The translations under genes and the position numbers were made by a program. Below, piece after piece: positions 1 through 47,443 of a DNA stretch of 47,443 bases; position 1 is the stretch's first letter; every line of letters starts with the position of its first letter. Source of the stretch: an uncultured Lachnospiraceae bacterium (GTDB lineage: Bacteria > Bacillota > Clostridia > UBA1381); assembly GCA_964561265.1 (NCBI GenBank), contig CAZLOX010000002.1, positions 1 through 47,443 of the forward strand, given 5' to 3'. Below the pieces are notes generated by a model. It was not told the DNA's origin. It worked only from the letters and a program-made list of their open reading frames with translations, and made no database searches.

Positions 1-106
1 TTTTCCCCTCTTAGAACTTCCCTTTCGCCAACTCGCTGCGTGGTTAGTGACCGCCTTTTTGTATACTGAAATTAGCTGTTATTACAAATGATATTATTTA
101 TAAATG

Positions 107-133
107 GATACAGCAAAACAGTTTTGCTGTATC
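107..133 (-). terminator. Hairpin downstream of the GltD-like gene (possibly bidirectional terminator)
   Basis: Inverted repeat GATACAGCAAAAC / GTTTTGCTGTATC lies 14 nt past the stop of the 147-1370 ORF. Flanks are A/T-rich. Confidence 0.45.
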
Positions 134-146
134 TCTTTATATTATT

Positions 147-1370
147 TTACTTTTTCAGTCCCTGCATATATTCATCCATAGCATTTGCTACTTTCTTTGA
201 ATATGCTACCGCTTCAACTACAGTCTTTGCGCCGAGTACAACATCTCCTGCCGCAAATATACCGTCGCGTGTCGTTTCGCCGAAAGTATTTGTAACGAGC
301 AAACCTCTTTCATTGACATCAAGCCCTGATGTAGTAGCAACAATACGGTCAGTCGGGCCCTGACTTATTGCTATAAATGTGGTATCTGCCGGATAGAGCG
401 TTTCCGTTCCCTTTATAGGAGATAAATTGCCGTGTCCGTCACATTCAAGCTCCGCAAATATAACGCCGTCATCAACAATTTCCACAGGCTCTACATGAAC
501 AACAAATTCAACGCCGTCTATTTTTGCATAGTCAACCTCATGCGGACTTGCCGCCAGATGGTCGCTTCTTGAAAATACGGTGACTTTTTTAGCGCCGTGT
601 CTGAGAGCGGTGCGCGCCACATCCATTGCGCTGTTGCCCGCGCCTATAATATTGACAGTTTCACCAAGCTTGTAAACGCTTGGATTGGTAAGATAATTGA
701 TTGCATAATGCACGTTGCCGAGCGTTTCACCTTTAATGTGCAGTGTGTTCGGACGCCACACTCCCGTGCCGACAAATACCGCGCTGTATCCGTCGCGGAA
801 CATATCATCTATACTGATAGTCGTGCCGATTGTGGTATTCGGACGTATCTTTATGCCGAGTTCCCATAATTTTCTTTTGTAGCGTGCAAGAATGGTTTTC
901 GGAAGGCGGAATTCCGGAATGCCGTATTGGAGTACGCCGCCTATTTTGTCCTTTGATTCAAAAATTGTAATATCATATCCGCGTCTGGCAAGAATGACCG
1001 CGATAGTTATTCCTGCCGGCCCTGAACCGATTATGCCCGCTTTCATACCGTTTTTTTTGATATCGGAGAATTTCAGCTTATCAAAATAATTTTCCGAAAT
1101 ATAATTTTCAATACTGCTTATATGTATCGGAGAGCCTTTATGATTAAGCACGCAATGCCCCTCGCACTGATTTCCGTGATTGCATATAAGGGAACATACG
1201 ATAGACAGCGGATTATTTTCAAAAAGCATTTCACCGGCGGCGTTTATATTTCCGTCAAGAAATGTGTGTATCATATCCGGTATTGGCGTATGAATGGGAC
1301 AGCCTTCTCTGCACATGGGTTTTTTGCAGTTCAGACAGCGTTTTGCTTCGTTTATAACATGGATAGCCAT
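147..1370 (-). CDS. GltD-family NAD(P)H-dependent FAD oxidoreductase (glutamate synthase small-subunit-like) with N-terminal Fe-S cysteine cluster
   Basis: N-terminal CLNCKKPMCREGCP and CxxxxxxC cysteine motifs. Dinucleotide fold GIIGSGPAGIT...ESKDKIGG and a second fold IIGAGNSAMD. Confidence 0.75.
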   Translation of the reverse strand: MAIHVINEAKRCLNCKKPMCREGCPIHTPIPDMIHTFLDGNINAAGEMLFENNPLSIVCSLICNHGNQCEGHCVLNHKGSPIHISSIENYISENYFDKLKFSDIKKNGMKAGIIGSGPAGITIAVILARRGYDITIFESKDKIGGVLQYGIPEFRLPKTILARYKRKLWELGIKIRPNTTIGTTISIDDMFRDGYSAVFVGTGVWRPNTLHIKGETLGNVHYAINYLTNPSVYKLGETVNIIGAGNSAMDVARTALRHGAKKVTVFSRSDHLAASPHEVDYAKIDGVEFVVHVEPVEIVDDGVIFAELECDGHGNLSPIKGTETLYPADTTFIAISQGPTDRIVATTSGLDVNERGLLVTNTFGETTRDGIFAAGDVVLGAKTVVEAVAYSKKVANAMDEYMQGLKK

Positions 1371-1490
1371 TATTTTTCAATCCTTTCTGTAAAATTTTAT
1401 ATATTTATTGTATCATATATATTCCAAAAAATCAAGCAGAAGGATTGTAGTTTTTGTGCAATTTTCCGATAATGACTTAAATAAAAATTA

Positions 1491-2072
1491 TTATCTGCCG
1501 TTGGCGGATTTATCAAGTGTCGGGACTTCAAAATCTATTATTCTTTCCTTCGGCGGTTCTATGGTAGGGACATTGACAGGCTCGGTTGTGGAAACAGGTT
1601 CAATGGCAGGCGAGGATTTCCTTGACGGTTTTCTTGTAGAAACAGGTATTTCTGTCGGTGTCTGATTTTCCGTCTGATGAATTACTTCCGGAGTTTGCTT
1701 TGCCTGTTGTTTTTCGGCCGGTGGTATTTCGTCTGACGGTTGTTTTTGTGCGTCTTCGTTCTGTGGAGGTTCGGCGCTTGTTTCCGGATTTTCCGTGGGA
1801 ATTACTGTTGCCGCCGGCAAAACTACCGAATTATCTTCCGACGGTGCCGGTTCGGTATTGTCCTGATTGTTCTTTCTGCTCATAACAAACGGTATTGAAG
1901 AAAGCAGAAAAAATACCGCTATGATACATACCGTCATAATAATCGCTATATTCCGCCTGTATGAGCCGTCATCTTTTGCGGCTGCATTCATATTGCCGAC
2001 CGCTATTTTACCGCATTTCGGACATATTATACTGTTGTCGGGTATTCTCTTTTTACAGTTCCTGCAAATCAT
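1491..2072 (-). CDS. Zinc-ribbon membrane protein with Pro/Glu/Thr-rich low-complexity extracellular tail
   Basis: N-terminus has CRNC...CPKC (zinc ribbon), followed by one TM helix (IAIIMTVCIIAVFFLLSSIPFV) and then a PE/PT-rich region. AAGGAGAA SD lies before the ATG. The gene is 11 nt downstream of the radical-SAM gene. Confidence 0.6.
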   Translation of the reverse strand: MICRNCKKRIPDNSIICPKCGKIAVGNMNAAAKDDGSYRRNIAIIMTVCIIAVFFLLSSIPFVMSRKNNQDNTEPAPSEDNSVVLPAATVIPTENPETSAEPPQNEDAQKQPSDEIPPAEKQQAKQTPEVIHQTENQTPTEIPVSTRKPSRKSSPAIEPVSTTEPVNVPTIEPPKERIIDFEVPTLDKSANGR

Positions 2073-2083
2073 ATCTGTTCTCC

Positions 2084-3040
2084 TTACAAATCAAATTCCT
2101 TTAAAGTGTCAAATCTGTCGCCCTGAAATATGTTGTATTTCTGCATATATTTGTCTATCTCATTGAGAACAACAAATTTTTTCAGACTCCAGAGCGGAGC
2201 GATAAGTTCGTCGCGTCCGCCGTCGCCGGTTAATCTCTGTATGACGGTATCGGGATGAAAACACCTCAGCTGTCCGCATACGACCCGCACATATTCGTCA
2301 AGTTCCATAACTCTGATTTTTCCGCTGAGATATTCGCTTTCCATACGCGTATTTCTGAGAATATGAAGAAGATGGATTTTCACGGAATACGGCATTAACA
2401 GAGCGACACGGCGCGCGTTTGTGAGCATCATTTCCTCCGTTTCATCGGGCAGACCGTTGATAAGATGAACGCATACCTTTATATTTCTTTCTGTAAGTCT
2501 GCCGTAGCCGGTGAGAAAATCATCATATGTATGACAGCGGTTTATCCGTTCGCCGGTTTCATCAAAGGTAGTCTGCAATCCGAGTTCTACGGTGAGATAT
2601 GTGCGCTGATTAAGTTCCGACAAATATTCAAGGACATCATCTTCCAGAGCGTCCGCCCTTGTCGCTATGCTAAGTCCGACAACATTTTTCTCTTTAAGAA
2701 CAGGCTCAAATTTTTCCCTCAGAACTTCCGCCGGAGCGTATGTATTTGTATTCGCCTGAAAATACGGGATGTATAATCCTTCCTCCCATTTTTTGTGCAT
2801 CATGTTTTTGATTTCGTGGAACTGTTCAATTATTCCGCAGTCCGGATTTCCGGCGAAAGCTCCGCTGCCTCCGGAACAGTACGCGCACCCTCCGACTCCC
2901 TTGCTGCCGTCAATATTCGGACAGGTAAACCCTCCGTTCAGAGCAACCTTGAACACCTTGGAGCCGAATTTCTGCTGCAGATGGTAATTCCATGTATGAT
3001 ATCTTTTGTTATTATCTGAATATATAAAACCGCTTTTCAT
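2084..3040 (-). CDS. TIGR01212-family radical SAM protein
   Basis: Has the N-terminal signature YHTWNYHLQQKFGSKVFKVALNGGFTCPNIDGS...GGCAYCS typical of the TIGR01212/YtqA-like family. GAGGTGA SD is present. Confidence 0.8.
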   Translation of the reverse strand: MKSGFIYSDNNKRYHTWNYHLQQKFGSKVFKVALNGGFTCPNIDGSKGVGGCAYCSGGSGAFAGNPDCGIIEQFHEIKNMMHKKWEEGLYIPYFQANTNTYAPAEVLREKFEPVLKEKNVVGLSIATRADALEDDVLEYLSELNQRTYLTVELGLQTTFDETGERINRCHTYDDFLTGYGRLTERNIKVCVHLINGLPDETEEMMLTNARRVALLMPYSVKIHLLHILRNTRMESEYLSGKIRVMELDEYVRVVCGQLRCFHPDTVIQRLTGDGGRDELIAPLWSLKKFVVLNEIDKYMQKYNIFQGDRFDTLKEFDL

Positions 3041-3055
3041 TTTTCACCTCATAAA

Positions 3056-3082
3056 AGCCTGTTTAGTATACCTAAACAGGCT
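3056..3082 (-). terminator. Intrinsic terminator after metG
   Basis: 11-bp stem AGCCTGTTTAG / CTAAACAGGCT with a 5-nt loop, followed on the minus strand by TTTTAT. It lies between the metG stop and the next SD. Confidence 0.6.
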
Positions 3083-3099
3083 CCTGAATAAATCAGTTA

Positions 3100-5025
3100 T
3101 TAAACTATGCAGGCTCCGCCGGCAATGTCATTTATTGTGGTAAGCGCGGTAAGATTTCCGTCTGTTGTTTCAGCGGACAAAATCATACCGTTTGATTCAA
3201 GTCCCATAATTTTGCGCGGGGCAAGATTTGCTATAAAGATAACATTTTTTCCTATAAGTTCTTCCGGTTTATGGAATTTTGATATTCCGGATAATATCTG
3301 ACGTTTCTCGCCGCCGGCGTCAAGCAGGAATCTCAAAAGTTTTGATGACTTCGGAACTTTCTCACATTCCAGAACTTTTCCGACTCTTATATCCAGCTTT
3401 TCAAAATCTTCAAAAGGAATAATATCCTTGTAAGGCTCAGGAACAGGGCCTTCAGGCTCGCTTTCGGCTTCTGTTTCCGCCGCGATTTCAGCCAGTGTTT
3501 TTTCGATATCAATTCTCGAAAACAGCGGAACAGCCTCACCTATTTTAGTGCCGGACTTGATCTGTCCGAAAGACGCAATACTTTCATATGAAATATCGTC
3601 AAAATTAAGCTGTGCCGATATTGCCGCTGACGTATCGGGCATAAATGATGATAACAGCGACGCGATAAAGCGTATCGCTTCGGCTAAATTATAAAGCACG
3701 GTCTGCAGACGTGATTTATCCTCCGATTTTGCAAGAATCCACGGCGTGGTTTCATCAATGTATTTATTCGCGCGGTTCGCAATCTTCCATATTTCATCAA
3801 GCGCGTCCGCAATATGCCATCCCTGCATAGCGTTTTCAACCGCGTTTTTCGCGTTAAGACACACATTTTTCAAATCAGCGTCAAGTTCGTCCTCCGCGCC
3901 GGCATCCTTTATTTCACCGCCGAAATATTTGTTTATCATAGCGGCAGTTCTGTTCACGAGATTGCCCAGAGTATTCGCTAAATCCGAATTGTAGCGGTTC
4001 AGGAATATTTCATATGTGATTGTTCCGTCCTGCGCGAAAGGCATTTCATGCAGCGCATAGTACCTTACCGCGTCAACTCCGAATCTTTTAACAAGCTCAT
4101 CGGCGTATATAACGTTTCCGCGCGATTTGCTCATTTTTTCCTCGCCGAAAAGCATCCACGGATGTCCGAATACCTGTTTAGGCAGCGGTTCGCCGAGAGC
4201 CATAAGCATAATAGGCCAGTATATGGTGTGGAAACGCAGGATATCTTTGCCGATTATATGCACGTCCGCCGGCCAGTATTTGTTGTACAATTCACCTTTT
4301 TCATCGGGAGAATATCCGAGCGCGGTTATATAATTTGAAAGCGCGTCAATCCATACATAAACAACATGTTTGCTGTCAAATTCAACCGGAATACCCCATG
4401 AAAAACTTGTTCGTGAAACGCACAGGTCCTGAAGTCCGGGCTTTATGAAGTTGTTTATCATTTCTTTTTTTCTTGATTCAGGCTGTATAAATTCAGGATT
4501 TTCCTCGATATATTTCATCAGCCTGTCCTGATATTTTGATATTTTAAAGAAGTACGCTTCTTCCTTTGTAGGATGAACTTCGCGTCCGCAGTCGGGGCAT
4601 TTTCCGTCAACAAGCTGACTCTGCGTCCAGAAACTTTCGCACGGTGTGCAGTACAATCCCTCATATTCGCTTTTGTATATATCGCCTTGTTCGTAAAGTT
4701 TTGTAAATATTTTCTGAACAGATTTTTTGTGATACTCGTCTGTTGTGCGTATGAATTTATCATAGCTTATATTCAGCAGAGCCGCGATTTCCTTTATCTG
4801 GTCGGAAATATGGTCAACGTGTTCTTTCGGAGATATGCCGGCATTTTCCGCTATCTCCTGTATTTTCTGTCCATGCTCATCGGTGCCTGTGAGGAAAAAA
4901 ACGTCATCCCCGAGATATCTGCGGAATCTTGCGATCGCGTCGGTCAGAACTATCTCGTAGGTATTTCCTATATGAGGTTTCTTCGATGTATATGCAATGG
5001 CAGTTGTTATATAAAACTTACTCAT
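3100..5025 (-). CDS. metG: Methionine--tRNA ligase with C-terminal tRNA-binding (Trbp111/EMAP-like) domain
   Basis: Contains YITTAIAYTSKKPHIGN (HIGH region), KMSKS, and a CPxC...CPDC zinc knuckle. The C-terminus has DIRVGKV...LLRFLLDAGG. I place the start at the ATG 5023-5025 (MSKFYITT...), which is preceded by AAAGGAG. The 33-codon N-terminal extension in the ORF track is unsupported. Confidence 0.93.
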   Translation of the reverse strand: MSKFYITTAIAYTSKKPHIGNTYEIVLTDAIARFRRYLGDDVFFLTGTDEHGQKIQEIAENAGISPKEHVDHISDQIKEIAALLNISYDKFIRTTDEYHKKSVQKIFTKLYEQGDIYKSEYEGLYCTPCESFWTQSQLVDGKCPDCGREVHPTKEEAYFFKISKYQDRLMKYIEENPEFIQPESRKKEMINNFIKPGLQDLCVSRTSFSWGIPVEFDSKHVVYVWIDALSNYITALGYSPDEKGELYNKYWPADVHIIGKDILRFHTIYWPIMLMALGEPLPKQVFGHPWMLFGEEKMSKSRGNVIYADELVKRFGVDAVRYYALHEMPFAQDGTITYEIFLNRYNSDLANTLGNLVNRTAAMINKYFGGEIKDAGAEDELDADLKNVCLNAKNAVENAMQGWHIADALDEIWKIANRANKYIDETTPWILAKSEDKSRLQTVLYNLAEAIRFIASLLSSFMPDTSAAISAQLNFDDISYESIASFGQIKSGTKIGEAVPLFSRIDIEKTLAEIAAETEAESEPEGPVPEPYKDIIPFEDFEKLDIRVGKVLECEKVPKSSKLLRFLLDAGGEKRQILSGISKFHKPEELIGKNVIFIANLAPRKIMGLESNGMILSAETTDGNLTALTTINDIAGGACIV

Positions 5026-5078
5026 ATAAATACTCCTTTGTTTATTTTTTGTAAAGGAAACGCTGAATAAATCAATAT

Positions 5079-5306
5079 AAAAAAATAGTTTTAGTCCCCC
5101 GACGTCAGTAGTTTTGCTACGCAAAACCGCTTACTATGTAAGCGTCGGACATCTTTCCGATACTTGCGGAAAATAGCTCGTAAGTGGTGAATTTCCGTAG
5201 GAAATTCATTCAGTAGTTTTGCTACGCAAAACCGCTTACTATGTAAGCATCGGATATCTTTCCGATACTTATGAAGAGCGTACATTTTCCGCAAAACTAT
5301 TTTTTT
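5079..5306 (-). repeat. Structured duplicated element in the metG 5' leader (unknown class)
   Basis: Two 61-nt direct repeats (5105-5165 and 5210-5270) are 59/61 identical with a 105-bp period. On the minus strand each repeat folds into three abutting hairpins: ATCGGA..TCCGAT, GCTTAC-ATA-GTAAGC and GTTTTGC-GTA-GCAAAAC. There is an extra hairpin GAATTTCC-GTA-GGAAATTC at 5189-5207. The whole element is bracketed by a 14-nt inverted repeat (5293-5306 / 5079-5092). An 11-bp helix joins 5284-5294 to 5164-5174. Confidence 0.7.
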
Positions 5307-5317
5307 ATTACCTTAAA

Positions 5318-6472
5318 TCAGCCTTTCCTAAATTCCTTTTTTATGCCGTTTACCAACGATTTGACCCATGCTTTCGGTTTGTCAAAAACGCCGGCATGGT
5401 AAAAACTGATAATAAGCATCAAAGTTACAGGGCCTAAAATCATTCCGCCGATACTGAAAAATTTATATCCGGCATACATCGACATCAGTGTGGCGAGCGG
5501 ATGCATACCTATATTTGAACTAAGTATTTTCGGCTCTATCATCTGACGCGTCAATGCGACAATAAGATATATAATAAGAAGTCCTACGCCCTTTTTTATA
5601 TCTGAACTGACAAAGCTGATTATCGCCCATGGTATAAGTGCGATACCCGTTCCGAAAAACGGTATCGCGTCCACAACGGCTATAATAAGCGCGGCCAGAA
5701 GTATATAATCCGCTTTTATAAAATAAAATCCCGTAAGCAGTATCACAAACACTATGCACATTATAGAAAGCTGAGCTTTTATATATCCGCCCAGATACCG
5801 GCGGACTTCATCGCCGACACGCCGGAATGATTCGGCTGCTTTGGACGGAATTATTTTTTTTACCGTCTGCGCAACAGTGCCGTCGTCTGATATCAGAAAA
5901 TATGACGACAAAATAAAGACGATAAATCCGACAAAAAATCCGGGAAGCTTTTTTGCCAGATTGCCTGTTTTAGCCATTATCGGAGATGATTTTGAATTAA
6001 GCATATCCGACAGCGATTCGGAAAAACCTGTGCCAATATCCGAAACAATACGCTGAATATTATCCGGCAGATTTGCATAGATAATATTCCATTTATCCGA
6101 AAAACGCATCATAAGATTCTGTGTGTTTCCGATAATATCCGGAAAGGACATATAGAAAGTTCTCGCCTCGTCAATAAGTTTAAGGACAACAGCGGTAATT
6201 ATTGTTCCTATAATGCCGAATGCAATGACCAATACCGCGATCGCCGCAAGCTGCCGCGGAAATTTCAGTTTTGTCCTGAAAAATTCCGCGGCGGGTTTTG
6301 TCAGCAGGGAAAATATATATCCGAGCAGAAACGGAAGCGTCAGATCTATAACGGCAATCAGTATATTTCCTATTCCGCCGAGACAAAAATACAGCGCAGT
6401 CCCGAAAATTATTATCATAATTAAAATAACAGCTGTTTTTACGGGTTCTTTTCTGAATTTTATAAAAATCAC
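5318..6472 (-). CDS. AI-2E family transporter / YtvI-like integral membrane protein
   Basis: Protein of ~380 aa with multiple TM helices and the typical AI-2E (UPF0118) layout, including the C-terminal PFFGTGIALIPWAI and HPLATLMSMYAG motifs. The track start is a GTG that abuts the SD, so the exact start is uncertain. Confidence 0.7.
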   Translation of the reverse strand: MIFIKFRKEPVKTAVILIMIIIFGTALYFCLGGIGNILIAVIDLTLPFLLGYIFSLLTKPAAEFFRTKLKFPRQLAAIAVLVIAFGIIGTIITAVVLKLIDEARTFYMSFPDIIGNTQNLMMRFSDKWNIIYANLPDNIQRIVSDIGTGFSESLSDMLNSKSSPIMAKTGNLAKKLPGFFVGFIVFILSSYFLISDDGTVAQTVKKIIPSKAAESFRRVGDEVRRYLGGYIKAQLSIMCIVFVILLTGFYFIKADYILLAALIIAVVDAIPFFGTGIALIPWAIISFVSSDIKKGVGLLIIYLIVALTRQMIEPKILSSNIGMHPLATLMSMYAGYKFFSIGGMILGPVTLMLIISFYHAGVFDKPKAWVKSLVNGIKKEFRKG

Positions 6473-6481
6473 CTCTCCGGT

Positions 6482-7681
6482 TTATCTGTCAAGAAAATAC
6501 GACATCAGAGTATAGCCCTCCGCTATGTATTTTCCTGTTTTTTCAGCGTTTTTCTCGTTGTACGCAAGCTGAGAGCCGTTTTCCCTGCGGCTGTCGTATA
6601 TAACATACGGAACAGGGTCGGAAACGTGCGTTTTAAGGCTGAGAGGTGTCGGGTGGTCCGGCATAATAAGCATTTTATAATCCGTACCTTTGAGATTTTC
6701 GCGTAAAAATCCCACAACCTTTTCATCTATAAGCTCTATCGACTTTATCTTGTTGTCGACTTCACCCCTGTGTCCGCACTCGTCCGGCGCTTCCATATGA
6801 ATATACACAAAATCACTGTCTTTCAGCGAATCAAGAGCCGCTTTTGCTTTTCCGTCAAAGTTGGTGTCAACATTTCCTGTTGCGCCTTCAACGTCAATGC
6901 TGTTCATATCGGCGCATTTAGCGATGCCCTTTATAAGGTCAACCGCCGAAATAACACTTGCTTTAAGATTGAATTTGGATTCAAATGTATCAAGCATAGG
7001 CTTTGAACCCTCGCCCCATACCCATATTGAAGTGGCGGGATGTTTGCCGTTTTCTATTCTTTTTTTATTGACGGGATGATTTTTAAATATCTTCTCGCTT
7101 TTTTTCATCATATCCAATATGATATCCGCGCCTTCGCCTTTGGGAAGATAATCGGTTATTTTTCTGTCCGATATATCATGCGGCGGAGTAAGGGTAACAT
7201 TCAATGAACCGCCTTCCCATACCATCAGATGACGGTAGCTGACTCCGCTGTAAAAATTTATCATATCCGATGAAAGCTCCGCCTGCACTGCCGCTATAAG
7301 TTCAGCCGCCTCCTGCGTGGATATTTCATCGCTTGAATAATCCAGCATGGTTTTGTCGGCATAATTTTCCTCATCGGACAATGTTACAAGATTGCATCTG
7401 AAAGTAACGTCATTATCCTTTAACGGCACGCCTATGCTTGCCGCTTCAAGAGGGGAACGGCCGGTATAGTATTTGTCTGCCTTATATCCCATAACCGACA
7501 AGTTAGCGACATCGCTGCCGGGTTTTATGCCGTCGGGAACAGTCTTGACAAGTCCGAGTTCGCCGTGGGCGGACATATAATCTATATTTGGCTTTTCCGC
7601 AACGTCAAGCGGGGTTTTTCCGCCGAGACTTTCCACAGGATAATCTGCCATACCGTCGCCCAATATTACAATGTACTTCAT
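6482..7681 (-). CDS. apgM: Cofactor-independent phosphoglycerate mutase, ApgM type (metalloenzyme superfamily)
   Basis: N-terminus reads MKYIVILGDGMADYP...GKTPL, followed by GSDVANLSVMGY and then HMEAPDECGH. Confidence 0.75.
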   Translation of the reverse strand: MKYIVILGDGMADYPVESLGGKTPLDVAEKPNIDYMSAHGELGLVKTVPDGIKPGSDVANLSVMGYKADKYYTGRSPLEAASIGVPLKDNDVTFRCNLVTLSDEENYADKTMLDYSSDEISTQEAAELIAAVQAELSSDMINFYSGVSYRHLMVWEGGSLNVTLTPPHDISDRKITDYLPKGEGADIILDMMKKSEKIFKNHPVNKKRIENGKHPATSIWVWGEGSKPMLDTFESKFNLKASVISAVDLIKGIAKCADMNSIDVEGATGNVDTNFDGKAKAALDSLKDSDFVYIHMEAPDECGHRGEVDNKIKSIELIDEKVVGFLRENLKGTDYKMLIMPDHPTPLSLKTHVSDPVPYVIYDSRRENGSQLAYNEKNAEKTGKYIAEGYTLMSYFLDR

Positions 7682-7714
7682 ATATTTTACCTCCGAATAT
7701 TATTTTATATTTGC

Positions 7715-8581
7715 TTAAATAACAGGCGTTTTTATTCTGTAAAACGCCGCAAGTGTGCCTTCTCCGGTATGAGTGCCTATAATAGGCCCGATTTCACCGC
7801 GCATGGTAAGGCGCGCGTTTTCTTTCTCAAGAAGCTGCGCAAATTCCGCGCTCATTTTTTCATCGGACGCGACAATCATAAATTCATTTTTTTCAGCGTC
7901 AAAATTCGGGTCAGCCTTGATTTTTTCAAGCAGTTTTTTCGGAATTTTCTTTTTGCCTCTGAATTTGTCGATTGATTCTATAAGCCCTTTTCTTATTGAA
8001 AGCACCGGCTTTATATCTAAAAGCGTTCCGATTGTCATAACGGTTTTGCTTATTCTTCCGCCCTTCTGTAGATAGGTCAGATCGTTCACAACAAAAGCGA
8101 CATCCCAGCTTTTCATATATTCTTCGCATAAAGTCAGGATTTCATCCGCCGTTTTGCCCTCTTTTGCCAGATGTGACGCGTATACCGCCGTCTGAGCGAT
8201 ATGCACTGTGAAAGATTTTGTATCCACAATGCGGATATCAGCGTTCGGATATTCATTTGCGATAATATCATTTTTCACAAGATTGAGAGTGGAATACTGT
8301 CCGCTTGCTTTTGACGATATGGTAAACACGATCACTGAGTCATAATTTTTTGCTGATTCAAGCAATGTATCGTGCATTGTCATATACGGCGTCTGCGCTG
8401 TTGTCGGAATTTCCTTTGAGGATTTCAGAAGCGCGTAAAATTCCTTGTTTGTTATTTCAGTCCATGTATTGTAAGCCCTGTCGTTGAACACGCTTATTAT
8501 CGGCAGTACTGAAATATCATATTTTTCAGCGGTTTCATGCGATATATCGCTGCTTGTGTCAACTATTATTTTTATATTCAT
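7715..8581 (-). CDS. DegV family fatty-acid-binding protein
   Basis: Starts MNIKIIVDTSSDI. Family motifs TAQTP and SSKASGQY are present, and the length (288 aa) is typical. AAAGGAG SD sits 7 nt upstream of the ATG 8579-8581. No stop codon separates it from trmL upstream. Confidence 0.85.
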   Translation of the reverse strand: MNIKIIVDTSSDISHETAEKYDISVLPIISVFNDRAYNTWTEITNKEFYALLKSSKEIPTTAQTPYMTMHDTLLESAKNYDSVIVFTISSKASGQYSTLNLVKNDIIANEYPNADIRIVDTKSFTVHIAQTAVYASHLAKEGKTADEILTLCEEYMKSWDVAFVVNDLTYLQKGGRISKTVMTIGTLLDIKPVLSIRKGLIESIDKFRGKKKIPKKLLEKIKADPNFDAEKNEFMIVASDEKMSAEFAQLLEKENARLTMRGEIGPIIGTHTGEGTLAAFYRIKTPVI

Positions 8582-9097
8582 AGTATTCTCCTTTCCTTTC
8601 CTTTCATTCCAGTCATACTGTGTTAAAGCACCGCGCTGCTGCAGATTTTCAAATCCCGTCTGTCTGAGAGCCTCATACACCACAATGGCAGCGGAATTTG
8701 AAAGGTTAAGGCTGCGCGCCTCGCTTATCATAGGTATCCGTATACAGTTTTCTTTATTCTCAAACAAAAGGTCCTCGGGCAGTCCTTTTGTTTCCTTGCC
8801 GAATAATATGTAATCGCCGTCTTTAAATTCCACGTCGGAATAATTGCGGAGTGATTTTGTGCTTGCGTAGAAAAATCTTTTGTCTTTGTTTTTATTAAAA
8901 AAATCGTCAAGATCATCATAATACTGAACTCCGAGAAGATGCCAGTAATCCAGTCCGGCGCGTTTGAGTTTTTTATCGTCTATTTCAAACCCCATAGGTT
9001 TAACGATATGGAGCCGCGAACCGGTCGCCGCGCAGGTCCGCGCTATATTTCCGGTATTCTGCGGTATCTGCGGTTCCACAAGAACTATATTAAACAT
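8582..9097 (-). CDS. trmL: tRNA (cytidine/uridine(34)-2'-O)-methyltransferase TrmL (SpoU/TrmH family); no stop codon of its own in this sequence
   Basis: Contains MFNIVLVEPQIPQNTGNIARTCAATG...LHIVKP and the C-terminal knot motif IPM...RSLNLSNSAAIVVYEA. Start is the ATG 9095-9097 after an AGGAAATA SD. The reading frame runs in frame into degV. Confidence 0.85.
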
Positions 9098-9349
9098 AAG
9101 TATTTCCTTTCTTATTACAATGCAGAGAAACAATAATATATTACATTATACAATATTAAGAAAAATTTTTCAATAGGAACAGGAGAATTTAATCAGAAAT
9201 TTTTTATTACATTAAATCGGTGTTTTCATAAAAAAATGTAAACGCGATGCGGAATTTAAAAAAAATATACAAAATAACTTGATATTTAATAAAAAAGAGT
9301 ATATAATATAAGTTAAATAAATATGTAATTATTTTTAGGAGAGGATTTT

Positions 9350-10384
9350 ATGGCAAGAAACAATAGAAATACATACGGCAGAGGCGGCAGCAGCCGTAAG
9401 AGAAAAATTCAGATAAGGCGCTGGACTCTTGCGGTTCTGATTTTACTGATAATAATAAGCCTTATAGTTGTGGCGGCAAAATTTTTGTTTGCCGGCAATG
9501 ATGATGAAGAACAATCCTCCGCAACGTCTGCCCCGACAGCTGGAGTTACGGCAGATTCTGACGTATCGCCGCATCCTTCGATGATTACAGAACCGGATAA
9601 AGCGGTACCGGTTACTGCGTCACCGGTCGCTGAAACACCTTCGCCGGAAGGTACGGCAAATCCGGAAGAATCACCTTCTTCCGACCCGCAGGCAGACCCT
9701 GTATCGGCACCGGCGAATGAACTGGCATCGACAAATCTTCTGGATTCTGTGAAGAATGCCGACGGCGTAAAAACAGCATACCTGACATTTGATGACGGCC
9801 CGACAAAAAGCGTTACTCCGAGAATACTGGACACGCTGAGAAAGTATAACATAAAAGCTACATTTTTTGAGATAGGTTCAGGCATAGAGTCAAATCCGGA
9901 TATGGCAAGAAGGGTGTATGACGAGGGACATCTTATAGCTAATCATTCATACGCGCACAATTATGGTGAACTGTATGCAAGCGAGGAGAGTTTCTCGGCG
10001 GAAGTTCTGAAAACAGAATCGCTTATAAAAAGTGTCACAGGGCAGGAAACTATATTCAAACTTTTCAGATTTCCGGGCGGAGGTTTTAAATCTTCCAAGG
10101 ACAGATGGAGCGATAATAAGCAGAAATACAAAGACTGGCTGAAAGATAACGGTTATGTATACTGTGACTGGAACAGTCTGAACGGCGACGCGGAAGGCGG
10201 AGCGAAAACAAAGGACCAGCTTATAGAGGGCGTTAAAAGTTCGATAGGTTCACAGGAGGATGTTGTAATACTGATGCACGATGCGGCGGCAAAATCAACA
10301 ACAGCTGACGCACTTCCGGAAATATGCGAATATCTAATAAGTCAGGGATTTGAATTCAGACGCCTTGATGAATTTAACAAATAA
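9350..10384 (+). CDS. Membrane-anchored polysaccharide deacetylase (NodB homology domain, CE4)
   Basis: N-terminal TM anchor, then a Pro/Ser/Ala-rich linker. NodB motifs are present: TFDDGP, HLIANHSYAH, RFPGG. Confidence 0.85.
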   Translation: MARNNRNTYGRGGSSRKRKIQIRRWTLAVLILLIIISLIVVAAKFLFAGNDDEEQSSATSAPTAGVTADSDVSPHPSMITEPDKAVPVTASPVAETPSPEGTANPEESPSSDPQADPVSAPANELASTNLLDSVKNADGVKTAYLTFDDGPTKSVTPRILDTLRKYNIKATFFEIGSGIESNPDMARRVYDEGHLIANHSYAHNYGELYASEESFSAEVLKTESLIKSVTGQETIFKLFRFPGGGFKSSKDRWSDNKQKYKDWLKDNGYVYCDWNSLNGDAEGGAKTKDQLIEGVKSSIGSQEDVVILMHDAAAKSTTADALPEICEYLISQGFEFRRLDEFNK

Positions 10385-10505
10385 TCATATTGGTTATTCT
10401 GGATTTTTGTTAAAATTGATGAAATTGAAAAAAGCACTTGATTTTTATAATATAATATGGTAAAATAAAATCGTATTATCATTAAATTTTATGGAGGTGA
10501 AAATT

Positions 10506-10769
10506 GTGCCTAATATTAAATCAGCGAAAAAAAGAGTTAAGGTAACAAAGAAAAAGACTCTTATCAATCAAATGCACAAAACAGCTTTGAAAACTGCTGT
10601 AAAGAAGGCTGAAGCAGCTATCGCGTCAGGTGATAAGGAAGCAAGCAAAGCTGCGTTTAACTATGCTGTAAAGAAACTTGATCAGAGCGTATCACATGGC
10701 ATTCTTCACAAGAACGCTGCATCGAGAAAAAAATCACAGCTTGCTCTTAAATTAGCTAAATTAGGTTAA
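10506..10769 (+). CDS. rpsT: 30S ribosomal protein S20
   Basis: The S20 N-terminus PNIKSAKKRVKV is present. I prefer the GTG 10506 start because GGAGGTGA lies at 10493-10500. The ATG of the ORF track (10491) would put that SD inside the ORF. Confidence 0.9.
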   Translation: MPNIKSAKKRVKVTKKKTLINQMHKTALKTAVKKAEAAIASGDKEASKAAFNYAVKKLDQSVSHGILHKNAASRKKSQLALKLAKLG

Positions 10770-10796
10770 TTTATCTGATTGACTTGAAGAAAATTT

Positions 10797-10829
10797 CCGG
10801 ATATTCCATTGTGAATATCCGGTTTTTTT
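10797..10829 (+). terminator. Intrinsic terminator of rpsT
   Basis: 10-bp stem CCGGATATTC / GAATATCCGG with a 6-nt loop, followed by T7. Confidence 0.85.
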
Positions 10830-10872
10830 AAATTAGTTAATAAGAATTTACCGGAAAAATTTTTTTTATTGC

Positions 10873-10901
10873 TTGACAGCATATATAATTTATGCTATAA
10901 T
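10873..10901 (+). promoter_or_regulatory. Sigma-A-type promoter of the DAHP synthase leader
   Basis: TTGACA (10873-10878), 17-nt spacer, TATAAT (10896-10901). Confidence 0.65.
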
Positions 10902-10934
10902 TGTTTTGTAAAATGAATGAAAGGAATAAAAATC

Positions 10935-11033
10935 ATGAATAATATGATTCGGACAGCCGAATACTTTTATTGCTTTAGCTTTAGTGACTTTTATTACGCT
11001 AAGGTTTTTTTGCCGTCCGGATGTATTTGCTGA
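10935..11033 (+). CDS. Candidate aromatic-rich leader peptide (32 aa), not in the ORF track
   Basis: ATG 10935 is preceded by AGGA 9 nt upstream. Translation is MNNMIRTAEYFYCFSFSDFYYAKVFLPSGCIC, ending at TGA 11031-11033. Eight of the 12 residues at positions 10-21 are Phe or Tyr. Confidence 0.55.
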   Translation: MNNMIRTAEYFYCFSFSDFYYAKVFLPSGCIC

Positions 11034-11060
11034 TTTATATAATATCATATAGATATTACA

Positions 11061-11090
11061 GCGGTAATCGGATGGATTACCGCTTTTTTA
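11061..11090 (+). terminator. Leader (attenuator) terminator upstream of DAHP synthase
   Basis: 9-bp stem GCGGTAATC / GATTACCGC with a 5-nt loop, followed by TTTTTTA. It lies 83 nt upstream of the DAHP synthase start codon. Confidence 0.7.
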
Positions 11091-11172
11091 TTTGTTTTGA
11101 CAGCTATCGCTGCATAATAAATATTTGCAGCGTATAACATAAAAATAATTATTTTCAAAGGAGATTAAAATT

Positions 11173-12177
11173 ATGGTAATTATATTGAAATCAACGGCAA
11201 CAAAATCGGATGAAGAAGCTGTAATAAAGCAGATAAGCGATATGGGATTCTCGCCTGTGCATATTCAGGGTGAACATTCCGCTATAATAGGCGTTGTAGG
11301 CGACACATCCAAGATCAACGAGAGCGTTTTTCTCTCAAATGACGCGATCCGCGATGTAAAAAGAATTTCAGAACCGTATAAACTGGCAAACCGCAAAGTA
11401 CATCCCGAACCAAGTGTTTTTGATATTTCGGGAAGAAAAGTCGGAGAGGGATATTTCTCGGTTATGGCCGGTCCGTGTTCGGTGGAAACGCATGATCAGC
11501 TTTGCAGTGTGGCCGAATCGGTGAAAAAAAGCGGAGCCGCATTTCTGCGCGGCGGCGCGTTCAAACCGCGCACATCTCCATACGCGTTTCAGGGACTTGG
11601 CGTTGACGGACTGAAACTGCTGGTTGAAGCGAAACAGGAAACAGGTCTGCCTATCGTTACGGAGATTATGAATCCAAAGGATCTGCCTTTATTTGAAGAT
11701 GTGGATATTATTCAGGTCGGCGCGAGAAATATGCAGAATTTTGAACTTTTAAAAGAACTGGGATATGTAAATAAGCCGATACTTCTGAAACGCGGTCTTG
11801 CCAGCACTATACAGGAATGGGTTATGAGCGCCGAATATATTATGTCGGGCGGAAACGAGCAGGTAATATTCTGTGAACGCGGTATAAGAACTTATGAAAC
11901 ATTTACAAGAAATACTCTTGATTTGTCCGCTGTTAAGAAAATCTCTCATCTGCCGGTAATCATTGATCCGAGCCACGCTACCGGAATACCGTGGATGGTT
12001 AAGCCTCTTGCAAAAGCGGCTGTGGCAGTAGGCGCGGACGGCATTATGATAGAGGTTCATAACAATCCTGCAAAGGCATTGTGCGACGGTTCGCAGTCGC
12101 TTACTCCGGCGCAGTTTGACGATGTGATGGATACTATAAAAAGATATGCTGAATTTGAAGGGAAAATGCTGGATTAA
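11173..12177 (+). CDS. aroF: 3-deoxy-7-phosphoheptulonate (DAHP) synthase, type I-beta, with N-terminal ferredoxin-like regulatory domain
   Basis: A ~65-aa N-terminal ACT/FL-like domain (MVIILKS...GVVGD) precedes the catalytic core. Core motifs include [26 protein letters not shown] and GIMIEVH. AAAGGAGA SD is present. Confidence 0.9.
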
Positions 12178-12189
12178 CAAAGGACAGAG

Positions 12190-12214
12190 CCTGCCGGTTT
12201 GATATATCGGCAGG
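12190..12214 (+). terminator. Putative terminator after DAHP synthase
   Basis: Stem CCTGCCG / CGGCAGG with an 11-nt loop. The T tract (TTCTTAAGATATTTT) is weak. Confidence 0.4.
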
Positions 12215-12310
12215 TTCTTAAGATATTTTCAGAAGAAAAAAGGATATATTATAAGCAATGTATAATATATTATATAATGATTTAAAATTATGATAACGGA
12301 GGGATCGGAA

Positions 12311-13246
12311 ATGGCGGCAGATACTCAGAATTTAGTTGATATCATTCTTGACAGCTACTCAAAATACGACACTACTGTAAAAATAGAATCGGCGCATATG
12401 CTTAATAAGGATGTTTTAATAGAGGTTGCGGAGGAAATACGAAAGATTTTATTCCCCGGATTTTTTTCGGAACACAATATCAGGAAAGAATATCTTAGCT
12501 TTATTGTCGGAGAAAGGCTGGAGTTTATTCAGTATAATCTGAAAAAGCAGATTACAAGGGCTCTTGATGATGACGATCTGCGGAATGGAGTTAAACATGA
12601 CGACATTTCCGAAAGAGCCGAAAATATAGTATATGAATTTATTAAAAGCATACCCAAAGTGAGGGAATATTTGTATACGGATATTCAGGCGGCATATGAC
12701 GGCGATCCGGCAGCGTCCAATACTGATGAAATTATCTTTTCATATCCCGGTCTGTTTGCTGTTACCATATACCGCATCGCTCATGAATTATGGCTTCTGG
12801 ATGTTCCTATGATTCCGAGAATTATGACTGAATATGCGCACAGCAAAACGGGAATTGACATACATCCGGGCGCGCAGATAGGGAAATACTTTTTTATAGA
12901 CCACGGAACCGGAATAGTTATCGGAAGTACAACTGAAATAGGAGAAAATGTAAAGATTTATCAGGGTGTGACATTAGGCGCGCTTTCAACAAGGCACGGT
13001 CAGCTTCTGCACGGCGTGAAACGTCATCCGACAATCGGAAACAACGTGACTATATATTCCGGAACATCTGTTCTCGGCGGCAGTACGGTGATAGGAAATG
13101 ATGTCACAATAGGCGGCAACGCATTTATTGTGTCGTCAATTCCGGATGGCATGAAGGTAAGCATAAGAAATCCCGAACTGCAGTACAGCAAGGGAATTTC
13201 GCCGGATGATTCCGATGAGGAAGGCTTCTGGGACTGGATCATATAA
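12311..13246 (+). CDS. cysE: Serine O-acetyltransferase (long EpsC/CysE form, hexapeptide repeats)
   Basis: Contains DPAA...IIFSYPGLFAVTIYRIAHELW, IDIHPGAQIG..FFIDHGTGIVIG and left-handed beta-helix repeats. Start moved to the ATG 12311 because GGAGGG lies 7 nt upstream. Confidence 0.8.
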   Translation: MAADTQNLVDIILDSYSKYDTTVKIESAHMLNKDVLIEVAEEIRKILFPGFFSEHNIRKEYLSFIVGERLEFIQYNLKKQITRALDDDDLRNGVKHDDISERAENIVYEFIKSIPKVREYLYTDIQAAYDGDPAASNTDEIIFSYPGLFAVTIYRIAHELWLLDVPMIPRIMTEYAHSKTGIDIHPGAQIGKYFFIDHGTGIVIGSTTEIGENVKIYQGVTLGALSTRHGQLLHGVKRHPTIGNNVTIYSGTSVLGGSTVIGNDVTIGGNAFIVSSIPDGMKVSIRNPELQYSKGISPDDSDEEGFWDWII

Positions 13247-13287
13247 GAGGCTGTCAGGCAGATTTTTACTTTAGCGGAGGAATTTTT

Positions 13288-14040
13288 ATGGAAATAAGCA
13301 TTAAACGTGACGGGTTGTCACTGCGTGGTGATTTAATCCGTCCTAATTCACAAAAAAGCCCTGTGGCGGTAATATTTCATGGATTGATGGCAAACAGAGG
13401 AAAAGATAAGTCATATATGTTCTGCAAAATGGCGGACGCACTGATTAACGCCGGCATAGCCGTTGTGAAATTTGATTTTGACGGACACGGCGAAAGTGAC
13501 GGTGATTTTTCGGATATGAATGTTTACAGCGAAATTCTTGATGCGGCAAAAATTATAGATTATGTCCGCGCTCTTGATTTTGTGACGGATATTTATATTG
13601 TCGGACATTCGCAGGGAGCGCTTGTCGGCGGTATGACGGCGGGGTATTATCGTGAATATGTAAAAAAACTTGTTATGCTTGCTCCGGCGGCAAGCTTAAA
13701 AGATGATGCACTCAAAGGGTCTTGTTTCGGAATATCCTATGATATATATAATACGCCGGAATATATCACTATGACAAATGTAGAAAATCAGAAATTCAAT
13801 GTGGGCGGATTATATTTCAGACTGGCGCGGACACTTCCGGTATATGAAACCACATCAATGTTTGAGGGCGAGACGCTTATTATTCATGGATCAAATGACG
13901 AGGCGGTTTCTCTTTCCGGCGCAAAAAAATATACCGAATATATGAAAAATGCAGTGCTTGAAATTATAGAGGGAGAAACTCACGGATTTGAGTTGTCGCT
14001 GGATAAAACAGTAGACAGAATCGTGGAATTTTTAAAATAA
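13288..14040 (+). CDS. Alpha/beta hydrolase, cinnamoyl/feruloyl-esterase-like
   Basis: GHSQGA nucleophile elbow. The overall pattern (RDGL.L.G...IFHG..ANR...FDF.GHG.SDG.F..M.V..E..DA) resembles lactobacillus cinnamoyl esterases as I recall them. Confidence 0.65.
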   Translation: MEISIKRDGLSLRGDLIRPNSQKSPVAVIFHGLMANRGKDKSYMFCKMADALINAGIAVVKFDFDGHGESDGDFSDMNVYSEILDAAKIIDYVRALDFVTDIYIVGHSQGALVGGMTAGYYREYVKKLVMLAPAASLKDDALKGSCFGISYDIYNTPEYITMTNVENQKFNVGGLYFRLARTLPVYETTSMFEGETLIIHGSNDEAVSLSGAKKYTEYMKNAVLEIIEGETHGFELSLDKTVDRIVEFLK

Positions 14041-14044
14041 AAAA

Positions 14045-14077
14045 ATCGTTTGCTGTGTATCGGCAAACGATTTTTTT
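14045..14077. terminator. Bidirectional terminator between convergent genes
   Basis: Stem ATCGTTTGC / GCAAACGAT, flanked by an A run on the 5' side and T7 on the 3' side. Confidence 0.75.
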
Positions 14078-14088
14078 GAGATGTCATT

Positions 14089-14964
14089 TTATGAGAAATC
14101 CTTTCTGTACTGCGACGGCTTTTGTCCGGTGTGCTTTTTAAACTGCGTTATAAAATTGCTTGTGTCGAGAAATCCGCATAACTCCGCAATAGCGGCAACT
14201 GATTTATCGGTGGAGCGAAGCAGTGTTTTTGACATATTTATTCTGTAATTTGTAAGGTAACTGTACGGAGTTATCCCCATTGCGCGCCGGAAACAGCGTA
14301 TAAAGTGATATTTTGAAATATGAACGTTTTTTATCATATCGTCTAAGGATATAGAGTCTGCATAATTGTCTTTTATAAATGCAATCACATTCCGGATATC
14401 GTCCGATACTTCTTTTTCAGCATGAATTTTCTCATCGTCCAGCGAAGAAAGGTGGATATCACTTAAAAGCGAATGTATTTCGGAGGATGCCGCGATACAG
14501 GAATTTAAGTCATTTTTGGCGGTGTATTGTATTATTCTTGACATTCTTTTTTTAAATCCGCTGAATTTGTCCATATTTACAGGAAGAAGGTTATTGTCGG
14601 GATAGATAATATCAAACAGCGGTGCCGCACCGCTGCCGTTGAAGTGTATCCAGAAAAATTCCCATGTTTCCGACACAGAATAGTATTCGTGAAGATTATG
14701 GCAGTCAATAATGATACAGTGTTCCGGCAGAAGCTGTATAGCGGTATCTGACGTGTGAACACAGCCCTGACCGCTGACTGTATACAGCAGAAGAAAACTG
14801 TCGTGAAAGTTTCTCTGTACTTTATAATCGCCGTTAGCCGTAAAATGTCCGGTTTCAGAAATGAAAAAGGGGAGTGTTTTTGCGGGAGTAGTAGGCGTTG
14901 CCGTTATCCATAATGAGTTGTCTGATATGCTTTCTTCGTATTTTTTCATCTGTACAGTTTTCAA
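14089..14964 (-). CDS. AraC family transcriptional regulator (cupin-like sensor + C-terminal HTH)
   Basis: C-terminal AraC HTH motifs: ISLDDMIKNVHISKYHFIRCFRRAMGITPYSYL...R and AIAELCGF.D.SNFITQFKKHTGQKPSQYR. Confidence 0.85.
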   Translation of the reverse strand: MKTVQMKKYEESISDNSLWITATPTTPAKTLPFFISETGHFTANGDYKVQRNFHDSFLLLYTVSGQGCVHTSDTAIQLLPEHCIIIDCHNLHEYYSVSETWEFFWIHFNGSGAAPLFDIIYPDNNLLPVNMDKFSGFKKRMSRIIQYTAKNDLNSCIAASSEIHSLLSDIHLSSLDDEKIHAEKEVSDDIRNVIAFIKDNYADSISLDDMIKNVHISKYHFIRCFRRAMGITPYSYLTNYRINMSKTLLRSTDKSVAAIAELCGFLDTSNFITQFKKHTGQKPSQYRKDFS

Positions 14965-15187
14965 GCGCGCTGGAACGGTCTGTCGACTATCCGGCTGCGC
15001 TGAAATTCCTCCTTATCAAACCGGTATTTTCTTATAAATTATATATATTATCAATTTATTTGTCAAGCGTATACGGATAAAAAAGCTTATCGGCTGAAAT
15101 ATTCGGCAGAATAGCCAATTTATTTATAGCGTATTTGTGCATATTAGATTCATTCAGGCGGAAACGTTTCAGATGATTACAGAAAAA

Positions 15188-15211
15188 ACGCGGAAGGATT
15201 ACCTTCCGCGT
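15188..15211 (-). terminator. Intrinsic terminator of the blaI/blaR1-like operon
   Basis: Stem ACGCGGAAGG / CCTTCCGCGT with a 4-nt loop, followed by TTTTTTC on the minus strand. It lies 23 nt after the stop codon. Confidence 0.8.
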
Positions 15212-15233
15212 TTTGTATAAAGATTTTGCAGTG

Positions 15234-17147
15234 TTATTGCTCAACTTTTTCTATCCCGCTCAATTCATTATCACGATAGACTGTACGGACATTGATTCCG
15301 CCCTGCTCTGACGATGTAAATGAAAATGCGCCGCCGGAAGGAGTTATATCCGCGAATATGTGTACAAGCTCGCCGTTATAATAAACATTTCCTATACCGC
15401 TTGCGTCAGGCGCTTCAACATACGATATGCCATACGGTTTGTACTTTGAAAATATATCTTCAAAGGTACGGCCGCCGCCGGTACCGTCAGCCTCTGATGT
15501 TTCCTGCAAAATCACATATCCTATATTCGTATTTTCAGCCAGATTAACATCGCCGCCTGCTGAAACGGCATCTCCATAGGTCACAGCGGAAAGAACCGAA
15601 GGTATAAATGTACGGGCTTTAAATTCCTCATCAGAATAAGGAGCTAATCCTGTCAGATTTCCCATCGGATCATAGCTGCCGTCGCCGTTGTCAACGCGTT
15701 CGCGCACAGTGTGAACATCAACATCACCCTTTTTTTCGCTGTCGGCATATTCTATCTTTACAGCCATTCCGTCATTGCCCATATCAACGCCGTCAAAGAA
15801 ATATCTTACTCTCTGACCTTTGTAGTATAAGATATCGGCGTTCTTATCCCATGACAGACCGTATTTGGTGTATTCCTCAAAATCGAATGATGTAGCAGGG
15901 CTTTCGCTTATTCCCGATGCAAGCATAACATCATCTGAGCCTTCAACCGTTTTTGAAATCAATACACCGTTTTTGATATCCTGTAATATTTTTTCATACA
16001 GCGCAATGGTTTCATCAACAATCTCTCTGCTCCAGACAAACTCTCCGCGGGTGCCTGTCCAGGCCTTCTGACCTATCATAGATTCAAGATTTATCTTTTC
16101 CTGTTCAAGCCATTTGGCATATTCGTCATAAGTCCACCATTCTACATTGGGGGACTCATAAACGGCATTGCCGGACAGGATAGTCCTGTCCTCTGATATA
16201 GTAGTATAGTTTGCAGTATCCGGAAGGGTATTTGTGGCGAATGCCACAGTTGTACCGGCTACCAGACAAATTGCAGCGGCAGCTGCTGCCGGAGTAATTT
16301 TTGTAAATTTCATAATTGCATTTATCCTTTCTTTAAGAGCGTTTCTGCTGAAACTGCTGCTGAACTGATACGAACCGGCTTTCTGTTCTTCCATCTGGAT
16401 AAGAGCCATAGCATAGGAAGATTTTCCGCCTCCAAGTATACGGATAACCTTTTCATCGCACGACAGCTCGATATCTCTGTTAGCGGTAATGTACATAATC
16501 CACACCATCGGATTAAACCAATGAACGCATAACGAAACGGTGAGCAGAAATTTAAAAATCGCGTCAAAACGTCTGATATGCACATATTCGTGAGTCAGCA
16601 CGTATTTAAGAATGTTCGTATCGTTCCAGTCAGTTTCCTTGGGCATCAGTATAACAGGCCGGAACAAACCGTATGTTAAAGGCGAGGAGATACGGTCGTA
16701 AACGCGGATTGAGAGCGGCCGTAATATCTGATGTTCTTCAAGCCAGTTTTTCAAAAAATCATTTTCAACGGGGAGGCTTTCGGCAAATCTTTTTCGCCAT
16801 ACAAAATACGAAACCGCAAAATAGGAGCCTGCCGCAAGCGTACCAATGATCCATACAGCTGTTTTAAGGCTGATAAACGGCACAGTTTCCGGAGAAATCA
16901 GTTCAGTATAAACTGCCGCGTCTGCTGTATTAACGGAATCTATATCATACGCGGCAGGCGCAGTATTTGTTTCGGTTACTTCAGACATTTGATTATGCGG
17001 AGCAACTATTGAGTACACGCTCAGTTTACAAGGCAATGAATAAGGAATAAGAAGCCGCGCCAGAACGATCCACCATAAAATGCAGAATGTCATTTTAGGC
17101 AGTCTGTTAAGCGTAAATGCGCGGATAAGCACAATCACCGTTATCAT
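15234..17147 (-). CDS. BlaR1/MecR1-like M56 family membrane metalloprotease-sensor with long non-canonical C-terminal domain
   Basis: HEYVHIRRFD zinc motif, N-terminal TM helices and a ~350-aa extracytoplasmic C-terminus. An upstream in-frame ATG (17181-17183) overlaps the blaI stop and is followed by an in-frame TGA (17154-17156); see findings. Confidence 0.8.
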   Translation of the reverse strand: MITVIVLIRAFTLNRLPKMTFCILWWIVLARLLIPYSLPCKLSVYSIVAPHNQMSEVTETNTAPAAYDIDSVNTADAAVYTELISPETVPFISLKTAVWIIGTLAAGSYFAVSYFVWRKRFAESLPVENDFLKNWLEEHQILRPLSIRVYDRISSPLTYGLFRPVILMPKETDWNDTNILKYVLTHEYVHIRRFDAIFKFLLTVSLCVHWFNPMVWIMYITANRDIELSCDEKVIRILGGGKSSYAMALIQMEEQKAGSYQFSSSFSRNALKERINAIMKFTKITPAAAAAAICLVAGTTVAFATNTLPDTANYTTISEDRTILSGNAVYESPNVEWWTYDEYAKWLEQEKINLESMIGQKAWTGTRGEFVWSREIVDETIALYEKILQDIKNGVLISKTVEGSDDVMLASGISESPATSFDFEEYTKYGLSWDKNADILYYKGQRVRYFFDGVDMGNDGMAVKIEYADSEKKGDVDVHTVRERVDNGDGSYDPMGNLTGLAPYSDEEFKARTFIPSVLSAVTYGDAVSAGGDVNLAENTNIGYVILQETSEADGTGGGRTFEDIFSKYKPYGISYVEAPDASGIGNVYYNGELVHIFADITPSGGAFSFTSSEQGGINVRTVYRDNELSGIEKVEQ

Positions 17148-17179
17148 AACCGCTCACAGAGTGCTCATTTGTATCAGAT

Positions 17180-17551
17180 TCATTTTTCTGCCTCTCCCAT
17201 TTTTTTAACAAGCTGTTTAAGTTCATCTATCTGACAGGCAGACAGGTTTTTTCTTCCAAGAAGCGCGGTGAAAAGCTTATCAACAGAGCCGTCATACAAT
17301 TTTCCGATAAGTTCATCTGTTTCTGCTTCCTGCGCCTTTTCCTTAGATACCAGAGCGTGGCACATAAAGTTCGGCTCGGTACGCAGAATAGCCTCTTTCG
17401 CTATACACTTCTTGATAACAGTGTAAGTTGTATTCATATTCCAGCCGATATCCTCCTTTAATTTGTCGGATATCTGCTTTGCTGTCATATCACCATCCTT
17501 CCATAAAACACTCATGACTTTAAGTTCCGAGTCAAAAAGTTTGACTGCCAT
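17180..17551 (-). CDS. BlaI/MecI/CopY family transcriptional repressor
   Basis: Winged-helix N-terminus (LSDSELKVMSVLW-type: FDSELKVMSVLWKDGDMTAKQI...WNMNTTYTVIKKC). Length (123 aa) and position upstream of an M56 gene both fit. Confidence 0.88.
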   Translation of the reverse strand: MAVKLFDSELKVMSVLWKDGDMTAKQISDKLKEDIGWNMNTTYTVIKKCIAKEAILRTEPNFMCHALVSKEKAQEAETDELIGKLYDGSVDKLFTALLGRKNLSACQIDELKQLVKKMGEAEK

Positions 17552-17568
17552 AATACCAACTCCTTTTC

Positions 17569-17586
17569 AAACTATTGCAATAGTTT
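17569..17586. promoter_or_regulatory. Perfect 18-bp palindrome, candidate BlaI-like operator O1
   Basis: AAACTATTGCAATAGTTT lies between the predicted -10 and the SD of the repressor gene. Confidence 0.6.
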
Positions 17587-17594
17587 ATAATTGC

Positions 17595-17623
17595 AGTATA
17601 TCACAGAATTTTGTATTTGTCAA
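17595..17623 (-). promoter_or_regulatory. Promoter of the blaI/blaR1-like operon
   Basis: Minus strand reads TTGACA (17618-17623), 17-nt spacer, TATACT (17595-17600), with TGa immediately upstream of the -10. Confidence 0.6.
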
Positions 17624-17640
17624 CACTATTCCAGTAGTTT
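17623..17640. promoter_or_regulatory. Second operator-like site O2 (15/18 match to O1)
   Basis: ACACTATTCCAGTAGTTT abuts and overlaps the -35 hexamer. Confidence 0.45.
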
Positions 17641-27220: not shown

Positions 27221-27556
27221 TTATTCTTGATTTATAAATTTCACTTTAGGCGTGTGGGTTTTTGCTTCTTCATATCCCATCAGGGCATATGCTATAATGA
27301 TAACGATATCGCCTTTGTCTGCCTTATGCGCCGCTGCGCCGTTCAGGCATACAACTCCGCTTCCGCGTTCGCCGGGGATCGCGTAAGTTTCAAGGCGTTC
27401 GCCGTTTGTAACATTCACTACCTGCACTTTCTGATTATTTAAAATTCCGACTTCATCCATCCAGTCCTCATCAATAGTGATTGAACCTATATAATTCAGA
27501 TTTGCGTCAGTCACTTTTGCGCGGTGTATCTTTGAATTCATAACCTCTATATACAT
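27221..27556 (-). CDS. panD: Aspartate 1-decarboxylase (pyruvoyl-dependent)
   Basis: Contains [26 protein letters not shown] with the Gly-Ser self-cleavage site, plus LNGAAA. Confidence 0.92.
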
Positions 27557-27582
27557 CTTTATTACTTCCTTTGAGAGTTATT

Positions 27583-28422
27583 TTAAATTATTATGTTGTC
27601 AATAAGCCGTGTTGTTCCGAAACGTACCGCCAAGGCGATGAGAGTTTTATCTTCCGCGGTTTCGCAGGATTCCAAAGACGGGAATTTTACGCTTTCAATA
27701 TATTCTATCTCAGCAAGCGGCATTTTATTGATTTCAGCGCGTATTGTGTCTTTTAATACATCTGTTCTCTTTTCGCCGTTTTTACAGAGTTCTTCCGCCG
27801 CTTTCAGTCCGCGGCTGAGCGATAATGCCTGCGCGCGTTCTTCCGCTGATAAATATGTGTTTCTCGAACTCATAGCCAGACCGTCTTTTTCGCGCACGAT
27901 AGGGCAGGGAACAATTTCAATATCAAAATTCATATCCTCTGCCATACGGCATATAACGGCAAGCTGCTGAGCATCCTTCTGTCCGAAATACGCGCGGTCA
28001 GGAGTAATTATATTAAATAGCTTTGATACTACCGTTGTAACGCCTCTGAAATGAATCGGTCTTGAAACTCCGCACAATATACTGGTGATTTCCTCAACAT
28101 TCACATATGTTTTATATCCGGCCGGATACATTTCCGCAGCTGTCGGATGAAAAATAACAGACGCTCCGCCCTGAGACGCAACGTTTTTATCATGTTCCAG
28201 ATCGCGCGGATATTTGTCAAGGTCCTCATTAACTCCGAACTGTGTAGGATTTACAAAAATACTCACGACAACTATATCATTCTGTGACGCCGCTTTTTCT
28301 ATAAGCGATTTATGTCCGTCATGGAGATATCCCATTGTCGGAACAAGTCCTATGCTTTTGCTAATCTTTTTCTGTTCATTTATATATTCTCTCATTTCTG
28401 AAACAGTTGTTATAATTTTCAT
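27583..28422 (-). CDS. panC: Pantoate--beta-alanine ligase
   Basis: Motifs [29 protein letters not shown] and SSRN. Confidence 0.93.
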
Positions 28423-29210
28423 TGCGGAAAAATGCCTCCTTTGACTTCGTTTATATAGTCGGTTACACCCTTTTTTACGGTATCATTCAGTTCTGCATAT
28501 TTCTTTACAAATGCCGGAACATAATCGCTGAATAATCCAAGCATATCGTAAAGTACGAGAACCTGTCCGTCACATCCTGCGCCTGCGCCTATTCCTATTG
28601 TAGGCACTGATATTTCTTCACTTACTCTTTTTGCCAGTTCTTTCGGAATACATTCAAGCACAATACAAAACGCGCCTGCCGCTTCTATTGCTTTTGCGTC
28701 CGCAATAAGTTTCTGCGCTTCAGCTTCTTCCTTTGCGCATATGCCGAAACCGCCGAGCTGATTTACACTCTGCGGAGTGAGTCCGAGATGTCCGACAACA
28801 GGAATACCGGCATCGCATATTGCTTTTACAACATCGGCAATTTCTTCTCCGCCCTCTATTTTTACCGCGTGCGCGTTTCCTTCCGAAATCAGTCTGCCGG
28901 CATTTTCAACAGCCTTATATACGCCGAGATGGCATGACAAAAACGGCATATCGGAAACAATAAGAGGATATTTTGCTCCGCGCGCGACCGCTTTTGTATG
29001 ATGGAGCATATCTTCCATTGTTACATGAGTGGTATTTTCATATCCAAGCACCACATTTCCCAGTGAATCGCCGACAAGAATCATATCGCATCCGGCTTCA
29101 TCAAGAATTTTAGCCATAGGATAATCATACGCGGTAAGCATAGATATTTTTTCCTTACCTTTCATTTGTCTGATTGTTTTTGTTGTTATCTTTTTTCGTT
29201 TTGAATCCAT
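28419..29210 (-). CDS. panB: 3-methyl-2-oxobutanoate hydroxymethyltransferase
   Basis: Motifs [21 protein letters not shown] and GHLGLTPQS. There is a 4-nt overlap with panC. Confidence 0.93.
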
Positions 29211-29314
29211 AGTTATTTAATCTCCCTTGTTATCTGATGTGATAAAATTGCAGGTCTGTCTGTAAATTAAAGCAAGCTTAATTACCGGCAGACTCTTGAT
29301 ATATTTTTCACGAA

Positions 29315-29342
29315 TAAAAAAAGTACCCGTTATAGCGGGAAC
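29315..29342 (-). terminator. Terminator-like hairpin inside the panB leader
   Basis: Minus strand reads GTTCCCG-CTATAA-CGGGTAC followed by TTTTTTTATT. It lies ~105 nt upstream of the panB ATG. Confidence 0.45.
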
Positions 29343-29482
29343 CCAAAAGAGAGCGGTCTGTGCCGCGGATTTTATAATCTGTCCAAAGTTCTGAACCGCC
29401 TGCAAATGCGGAAAGAGTGATTTTACAGATTGTAAGTCTCTGTTGGGAATCCAATCAAAGCTTGTATCTATAATACAACGAC

Positions 29483-29511
29483 ATTATAACATAAAAAAAA
29501 TTGGTTGTCAA
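29483..29511 (-). promoter_or_regulatory. Promoter of panBCD
   Basis: Minus strand reads TTGACA (29506-29511), 17-nt spacer, TATAAT (29483-29488). Confidence 0.65.
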
Positions 29512-29613
29512 TCGGTATTTTTTCAAAAATAACGAAACCTGTAATTTACGATATTAATTGAACAAATTTCTGTAACAGCATTTATTTGGCAGAGATTAAA
29601 TAGGAAAATAAAA

Positions 29614-29647
29614 AGACTATGGAAATCTCATAAGAAATCCATAGTCT
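29614..29647 (-). terminator. Terminator of the O-acetyltransferase gene
   Basis: Stem AGACTATGG / CCATAGTCT with a 16-nt loop. T run follows on the minus strand. Confidence 0.6.
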
Positions 29648-29654
29648 TTGAATG

Positions 29655-30272
29655 TTATTTTATAAGTTCTTTAGGGATTTTTCTGTCCTTAAAATAATAT
29701 TCTCTGTCGTGTTCGCTTATCTTTCTGAGAATTCTGCAAGGATTTCCTACCGCCACAACATCGTTTGGAATATTCTTTGTAACAACACTGCCCGCGCCGA
29801 TTACAACATTGTCGCCTATCGTAATGCCCGGAAGAATAATCGCTCCGGCACCTATCCAGCAGTTTTTGCCGATGTGAACAGGAGCATTATACTGATATCC
29901 ATGCTCACGCAGCTTAGGCAGAATTGGGTGTCCTGCGGTTGCAACAATTACATTTGGTCCGAACATTGTGTAATCGCCTACATAAATATGCGTGTCATCT
30001 ACCATTGTCGTACCGAAATTGCAGTAAATATTTTTTCCGAAATGAATATGCGCACCGCCAAAATTGGAATGAAACGGTGGTTCGATATAACAATTCTCGC
30101 CAATCTCTGAAAACATCTCTTTCATCAATTTTTGCCGCTTTTCAAATTCTGTCGGACGTGTCATATTAAACTCGTACAGCCTGTCAAGACATTTTGTCTG
30201 CCGCTCCATAATTTCATCATCAAGCGGCAAATACAATTCGCCGGTATGCATTTTTTCTTTCATTGTGCTCAT
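29655..30272 (-). CDS. Maltose/galactoside-type sugar O-acetyltransferase (hexapeptide family)
   Basis: Mac N-terminal region (MHTGELY...D.E....R..C..L..FN) and hexapeptide repeats IGKNCWIGAGAIILPGITIGDNVVIGAGSVV. Confidence 0.88.
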   Translation of the reverse strand: MSTMKEKMHTGELYLPLDDEIMERQTKCLDRLYEFNMTRPTEFEKRQKLMKEMFSEIGENCYIEPPFHSNFGGAHIHFGKNIYCNFGTTMVDDTHIYVGDYTMFGPNVIVATAGHPILPKLREHGYQYNAPVHIGKNCWIGAGAIILPGITIGDNVVIGAGSVVTKNIPNDVVAVGNPCRILRKISEHDREYYFKDRKIPKELIK

Positions 30273-30307
30273 ATAAAAATCTCCTTAACTAAACAGGCTA
30301 TTACATA

Positions 30308-31090
30308 TTATTTTTTAAAGCCTATAAGTTTCAGCCAGTTTAAAAGGCTGTCCGACCACTGAGCCACATGAGGACATTCATGAGCAAGACCGAGTCCGTG
30401 ATGACCTATCGGGTATATATGCACTTCAAACGGAACTTTTACCTTGCTGAGCGCCGCTGAATATAAAAGCGTATTTTCGATAGGTACTGCCGCATCTTCA
30501 GAAGTATGCCATATGAATGTCTGCGGTGTGTTTTCCGTTACCTGCTTATGCAGCGACATAAACTCCTTATCCTTATGAAGCGGATTTTCGCCTATAAGAT
30601 TTTGTCTTGAACCGTCATGGCGGTATTCAAACATATCTATTACCGGATAACATAAAATAGTCGCATCCGGACGGGCATCTTCCATATCTATGGCATCCTG
30701 CGGAGAATAGATGTCCTTGTCATAGTGAACTGAAACAGACGCGGCAACATGAGCGCCGGCGGAAAATCCCATAACGGCGATTTTGTTTTTGTCAATGCCC
30801 CATTCCTGTGCGTTATGACGCACATATTTTACAGCGCGCATAGCGTCGGCAAGCGGAGCATATCCCAGATGCTGACGTTCTGCGGCTCTGTAATCCAGAA
30901 CAAACGCGCTTATTCCATTGGAGTTAAACCATTCGGCTATTGCAGGGCCTTCATGCTCAGCGCGGAACGCGTATCCGCCTCCTGGGCATACTATAACCGC
31001 CGAATCCGAACCCTTTACAATATATTCTGTTATTTCCGGCTCAAAACCTTCCACTTCCTTAAAGGGAGCTTTTTCTGACCATAATTTCAT
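30308..31090 (-). CDS. Alpha/beta hydrolase, acetyl-esterase/lipase-like
   Basis: CPGGGY oxyanion region, GFSAGAH nucleophile elbow and a C-terminal HG. Confidence 0.7.
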   Translation of the reverse strand: MKLWSEKAPFKEVEGFEPEITEYIVKGSDSAVIVCPGGGYAFRAEHEGPAIAEWFNSNGISAFVLDYRAAERQHLGYAPLADAMRAVKYVRHNAQEWGIDKNKIAVMGFSAGAHVAASVSVHYDKDIYSPQDAIDMEDARPDATILCYPVIDMFEYRHDGSRQNLIGENPLHKDKEFMSLHKQVTENTPQTFIWHTSEDAAVPIENTLLYSAALSKVKVPFEVHIYPIGHHGLGLAHECPHVAQWSDSLLNWLKLIGFKK

Positions 31091-31118
31091 TTAAACAACT
31101 TCCTTTCAAAATAATTTT

Positions 31119-32498
31119 TCAGCTTTGTATTTCATTGAGCATATCCCTGACTGACGATTTTTTCACTGTAAACATAACACTGCCGTCACGGCGGATTGCA
31201 TAGCTTAAATCGTCTATCGGAATAAGTTCGATTATCATATCGCTGCTGCCGTTATATCCTTTAAATTCTATTGTGATTTCCGGCCCGCCCAGCGGTTCGT
31301 TATCATACATACCATCAGCGCTGATACCTATAATTGCCTGATATATCTTTTTAGCATTATCAGAATCTTCGTCCTGTCCGTTTATTTTAAAGCTGAACTC
31401 ATTGCCGTCATCGTTCTGTTCAATTTCCATAACAAAGTCATCGCCGGCACCTTTTATATTAACCCGTTCCGTTGACGCAATATCTCTTAATGCCGCAAGT
31501 TTGCTTATAATCAGAAATGCGTCAGCATCCATAAATTCAACGCTTGAAGAATCTATTTCATAAATATTTCCGCGTCCGTCCATACTTACAAAACGCTTGG
31601 AGTCAAAGTTTCTTGATATTCTGAGTGTCTGCGTGCTTTCGTCGGTCTTGTTTCCGTTTTCGTCAAGCTTGACCGATTTGACAGTAAGTATATATTCCGG
31701 ATCGGAAAGTCCGTAATCCTCCGTTTGTTCCGCCACCTTGCTTATATTAAGTTTAGTCATTGGTGTGATTATCTTATCGTCAACAAACTGGTCTATGGCG
31801 TTGAATACTCCGTCATAAGGCTCAGTCATTTCCCATATATTATACGCTGAAGCTACGGAGGATAAATCGTCCTTTACTCTGAGATGTATATTGTTTCCGC
31901 TCTTTCTTTGTATAATAATCTCGTTAAGTTCGGCAAGATTTACCGAAAATCTTGAAAATTCCTGATAATATTTCGCATCATACAGCATCTGTGATACTTT
32001 CGCGCTGTAAATACTGTAAACGGTGTCAGAGCCAACCTGCATATAAAAATATTCTCCGGAAAGCGGACTTTTGTCGCCGACGATAAATTTATCAACGGTC
32101 GTATCCTTGTTTTCAATCTCTACCGTTACAGCAGGATTATCAAGTCCGTATACCGATAAATCCTGAGGATTTTTCTCTATTTCATTATTTGAAATAACGG
32201 TAAGGACTGACGTTAAAAGAGATTCGATTTTTTCCGCGTCTGTTTCGGCTGACGGTATGTCATTTACAGTCCATTCCTCGCCGGAATTTTTAAATGTCAT
32301 AACGCCGTTTTCAGAGGATATTGTTATTGAAGATACATCATTTTTGTCCTTTTTATACACGTCATATTTCGGCATTGCGGTGACTTCGGGAGCCTGTGTG
32401 CCGGAGTCTGATTTATATATCATTACGATAGCCGCGGACATAGCAAGTATTGCAAGCATTATAACGCCTTTTGCCCATATGGGGAACTTTTTTTTCAT
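31119..32498 (-). CDS. DUF4340 domain protein (accessory to the GldG-type ABC system)
   Basis: N-terminal TM anchor (MKKKFPIWAKGVIMLAILAMS) followed by repeated beta-rich modules. Start set to the ATG 32496-32498, which forms an ATGA overlap with the upstream stop and is preceded by AAGGAGG. The track start lies inside the upstream gene. Confidence 0.65.
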   Translation of the reverse strand: MKKKFPIWAKGVIMLAILAMSAAIVMIYKSDSGTQAPEVTAMPKYDVYKKDKNDVSSITISSENGVMTFKNSGEEWTVNDIPSAETDAEKIESLLTSVLTVISNNEIEKNPQDLSVYGLDNPAVTVEIENKDTTVDKFIVGDKSPLSGEYFYMQVGSDTVYSIYSAKVSQMLYDAKYYQEFSRFSVNLAELNEIIIQRKSGNNIHLRVKDDLSSVASAYNIWEMTEPYDGVFNAIDQFVDDKIITPMTKLNISKVAEQTEDYGLSDPEYILTVKSVKLDENGNKTDESTQTLRISRNFDSKRFVSMDGRGNIYEIDSSSVEFMDADAFLIISKLAALRDIASTERVNIKGAGDDFVMEIEQNDDGNEFSFKINGQDEDSDNAKKIYQAIIGISADGMYDNEPLGGPEITIEFKGYNGSSDMIIELIPIDDLSYAIRRDGSVMFTVKKSSVRDMLNEIQS

Positions 32499-33910
32499 CA
32501 GAGATTTTTCCTCCTTATCCATACGACAATTCCGCATATCAGAAGCGCAAGCGGAATGATTATAACGCATATTATGCCGATTACAAGCGTGTCAAAAAGC
32601 TCGATTGTAAGTCTGTCAGATATAAGCGAACGCGGCGCTATATCATAATTTTCCTTTGAGCCTTCAAGGTAATTCATAACAGATGAATACAAGTTGTAAT
32701 TCGCAAAGCCGTACATATCTACAGCGTCCGGATTTGCGTCAAGCAGAAGCGTGCTGCCCGATACGAAAATAATAGCGTCCTCATCAGGATTTGCGCCCTG
32801 TCTGGTAGATACAGCGGCTATTATGAACTGCCCTGTTTTATCGCTTTCAGATTTTTTAATCGAATTTTCAGCCATTACTTCCTCTATATTATCTTTTGAA
32901 TACGCGCTGTCAGAGGTGGTTACAACCGGAATGACTTCAATTCCGCTGTTTGCGTCATAAAGTTTTGTGAGAGATTTCGGATACGGATAATATGCGGTTC
33001 TTCTGTCGCTGCTTATAGAGGCGGTGATATCGTTGTCTTCGCTTTCCGCTATTACAAGCCCCATGTTAGTCATATTTTTTTCGTCAATAACCAGATCGTC
33101 ATTTACTTCAATGCCCCATTCCTTTATAAGTGTATAAAGATTAGGGAGATCGGCGGTTGTGCCTTCAAATAAGAACTGAGCTTTTCCGGCGTTTTTGAAA
33201 AATTCATCCAGTTTAGCTATATCGGCTTTTGTGAAGTCATTTTTAGGCAGCGATATTATGAGCATATCCGCGTCTGACGGGATATCCTCCGATGATATGT
33301 TGAATGTTGAAGTCACATAATTGTCCGCCTGAAGTTTGGTTTCGGCTCCGGGGGGGATCTCCTCGCCGTGTCCTTCCACAAAATATACCTTGTAATCACT
33401 TGAACTTGCAACATATTTAAGCGCCGCGGTCATTTTCTGTTCCGCTCTTATGCTTGTTGCCGTCTTTGTCGATGCGTCAACATTGTAAAGGTCGGACTGA
33501 CGATACACTTTAAATCTTTCTCCGGCATCGATTATTACCGTATTTGTTGAAAGGGAAAAGCCGGCATCGGTATATTTTTTGCCGAAAGTCGGATTTTCCT
33601 TTGGGTTGATATTTTCGATTTTAATATTTTTATTCGCCTGCGCATACTTGTCAATAACAGTACGCAGCTGTTCATCCTGATTGGCTTCTGATGCGATAAT
33701 ATATATCGTTACCGGCACGTCAAAGGTTTCAAGATATTCATATGTTGAATCTGATATTTCATATACTTTTGAAGTTGTCAGGTCAAGTTTTACCGGAACT
33801 TTGTCTACAAATACCGATACAAGTATGTTGAACACGATTGCTATCAGTATAATTCCGATAAGTGTAAGACCTGAATTTATAAGATAATTCCATCTTACCT
33901 GCTTTTTCAT
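32498..33910 (-). CDS. GldG-like ABC-transport auxiliary protein (N- and C-terminal TM anchors)
   Basis: GldG-like motifs (YFVEGHGEE) with terminal TM helices at both ends. Its position after the ABC-2 permease fits. Confidence 0.7.
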   Translation of the reverse strand: MKKQVRWNYLINSGLTLIGIILIAIVFNILVSVFVDKVPVKLDLTTSKVYEISDSTYEYLETFDVPVTIYIIASEANQDEQLRTVIDKYAQANKNIKIENINPKENPTFGKKYTDAGFSLSTNTVIIDAGERFKVYRQSDLYNVDASTKTATSIRAEQKMTAALKYVASSSDYKVYFVEGHGEEIPPGAETKLQADNYVTSTFNISSEDIPSDADMLIISLPKNDFTKADIAKLDEFFKNAGKAQFLFEGTTADLPNLYTLIKEWGIEVNDDLVIDEKNMTNMGLVIAESEDNDITASISSDRRTAYYPYPKSLTKLYDANSGIEVIPVVTTSDSAYSKDNIEEVMAENSIKKSESDKTGQFIIAAVSTRQGANPDEDAIIFVSGSTLLLDANPDAVDMYGFANYNLYSSVMNYLEGSKENYDIAPRSLISDRLTIELFDTLVIGIICVIIIPLALLICGIVVWIRRKNL

Positions 33911-33938
33911 TTATTCTGTTCCGTCCTTTCTGATCTGA

Positions 33939-34643
33939 TTAACTCCATCTTCTTTTTTCAAATACTCTGACCGTCATAAACAGGAATACAGCCGCTGCGC
34001 TGATATAGTAAATAATCGGTTCGATACTCAGTACGCCGAGGGTAAAATCGGTAAAACGGTCAAACGGAGAAATCCATAAAAGTATTTTTGATATAAATGA
34101 ATTTGATACCGATGATGAGAATATATCCAGAAACATTAAAAGTATAACGACTCCGTATGTCGATATCGCCGCGATTATCTGATTTTCGGTGATTGACGAC
34201 ATAAACGCGCCTATCGCTATTATCAGGGCCGAAAACAGTATAAATCCGACATAAAGGCTTACTGTTTCGGCAAACGGAACGCTTGAGTAAAAGGACATAA
34301 TTATCGGATATAAAAGCGTTATAGCCATTGATGCGGTGAATGCGCCTGCCGCCGCGAAAAATTTTCCCAGAACCATATCGGTTATTGATATGGGAGATGT
34401 CAGCAGAAGCTGATCTGTCTTTGATTTTTTATCTTCCGAAAACATACGCATGGTAAGTATCGGCAGAATGAACATTGTCCAGCTGAGCATACTTGTAAAA
34501 TATCCGTTCATCGAGGATGTTCCGCTCAGAAGATTGTTCACGACAAACATAACGCCGCTTAAAAGCATAAATATTGTAAGAAATGTAAATCCGAGCATAC
34601 CTGTGAAATACGCGCGGAACTCACGCTTCATTATCGCTGTCAT
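33939..34643 (-). CDS. ABC-2 type transporter permease (GldF-like)
   Basis: Six predicted TM helices; starts MKREFRAYFTGMLGF. Confidence 0.75.
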   Translation of the reverse strand: MTAIMKREFRAYFTGMLGFTFLTIFMLLSGVMFVVNNLLSGTSSMNGYFTSMLSWTMFILPILTMRMFSEDKKSKTDQLLLTSPISITDMVLGKFFAAAGAFTASMAITLLYPIIMSFYSSVPFAETVSLYVGFILFSALIIAIGAFMSSITENQIIAAISTYGVVILLMFLDIFSSSVSNSFISKILLWISPFDRFTDFTLGVLSIEPIIYYISAAAVFLFMTVRVFEKRRWS

Positions 34644-35631
34644 TATTATGATCCTCCTTTGCTTCTTTTTCTGCGGAAATATTATCTTCCGGAACGCCCT
34701 GAGTGAGTTTTATGAATATATCCTCCAGTGTCGCCGAAATTTCATTCTGCGAAAGTATGGGCATATTTTTCTCTGCAAAAAGATTGAAAAGTTCCTTCCG
34801 GAACTCCGCGTCAATTCTGTTTTTAGTTTCAAGTTCAAACTCGCATGAGCCGTCTGTTTTTTCGACTATGAACTTAACAGCAGATATATCCGCACATTCA
34901 TTCATAGCGTTTTCCGCATCCTCTTTATTTCCGGCGATTACTATCGAGAGCCTTTTTCTTTCCGAATATTTTTCAGTCAGATTTTCCGGCGTGTCCTCCG
35001 CAATAAGTCTGCCTTTGTTTATTATTATCACTCTTTCGCATACCGCGCTTATCTCTGATAATATGTGAGAACTCAATATTACGGTGCGTTCTTTTCCGAG
35101 TTCCTTTATAACATTTCTGATTTCTATGATCTGATTAGGGTCAAGACCGACGGTAGGCTCGTCAAGAATAAGCACTTCCGGATCGCCTATAAGCGCCTGA
35201 GCAAGTCCCACTCTCTGCTTGTAGCCCTTTGAAAGGTTGGATATCCTGCGTTTTCTTACGTCATCAATGCCGACTGTGGATATTATTTTTTCGATATGTT
35301 CCTTTTTGTTTTCCTTTCCGGCTTTTTTCAGGTCATATACAAAATTCAGATATTCTTCCGCTGTCATATCATTGTAAAGCGGCGGAAATTCCGGCAGATA
35401 GCCTATGCGTTTTTTCACTTCGCGCGGATCTTCAAGAATATCAAATCCGTCCACTTTAACGCTTCCGGAACTTGATGAAATATAGCCGGTAAGTATATTC
35501 ATGGTGGTTGATTTTCCTGCTCCGTTCGGGCCGAGAAAACCCAGTACCTCGCCTTTTTTCACACTGAAGCTTATTCCGTCCAGAGCCTTTTTGTTTCCGT
35601 ACATTTTTGTAAGATTTGAAATTTCAATCAT
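34621..35631 (-). CDS. ABC transporter ATP-binding protein (GldA-like) with acidic C-terminal tail
   Basis: Walker A GPNGAGKST, signature LSKGYKQR and Walker B LILDEP. Start set to MIEISNLTKMYG (ATG 35629-35631). The track start overlaps aspS. Confidence 0.9.
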   Translation of the reverse strand: MIEISNLTKMYGNKKALDGISFSVKKGEVLGFLGPNGAGKSTTMNILTGYISSSSGSVKVDGFDILEDPREVKKRIGYLPEFPPLYNDMTAEEYLNFVYDLKKAGKENKKEHIEKIISTVGIDDVRKRRISNLSKGYKQRVGLAQALIGDPEVLILDEPTVGLDPNQIIEIRNVIKELGKERTVILSSHILSEISAVCERVIIINKGRLIAEDTPENLTEKYSERKRLSIVIAGNKEDAENAMNECADISAVKFIVEKTDGSCEFELETKNRIDAEFRKELFNLFAEKNMPILSQNEISATLEDIFIKLTQGVPEDNISAEKEAKEDHNNDSDNEA

Positions 35632-35654
35632 ATTGAATTCCTTTCTTCCTGAAT

Positions 35655-35680
35655 CCGGGGAAACGCTGATGTTTCCCCGG
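35655..35680 (-). other. GC-rich 10-bp hairpin between aspS and the ABC cassette (no U tract)
   Basis: CCGGGGAAAC-GCTGAT-GTTTCCCCGG. Confidence 0.5.
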
Positions 35681-35689
35681 AAATATTTC

Positions 35690-37471
35690 TTAGTTATCGT
35701 CCTTGCTGCTGACAGAAATAGCAAGTTCCTCAAGCTGTTTGTCATCTACGACAGACGGCGCGTCGGTCATAAGTTCCGATGCATTCTGCACTTTCGGGAA
35801 TGCGATAACGTCCCTGATATTATCGCAGCCGGTAAGAATCATAACAAGTCTGTCAAGACCGTATGCCATACCGCCGTGCGGAGGCGTGCCGTACTGGAAT
35901 CCCTCAAGAAGGAAACCGAATCTTTCCCACGCGTCCTCTTTTGTGAAACCAAGCACGTTAAACATCTTTTCCTGCAAGTCGCTGTTGTATATTCTGATAC
36001 TTCCGCCGCCGGCTTCATAGCCGTTGATTACAATGTCATATGCTTTTGAGCGTACCTTTTCCGGCGCTGTGTCAAGATACTGTATATCCTCATCCATAGG
36101 AGCGGTGAACGGATGATGTTTTGCCGTGAATCTGCCCTCATCCTCGCTGTACTCAAGAAGCGGAAATTCCGTTACCCATAAAAGGTCATATCCGCCCTTT
36201 ATAAGGTCAAGACGCTTTGCAACTTCAAGTCTGAGCGCGCCAAGAGAATCGAACACTACAGAATCCTTGTCCGCTACAAATACAAGCAGGTCGCCTGTTT
36301 CTCCGCCCATAGCGGAAATGATCGCGTCTGTTTCTTCGGGTTTGAGGAATTTGGCGAAAGATGATTTGTTTTCGTTTTCGCCTATGTTAATCCATGCAAG
36401 TCCCTTTGCCTTGTATGTCTTGACAAATTCGCCGAGCGAGTCCATCTCTTTGCGGCTGAATTTCGCGCCGCCGCCTTTTATATTGATGCCGCGCACGCTT
36501 CCGCCGTTTTCAACAGCGCCTTTGAATACCTTGAAATCGCATTTTGCGGCAATATCTGATATATTCTGAAGTTCAAGTCCGAAACGCGTGTCGGGTTTGT
36601 CAGAACCGAATCTTTCCATTGCCTCGCTGTACGGAATCCTTCTGAGCGGAAGTTCAATATCAACGCCGGCAACATCTTTGAAAAGTTTCTGTATGAATTT
36701 TTCGTTTACTGAAATTATATCGTCCATTTCAACGAATGACATTTCGAGGTCTATCTGAGTAAATTCCGGCTGACGGTCAGCGCGCAGATCCTCATCTCTG
36801 AAACACTTTGTAATCTGGAAATATCTGTCCATACCCGAAAGCATTAAAATCTGCTTGTAAAGCTGCGGCGACTGCGGGAGAGCGTAGAATGTTCCCGGAT
36901 GAACACGGCTCGGAACAAGATAATCCCTTGCGCCCTCCGGAGTGCTTTTTGTAAGTACAGGCGTTTCTATTTCGAGAAAACCGTTGTCAGAAAAATAATT
37001 TCTTGCGATCTGTGCCGCTTTGTGGCGGACGATAAGATTTTTCTGAACGTCCGGACGTCTTAAATCAATATATCTGTATTTAAGACGGAGTTCATCTTTT
37101 ACCTTTGAATCTTCCTCAACGGCGAAAGGCGGTGTTTTGGACGAGTTGAGTATTCTCAGCTCCGATACCTGAATTTCTATCATGCCTGTTTTGATATTCG
37201 GGTTGACTGACGAACGTTTTACCACTTTTCCTACAGCCGCAAGCACATATTCATTTCTTACAGACTGAGCCTTTTCAAATGCGGTTTTGTCTATTTCTTC
37301 CGAAAAAGAAAGCTGTACTATACCGCTTATATCTCTCAGATCTATAAAAGTCAGAGCGCCCATCTGTCTGTAAACCTGAGTCCAGCCCATCACAGTAACA
37401 GTACTGCCGATGTCTTTCTCCGACAATTCCGCGCACTTATGCGTGCGTTTAATACCATGCAATGTTTCCAT
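35690..37471 (-). CDS. aspS: Aspartate--tRNA ligase
   Basis: Class II motifs FRDEDLRADRQPEFTQID and GGGSIRI, a GAD insertion domain and an N-terminal OB fold. Confidence 0.95.
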   Translation of the reverse strand: METLHGIKRTHKCAELSEKDIGSTVTVMGWTQVYRQMGALTFIDLRDISGIVQLSFSEEIDKTAFEKAQSVRNEYVLAAVGKVVKRSSVNPNIKTGMIEIQVSELRILNSSKTPPFAVEEDSKVKDELRLKYRYIDLRRPDVQKNLIVRHKAAQIARNYFSDNGFLEIETPVLTKSTPEGARDYLVPSRVHPGTFYALPQSPQLYKQILMLSGMDRYFQITKCFRDEDLRADRQPEFTQIDLEMSFVEMDDIISVNEKFIQKLFKDVAGVDIELPLRRIPYSEAMERFGSDKPDTRFGLELQNISDIAAKCDFKVFKGAVENGGSVRGINIKGGGAKFSRKEMDSLGEFVKTYKAKGLAWINIGENENKSSFAKFLKPEETDAIISAMGGETGDLLVFVADKDSVVFDSLGALRLEVAKRLDLIKGGYDLLWVTEFPLLEYSEDEGRFTAKHHPFTAPMDEDIQYLDTAPEKVRSKAYDIVINGYEAGGGSIRIYNSDLQEKMFNVLGFTKEDAWERFGFLLEGFQYGTPPHGGMAYGLDRLVMILTGCDNIRDVIAFPKVQNASELMTDAPSVVDDKQLEELAISVSSKDDN

Positions 37472-37510
37472 ATTACATTCTCCTTTGATAAATTAGATAT
37501 TCACTATATT

Positions 37511-37539
37511 ATTTTATCCTTATAAAGGCAATATGTCAA
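37511..37539 (-). promoter_or_regulatory. Promoter of aspS
   Basis: Minus strand reads TTGACA (37534-37539), 17-nt spacer, TAAAAT (37511-37516). The leader is only ~35 nt, so there is no room for a T-box. Confidence 0.55.
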
Positions 37540-37582
37540 GTATATTTCCTTTAATTATAATAAAAACACATATAATACACAA

Positions 37583-37629
37583 AACCTGTCCGCAAATCAA
37601 ATCATGTGGGATTTAATTACGGACAGGTT
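37583..37629 (-). terminator. Large-loop hairpin terminator after the 1032-aa SLH gene (repeat family with 26745-26796)
   Basis: Minus strand reads AACCTGTCCG-27 nt-CGGACAGGTT followed by TTTGTGT. Confidence 0.6.
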
Positions 37630-37644
37630 ATGAATCAGTGTTTT

Positions 37645-40600
37645 TTAATTTATTGCCTGACGTAAAATTATCATACTTGCGTTATTGCTTATGCGGTCGT
37701 GTCCGCGTTCAAATTCCACCCAGCGGCCATGCGACAAATAATATTTCCTGTCATTAAATGCTGCATCCGGTATTTCAAGAGATTTGTCCGCGTTCCATTC
37801 AGGGAAATCATAATCTGAACTGTATACCGACATTTCTATGCGGTTATTGCGGTAACCCTCGCGGTATACCGTACATTTAACGCCTTTTTCCGGAATTTCG
37901 GGAATATTCAGATAGCCGGAATTGACCACAGCGTCAAATGTTCTGAGTATCGTCACAATTGACTGCTCCCTTGTGTAAATTCCGCGCGGTTCAAACAGAT
38001 TATCGCCCGTTCCGTTCATAATACCGTACGCAAAGACTGTTTCAACGCCGTCTTTTGCCCAGTCCGCTATATCCGCGCTGTCTGAAAAGTTAAAATCAGC
38101 TGATGATGCTTGGTTATAAAGAAGCATTATCCTTGAAAGAATAACCGCCGCCTCCTGACGGGTAATTTTATCGGTCGGTTTAAACTCGCCGTCGTCATAT
38201 CCGGTTATAATGCCCAGATCTGCAAGCGCGCATATATTTTTATTATCAATGTAATCATAATATGTACTATGTGTATTCAGATCGCTGAAGCTGGAACGGG
38301 GATTTTCCGGAAATGTCACAGTTCCTGTCAGTTTTATCATTCGCACAGCTAATTGGCAGAACTCGTTTCGAGTTATTCCAAGCTGCATACCATCGGAAAA
38401 AAAGTATGCTATATTCAGAATATCAAATGGTATCAATCCGTACTCGCTTGCCGTTTTTATGTCGTTTGCAGCCCAGTCGGAATGTCCCGTATGGCGTGTA
38501 TCGGCATTTTCTCCGAAATACATCAGATTTGTAAGAAGATCTACTGCAAAGTCATAATCATCATCATTTTTTATAAACCAGTCTCTTTTGTTTTCGGTTC
38601 TGCGATTCCACGCTAATGAAAAGTCCGCTCCCGAGGCTGAGTTCAGATTTATCAGAGAAGTGTTTCCCACTGTTTCCGGATGACTGTTTTTTTCAAGTTC
38701 AATATTGCGGACAGCGTTGTAAAAAACAGAGTACTCGTTTTCCGTCAGTTTGACAGACATAAGATGATAATCATAATTAAGGGTGACAGCCGAAGAACTG
38801 TCCGGCAGGAATTTCTCTAATAATGCAGACGACTGCTCCTGCATTTCGGGCAGTACGGTGAGGGAAGAGGCGGTATAATCAATGCCGTTTTCCGACTCAT
38901 AAATACCGTTTCTTGCGGTCTGTATGTATAATTTGCCGTTGTTTACACTCATTCCGGAGGGCAGGGAGTCAAAGGTATGAGAGCCGATAATATTGAAACT
39001 GCTGTCCAGAACATATATATGCTGACACAGCCACCATGCCGGATAATATGCGTCTATCCAGCCGTCCCATGCGCACCAGCGCAGTATATACATATTGTTG
39101 TATTCGGCAACTTCATAGCAGTCGGCTGTTCCCCCGAATATTTTCTCTGCTTCGGGACTAACCTTTACCGCATAAGAGGAAAGCAGATTTCCGGTTATTA
39201 CAGGCGCAGGCTCGTAATCAATATGACTTTTCAATAATTCAGCGTAGTCAAGTTTGTCCGCTTTGTCGCGGATAAAAAACGCGTTTCTTATTCCGCCGAG
39301 ATAATTGACCGGAAGAATTACGTTTACTGAAAATTCTGTTGTTTGACCGGCAGGAAGCTCCACAACTGACATAACATCTCTTTTCGCGTTCCCGCTGAAT
39401 TTTTTTGTAAATGCGTGATCTGATTCCTCTCCGTTTTCGTTGGTGTATACTATGATATTAGAGGTGGTTGTGGGTTCGTATGTGAAATATCTTGTTTTAC
39501 TGCCAGCGTTTGTGACCGACAGATTGTAAGTATATGTAACGCCGTAATTTCCCAGATTTACAGCATAGCCGTTGGAGTTGTCCTCCGCGGTTATTTCGTA
39601 GTTCGGCGAATAATTATCCGCTCCGTTTGTTCCGGGCTGACCCTCGTAGGCGTGCGTATCGGTGTGGTGCGTGTCAAAACGCCAGATATTGTCGCGCTGT
39701 GACATCGGGACATTTTTACCGTAATAAGTAAGCTTGTTATCATCCTCATATGTAAGAGGCAGCATACCGCTTTCATCACCGAGTGTTTTTGCCCATGGGT
39801 CATCCAGTATGTCAATATGTGTGATCCATTCGTAATTCACAACGCCGTCCGGCGCATACTGATTGCGCATAATAACCGGAAAAGCTTCTCCGTCCGCAAT
39901 CGTATCGTTTACTGTATATTTCAGATCGGCTTCAACCTGAGGAAGAGAATCCGCTATGCCTTTAATGGTGCGGTCATAACGGACAAGACCTTTTTCGGTA
40001 TTTTCCGGAATATATCTTTCAACTTTTCCTTTCCGCCTGAATGAACTGTCGGCAAAGGCGCATACATTCACGTTCATAGTGCCTGATTTTATCTCTAAAA
40101 CCGCCTGAATGTGCACAGGCTGTCTGTAATGGACGGCCTGATAATTCGGGATAAATTCGCTCAGCCAGCGGGTCTGATTTGTACTCATATTGTATGATTT
40201 GTCGAATCTGCTGTCATACGGATAATATTCCTCACCGTCAATATCAATGATGGATTTTTTCAGCGCCACGGCACAGCAGTTCAGAAGTCCCCATTCCTGC
40301 TCTTTTTTCACGATTTTGCCGTCCCTGAAATACGCGTATGTCCGCGCTGTTTCAAATCCGATACTGCTCAGCGTGTATGAACATTCACCCGATACCGGCG
40401 TAAGCTCTACGTCAAGTTCCATATCTTTGGAAACCTGCTCTCCGTCGTAATCCATACCGATAAAATTGTAATGCGACAAATAGAGATAGTATTTGCCGGG
40501 CGTAAGATTTTCATTGTTCATAACATACCGCGGAGGTTTGTCGCCGTTAATAATGGTGTTTGAGTCTATAGTCTCCGGATTGTTGCAGTATATGAATTTT

Positions 40601-40743
40601 CCGCCGCCGACCGGCTGAAATTCAAGTTCCTGCGGCTGCATGATATTGTCTGATTCCGCGCCGGCGCAGATATTAAAGCTGAGAATAACGAATATAAAAA
40701 TAAATAAAACTTTTATTTTAGTGATTTTTCCGAAAATCATCAT
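37645..40743 (-). CDS. Large secreted protein of unknown function with three C-terminal SLH repeats
   Basis: Signal peptide, then ~700 aa with no motif I recognise. SLH-like repeats follow (DWAANDIKTASEYGLIP; FSDLNT...LADLGIITGYDDGEFKPTDKITRQEAAVILSR; FSDSADIADWAKDGVETVFAYGIMNGTGDNLFEPRGIYTREQS), then a ~110-aa tail. Confidence 0.75.
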   Translation of the reverse strand: MMIFGKITKIKVLFIFIFVILSFNICAGAESDNIMQPQELEFQPVGGGKFIYCNNPETIDSNTIINGDKPPRYVMNNENLTPGKYYLYLSHYNFIGMDYDGEQVSKDMELDVELTPVSGECSYTLSSIGFETARTYAYFRDGKIVKKEQEWGLLNCCAVALKKSIIDIDGEEYYPYDSRFDKSYNMSTNQTRWLSEFIPNYQAVHYRQPVHIQAVLEIKSGTMNVNVCAFADSSFRRKGKVERYIPENTEKGLVRYDRTIKGIADSLPQVEADLKYTVNDTIADGEAFPVIMRNQYAPDGVVNYEWITHIDILDDPWAKTLGDESGMLPLTYEDDNKLTYYGKNVPMSQRDNIWRFDTHHTDTHAYEGQPGTNGADNYSPNYEITAEDNSNGYAVNLGNYGVTYTYNLSVTNAGSKTRYFTYEPTTTSNIIVYTNENGEESDHAFTKKFSGNAKRDVMSVVELPAGQTTEFSVNVILPVNYLGGIRNAFFIRDKADKLDYAELLKSHIDYEPAPVITGNLLSSYAVKVSPEAEKIFGGTADCYEVAEYNNMYILRWCAWDGWIDAYYPAWWLCQHIYVLDSSFNIIGSHTFDSLPSGMSVNNGKLYIQTARNGIYESENGIDYTASSLTVLPEMQEQSSALLEKFLPDSSSAVTLNYDYHLMSVKLTENEYSVFYNAVRNIELEKNSHPETVGNTSLINLNSASGADFSLAWNRRTENKRDWFIKNDDDYDFAVDLLTNLMYFGENADTRHTGHSDWAANDIKTASEYGLIPFDILNIAYFFSDGMQLGITRNEFCQLAVRMIKLTGTVTFPENPRSSFSDLNTHSTYYDYIDNKNICALADLGIITGYDDGEFKPTDKITRQEAAVILSRIMLLYNQASSADFNFSDSADIADWAKDGVETVFAYGIMNGTGDNLFEPRGIYTREQSIVTILRTFDAVVNSGYLNIPEIPEKGVKCTVYREGYRNNRIEMSVYSSDYDFPEWNADKSLEIPDAAFNDRKYYLSHGRWVEFERGHDRISNNASMIILRQAIN

Positions 40744-40769
40744 AATTGCCCCCCTTTATCAGATATTGT

Positions 40770-41297
40770 TTATTTTATATAATATACATAATTGTCTTTT
40801 CTCGGCGCCGGTTCTGCCGTTTCACCGTCGCAGTAGCCTAAAGCGCAGTGACCTATGCCCTCGTAATCGCCCTCAATGCCCAGTTGTTTCAGAATATTTC
40901 TGCCGAAATCCGATTCAAATTCTTCTTTTGCGCGGTGTATCCAGATACTGCCCAGACCAAGGCTTTCGGCGGCATTCATCATATTCCCCAGTACCAGACT
41001 GCCGTCATAGAGATATGTTGCCGCGCTTTTGTCAGCAAGCACAATCAGAATTACCGGCGCGCCGTAGAACGGGTCAAAGCCTTCCTGCCATCCGCCTATT
41101 TTTCTGTTTTCATCAGAAATCCTGTCACGGAGTTCCTTATCGGTAACAGCAATAATAAGCGGCGACTGTTTTCCTCTGCCGGTAGGCGCGTATGTTCCGG
41201 CTTTTATAACGCTCTGCAGTTCCTCGTCCGTAATCATATCAGGTCTGAATTTCCGGCAGCTTCTTCTGCTTTCAAGAATTTTTAAAGTTTCGTTCAT
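40770..41297 (-). CDS. Nitroreductase family protein
   Basis: N-terminal RRSCRKF motif, then APTGRGKQ. Size (~175 aa) fits. Confidence 0.85.
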   Translation of the reverse strand: MNETLKILESRRSCRKFRPDMITDEELQSVIKAGTYAPTGRGKQSPLIIAVTDKELRDRISDENRKIGGWQEGFDPFYGAPVILIVLADKSAATYLYDGSLVLGNMMNAAESLGLGSIWIHRAKEEFESDFGRNILKQLGIEGDYEGIGHCALGYCDGETAEPAPRKDNYVYYIK

Positions 41298-41333
41298 ATA
41301 AAATTACCTCCGCAATACTTTTTGTATACGTTA

Positions 41334-41362
41334 ATTATAGCATATTGAACAAAAAAAGTCAA
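41334..41362 (-). promoter_or_regulatory. Promoter of the nitroreductase gene
   Basis: Minus strand reads TTGACT (41357-41362), 17-nt spacer, TATAAT (41334-41339). Confidence 0.6.
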
Positions 41363-41403
41363 GTTCAGCGTTTCCTTTTTGCCTGATAAAAGCAAAAAAA
41401 CGC

Positions 41404-41433
41404 TTGACAAGGTAATGATGTATGTGATACAAT
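41404..41433 (+). promoter_or_regulatory. Promoter of a putative antisense small RNA
   Basis: TTGACA (41404-41409), 18-nt spacer ending in TGa, TACAAT (41428-41433). Confidence 0.55.
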
Positions 41434-41439
41434 AGATAC

Positions 41440-41530
41440 AAGAAGAGCAAGACTTCTAACGGTCAGCTCAAATGTTGTTTAGTATAAATAACCGCTAACA
41501 TTTGCACTGTTTGGGCGGTTATTTTACTTT
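41440..41530 (+). ncRNA. Putative ~90-nt antisense RNA overlapping the 3' end of the small ORF (candidate type I antitoxin)
   Basis: Bounded by the promoter above and the hairpin 41486-41524 followed by TTTTACTTTT. No ORF with an SD on this strand. Confidence 0.35.
41486..41525. terminator. Hairpin shared by the convergent small-ORF mRNA and the antisense RNA
   Basis: Stem AAATAACCGC / GCGGTTATTT with a 19-nt loop. It overlaps the TAA of the small ORF. Confidence 0.5.
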
Positions 41531-41602
41531 TATAGTAAATACTACAAAAAGTATAATTGCAATCAGCAGTATTTGTAATGCTTTATGTAAAGATCTTTTC
41601 AT
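41519..41602 (-). CDS. 27-aa hydrophobic peptide (candidate type I toxin / small membrane protein), not in the ORF track
   Basis: The ATG is preceded by GGAGGTGA 6 nt upstream. Translation is MKRSLHKALQILLIAIILFVVFTIKVK. Confidence 0.5.
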   Translation of the reverse strand: MKRSLHKALQILLIAIILFVVFTIKVK

Positions 41603-41745
41603 AGCAGCTCACCTCCCTCCCGAGCATCTTGATTAGCAACTTAATGCCGCTGCTCAATTTACTTGGAGTTATGTGGAGCTGACCGTCCGATTTAATCGTT
41701 TTCCGTCTTGCTTATTCTTCCTGATTGAGTAAACCCAATAATTAT

Positions 41746-41774
41746 ATTATAGTATATATTATCGGAAAATGCAA
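41746..41774 (-). promoter_or_regulatory. Promoter of the small-ORF mRNA
   Basis: Minus strand reads TTGCAT (41769-41774), 17-nt spacer, TATAAT (41746-41751). Confidence 0.55.
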
Positions 41775-41807
41775 GTAAAAATTTTTAAATGCTGTTCCAC
41801 TGTTCAT

Positions 41808-42380
41808 TTATTCAATATCATATACTTTCAGTTTGTGCGATTTAAATTCGTTGCTGTATGTATATTCTTCAACTATTCTGTCATCCTCAAATCTGAATAC
41901 CAGAATTTCTGCATCAAGCCAGTTCACCATTATTGTGTACTCTATTTCATCCTCGCTTTCCGCGCCGGGTTTTCCTAAAATGCTTATAAGTTCATCTTTA
42001 GTCATGGTCTTTAAATCATACTTTTCATGGAAATCATCAAGCATAAGATGTCTTTCATATCTGTATTTGTCCCATTTGTGAGGAGTAAACGATGACATAT
42101 AACTGAAAACCGTTATATGAATGATAATTATAACGCATATGTAAACAGCATAAACAATAAGCGAATATTTCTTGACTTTCTTAAAAAAATAACTCATTAC
42201 AAGAGGCATTATCAATATAAGTATGGGCAGTATCCGGTATATAAAAATATAGATGGGTTCCGGTATAACATCCGGTATAGTGCCATGTAAAATATGTTTT
42301 AGGACTATCGCTGAAAAAGTAATAAAATTCAGCAGTAGCCAAAGAATAGTTTCCACTGCGAGAACAATAAATTTTTTCAT
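41808..42380 (-). CDS. Hypothetical membrane protein (four TM helices + ~85-aa soluble C-terminal domain)
   Basis: Start set to MKKFIVLAV (ATG 42378-42380) after AAAGGAGA. No family recognised. Confidence 0.55.
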   Translation of the reverse strand: MKKFIVLAVETILWLLLNFITFSAIVLKHILHGTIPDVIPEPIYIFIYRILPILILIMPLVMSYFFKKVKKYSLIVYAVYICVIIIIHITVFSYMSSFTPHKWDKYRYERHLMLDDFHEKYDLKTMTKDELISILGKPGAESEDEIEYTIMVNWLDAEILVFRFEDDRIVEEYTYSNEFKSHKLKVYDIE

Positions 42381-42419
42381 AATATCACAATCTCCTTTTT
42401 CATAAAAAAACGCCAAAGA

Positions 42420-42453
42420 CAGTCCGGTATCCGAAATCACAGATACCAGACTG
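42420..42453 (-). terminator. Terminator-like hairpin after the PL11 gene
   Basis: 12-bp stem with one mismatch (CAGTCTGGTATC / GATACCGGACTG on the minus strand). T7 follows 9 nt downstream. Confidence 0.45.
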
Positions 42454-42465
42454 GCTATTGTTTTT

Positions 42466-45400
42466 TTAATATTTACTGTAATAGCTTTCCGAACACGGCT
42501 GCATTGTATTCATATCCCATATAAATGCTTTAAATGTCATCAGAAAGCCGCCGCCGCACGATTCCACAAACTGCTCTCCGCTGTCTGCCGACAGTTTTTT
42601 CATGTTCAGATAAATCAGATTTCCGTCGTTGTCATATCCGGCGAATATTATGCACGCATTATCATTTTTTTCATAACATTCAACAGTGATTTTTCTTTCA
42701 AGTCCGGAAGAATAATGGGTAAATCTGTACGGATATTCATAGCCGTCCGGAGGAGTGACCGGCTTCGGTGTAGGGAGGGAGGCGTCAATCTCAAACGGAA
42801 TATTATTGTCTTTAGCGTATTTTTCCACTTTGGAACCTGCCGCTCCGTATATTGTCAGATTCGGACAGTCAGCAAAAATTCTGCTCTCAATCTCTATTAT
42901 TCCTGCCGGAATATATATTTTTTCAAGAGATTCACAGCCTGTAAAATAAGTCTGCAGTTTTGTCATGGAGCCGGATAATTTTACTGATTTCAGTGAAGTG
43001 CAGTTTTCAAAAGCATCAAATTCCATCCATGTCACACTGTCCGGAAGTTCTATGGAGGTTATATCACATCCGTCAAATGCACCTGAGCCTATGCCTTCAA
43101 TTGGTATTCTGTCAATTTCAGACGGGATTATCAGCTCTTTATCCTTTCCGTTGTATTTACAAATCGTGCCTTCATCATTCACAATCCATTCTTCAACGAT
43201 AAGTTCTCCTGTTTCCAGATCATAGAATGGTATAGTGTAGAATGACATCAAATTTTTCTTATAACACTCGCGGTAGCCGTATATTGATAAGTTTTCGGGA
43301 GCGCGGAACCACCAACGGTCTGATATTTCAAATGATTTGTTTAACAGTGTGATTTTCTCCAGATTTACACAGCCATTGAATGCCAGCCGTTCTATTTCTT
43401 CAACATTCTCGCCAAATATAATCTCCTTCAAAGCTTCGCAGTCGGAAAATGCGAAATCTCCTATATATGTAGTATTTTCAGAAATAACAACATTTGTCAG
43501 AGCCGTTCCGGAAAATGCCGCCCAGTCTATAGTTTTTGTATTATCAAGATTTACTTCCGCAAGTGATGAACAGTCAGCAAACGCGCTGCTGCCTATAATC
43601 TCCACATTTTCAAGATTTATTTCTGCAAGAGCGGAACATTCTGAAAAAGCATAGTCTAATATACTCTTAACCGTTTCCGGAAGTGTTACGCTTTCGAGAG
43701 TATCATTTCTATAAAACACATTTTCGCCGATTCCTGTTATTGTCATACCGCCAACAGCAGCCGGAATAACCAGATTGACCGCATCGCCGTTATATTCGGT
43801 AATAATTCCATCCTCAACAACAAATACCGGTTTTGGAGTTTCTGTCGGTTCGGGTATGGGACTTGGTGTCGGTTCCGGTGTTTTTGTCGGGCGGGGGGAT
43901 TTGGTTGGTTCGGCTGTCGGAGCGGGTTTCGGTGTCGGTTTTACCGTTGGTTTTTCATCCGGCAGATTTTCCGTCCTCACAGCCGTTTCGCCGTTATGCA
44001 CTGTCGTTACATAAGACGAGTATTTACGCGCGTCATATTCATCATTATCATCACTCACATAATAGCTGATATGCGGAGGCTGATTATATCCGGCATTCTG
44101 ACAAGCCACCTGCATACGGTATGCCCTGTCATGCATTAAGGTGTAGAGTTTATGCTCTGTCGGAATAGTTGTCGTGTACACCAGAAGGCTTGCGTTGTCT
44201 GTTCCTCTCACAACTATTTCCTCTCTCCAGTCGCCGAATAAATCAGCAATAAGGCAGGCGTTGTTTTTTGTGCCGTTGATAGTCATGGCATTGTCTATTG
44301 TCTGAACACGTCCGGTATTGCCCGATATTTTTATAGAACTTCCGTTATCATTTCCCCCTGTTCCGTCAAAAAGTTCATCATATAAATCACCATCCCAGAA
44401 AATACGCTGATTTGCTGAATCAGGAGAATAGCGTGTATTGATAACGGCATTTCCGCCGTATGAGGCATAATTGCCCGTGCCCCATATTTCATAATAGCCG
44501 TCAGTATATCCGACATTTGCCATCATTCCGCGCCCCTGATCACTGCCGGAATCAACGTGAAAAAGTTCTTCGCCGGTTGCCGCGTCGTATAATGTCATAC
44601 CGCCCAGATGCGGTTCACCGTCATGACCCGTTGTGCTGCCTGTTATCGGGCTGCCTTTCCAATCTTCGTGAACGCTGAAATATTCCATACCCTCATGCGC
44701 AGGGTCATAATCAGCAAGATGAAGGGCGTCGCCGTGACCTCTGCCGCTGCACCACAGCACGGAAAAATCATTATCCAATGCAAGTGAACCGCATATTATT
44801 TCATCACATCCGTCATTATCAACATCGCCTATGGTAAGATTATGATTGCCGTTGCCTGCAAACTGCGAATATTCTGGTTCTGATGTGTCAAAATCAGCGG
44901 TCAGAACAAGACGCTTGTCAACTAAATTATATGCCGCCGCGGTTGTCTTTTCGTAATATCCGCGCCATGCAATCATAGACGGCGTCTGACCGTCAAGATA
45001 TGCGACCGCCGCAAGATACCGCTCCGAACGGTTGCCCCAGCTGTCACCCCATTCGTAAACTGTTCCGCGCGGATGCGGATAGTATATTGTATCAAGCGCT
45101 TCGCCGGTATCGCCCTGAAAAACTGTATAGTATTCATCACCAGACAGCACACGTCCGCCTGTATCATCTATGCCGTATTGGGTGTGACGGTAATCCTCGG
45201 TGTTGTCGGTATTCTTTATTTCTTCAATCAGCGATGCATCCGAAACATAACTGCCCGCGCCGTCCTTTGTACCCGGAGCGGTTTTCATTGCAAGCTCCGC
45301 CTTGCCGTCAAGGTCAAAATCATATGCCGCGATCTGCGTGAAATGCGCTCCGGCATTGATATTTATGCCCATGTCGATACGCCATAATTTCTCTCCGCTT

Positions 45401-45960
45401 AATTCATAGCAGTCTATGTAAACGTTGCCGTTATGCTTTGCGCCCTTGCCGCTGTCGAAGGAATTGGACGGTTCCCATTTCAATATAAGTTCATATTCGC
45501 CGTCGCCGTCAACATCCGCCGGAATTACATCATTCGGCGAATATGTATATTCCTCGCCGTCAAGGCTTGTACCGCCTTCCGGACAGTCAAGATTTATTGT
45601 TGTGTACTGATCTTCCCAGACCGATACGCTTTCTGCACTATCTGCATTTTCGCCCTTTCTGACTACCGCGTATTTATCGGACAATGTACCCGATGTATCG
45701 GAATAATTCGTGCTGTCCGATACCGTCGCTGTTTTTGTGCCGTTTTTGTAGATATCAAATCCGGTATTGTAATTTTCCGTGCCGAGCAGACGCCACGATA
45801 AAAATACGCCGTTTTTTGTTTTGACCGCGACAGTTCCCCTGTCAAGGTATTCCGCCTGAGCAGGCATATCCGCAGCCGCCGCCGGCATTGGTGAATACGG
45901 CGGTATAACGGATAATGCCACCGCTGCCGCCGCAAATACTGATAAAAATTTTTTTCTCAT
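42466..45960 (-). CDS. Secreted rhamnogalacturonan lyase (PL11, YesW-like beta-propeller) fused to BspA-type leucine-rich repeats and a C-terminal ~94-aa module
   Basis: - **PL11 region:** N-terminal YesW-like AEYLDRGTVAVKT.NGVFLSWRLLGTE...Y.NGTK, and FG-GAP/calcium-type DVDGDGEYE, FDLDGKAE, DVDNDGCDE.
- **Linker:** PT-rich.
- **LRR_5 repeats:** I...AF..C..L..I.L.
- **Start:** the ATG 45958-45960 (MRKKFLSVF) after GAGAGG. The track start is a TTG two codons upstream. Confidence 0.85.
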   Translation of the reverse strand: MRKKFLSVFAAAAVALSVIPPYSPMPAAAADMPAQAEYLDRGTVAVKTKNGVFLSWRLLGTENYNTGFDIYKNGTKTATVSDSTNYSDTSGTLSDKYAVVRKGENADSAESVSVWEDQYTTINLDCPEGGTSLDGEEYTYSPNDVIPADVDGDGEYELILKWEPSNSFDSGKGAKHNGNVYIDCYELSGEKLWRIDMGININAGAHFTQIAAYDFDLDGKAELAMKTAPGTKDGAGSYVSDASLIEEIKNTDNTEDYRHTQYGIDDTGGRVLSGDEYYTVFQGDTGEALDTIYYPHPRGTVYEWGDSWGNRSERYLAAVAYLDGQTPSMIAWRGYYEKTTAAAYNLVDKRLVLTADFDTSEPEYSQFAGNGNHNLTIGDVDNDGCDEIICGSLALDNDFSVLWCSGRGHGDALHLADYDPAHEGMEYFSVHEDWKGSPITGSTTGHDGEPHLGGMTLYDAATGEELFHVDSGSDQGRGMMANVGYTDGYYEIWGTGNYASYGGNAVINTRYSPDSANQRIFWDGDLYDELFDGTGGNDNGSSIKISGNTGRVQTIDNAMTINGTKNNACLIADLFGDWREEIVVRGTDNASLLVYTTTIPTEHKLYTLMHDRAYRMQVACQNAGYNQPPHISYYVSDDNDEYDARKYSSYVTTVHNGETAVRTENLPDEKPTVKPTPKPAPTAEPTKSPRPTKTPEPTPSPIPEPTETPKPVFVVEDGIITEYNGDAVNLVIPAAVGGMTITGIGENVFYRNDTLESVTLPETVKSILDYAFSECSALAEINLENVEIIGSSAFADCSSLAEVNLDNTKTIDWAAFSGTALTNVVISENTTYIGDFAFSDCEALKEIIFGENVEEIERLAFNGCVNLEKITLLNKSFEISDRWWFRAPENLSIYGYRECYKKNLMSFYTIPFYDLETGELIVEEWIVNDEGTICKYNGKDKELIIPSEIDRIPIEGIGSGAFDGCDITSIELPDSVTWMEFDAFENCTSLKSVKLSGSMTKLQTYFTGCESLEKIYIPAGIIEIESRIFADCPNLTIYGAAGSKVEKYAKDNNIPFEIDASLPTPKPVTPPDGYEYPYRFTHYSSGLERKITVECYEKNDNACIIFAGYDNDGNLIYLNMKKLSADSGEQFVESCGGGFLMTFKAFIWDMNTMQPCSESYYSKY

Positions 45961-46069
45961 ATACAATCCTCTCTCTGATCTTTATCTGTTATAATATACC
46001 ATTTTATGATTCGATGTCACATTATTACCGCCTCCTCTGAATTTACCAGCTTTTATGCTGTATAAATAT

Positions 46070-46098
46070 AGTATATACTATATTTATTTTGTTGTCAA
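46070..46098 (-). promoter_or_regulatory. Promoter of the PL11 gene
   Basis: Minus strand reads TTGACA (46093-46098), 17-nt spacer, TATACT (46070-46075). Confidence 0.55.
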
Positions 46099-46255
46099 GC
46101 ATATTTTTACCGGGTGGTTATTCAGTCCGGATGTATTTATAATTATTGCAGTGCAGAAAAATTTCTTGTCCTCTATGATTACGGTTTTCCGGTTGTTTTT
46201 ACCGGTTTTATCTGCTGAATTTTATTTTAGCATAGAAATTCTGCAAAATCAACAG

Positions 46256-46294
46256 ACTTTGTGAATATTACAGTTTAGTTTGTGAATTTTACAT
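46256..46294. promoter_or_regulatory. Imperfect 18-nt direct repeats with 21-bp period (LytTR-type response-regulator site candidate)
   Basis: ACTTTGTGAATATTACAG (46256-46273) and AGTTTGTGAATTTTACAT (46277-46294) are 15/18 identical. ACAGTTTAG lies at 46270-46278. On the minus strand the repeats are followed directly by TTGATT-17-TAAAAT (46252-46224). Confidence 0.45.
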
Positions 46295-46310
46295 TACAAT
46301 ATTTTACAGG

Positions 46311-47443
46311 TTACTGTGTATAATTCAGATCCATAACGATAAATGACAAAATATATCTGTGTTCGTTATGCTCTATATTAAACACACTCTCATAATTGTT
46401 TAATGATTTTTCTATATTTGAGCGTCCTATGCCGTGGTTTTTGACATCTTTTTTGCTTGTTATTCCGTCCGGACTGCCGGCGCATGAGTTTTCGATCCTG
46501 CATATCAGGGAATTGTTCTCATATGAAATCAATACCTCAATATACGGCTTGTCCTCAACCTTTTCGCACGCCTCAATTGCATTGTCAAGAGCATTTCCGA
46601 AAATTATACATATATCGTTTTCGTGTATTGGAATACTGCGCGGAATACAGAGATTGGCGTTAAACGATATGTGTTTTTTCTCGGCTTCTTCTTTTTTTGC
46701 GCTGAGTATTGCGTCAAGTACGGTATTTCCTGTGTCAAATTCAAATGCGCCGCCTGCGTTTACGCTGTCCAGCATTTTGCTGACATACTGCAGGCAGTCT
46801 GCGTATTCTTTTTTATTGAGTTTCGCATATATGGACAGCATATGATTTTTCAGATCGTGCCTCAGACCTTTTATCTGATTCTGTGACATTATCATCGCGT
46901 TGTAGTGCCTGATCTGATTGTTAAGCTGCATCTGTGACAGCTTTTGGCGGGATATCTGTATCTGCTGTTTTAATGTGTTTTCGTACAGATACAGTATAAT
47001 TACCGTAATAATGAGCATAAGAAATGTACATATGGTAAGTATATTTCTTATATAGTTGTCTGTGAAGTTATTCTCTGCATTGTATGCCAGTATCATATAA
47101 AATAATCCTATAATAAGATTAGCAGACGCAAACATTACAGTGAAGAATCCCCAGTAATTTGTGTTCAGCAGTTCAAATTCACGCTTTACCCGATAACTTA
47201 TAAATTTTGCGCAGATCAGGCTTGATGATTTGGATATTATAATTCCCGCTATTCTGAACATTCCGTTGGATACCAATGAACGGATATTTATATCAAACAA
47301 AACGGACAGAAGCAATAATGTTATAATTTCAGTCATAATAGAAATCATACAGCTCAGCATGATTGCCATCATATGTGTCTTTAATGTTCCGCAGTATACA
47401 AATGATACAGACAATGATACGATTACAGTAACAAAAAAGTTTA
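46311..47443 (-). CDS. AgrC/ComD-like (HPK10, GHKL) sensor histidine kinase, 5'-truncated by the window edge
   Basis: Polytopic N-terminus, an H-box (GLRHDLKNHM), an N-box (GNALDNAIEA) and a G-box (NHGIGRSNI). The frame stays open upstream of the TTG track start to position 47443. Confidence 0.8.
   Translation of the reverse strand, partial: NFFVTVIVSLSVSFVYCGTLKTHMMAIMLSCMISIMTEIITLLLLSVLFDINIRSLVSNGMFRIAGIIISKSSSLICAKFISYRVKREFELLNTNYWGFFTVMFASANLIIGLFYMILAYNAENNFTDNYIRNILTICTFLMLIITVIILYLYENTLKQQIQISRQKLSQMQLNNQIRHYNAMIMSQNQIKGLRHDLKNHMLSIYAKLNKKEYADCLQYVSKMLDSVNAGGAFEFDTGNTVLDAILSAKKEEAEKKHISFNANLCIPRSIPIHENDICIIFGNALDNAIEACEKVEDKPYIEVLISYENNSLICRIENSCAGSPDGITSKKDVKNHGIGRSNIEKSLNNYESVFNIEHNEHRYILSFIVMDLNYTQ

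Follow-up and report, generated by a model that had tools for sequence, protein, structure and literature searches.

Attenuators of the trpL/pheL type, known from E. coli as pheL-pheA (Rfam Phe_leader), trpL, hisL, thrL and ilvL, combine a Shine-Dalgarno (SD) sequence with a short open reading frame (ORF) in which codons for the end-product amino acid form a run. Their RNA can adopt helices 1:2, 2:3 and 3:4, the last being an intrinsic terminator, and the stalled ribosome lies over segment 1. Some of these leaders, such as thrL (Thr and Ile) and ilvL, sense more than one amino acid. In E. coli, pheL controls pheA, and the DAHP-synthase genes are under the control of the TyrR and TrpR repressors. 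A leu/phe leader attenuator is also known from Lactococcus.

In Firmicutes, leader-peptide attenuators have been described for his genes in the B. cereus group, Peptostreptococcaceae and Erysipelotrichales (PMC9413887), for hisS/hisZ in bacilli (PMC2965389) and, with a Leu-rich peptide, for ilv in S. aureus (PMC5794164). On aromatic genes of this phylum T-boxes (RF00230) are common; these bind uncharged tRNA directly through a conserved T-box sequence and a specifier loop, without any ORF. A further element, uORFC-13-1, was predicted by the Breaker laboratory in 2021 as an upstream ORF with promoter, ribosome-binding site, start codon and U-rich Phe codons, with an intrinsic terminator directly behind it, and occurring before aroF only (PMC8632094). 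Its authors proposed it as a sensor of how fast Phe is incorporated, and its 24 representatives come from Acholeplasma and environmental sequences only (PMC8632094). A literature search for a Clostridia aroF leader returned nothing beyond uORFC-13-1.

Here we analyse the leader of a DAHP-synthase gene in a window of 47,443 nucleotides of DNA from an uncultured Lachnospiraceae bacterium (Table 1). The sequence and structure features by which membership in the trpL/pheL type is judged are found in it: an SD sequence with its ORF, end-product codons, a terminator, mutually exclusive helices and an appropriate codon placement. Like thrL and ilvL, it would sense more than one amino acid. On other aspects it departs from that type. 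The family to which it belongs mixes Phe with Tyr codons, has longer leaders (about 20 to 50 codons) whose stop codon usually lies past segment 2, resides in Clostridia and would control the entry step, DAHP synthase, where pheL controls pheA; the Rfam leaders of this type show neither sequence nor covariance-model similarity to the window leader. The his and ilv attenuators of Firmicutes share the phylum and the logic of a ribosome-sensed switch replacing the usual T-box or repressor, but concern other amino acids and target genes and mostly have a narrow taxonomic range, whereas the present family is broad. The layout of uORFC-13-1 (Phe-containing upstream ORF, terminator, aroF) is the same as that of the window leader, as compared by description, although uORFC-13-1 is described as having at least one Phe codon, with no mention of Tyr. 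T-boxes occupy the same position, have the same terminator/antiterminator output and also sense tRNA charging; neither the T-box sequence nor the specifier loop occurs in the window leader.

Table 1. Features of the aroF leader and of the adjoining gene, in coordinates of the window.
Feature	Position	Strand	Remarks
Sigma-70-type promoter, TTGACA-17-TATAAT, TG extension	10873..10901	+	consensus score 12/12
Shine-Dalgarno sequence AAAGGAA of leader ORF	10921..10927	+	AAGGA core 10922-10926, 8 nt before ATG
Leader ORF, 32 codons and stop, peptide MNNMIRTAEYFYCFSFSDFYYAKVFLPSGCIC	10935..11033	+	ATG 10935, TGA 11031-11033
Segment 1, AUUCGGACAGCCGAA, codons I-R-T-A-E, 5' strand of predicted 1:2 anti-antiterminator helix	10947..10961	+	alignment A2 columns 43-57
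Putative regulatory codon run Y10 F11 Y12 C F14 S F16 S D F19 Y20 Y21	10962..10997	+	extra Phe F25 at 11007-11009
Segment 2, overlapping last leader codons and stop	11008..11032	+	folds, energies, family covariation
AT hairpin UAAUAUC-AUAUA-GAUAUUA, nested in predicted antiterminator	11040..11058	+	window folds
Segment 3, terminator 5' arm and loop, CAGCGGUAAUCGGAUGG	11059..11075	+	partner: segment 2 (antiterminator) or segment 4 (terminator)
Segment 4	11075-11084	+	terminator 3' arm, partner of segment 3
Intrinsic terminator, 10-bp stem AGCGGUAAUC/GAUUACCGCU, 5-nt loop, U6 at 11085-11090	11060..11090	+	-15.3 kcal/mol
DAHP synthase (aroF type), putatively regulated gene, with N-terminal ferredoxin-like regulatory domain	11173..12177	+	PF00793 1.8e-75; PF18152 3.8e-18

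A preliminary description of this stretch had recognised the consensus promoter, the SD-preceded ORF of 32 codons with four Tyr and five Phe codons, the AT hairpin behind it and the T6 terminator ahead of DAHP synthase, and all of these were found again. The aromatic codons are Tyr 10, 12, 20 and 21 and Phe 11, 14, 16, 19 and 25, eight of them falling within peptide positions 10-21, and this ORF has the highest aromatic density among the 656 short ORFs (15-70 amino acids) of the window. The peptide is hydrophobic and carries C-I-C at its end; a second in-frame ATG, at 10917, has no SD sequence. In DNA, the terminator stem at 11060-11084 reads AGCGGTAATC/GATTACCGCT and is followed by TTTTTT at 11085-11090. 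Promoters of the form TTGACA-17-TAAAAT can be read at the equivalent place in the related loci L163 and L164, and transcription in the window would start near 10908. Between the terminator and aroF (11085-11185), a fold z-score of -1.17 gave no significant structure. A promoter-like site at 11097-11125, after the terminator, could bypass the attenuator. When the short ORFs of the window were scanned for runs of single amino acids, no convincing other leader appeared; a second aromatic-rich short ORF, which lies at 7671-7718 in antisense orientation between two genes of the minus strand, was treated as chance.

Searches against known families gave no name to the element. With Rfam 15, no family reached its gathering score anywhere in the window, including the leader families (Phe_, Trp_, His_, Thr_ and Leu_leader, leu/phe), and at E<10 the region 10700-11250 held chance matches only, of which L20_leader scored highest (20.5 bits, gathering score 58.7), on the terminator alone. 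The T-box model RF00230 had no match in the window leader, in line with the earlier claim that no T-box is present, and the same search detected a T-box of 115 bits upstream of the DAHP-synthase orthologue in locus L052, which served as positive control. Neither Pfam nor NCBIfam contains a family for the leader peptide.

The leader recurs upstream of DAHP-synthase orthologues. In a first count, 78 upstream regions (77 genome loci and the window) were examined for at least seven aromatic residues within 12 consecutive residues of a short ORF: on the sense strand 47 of 78 qualified, compared with 2/78 for the reverse complement, 5/390 for shuffled sequences and 1/54 for other intergenic gaps of the same loci, that is, control rates of about 1-3% overall against at least 60% upstream of orthologues. 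With metagenome loci added to the genome loci, the Clostridia sample grew to 148 DAHP-synthase loci, for each of which 200 nt or more of upstream sequence was available. A Phe/Tyr-rich short ORF lies upstream on the sense strand in 101 of them, accompanied by a terminator in 93 of the 101, and is thus kept despite nucleotide divergence, as the preliminary description had asked of the orthologous leaders; 88 of the 93 related leaders have an SD-like motif ahead of their start. Judged from these comparisons of upstream sequences, the leader architecture is not a product of chance.

Homologous leader peptides are found in L164, L163, L170, L172 and L066, among others, and the family extends over Oscillospiraceae/Ruminococcaceae, Lachnospiraceae, Clostridium, Anaerovoracaceae and others. 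Named carriers of the leader are Clostridium tyrobutyricum ATCC 25755 (L064), Marasmitruncus massiliensis (L002) and Ruminococcus sp. zg-924 (L026). Its peptides contain 16.7% Phe, 13.2% Tyr and 0.7% Trp. The near relatives L161 and L162 have leaders 100% identical to that of the window and so provide no covariation signal. Usable homologous leaders were reached through a protein search, at loci whose DAHP synthase is 70-75% identical and whose leaders, MNLLLTAEFTYYYFSSFCFAKVF... and MSLTFTAKFTYYYF..., can be aligned. No leader was present at the loci with 72% protein identity that came next closest in the genome and metagenome scans (L081-L084 and L168), which speaks against the attenuator. 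A covariance model built for the family found 59 leaders, every one on the strand of the gene and all preceding either DAHP synthase or a pheA-like gene with DAHP synthase behind it, with no other match in about 940 kb.

Compensatory changes in a MAFFT alignment of 30 leaders, for which slid helices served as controls, show three mutually exclusive helices, predicted to act as anti-antiterminator (1:2), antiterminator (2:3) and terminator (3:4). In helix 1:2, 74% of the alignment cells are paired and 12 of 15 pairs change on both sides, one of them occurring as GC in 12 leaders, AU in 10 and GU in four. Helix 3:4 is paired in 85% of cells, with both-side changes in 11 of 13 pairs; taken jointly, 1:2 and 3:4 reach 78.5% against 34-51% in the slid controls. 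The competing helix 2:3 is paired in 83% of cells (controls 30-53%), both sides having changed in seven of nine pairs, and among 25 leaders outside the model it is still paired in 63%, with controls at 33-51%. Alignment-free duplex tests on 86 leaders were significant but weak (mean z about -0.65).

The same alignments separate coding from RNA constraint. Segment 1 directly abuts the first aromatic codon, and its core is in frame with the aromatic ORF in 30/30 leaders. In 43 leaders, the four codons that follow it (+1 to +4) are aromatic in 42, 39, 43 and 40 cases, respectively, and at these positions Phe/Tyr swaps as well as synonymous TAT/TAC changes occur. Since the four codons stay aromatic despite such changes, selection would bear on codon meaning and not on pairing. 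The core of segment 2 is distributed otherwise: it occupies frame 0 in 16 leaders, frame 1 in 8 and frame 2 in 6, and in 5 of 30 it follows the stop codon. Because it occurs in all three frames and sometimes past the stop, segment 2 is best regarded as an RNA element and not as a peptide element. The stretch UUUUGCCGUCCGGA is conserved in the window, L163 and L164, its frame in the two relatives being shifted by one base with respect to the window.

In the window, helix 1:2 joins 10947-10957 to 11012-11022 with 10 of 11 positions paired. Part of segment 2, UUUUGCCGUCCGGAU (11008-11022), pairs with segment 1, and the parts CCGUCCGG, UAUU and GCUG (11013-11032) pair with segment 3; the AT hairpin brings segments 2 and 3 into proximity. 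The calculated energies are -25.7 kcal/mol for the 1:2 hairpin, -19.4 for the 2:3 hairpin and -15.3 for the terminator, and the leader as a whole has a fold z-score of -4.4. These structures are mutually exclusive, segment 3 pairing either with segment 2 or with segment 4. The antiterminator first suggested had to be given up. It joined ATTACGCT (10993-11000) to the 5' arm of the terminator (11060-11068), a pairing of only -6.0 kcal/mol that none of the constrained minimum-free-energy folds contained and that, on inspection by eye, the closest relatives do not conserve; it is replaced by 11013-11032 x 11059-11075, which encloses the AT hairpin.

Equilibrium folding of the full leader with ribosomes at different positions did not discriminate between states, the terminator dominating throughout with a probability of at least 0.87 at every simulated position. 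Antitermination would therefore have to be kinetic, a dependence that also holds for classical attenuators. Folding of the nascent transcript was informative: the 5' arm of the terminator is about 85% sequestered by segment 2, and with a ribosome placed on the stop codon the pairing between segment 2 and the terminator arm is lost and sequestration falls to 55%. With an assumed footprint of -15 to +13 nt, a ribosome that has reached the stop codon would occupy 11016-11044 and thus most of segment 2 in the window. Across the family, the stop codon lies at a median of about 21 nt beyond the segment 2 core; in most members a terminating ribosome would then be off the part that pairs with segment 3, and termination would rely on the re-formation of helix 1:2. 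The placement of the codons agrees with attenuation, with this re-formation doing part of the work across the family. Little weight was given to the comparison of stalled and stop-codon ribosomes, which is biased by the masking of sequence near the terminator.

Taken with the orthologous leaders, the covarying helices and the codon placement, these features support the mechanism put forward in the preliminary description, and the leader is probably a ribosome-mediated leader-peptide attenuator that adjusts the expression of DAHP synthase to how far tRNA-Phe and tRNA-Tyr are charged. After initiation near 10908, the 32-codon leader would be translated as RNA polymerase advances. With ample Phe and Tyr, the ribosome would pass the aromatic codons and segment 2 and reach the stop codon at 11031, segment 2 being covered by the ribosome or re-paired with segment 1 behind it; segment 3 would then be free for segment 4, and the terminator would end transcription at about 11090. 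If Phe-tRNA or Tyr-tRNA runs short, the ribosome would be held up on the earliest aromatic codons, from 10962 on, where its footprint, reaching about 15 nt upstream of the A site, would mask segment 1. Segment 2, left free, could pair with the newly made segment 3 (11013-11032 x 11059-11075), and the antiterminator so formed would block the terminator and let the polymerase enter aroF. Without translation, helix 1:2 would form, followed by the terminator. What the sequences show are the elements, their conservation, the covarying helices and the codon geometry; stalling, the size of the footprint, the relative timing of polymerase and ribosome and the response to Phe and Tyr supply are inferred.

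Tyr and Phe act as feedback inhibitors of DAHP synthases with a ferredoxin-like domain (Thermotoga type), and the fact that the leader encodes the same two amino acids was counted in favour of the attenuator. Bacillota have been classed among the bacteria with runaway transcription, in which the polymerase runs ahead of the ribosomes (PMC13323073), so that the model may fit the phylum poorly and a ribosome-timed switch would need pausing.

Several other readings of the same elements have to be weighed. The region 10920-11089 has a G+C content of 32%, TTT and TAT are frequent in such AT-rich DNA, and two other short ORFs of the window reach seven aromatic residues in 12; a TTT/TAT-rich ORF might hence have arisen beside an ordinary terminator by chance. 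Yet the controls yield 1-3% where regions upstream of orthologues yield at least 60%, and covariation and covariance-model matches are confined to this position; as far as sequences can tell, these comparative data effectively refute coincidence, whose probability we regard as negligible. The promoter, ORF and terminator could instead form an independent small gene, encoding an aromatic-rich hydrophobic micro-protein or a small RNA, with aroF expressed from its own promoter at 11097-11125. Such a unit would have its own consensus promoter and strong terminator, a hydrophobic peptide ending in C-I-C, and a TTGACA-17-AATATT site (10/12) after the terminator to serve aroF. That site is absent from L163 and L164, where the gap between terminator and gene is 39-60 nt, and this AT-rich stretch abounds in promoter-like matches (13, where 7.1 were expected). 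The peptide, which no Pfam or NCBIfam family matches, is unconserved outside the aromatic run and the RNA-pairing segments and varies in length, N-terminus and C-terminus, and the conservation of segment 2 in three frames, sometimes past the stop, does not suit a protein. The unit, moreover, shares the strand of aroF in every case and directly precedes either aroF or a pheA-aroF pair, and a separate gene appears very unlikely.

Conserved, covarying alternative helices and a fold z-score of -4.4 could also be expected of an RNA switch that binds a ligand, a tRNA or a protein (a T-box variant, a riboswitch or a TRAP/PyrR-like target), the short ORF then being incidental and untranslated, and the T-box of the L052 orthologue belongs to a class common on the aromatic genes of Firmicutes. 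None of 4227 Rfam families, T-box included, matches the leader in a search that does detect the L052 T-box. Nearly all conserved positions are explained by the three helices and the aromatic codons, leaving no conserved unpaired pocket or specifier-like element, and the window leader contains only three (G/U)AG triplets, irregularly spaced and far from a TRAP site. The SD sequence and ATG kept in 88 of 93 leaders, and the four codons that stay aromatic through Phe/Tyr and synonymous changes, speak for translation, and we consider such a switch improbable. Translation might matter in another manner, with the nascent aromatic-rich peptide arresting the ribosome on free Phe or Tyr or another cue, as TnaC does with Trp, and tRNA charging going unread. 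Arrest peptides can control downstream genes, and the leader peptides do share a recurring motif of the kind (T/A)AEY-F-Y-F-S-F. However, the codons of its AAE part are those of segment 1, which covary with segment 2, and the aromatic positions swap Phe and Tyr and vary in number, which indicates codon counting and no defined arrest sequence. The polarity is also wrong, as arrest by abundant Phe or Tyr would turn a biosynthetic gene on, and there is very little likelihood that the leader works in this way. Attenuation by tRNA charging is therefore the reading that we retain.

The preliminary description had held such a mechanism to be unusual for Firmicutes. This was overstated, the leader being common to many Clostridia families, the his and ilv attenuators of Firmicutes having already been published and a candidate upstream ORF of aroF having been predicted in Acholeplasma (PMC8632094). 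The data point to one recurrent solution, a Phe/Tyr leader with a terminator switch, alternating by lineage with T-boxes and apparent repressor operators. Going further, it can be proposed, tentatively and with more doubt than confidence, that a large undescribed family of leader-peptide attenuators sensing Phe and Tyr, of which the window leader would be the founding example, is the main control of shikimate entry across the class Clostridia (about two thirds of the DAHP-synthase loci sampled), in which some members with a conserved Trp codon may sense all three aromatic amino acids.

DAHP synthase catalyses the committed step of aromatic amino-acid synthesis, and little has been charted of how gut Clostridia (Oscillospiraceae, Lachnospiraceae, Clostridium) control it. 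Rfam 15, Pfam and NCBIfam have no entry for the element, whose description would improve the annotation of many gut-microbiome genomes and keep such short ORFs from being labelled hypothetical proteins or neglected. The leader may also offer a ready-made Phe/Tyr-responsive expression element for the engineering of Clostridia. Ribosome-timed attenuation is thought to be rare in Firmicutes, and so widespread a family would require either programmed pausing or that uncoupling is not general. If the mechanism is true, the movements of the leading ribosome and RNA polymerase would have to be matched kinetically across about 120 nt, in a phylum that is classed in its entirety as uncoupled (PMC13323073), and the family would constitute a natural and widespread reporter for the coordination of transcription and translation in anaerobic Firmicutes.

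The promoter, SD-preceded ORF, AT hairpin and terminator that the preliminary description had placed ahead of the DAHP synthase gene (aroF) are all present as described, in the sequence and in the folds, and its aromatic counts are exact: the leader peptide contains 4 Tyr and 5 Phe, with 8 aromatic residues within positions 10-21. The aromatic density of this ORF ranks first among the 656 short ORFs (15-70 codons) of the window, whose G+C content is 41.5%. The reported absence of a T-box also holds, since no Rfam 15 family, T-box included, reaches the gathering score anywhere in the window; around the leader, a search at E<10 gave no relevant match. An aromatic-rich short ORF elsewhere (7671-7718, plus strand, MYFIYFTSEYYFIFA, 7/12), between two closely spaced minus-strand genes (6482-7681 and 7715-9133), was taken as chance, being antisense and without a downstream gene on its own strand.

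Features of the aroF leader region and RNA helices in the window (forward strand; segments 1-4 form the anti-antiterminator 1:2, antiterminator 2:3 and terminator 3:4)
Feature	Position	Remarks
rpsT	10491-10769	own terminator 10797-10822; borders the leader region (10873-11090) on one side, DAHP synthase on the other
Promoter TTGACA-17-TATAAT	from 10873	score 12/12; TG extension
Leader ORF	ATG 10935 to TGA 11031-11033	AAGGA 8 nt before the ATG; product MNNMIRTAEYFYCFSFSDFYYAKVFLPSGCIC
Helix 1:2	10947-10957 with 11012-11022	10/11 positions paired; extends into a long hairpin, -25.7 kcal/mol
Helix 2:3	11013-11020/11068-11075, 11024-11027/11063-11066, 11029-11032/11059-11062	-19.4 kcal/mol (nascent-transcript fold, without the terminator 3' arm); encloses the AT hairpin
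AT hairpin	11040-11058	
Intrinsic terminator	11060-11084	followed by U6; -15.3 kcal/mol
Promoter-like TTGACA-17-AATATT	11097-11125	10/12; between terminator and aroF
Hairpin GCUGCA-N11-UGCAGC	11109-11131	beside the promoter-like site; repeats core motifs of family segment 1/segment 2
DAHP synthase gene	11173-12177	N-terminal ferredoxin-like domain

The window makes up one complete NCBI contig, and the same locus occurs on two ENA contigs with a leader 100% identical to that of the window. Gene calls on these contigs (L161:3001, L162:1501) start the DAHP synthase at an ATT codon 9 nt upstream of ATG 11173 (337 vs 334 aa); GGAG at 11160-11163 fits the ATG better. Clearly homologous leaders, MNLLLTAEFTYYYFSSFCFAKVFCRPEKYS and MSLTFTAKFTYYYFSAFNRAKAFCRPEKNKPR, are carried by loci L164 and L163 (DAHP synthases of 74-75% identity), and further ones by L170 and L172 (70-71%); five loci of 72% identity (L081-L084, L168) are without a leader. 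L163 and L164 share the string UUUUGCCGUCCGGA with the window, letter for letter; it is translated V-F-L-P-S-G in the window, V-F-C-R-P-E in L164 and A-F-C-R-P-E in L163, so that a one-base frame shift keeps the RNA intact. The promoter-like site and hairpin at 11097-11131 are conserved in neither L163 nor L164, with a non-significant fold z of -1.17; possible readings are a weak promoter that bypasses the attenuator and the remnant of a duplicated one.

Orthologous upstream regions, to which the preliminary description had pointed, bear out the arrangement. Our sample comprised 80 genome and 80 metagenome loci with DAHP-synthase relatives of 57-72% identity, nearly all Clostridia where taxonomically labelled. 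Of the sense-strand upstream regions (the window and 77 genome loci), 47/78 contain a short ORF in which 7 or more of 12 consecutive residues are aromatic; the corresponding figures are 2/78 for reverse complements, 5/390 for shuffles and 1/54 for the remaining intergenic gaps of these loci. At the threshold of at least 6/12, an F/Y-rich ORF is present in 101 of the 148 loci whose upstream sequence reaches 200 nt or more; an intrinsic terminator separates it from the gene in 93 of these 101, and an SD-like motif precedes the leader start in 88/93. Carriers include Marasmitruncus massiliensis, Clostridium tyrobutyricum ATCC 25755, Ruminococcus sp. zg-924, Candidatus Fimenecus, Emergencia, Agathobacter, Anaerovoracaceae, Lachnospiraceae and Oscillospiraceae. 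Across the family the peptides contain 16.7% Phe, 13.2% Tyr and 0.7% Trp. A Trp recurs within the aromatic run of five leaders (L016, L024, L027, L036, L064; e.g. FSWGYYYFSAGY, FSFIFWGFYFSAGY), including Clostridium and Cellulosilyticum records, a hint that some members may sense Trp besides Phe and Tyr.

Besides the aromatic codons, a MAFFT alignment of 30 leaders, fitted to no structure, revealed four conserved blocks: segment 1 (consensus UUUUGCAGCUGAA), segment 2 (UUUUGCUGYAAAA) and the two terminator arms, segments 3 and 4. On this alignment, 74% of cells are paired in helix 1:2 and 85% in helix 3:4, with both-side changes in 12/15 and 11/13 pairs, respectively (78.5% for the two together vs 34-51% in slid controls); one helix 1:2 pair is GC in 12 leaders, AU in 10 and GU in 4. 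Helix 2:3, in which segment 2 pairs with the upper part of the terminator 5' arm and with the terminator loop, is paired in 83% of cells vs 30-53% in slid controls, with both-side changes in 7/9 pairs. The terminator loops are conserved because this helix includes them: GYGAAA in the main family and CCGGA in the sub-group of the window, where the loops (L163, L164; window, 11068-11074) read UCGGAUG, UCCGGAUA and CCGGAG and are complementary to GUCCGGA of segment 2. Such conservation is unusual for terminators and here marks where the antiterminator makes contact. A covariance model derived from the alignment and searched at E<=0.01 against the window and 166 loci matched 59 leaders, 29 of them outside the training set, and nothing else; all lie on the gene's strand upstream of DAHP synthase, in L126 and L127 with an intervening pheA-like gene. 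Helix 2:3 is no part of the model and still pairs at 63% (vs 33-51%) in the 25 leaders of the model alignment that lay outside the training set.

The first four codons past segment 1 are aromatic in 42/43, 39/43, 43/43 and 40/43 leaders; F and Y often replace one another, and codons vary between TAT and TAC or TTT and TTC. The segment 1 core shares the frame of the aromatic ORF in 30/30 leaders; that of segment 2 falls in frames 0, 1 and 2 in 16, 8 and 6 leaders, and past the stop codon in 5. Selection thus acts on codons in the 5' part and on the RNA itself in the 3' part.

These patterns weigh on the other possible readings. Chance is excluded by the control rates set against 47/78. That promoter, short ORF and terminator form an independent small gene is contradicted by a peptide that is poorly conserved beyond its aromatic run, the conservation of segment 2 whatever the frame, the constant position upstream of aroF and the lack of the 11097-11125 promoter-like site in L163 and L164. 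An RNA-only or protein-binding switch does not explain the conserved ATG and SD, nor the aromatic codon identity maintained through F/Y swaps, and a TnaC-like ribosome arrest by a free amino acid would respond in the wrong direction for a gene of biosynthesis. The best explanation is a trpL/pheL-type attenuator of aroF, for which we infer stalling, timing and response.

When Phe-tRNA and Tyr-tRNA are abundant, the ribosome would clear the aromatic run and segment 2 would be either occupied by a ribosome on the stop codon (footprint about 11016-11044, most of the segment) or re-paired with segment 1; helix 3:4 would then form and transcription end at about 11090. Were either tRNA poorly charged, the ribosome would stall just past segment 1, its footprint at Y10-F14 masking that segment, and helix 2:3 would let the polymerase read on into aroF. 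In equilibrium folding the terminator wins in every simulated ribosome state, so the decision must be kinetic, as in classical attenuators. DAHP synthases with a ferredoxin-like domain are feedback-inhibited by Tyr and Phe, as is the Thermotoga maritima enzyme, and the codon choice fits these inhibitors. Ribosome-mediated Phe/Tyr attenuation, as initially proposed, is supported; the antiterminator proposed with it, at 10993-11000, reaches -6.0 kcal/mol and appears in none of the folds, and on the nascent transcript 11013-11032 pairs with 11059-11075 instead. Nor does the claim of rarity stand, as Firmicute leader-peptide attenuators are known for his (PMC9413887, PMC2965389) and, in S. aureus, for ilv (PMC5794164).

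Proteobacterial leader attenuators function alike, but none of their Rfam models matches the Clostridia leader. The closest published item, compared by description only, is uORFC-13-1 (PMC8632094), a computationally predicted candidate uORF that contains Phe codons and precedes a terminator ahead of aroF; its reported range is limited to Acholeplasma and environmental sequences. In addition, full-text literature searching found no description of the Clostridia leader.

Control of the DAHP-synthase gene is a mosaic of leader, T-box and apparent operators. In locus L052 a T-box (RF00230, 115 bits, 442-699) replaces the leader peptide before the orthologous gene, which starts at 775; different tRNA-charging sensors thus serve the same gene across Clostridia. 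In the leaderless loci L011, L017, L042, L067 and L077 a palindrome of roughly ACTTTAAAGT lies about 60-110 nt ahead of DAHP synthase and overlaps the -10, and in L081-L084 and L168/L169 the -35 region carries the palindrome TTGACATAxGTCAA; both look like putative repressor operators. In L126 and L127, an F/Y leader (269-444) precedes a 336-aa PheA-like gene (454-1464), presumably a chorismate mutase/prephenate dehydratase, and then DAHP synthase (1501), so the leader controls a pheA-aroF operon in some lineages.

The mechanism is textbook, and the Clostridia aroF leader is in effect a large new family within a known kind of regulator; its added value lies in its spread in gut Clostridia and its absence from curated libraries. 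The phylum has been classed as having runaway transcription (PMC13323073), and the family bears on whether ribosome-timed attenuation can work there.

Follow-up and report, generated by a model that had tools for sequence, protein, structure and literature searches.

[quoted passage not shown] A sequence-only reading of the 47,443-nt stretch of DNA analysed here (the window) had proposed such a module, consisting of a small hydrophobic ORF faced by an antisense promoter, and re-inspection of the sequence found all of the features that it had listed in place (Table 1). The 27-codon ORF is separated by 205 nt from an upstream gene encoding a 210-aa membrane protein, and the nitroreductase gene, carried by the same strand as the ORF, starts 221 nt downstream of it. 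The plus-strand promoter, the start led by a Shine-Dalgarno (SD) sequence, the hairpins and the repeat are supported by sequence statistics: four features are above chance (the plus-strand promoter, the SD+ATG start, the SD-locking hairpin and a two-block inverted repeat), and two are at chance level (the minus-strand promoter and a 7-nt complementarity of the small RNA to the SD).

Table 1. Features of the cassette and their positions in the window.
Feature	Position	Strand	Basis or property
AT-rich hairpin	41367..41403	both	−13.6 and −16.3 kcal/mol; between the back-to-back antisense-RNA and nitroreductase promoters
Sigma-70-type promoter, TTGACA, 18-nt spacer, TG-extended TACAAT (TTGACA-18-TGaTACAAT)	41404..41433	+	11/12 matches
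Predicted non-coding RNA, ~93 nt	41440..41533	+	ends predicted from promoter and terminator; minimum free energy −26.4 kcal/mol, z = −3.8
Motif X, left copy, AAGAAGAGCAAGAC-TTCTA-ACGGTCAGCTC	41440..41469	+	antisense RNA 5' end
Predicted peptide mRNA, ~260 nt	41478..41739	-	ends predicted from candidate promoter and shared hairpin; minimum free energy ~−69 kcal/mol, z = −4.2
Bidirectional terminator hairpin, 10-bp perfect arms AAATAACCGC / GCGGTTATTT	41486..41524	both	−16.0 (+) and −17 (-) kcal/mol
27-codon ORF, MKRSLHKALQILLIAIILFVVFTIKVK	41519..41602	-	ORF listing and hydropathy
Long irregular 5'-UTR hairpin	41600..41686	-	−33.8 kcal/mol (−19.9 ± 3.0 in shuffles), z = −4.6
Shine-Dalgarno sequence, GGAGGTGA	41609..41616	-	8 nt, 6 nt ahead of the ATG
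Motif X, right copy, GGAAGAATAAGCAAGAC-(18-nt insert with small hairpin)-ACGGTCAGCTC	41676..41721	-	mRNA 5' UTR
Candidate peptide-mRNA promoter, TTGCAT-17-TATAAT	41746..41774	-	weak; read by eye, unlisted by the promoter scan

The ORF encodes a 27-aa peptide with a basic N-terminus, one predicted transmembrane helix of 17 residues (residues 8-24, ALQILLIAIILFVVFTI) and a KVK C-terminus. The mean hydropathy of the helix is 3.0 (17-residue window), and the GRAVY value of the whole peptide is 1.37. The charge is chiefly N-terminal (K2, R3, H6 and K7), T-I-K-V-K is everything that comes after the helix, and Pro, Gly and Cys are absent. With 27 residues and one predicted helix, it lies within the type I TA size range (<60-70 aa with a predicted transmembrane helix), and it has the ≥10 hydrophobic residues per 15-residue stretch of the rule given in PMC2887945. 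Of the nine occurrences of GGAGG-N5-10-ATG in the window, six or seven are the starts of real long genes, and the 27-codon ORF is the only small intergenic one. The GGAGG-to-ATG spacing, 9 nt, is equal to that of the neighbouring nitroreductase gene. The SD+ATG context of the ORF is that of true gene starts in this genome.

It is conceivable, though somewhat unlikely, that only the small RNA of the plus strand is functional and that the ORF is untranslated or meaningless: it would have arisen by chance in the 3' UTR that follows the upstream operon, or be the N-terminal signal anchor left behind by a lost gene. ORFs of at least 20 codons are common in the AT-rich gap, and an MKR...K segment followed by a hydrophobic run is how secreted and membrane proteins typically begin; the weakness of the mRNA promoter and the lack of conservation in the searches described below point the same way. 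The codon-usage score of the ORF is intermediate, in a range that 24% of off-frame windows without stops also reach, a value to be read with the caveat that 27 codons are too few to inform. However, the perfect 8-nt SD with optimal spacing is found elsewhere almost only at true starts and lies within a hairpin of z = −4.6, the stop codon (41521-41519) is built into one arm of a dedicated terminator, and the ORF listing contains no longer homologous frame carrying on downstream.

On the opposite strand, the sequence-only reading had placed a promoter firing towards the ORF, and this promoter proved to be well above chance. Sites with at least 11 of 12 matches number 12 in the window versus 1.7 in shuffles, and 10 of the 12 stand in front of genes. 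Within this class, six sites are TG-extended (0.03 expected in shuffles); five of them are gene promoters, and the sixth is the orphan described here, with no plus-strand gene downstream. Transcription is predicted to start near 41440, and a U-tailed intrinsic terminator lies ~50 nt downstream of the promoter. The predicted RNA would begin with a hairpin that contains motif X and end with the intrinsic terminator, whose tail is UUUUACUUUU. Judged by its sequence signals, the locus has a candidate for what type I systems possess, a gene for a small antisense RNA complementary to the toxin mRNA. A coding role for the small RNA was rejected, as the only ORF inside it has 8 codons and no SD; a 44-aa ORF starting with TTG (41502-41636) was likewise rejected as coding because it has no SD.

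The promoter of the peptide mRNA had been described as near-consensus. Its −10 box is indeed perfect, but its −35 box has only three of six matches (9/12 overall), and sites of this quality are present at chance density (11 found versus 8.7 expected in the window). The two promoters are therefore asymmetric in strength, 11/12 plus TG on the antisense side versus 9/12 on the peptide side. The terminator scan found no terminator after the upstream 210-aa gene, and read-through from this gene is an alternative source of the peptide mRNA. In the 5' UTR of this predicted mRNA, GGAG...GUGAGCU in the ribosome-binding region is predicted to be paired with two elements, the 3' half of motif X (AGCUCCAC) and a CUCC downstream of it. 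For the last four bases of the SD, the probability of being unpaired is at most 0.14, and the SD is half locked, its GUGA part and the first GGAG being paired.

As had been claimed, both predicted transcription units converge on a common hairpin over the stop codon, which was recovered with perfect 10-bp arms. The tail of the plus-strand terminator is U-rich, whereas that of the minus strand, AUACUAAAC, is U-poor, so that termination of the mRNA may be leaky. The predicted RNAs are perfectly complementary over ~50 nt, which correspond to the two terminator stem-loops, the stop codon and the last four codons. Since the inverted repeat places the same motif in both RNAs, these ~50 nt around the shared terminator are the sole guaranteed antisense contact. 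A further contact between the small RNA and the SD, proposed from the sequence CAGCTCA, fared less well: the 7-nt direct repeat is true, but the complementarity does not exceed chance. When the 5' part of the small RNA is paired in trans with the mRNA, 10% of shuffles do as well as the best duplex (p about 0.1), and the ORF start region ranks only third among 35 genes as a target of the small RNA.

The position of the stop codon, in the 5' arm of the mRNA terminator, together with the nitroreductase gene 221 nt further on the same strand, is also what would be seen if the ORF were a leader peptide, with a ribosome at the stop codon melting the hairpin and allowing read-through into the nitroreductase gene. 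We consider this extremely unlikely: the nitroreductase gene has its own 11/12 TG-extended promoter downstream of the hairpin, this promoter is conserved in a sister species that has no leader, and a strong opposing promoter lies in between.

We asked what the inverted repeat in this segment represents. The repeat is made of a perfect block of 11 nt (41459-69 / 41676-86) and a perfect block of 8 nt (41446-53 / 41705-12). Two-block repeats of this kind are found in 0.24% of shuffles of the 510-bp gap (p about 0.002), and the 11-mer repeat by itself in 6%. Its arms, the two copies of motif X, differ by a 13-nt insertion and bracket exactly the ORF and the terminator, leaving both promoters outside. 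The claim of an inverted repeat is thus sustained and significant, and it had been rightly stated that 5'-3' fold-back of the mRNA would occur only after read-through. However, owing to its inverted orientation, the repeat yields identical rather than complementary sequence in both RNAs, and it does not provide a contact of the par DRa/DRb type.

One explanation, which we regard as very unlikely, is that the repeat is a DNA element, either bordering an invertible segment (41470-41675) that swaps the promoter of the peptide or forming the ends of a miniature transposable element. The significance of the repeat, its exact placement around the ORF and terminator with the promoters outside, and the lack of the cassette in the sister species are consistent with such an element; as the two copies of motif X share their terminal 11-mer, each promoter would still give a coherent RNA after inversion. 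Yet the orientation is the same in all three assemblies that carry the cassette, the 13-nt insertion distinguishes the arms, no target-site duplication is visible, and the window has no recombinase or transposase gene. The window, 200+ loci and viral contigs yielded no second copy. A DNA pattern scan for motif X gave 24 matches in the viral contigs, all single and at chance; in metagenome contigs the same scan gave at least 120 matches, with only single chance ones among the matches listed.

It is similarly doubtful, and hardly probable, that the repeat functions in a new regulatory design. The antisense RNA, carrying a copy of the mRNA's anti-SD hairpin (motif X) rather than a classical complement, could act as a mimic or as a competitor, its target being either the SD region or the 3' tail of a read-through mRNA. 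Alternatively, the 11-bp cores could serve as recombination sites, in which case flipping of the ORF and terminator would swap the strong and the weak promoter between the peptide mRNA and the antisense RNA, giving a phase-variable toxin switch.

The distribution of the cassette was then considered. It is present on three contigs, which are clonal: the other two (L001 and L002) match the window at 100% identity for >6 kb. In a sister species (~85% DNA identity), the cassette is missing at the syntenic site, homology ending at the nitroreductase promoter (Logan assemblies L227 and L231-L234). Homology with L231-L234 begins at the −35 box of the nitroreductase promoter (~41366), and the AT-rich hairpin next to it forms the left edge of the missing segment. 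Neither the peptide nor the intergenic DNA was found at 80 genome loci encoding relatives of the nitroreductase (≤82% identity). The 210-aa gene had appeared to be an orphan in a word-indexed search, which was rejected as full HMMER returned 268 relatives; three loci of such relatives have no small ORF cassette downstream. As homologues of both neighbouring genes occur without it, the cassette is independent of its neighbours, as expected for an accessory module. In ~660 kb (the window and related rumen Clostridia loci), no more than three intergenic SD-led hydrophobic ORFs of 18-60 aa were counted, and among them the 27-codon ORF alone has a convergent promoter of at least 10/12 within 300 nt.

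Similarity searches for the cassette itself were negative. Rfam gave no match at the gathering score over the whole window, and only noise at E ≤ 10 in 41250-41850. The peptide, which the sequence-only reading had left without a named family, also remains without a toxin-family match in Pfam, NCBIfam, PHROGs and PADLOC (best E = 0.18; none at E ≤ 10 in Pfam and NCBIfam). Against plasmids and phages, neither tblastn with the peptide nor blastn in distant mode with 41400-41780 returned a match, and back-translated peptide patterns and a two-arm pattern had 0 matches in viral contigs. With no homologue found in the searches run, there is no comparative sign of selection on the ORF or on the RNAs.

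The same signals (the SD-led start, the plus-strand promoter and the hairpins) could also belong to a small membrane protein that does no harm, such as an accessory or regulatory subunit, with the convergent RNA being an ordinary antisense or trans-acting regulator and no TA system involved. A basic N-terminus followed by a helix has the look of a normal membrane anchor, the locus is chromosomal, without mobile-element genes in the window, and many small single-helix proteins are non-toxic (PMC10730256). Nevertheless, we hold this explanation to be unlikely, as no partner protein is linked to the ORF, the relatives of the 210-aa membrane protein (three loci) are never followed by such an ORF, and the locked SD facing a much stronger antisense promoter suggests a need to keep expression off.

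A convergent layout has been described for par-like and other type I loci, including those of Clostridioides difficile (PMC7472228, PMC6563280), and the cassette fits it with a small single-helix peptide, a strong but locked SD, a weak toxin-side versus a strong antisense-side promoter and a shared terminator. The closest comparison is with par (Fst / RNA II of Enterococcus faecalis pAD1) and the par-like loci of Firmicutes (PMC7472228). As in these, convergent promoters share one bidirectional terminator, the toxin-side promoter being weakly supported here; complementary terminator stem-loops are predicted to provide the RNA-RNA contact; a 5' stem-loop within the mRNA (41686 to 41600) sequesters the SD, an analogous feature that does not imply homology; and the predicted sizes resemble those of the par toxin mRNA (~230-260 nt) and its short antisense RNA. 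However, Fst has a PXXXG(C) motif and a long charged C-terminal tail, and the peptide lacks both, so that it is not of the Fst type. Moreover, in par the direct repeats DRa/DRb form a second contact over the translation start, whereas the cassette has one 7-nt direct repeat (CAGCTCA), its significant repeat is inverted, and pairing in trans with the start site does not exceed chance.

The 3'-overlapping type I systems of Bacillus subtilis are dependent on RNase III. In txpA/RatA, bsrG/SR4, bsrE/SR5 and yonT/SR6, the antitoxin is thought mainly to promote mRNA decay (PMC6563280). The cassette shares with them a convergent, 3'-overlapping layout and a single-helix peptide (28-60 aa in B. subtilis). 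It differs in that its peptide is shorter than any of that set, its overlap of ~50 nt is essentially the terminator, the locus is not in a prophage and no sequence similarity was found (Pfam, NCBIfam). In C. difficile, which belongs to the same bacterial class, CD2517.1-RCd8, CD2907.1-RCd9, CD0956.2-RCd10 and their prophage copies were formerly unannotated and have no homology to other families; they are convergent overlapping genes for membrane peptides with C-terminal lysines (PMC6563280). These toxins are of 34-59 aa, with a hydrophobic N-terminus, a long Lys-rich tail and long complementary regions, and their loci lie beside CRISPR arrays or in prophages, whereas the cassette is found among housekeeping genes. 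Compared by description, the peptide falls outside that toxin family (30-59 aa) by its 27 residues, its reversed polarity and its 3-4-residue tail.

In hok/sok, pairing of the 5' and 3' ends through the fbi element keeps the full-length hok mRNA inert. A similar fold-back could arise here if the weak minus-strand terminator were read through, as the 3' complement of motif X would pair with X in the 5' UTR; this likeness depends on a hypothetical read-through. Unlike hok/sok, the cassette has no hok-like peptide and no mok-like overlapping frame, and its antisense RNA is at the 3' and not the 5' end. Type I toxins as short as 26-29 aa exist in E. coli (ShoB, DinQ, TisB and ZorO), although the enterobacterial short-toxin systems have divergent or trans-encoded antisense RNAs, unlike the layout here. 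A feature-based search yielded a 27-aa candidate in Bacillus halodurans, BH0344 (PMC2887945). The peptide resembles these very short toxins in length and one-helix design, a relationship in sequence not being expected, and its spacing to the neighbouring genes (205 and 221 nt) is below that used in the same search (≥400 nt upstream and ≥250 nt downstream; PMC2887945).

Taken together, we tentatively read the cassette, at somewhat less than an even chance, as a singleton par-like type I TA-like locus outside Fst and the other named families. Of the original TA interpretation, the convergent layout stands and its key signals are statistically real, but the pairing of the small RNA with the SD and the par-type repeat contact fail. 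The type I reading is favoured by the real orphan promoter, the U-tailed terminator and the SD context of a true start; by a clean single helix with basic ends; by the stability of the SD hairpin (z = −4.6) and of the mRNA (z = −4.2); by promoter strengths that are asymmetric, as described for type I loci; and by a layout that agrees with the published ones, was met once in the ~660 kb and is independent of both neighbours. It is disfavoured by a peptide-mRNA promoter without statistical support and by complementarity that is at chance beyond the terminator; by the KVK-only tail and the N-terminal charge, which resemble an ordinary signal anchor too; by the single copy in a window without mobile-element or prophage genes, whereas in Gram-positive bacteria many type I loci are carried by prophages; and by the absence of homologues in the searches above, the restriction to clonal contigs and the intermediate codon-usage score.

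If the type I reading holds, the minus strand would give rise, from its weak own promoter or by upstream read-through, to the mRNA for a 27-aa single-pass membrane peptide, with a ribosome-binding site half locked by the unusually stable 5'-UTR hairpin. The plus strand would produce, from a far stronger promoter, an RNA that is transcribed towards the peptide gene and ends at the common hairpin; both transcripts with their ends are predicted from the signals in Table 1. We infer that loop-loop pairing at the terminators would be followed by duplex formation and double-strand-specific cleavage, which would strip the protective 3' hairpin from the mRNA, and collision of the converging polymerases may add to the repression. 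Antisense action and the SD lock in cis would together keep synthesis of the peptide, and any toxicity it may have, off while the antisense RNA is made.

The present value of the locus is that of a well-defined singleton candidate, defined from its sequence, and not of a discovery. Because the ORF is below the length used by gene callers and the RNAs have no family model, such cassettes escape annotation and are probably undercounted. If true, the cassette would extend the short list of clostridial type I systems by an unrelated toxin peptide and its antisense RNA, and it would be the first type I system of an uncultured gut or rumen lineage that degrades fibre. The par-type layout, with convergent promoters, one shared terminator and a locked SD, would then also be seen to recur without the Fst peptide.

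The window comes from the chromosome of an uncultured Clostridia bacterium and encodes S-layer-homology (SLH) proteins and enzymes of fibre breakdown (GH43, rhamnogalacturonan lyase) beside housekeeping functions (MetRS, AspRS, panBC, DAHP synthase); the nearest named relatives of its SLH protein come from Oscillospiraceae MAGs. Every feature named in the sequence-only reading was found at the position given there. One intergenic gap has an ORF for a 27-aa peptide, MKRSLHKALQILLIAIILFVVFTIKVK, with a Shine-Dalgarno (SD) sequence, GGAGGTGA, 6 nt upstream of its ATG. This start site, the plus-strand promoter, the hairpins and the inverted repeat are backed by statistics. GGAGG-N5-10-ATG occurs nine times in the window; six or seven of these sites are true starts of long genes, the peptide ORF being the only small intergenic case, and its SD lies as far from the ATG as in the nitroreductase gene. 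Across 662 kb (88 related loci plus the window), hydrophobic ORFs of 18–60 codons that are both intergenic and SD-led number only three, and this one alone is faced by a convergent promoter (at least 10/12, within 300 nt). The 5' UTR hairpin has a folding energy of -33.8 kcal/mol vs -19.9 +/- 3.0 in shuffles (z = -4.6), and its pairing takes up the GUGA end of the SD and the preceding GGAG, as well as the AUG in longer transcripts. The codon-usage score is intermediate, 27 codons being too short to inform. A functional small RNA beside an ORF that is not translated, present by chance or left over from a gene, appears somewhat unlikely.

Promoter matches of at least 11/12 number 12 in the window, against 1.7 in dinucleotide shuffles, and ten of them precede genes; six are TG-extended (0.03 expected), five of which are gene promoters, the sixth being the orphan TTGACA-18-TGaTACAAT that had been noted facing the peptide ORF. 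Because such sites far exceed the shuffles and mostly serve genes, we treat this promoter as real. The promoter proposed for the peptide mRNA, TTGCAT-17-TATAAT, is no better than chance: its -10 box is perfect, but its -35 box matches at only 3/6 positions, and it is missing from the promoter scan, in which sites of its class occur at background density. No terminator was found after the upstream membrane-protein gene, so the peptide mRNA could just as well arise by read-through from that side. The predicted convergent units share the hairpin originally described, with perfect 10-bp arms and the stop codon inside; its tail is UUUUACUUUU on the plus strand and the U-poor AUACUAAAC on the minus strand. 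The sole guaranteed antisense contact is the ~50 nt around this terminator, covering the final four codons of the ORF and its stop.

The two-block inverted repeat was also found as claimed: its 11+8 arrangement arises in 0.24% of gap shuffles, and the 11-mer alone in 6%. With the repeat inverted and the genes on opposite strands, one and the same motif X (AAGAA..GCAAGAC...ACGGUCAGCUC) occurs in both RNAs instead of a complementary pair, which rules out a DRa/DRb contact of the par type. In the mRNA, the 3' half of motif X supplies the anti-SD strand of the SD-locking hairpin. Closure of the mRNA 5' to 3' through the repeat would be possible only after read-through past the shared hairpin, which is conceivable since the minus-strand tail is U-poor. 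Motif X in both RNAs is an extra feature without explanation. No phage, plasmid, transposase or recombinase gene lies in the window, and a DNA-level role of the repeat, as a promoter-swapping invertible segment or miniature transposon, is very unlikely. The 7-nt repeat CAGCTCA exists, but its supposed pairing with the start region is no better than chance: 10% of shuffles do as well as the best duplex of the small RNA's 5' part with the mRNA (-24.4 kcal/mol), and among 35 genes the ORF start region is only the third-ranked target. We consider it unlikely that the ORF encodes a small membrane protein that does no harm, accompanied by an ordinary antisense or trans-acting RNA.

Neither Rfam, Pfam, NCBIfam, PHROGs nor PADLOC gave a match to the cassette, and neither the peptide nor the cassette DNA matched plasmids or phages. 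In viral contigs, motif X gave single chance-level matches only, and neither the two-arm pattern nor patterns back-translated from the peptide gave any; in metagenome contigs, at least 120 matches to motif X came up, all of those listed being single. The locus was found in only two other contigs, both of the same strain, as they agree with the window at every position for more than 6 kb. The element is absent from 80 genome loci with nitroreductase relatives (at most 82% identity), and cassette-like sequence is absent downstream of relatives of the membrane-protein gene in three loci. In a sister species from Logan assemblies (nitroreductase 86-87% and SLH protein 82% identical, DNA ~85%), the nitroreductase promoter is kept, but all similarity is lost immediately on the upstream side of its -35 box (~41366), where another gene, divergently oriented, comes next. 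As the sister species and relatives of both flanking genes lack it, the cassette is a species- or strain-specific accessory segment, independent of both neighbours. That the ORF encodes a leader peptide which governs read-through into the nitroreductase gene is very unlikely, since that gene has its own strong, conserved promoter.

Features of the cassette and of the surrounding window
Feature	Position	Strand	Remark
Peptide ORF	41602 to 41519	minus	27 aa
5' UTR hairpin	41686 to 41600	minus	locks SD
Orphan promoter	41404-41433	plus	TG-extended
Inverted repeat (entry I13)	41446-41469 joined to 41676-41712		two blocks
Shared hairpin (entry I20)	41486-41524		terminator
Intergenic gap	41298-41807		510 bp, between membrane-protein and nitroreductase genes; holds cassette
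Membrane-protein gene	41808-42440	minus	listed as 210-aa ORF from GTG
Nitroreductase gene	40770-41297	minus	
WapI-like immunity gene	26805-27197	minus	
BlaR1/BlaI-type pair	15234-17551	minus	
Pan-motif match	29430-29510	minus	upstream of panB (28419-29210)
panB promoter	29511-29483	minus	12/12, TG-extended; leader to panB start ~270 nt, holds pan-motif match
Promoter before DAHP synthase gene (11173-12177)	10873-11173 region	plus	perfect 12/12, TG-extended; ~270 nt upstream
MetRS gene	3100-5124		aminoacyl-tRNA synthetase of a Firmicute
AspRS gene	35690-37471		aminoacyl-tRNA synthetase of a Firmicute

The 210-aa membrane protein has four helices and a soluble C-terminal domain, and no Pfam family. 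Its true product is probably 190 aa, starting at the ATG at 42380, and a 190-residue HMMER query was used for this reason; the full search returned 268 relatives (best, 42% identity), overturning the orphan status suggested by a word-indexed search of 5.8 billion proteins. One relative (L236) follows a plant-pectin enzyme gene (rhamnosidase), as the gene here follows that of rhamnogalacturonan lyase. Inside the latter, ENA contig SHAF22-1 scaffold_769 (L002; 1-176 vs window 43104 onward), identical up to 43103, diverges completely, be it by rearrangement at strain level, a chimera or a break in the assembly. For the nitroreductase, more than 6500 relatives were found at E<=1e-60; copies 73-82% identical (L003-L082) occur in differing gene contexts in MAGs labelled Lachnospiraceae, Ruminococcaceae, Oribacterium, Saccharofermentans and even Treponema, a distribution suggestive of broad horizontal transfer among rumen bacteria. 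L228 (5310-5809), from a less close relative (SLH protein 66% identical), has a type II toxin-antitoxin pair, MazE/PemK, directly upstream of the SLH-protein gene, where the window has the nitroreductase gene with the cassette just upstream; this region seems to collect accessory modules. The window also encodes a sensor-repressor pair of the BlaR1/BlaI type and a WapI-like immunity protein for which no toxin partner is evident. The match to the pan motif (RF01749) is sub-threshold (24.3 bits vs a gathering score of 36.2; E = 0.054), and a divergent pan-motif RNA probably precedes panBC. The stretch before the DAHP synthase gene gave no Rfam match even at E<=0.1; it may act as a leader or attenuator, as yet undescribed, for this aromatic amino-acid gene. 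Despite the MetRS and AspRS genes, no T-box leader or other Rfam family reached the gathering score in the 47 kb.

Among known type I systems, par of pAD1 has the closest layout, with convergent promoters, one bidirectional terminator, an SD-sequestering stem-loop and similar RNA sizes (PMC7472228). However, the cassette peptide lacks the PXXXG(C) motif and the long charged tail of Fst, and the cassette lacks the direct repeats that give par a second contact at the start site; as these two defining features fail, membership of the Fst family was rejected. The Bacillus subtilis and Clostridioides difficile families differ from the cassette in peptide polarity, length, overlap extent and genomic context (PMC6563280). 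With 205 and 221 nt between the ORF and its neighbours, the spacing filters of a feature-based search (PMC2887945) would have missed it.

The type I toxin-antitoxin reading, that of a membrane peptide controlled by an antisense RNA, is supported in part, and we tentatively favour it as the likeliest of the explanations. In this model, for which we infer the transcripts, their ends, the RNA pairing and any toxicity, the 27-aa single-helix peptide would be encoded by an mRNA that is made in small amounts, locked by its structure and probably stable, and a strongly promoted, convergent RNA of ~93 nt would pair with the mRNA 3' end via the terminator stem-loops, which are complementary. Judging from par and the 3'-overlap systems of Bacillus, such pairing would cause the duplex to be cleaved and the protective 3' hairpin to be lost, and polymerase collision may add repression. 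Type I-like cassettes that have escaped annotation are to be expected in Clostridia; if real, this one would be a further case of a known kind, with the addition of motif X in both RNAs.
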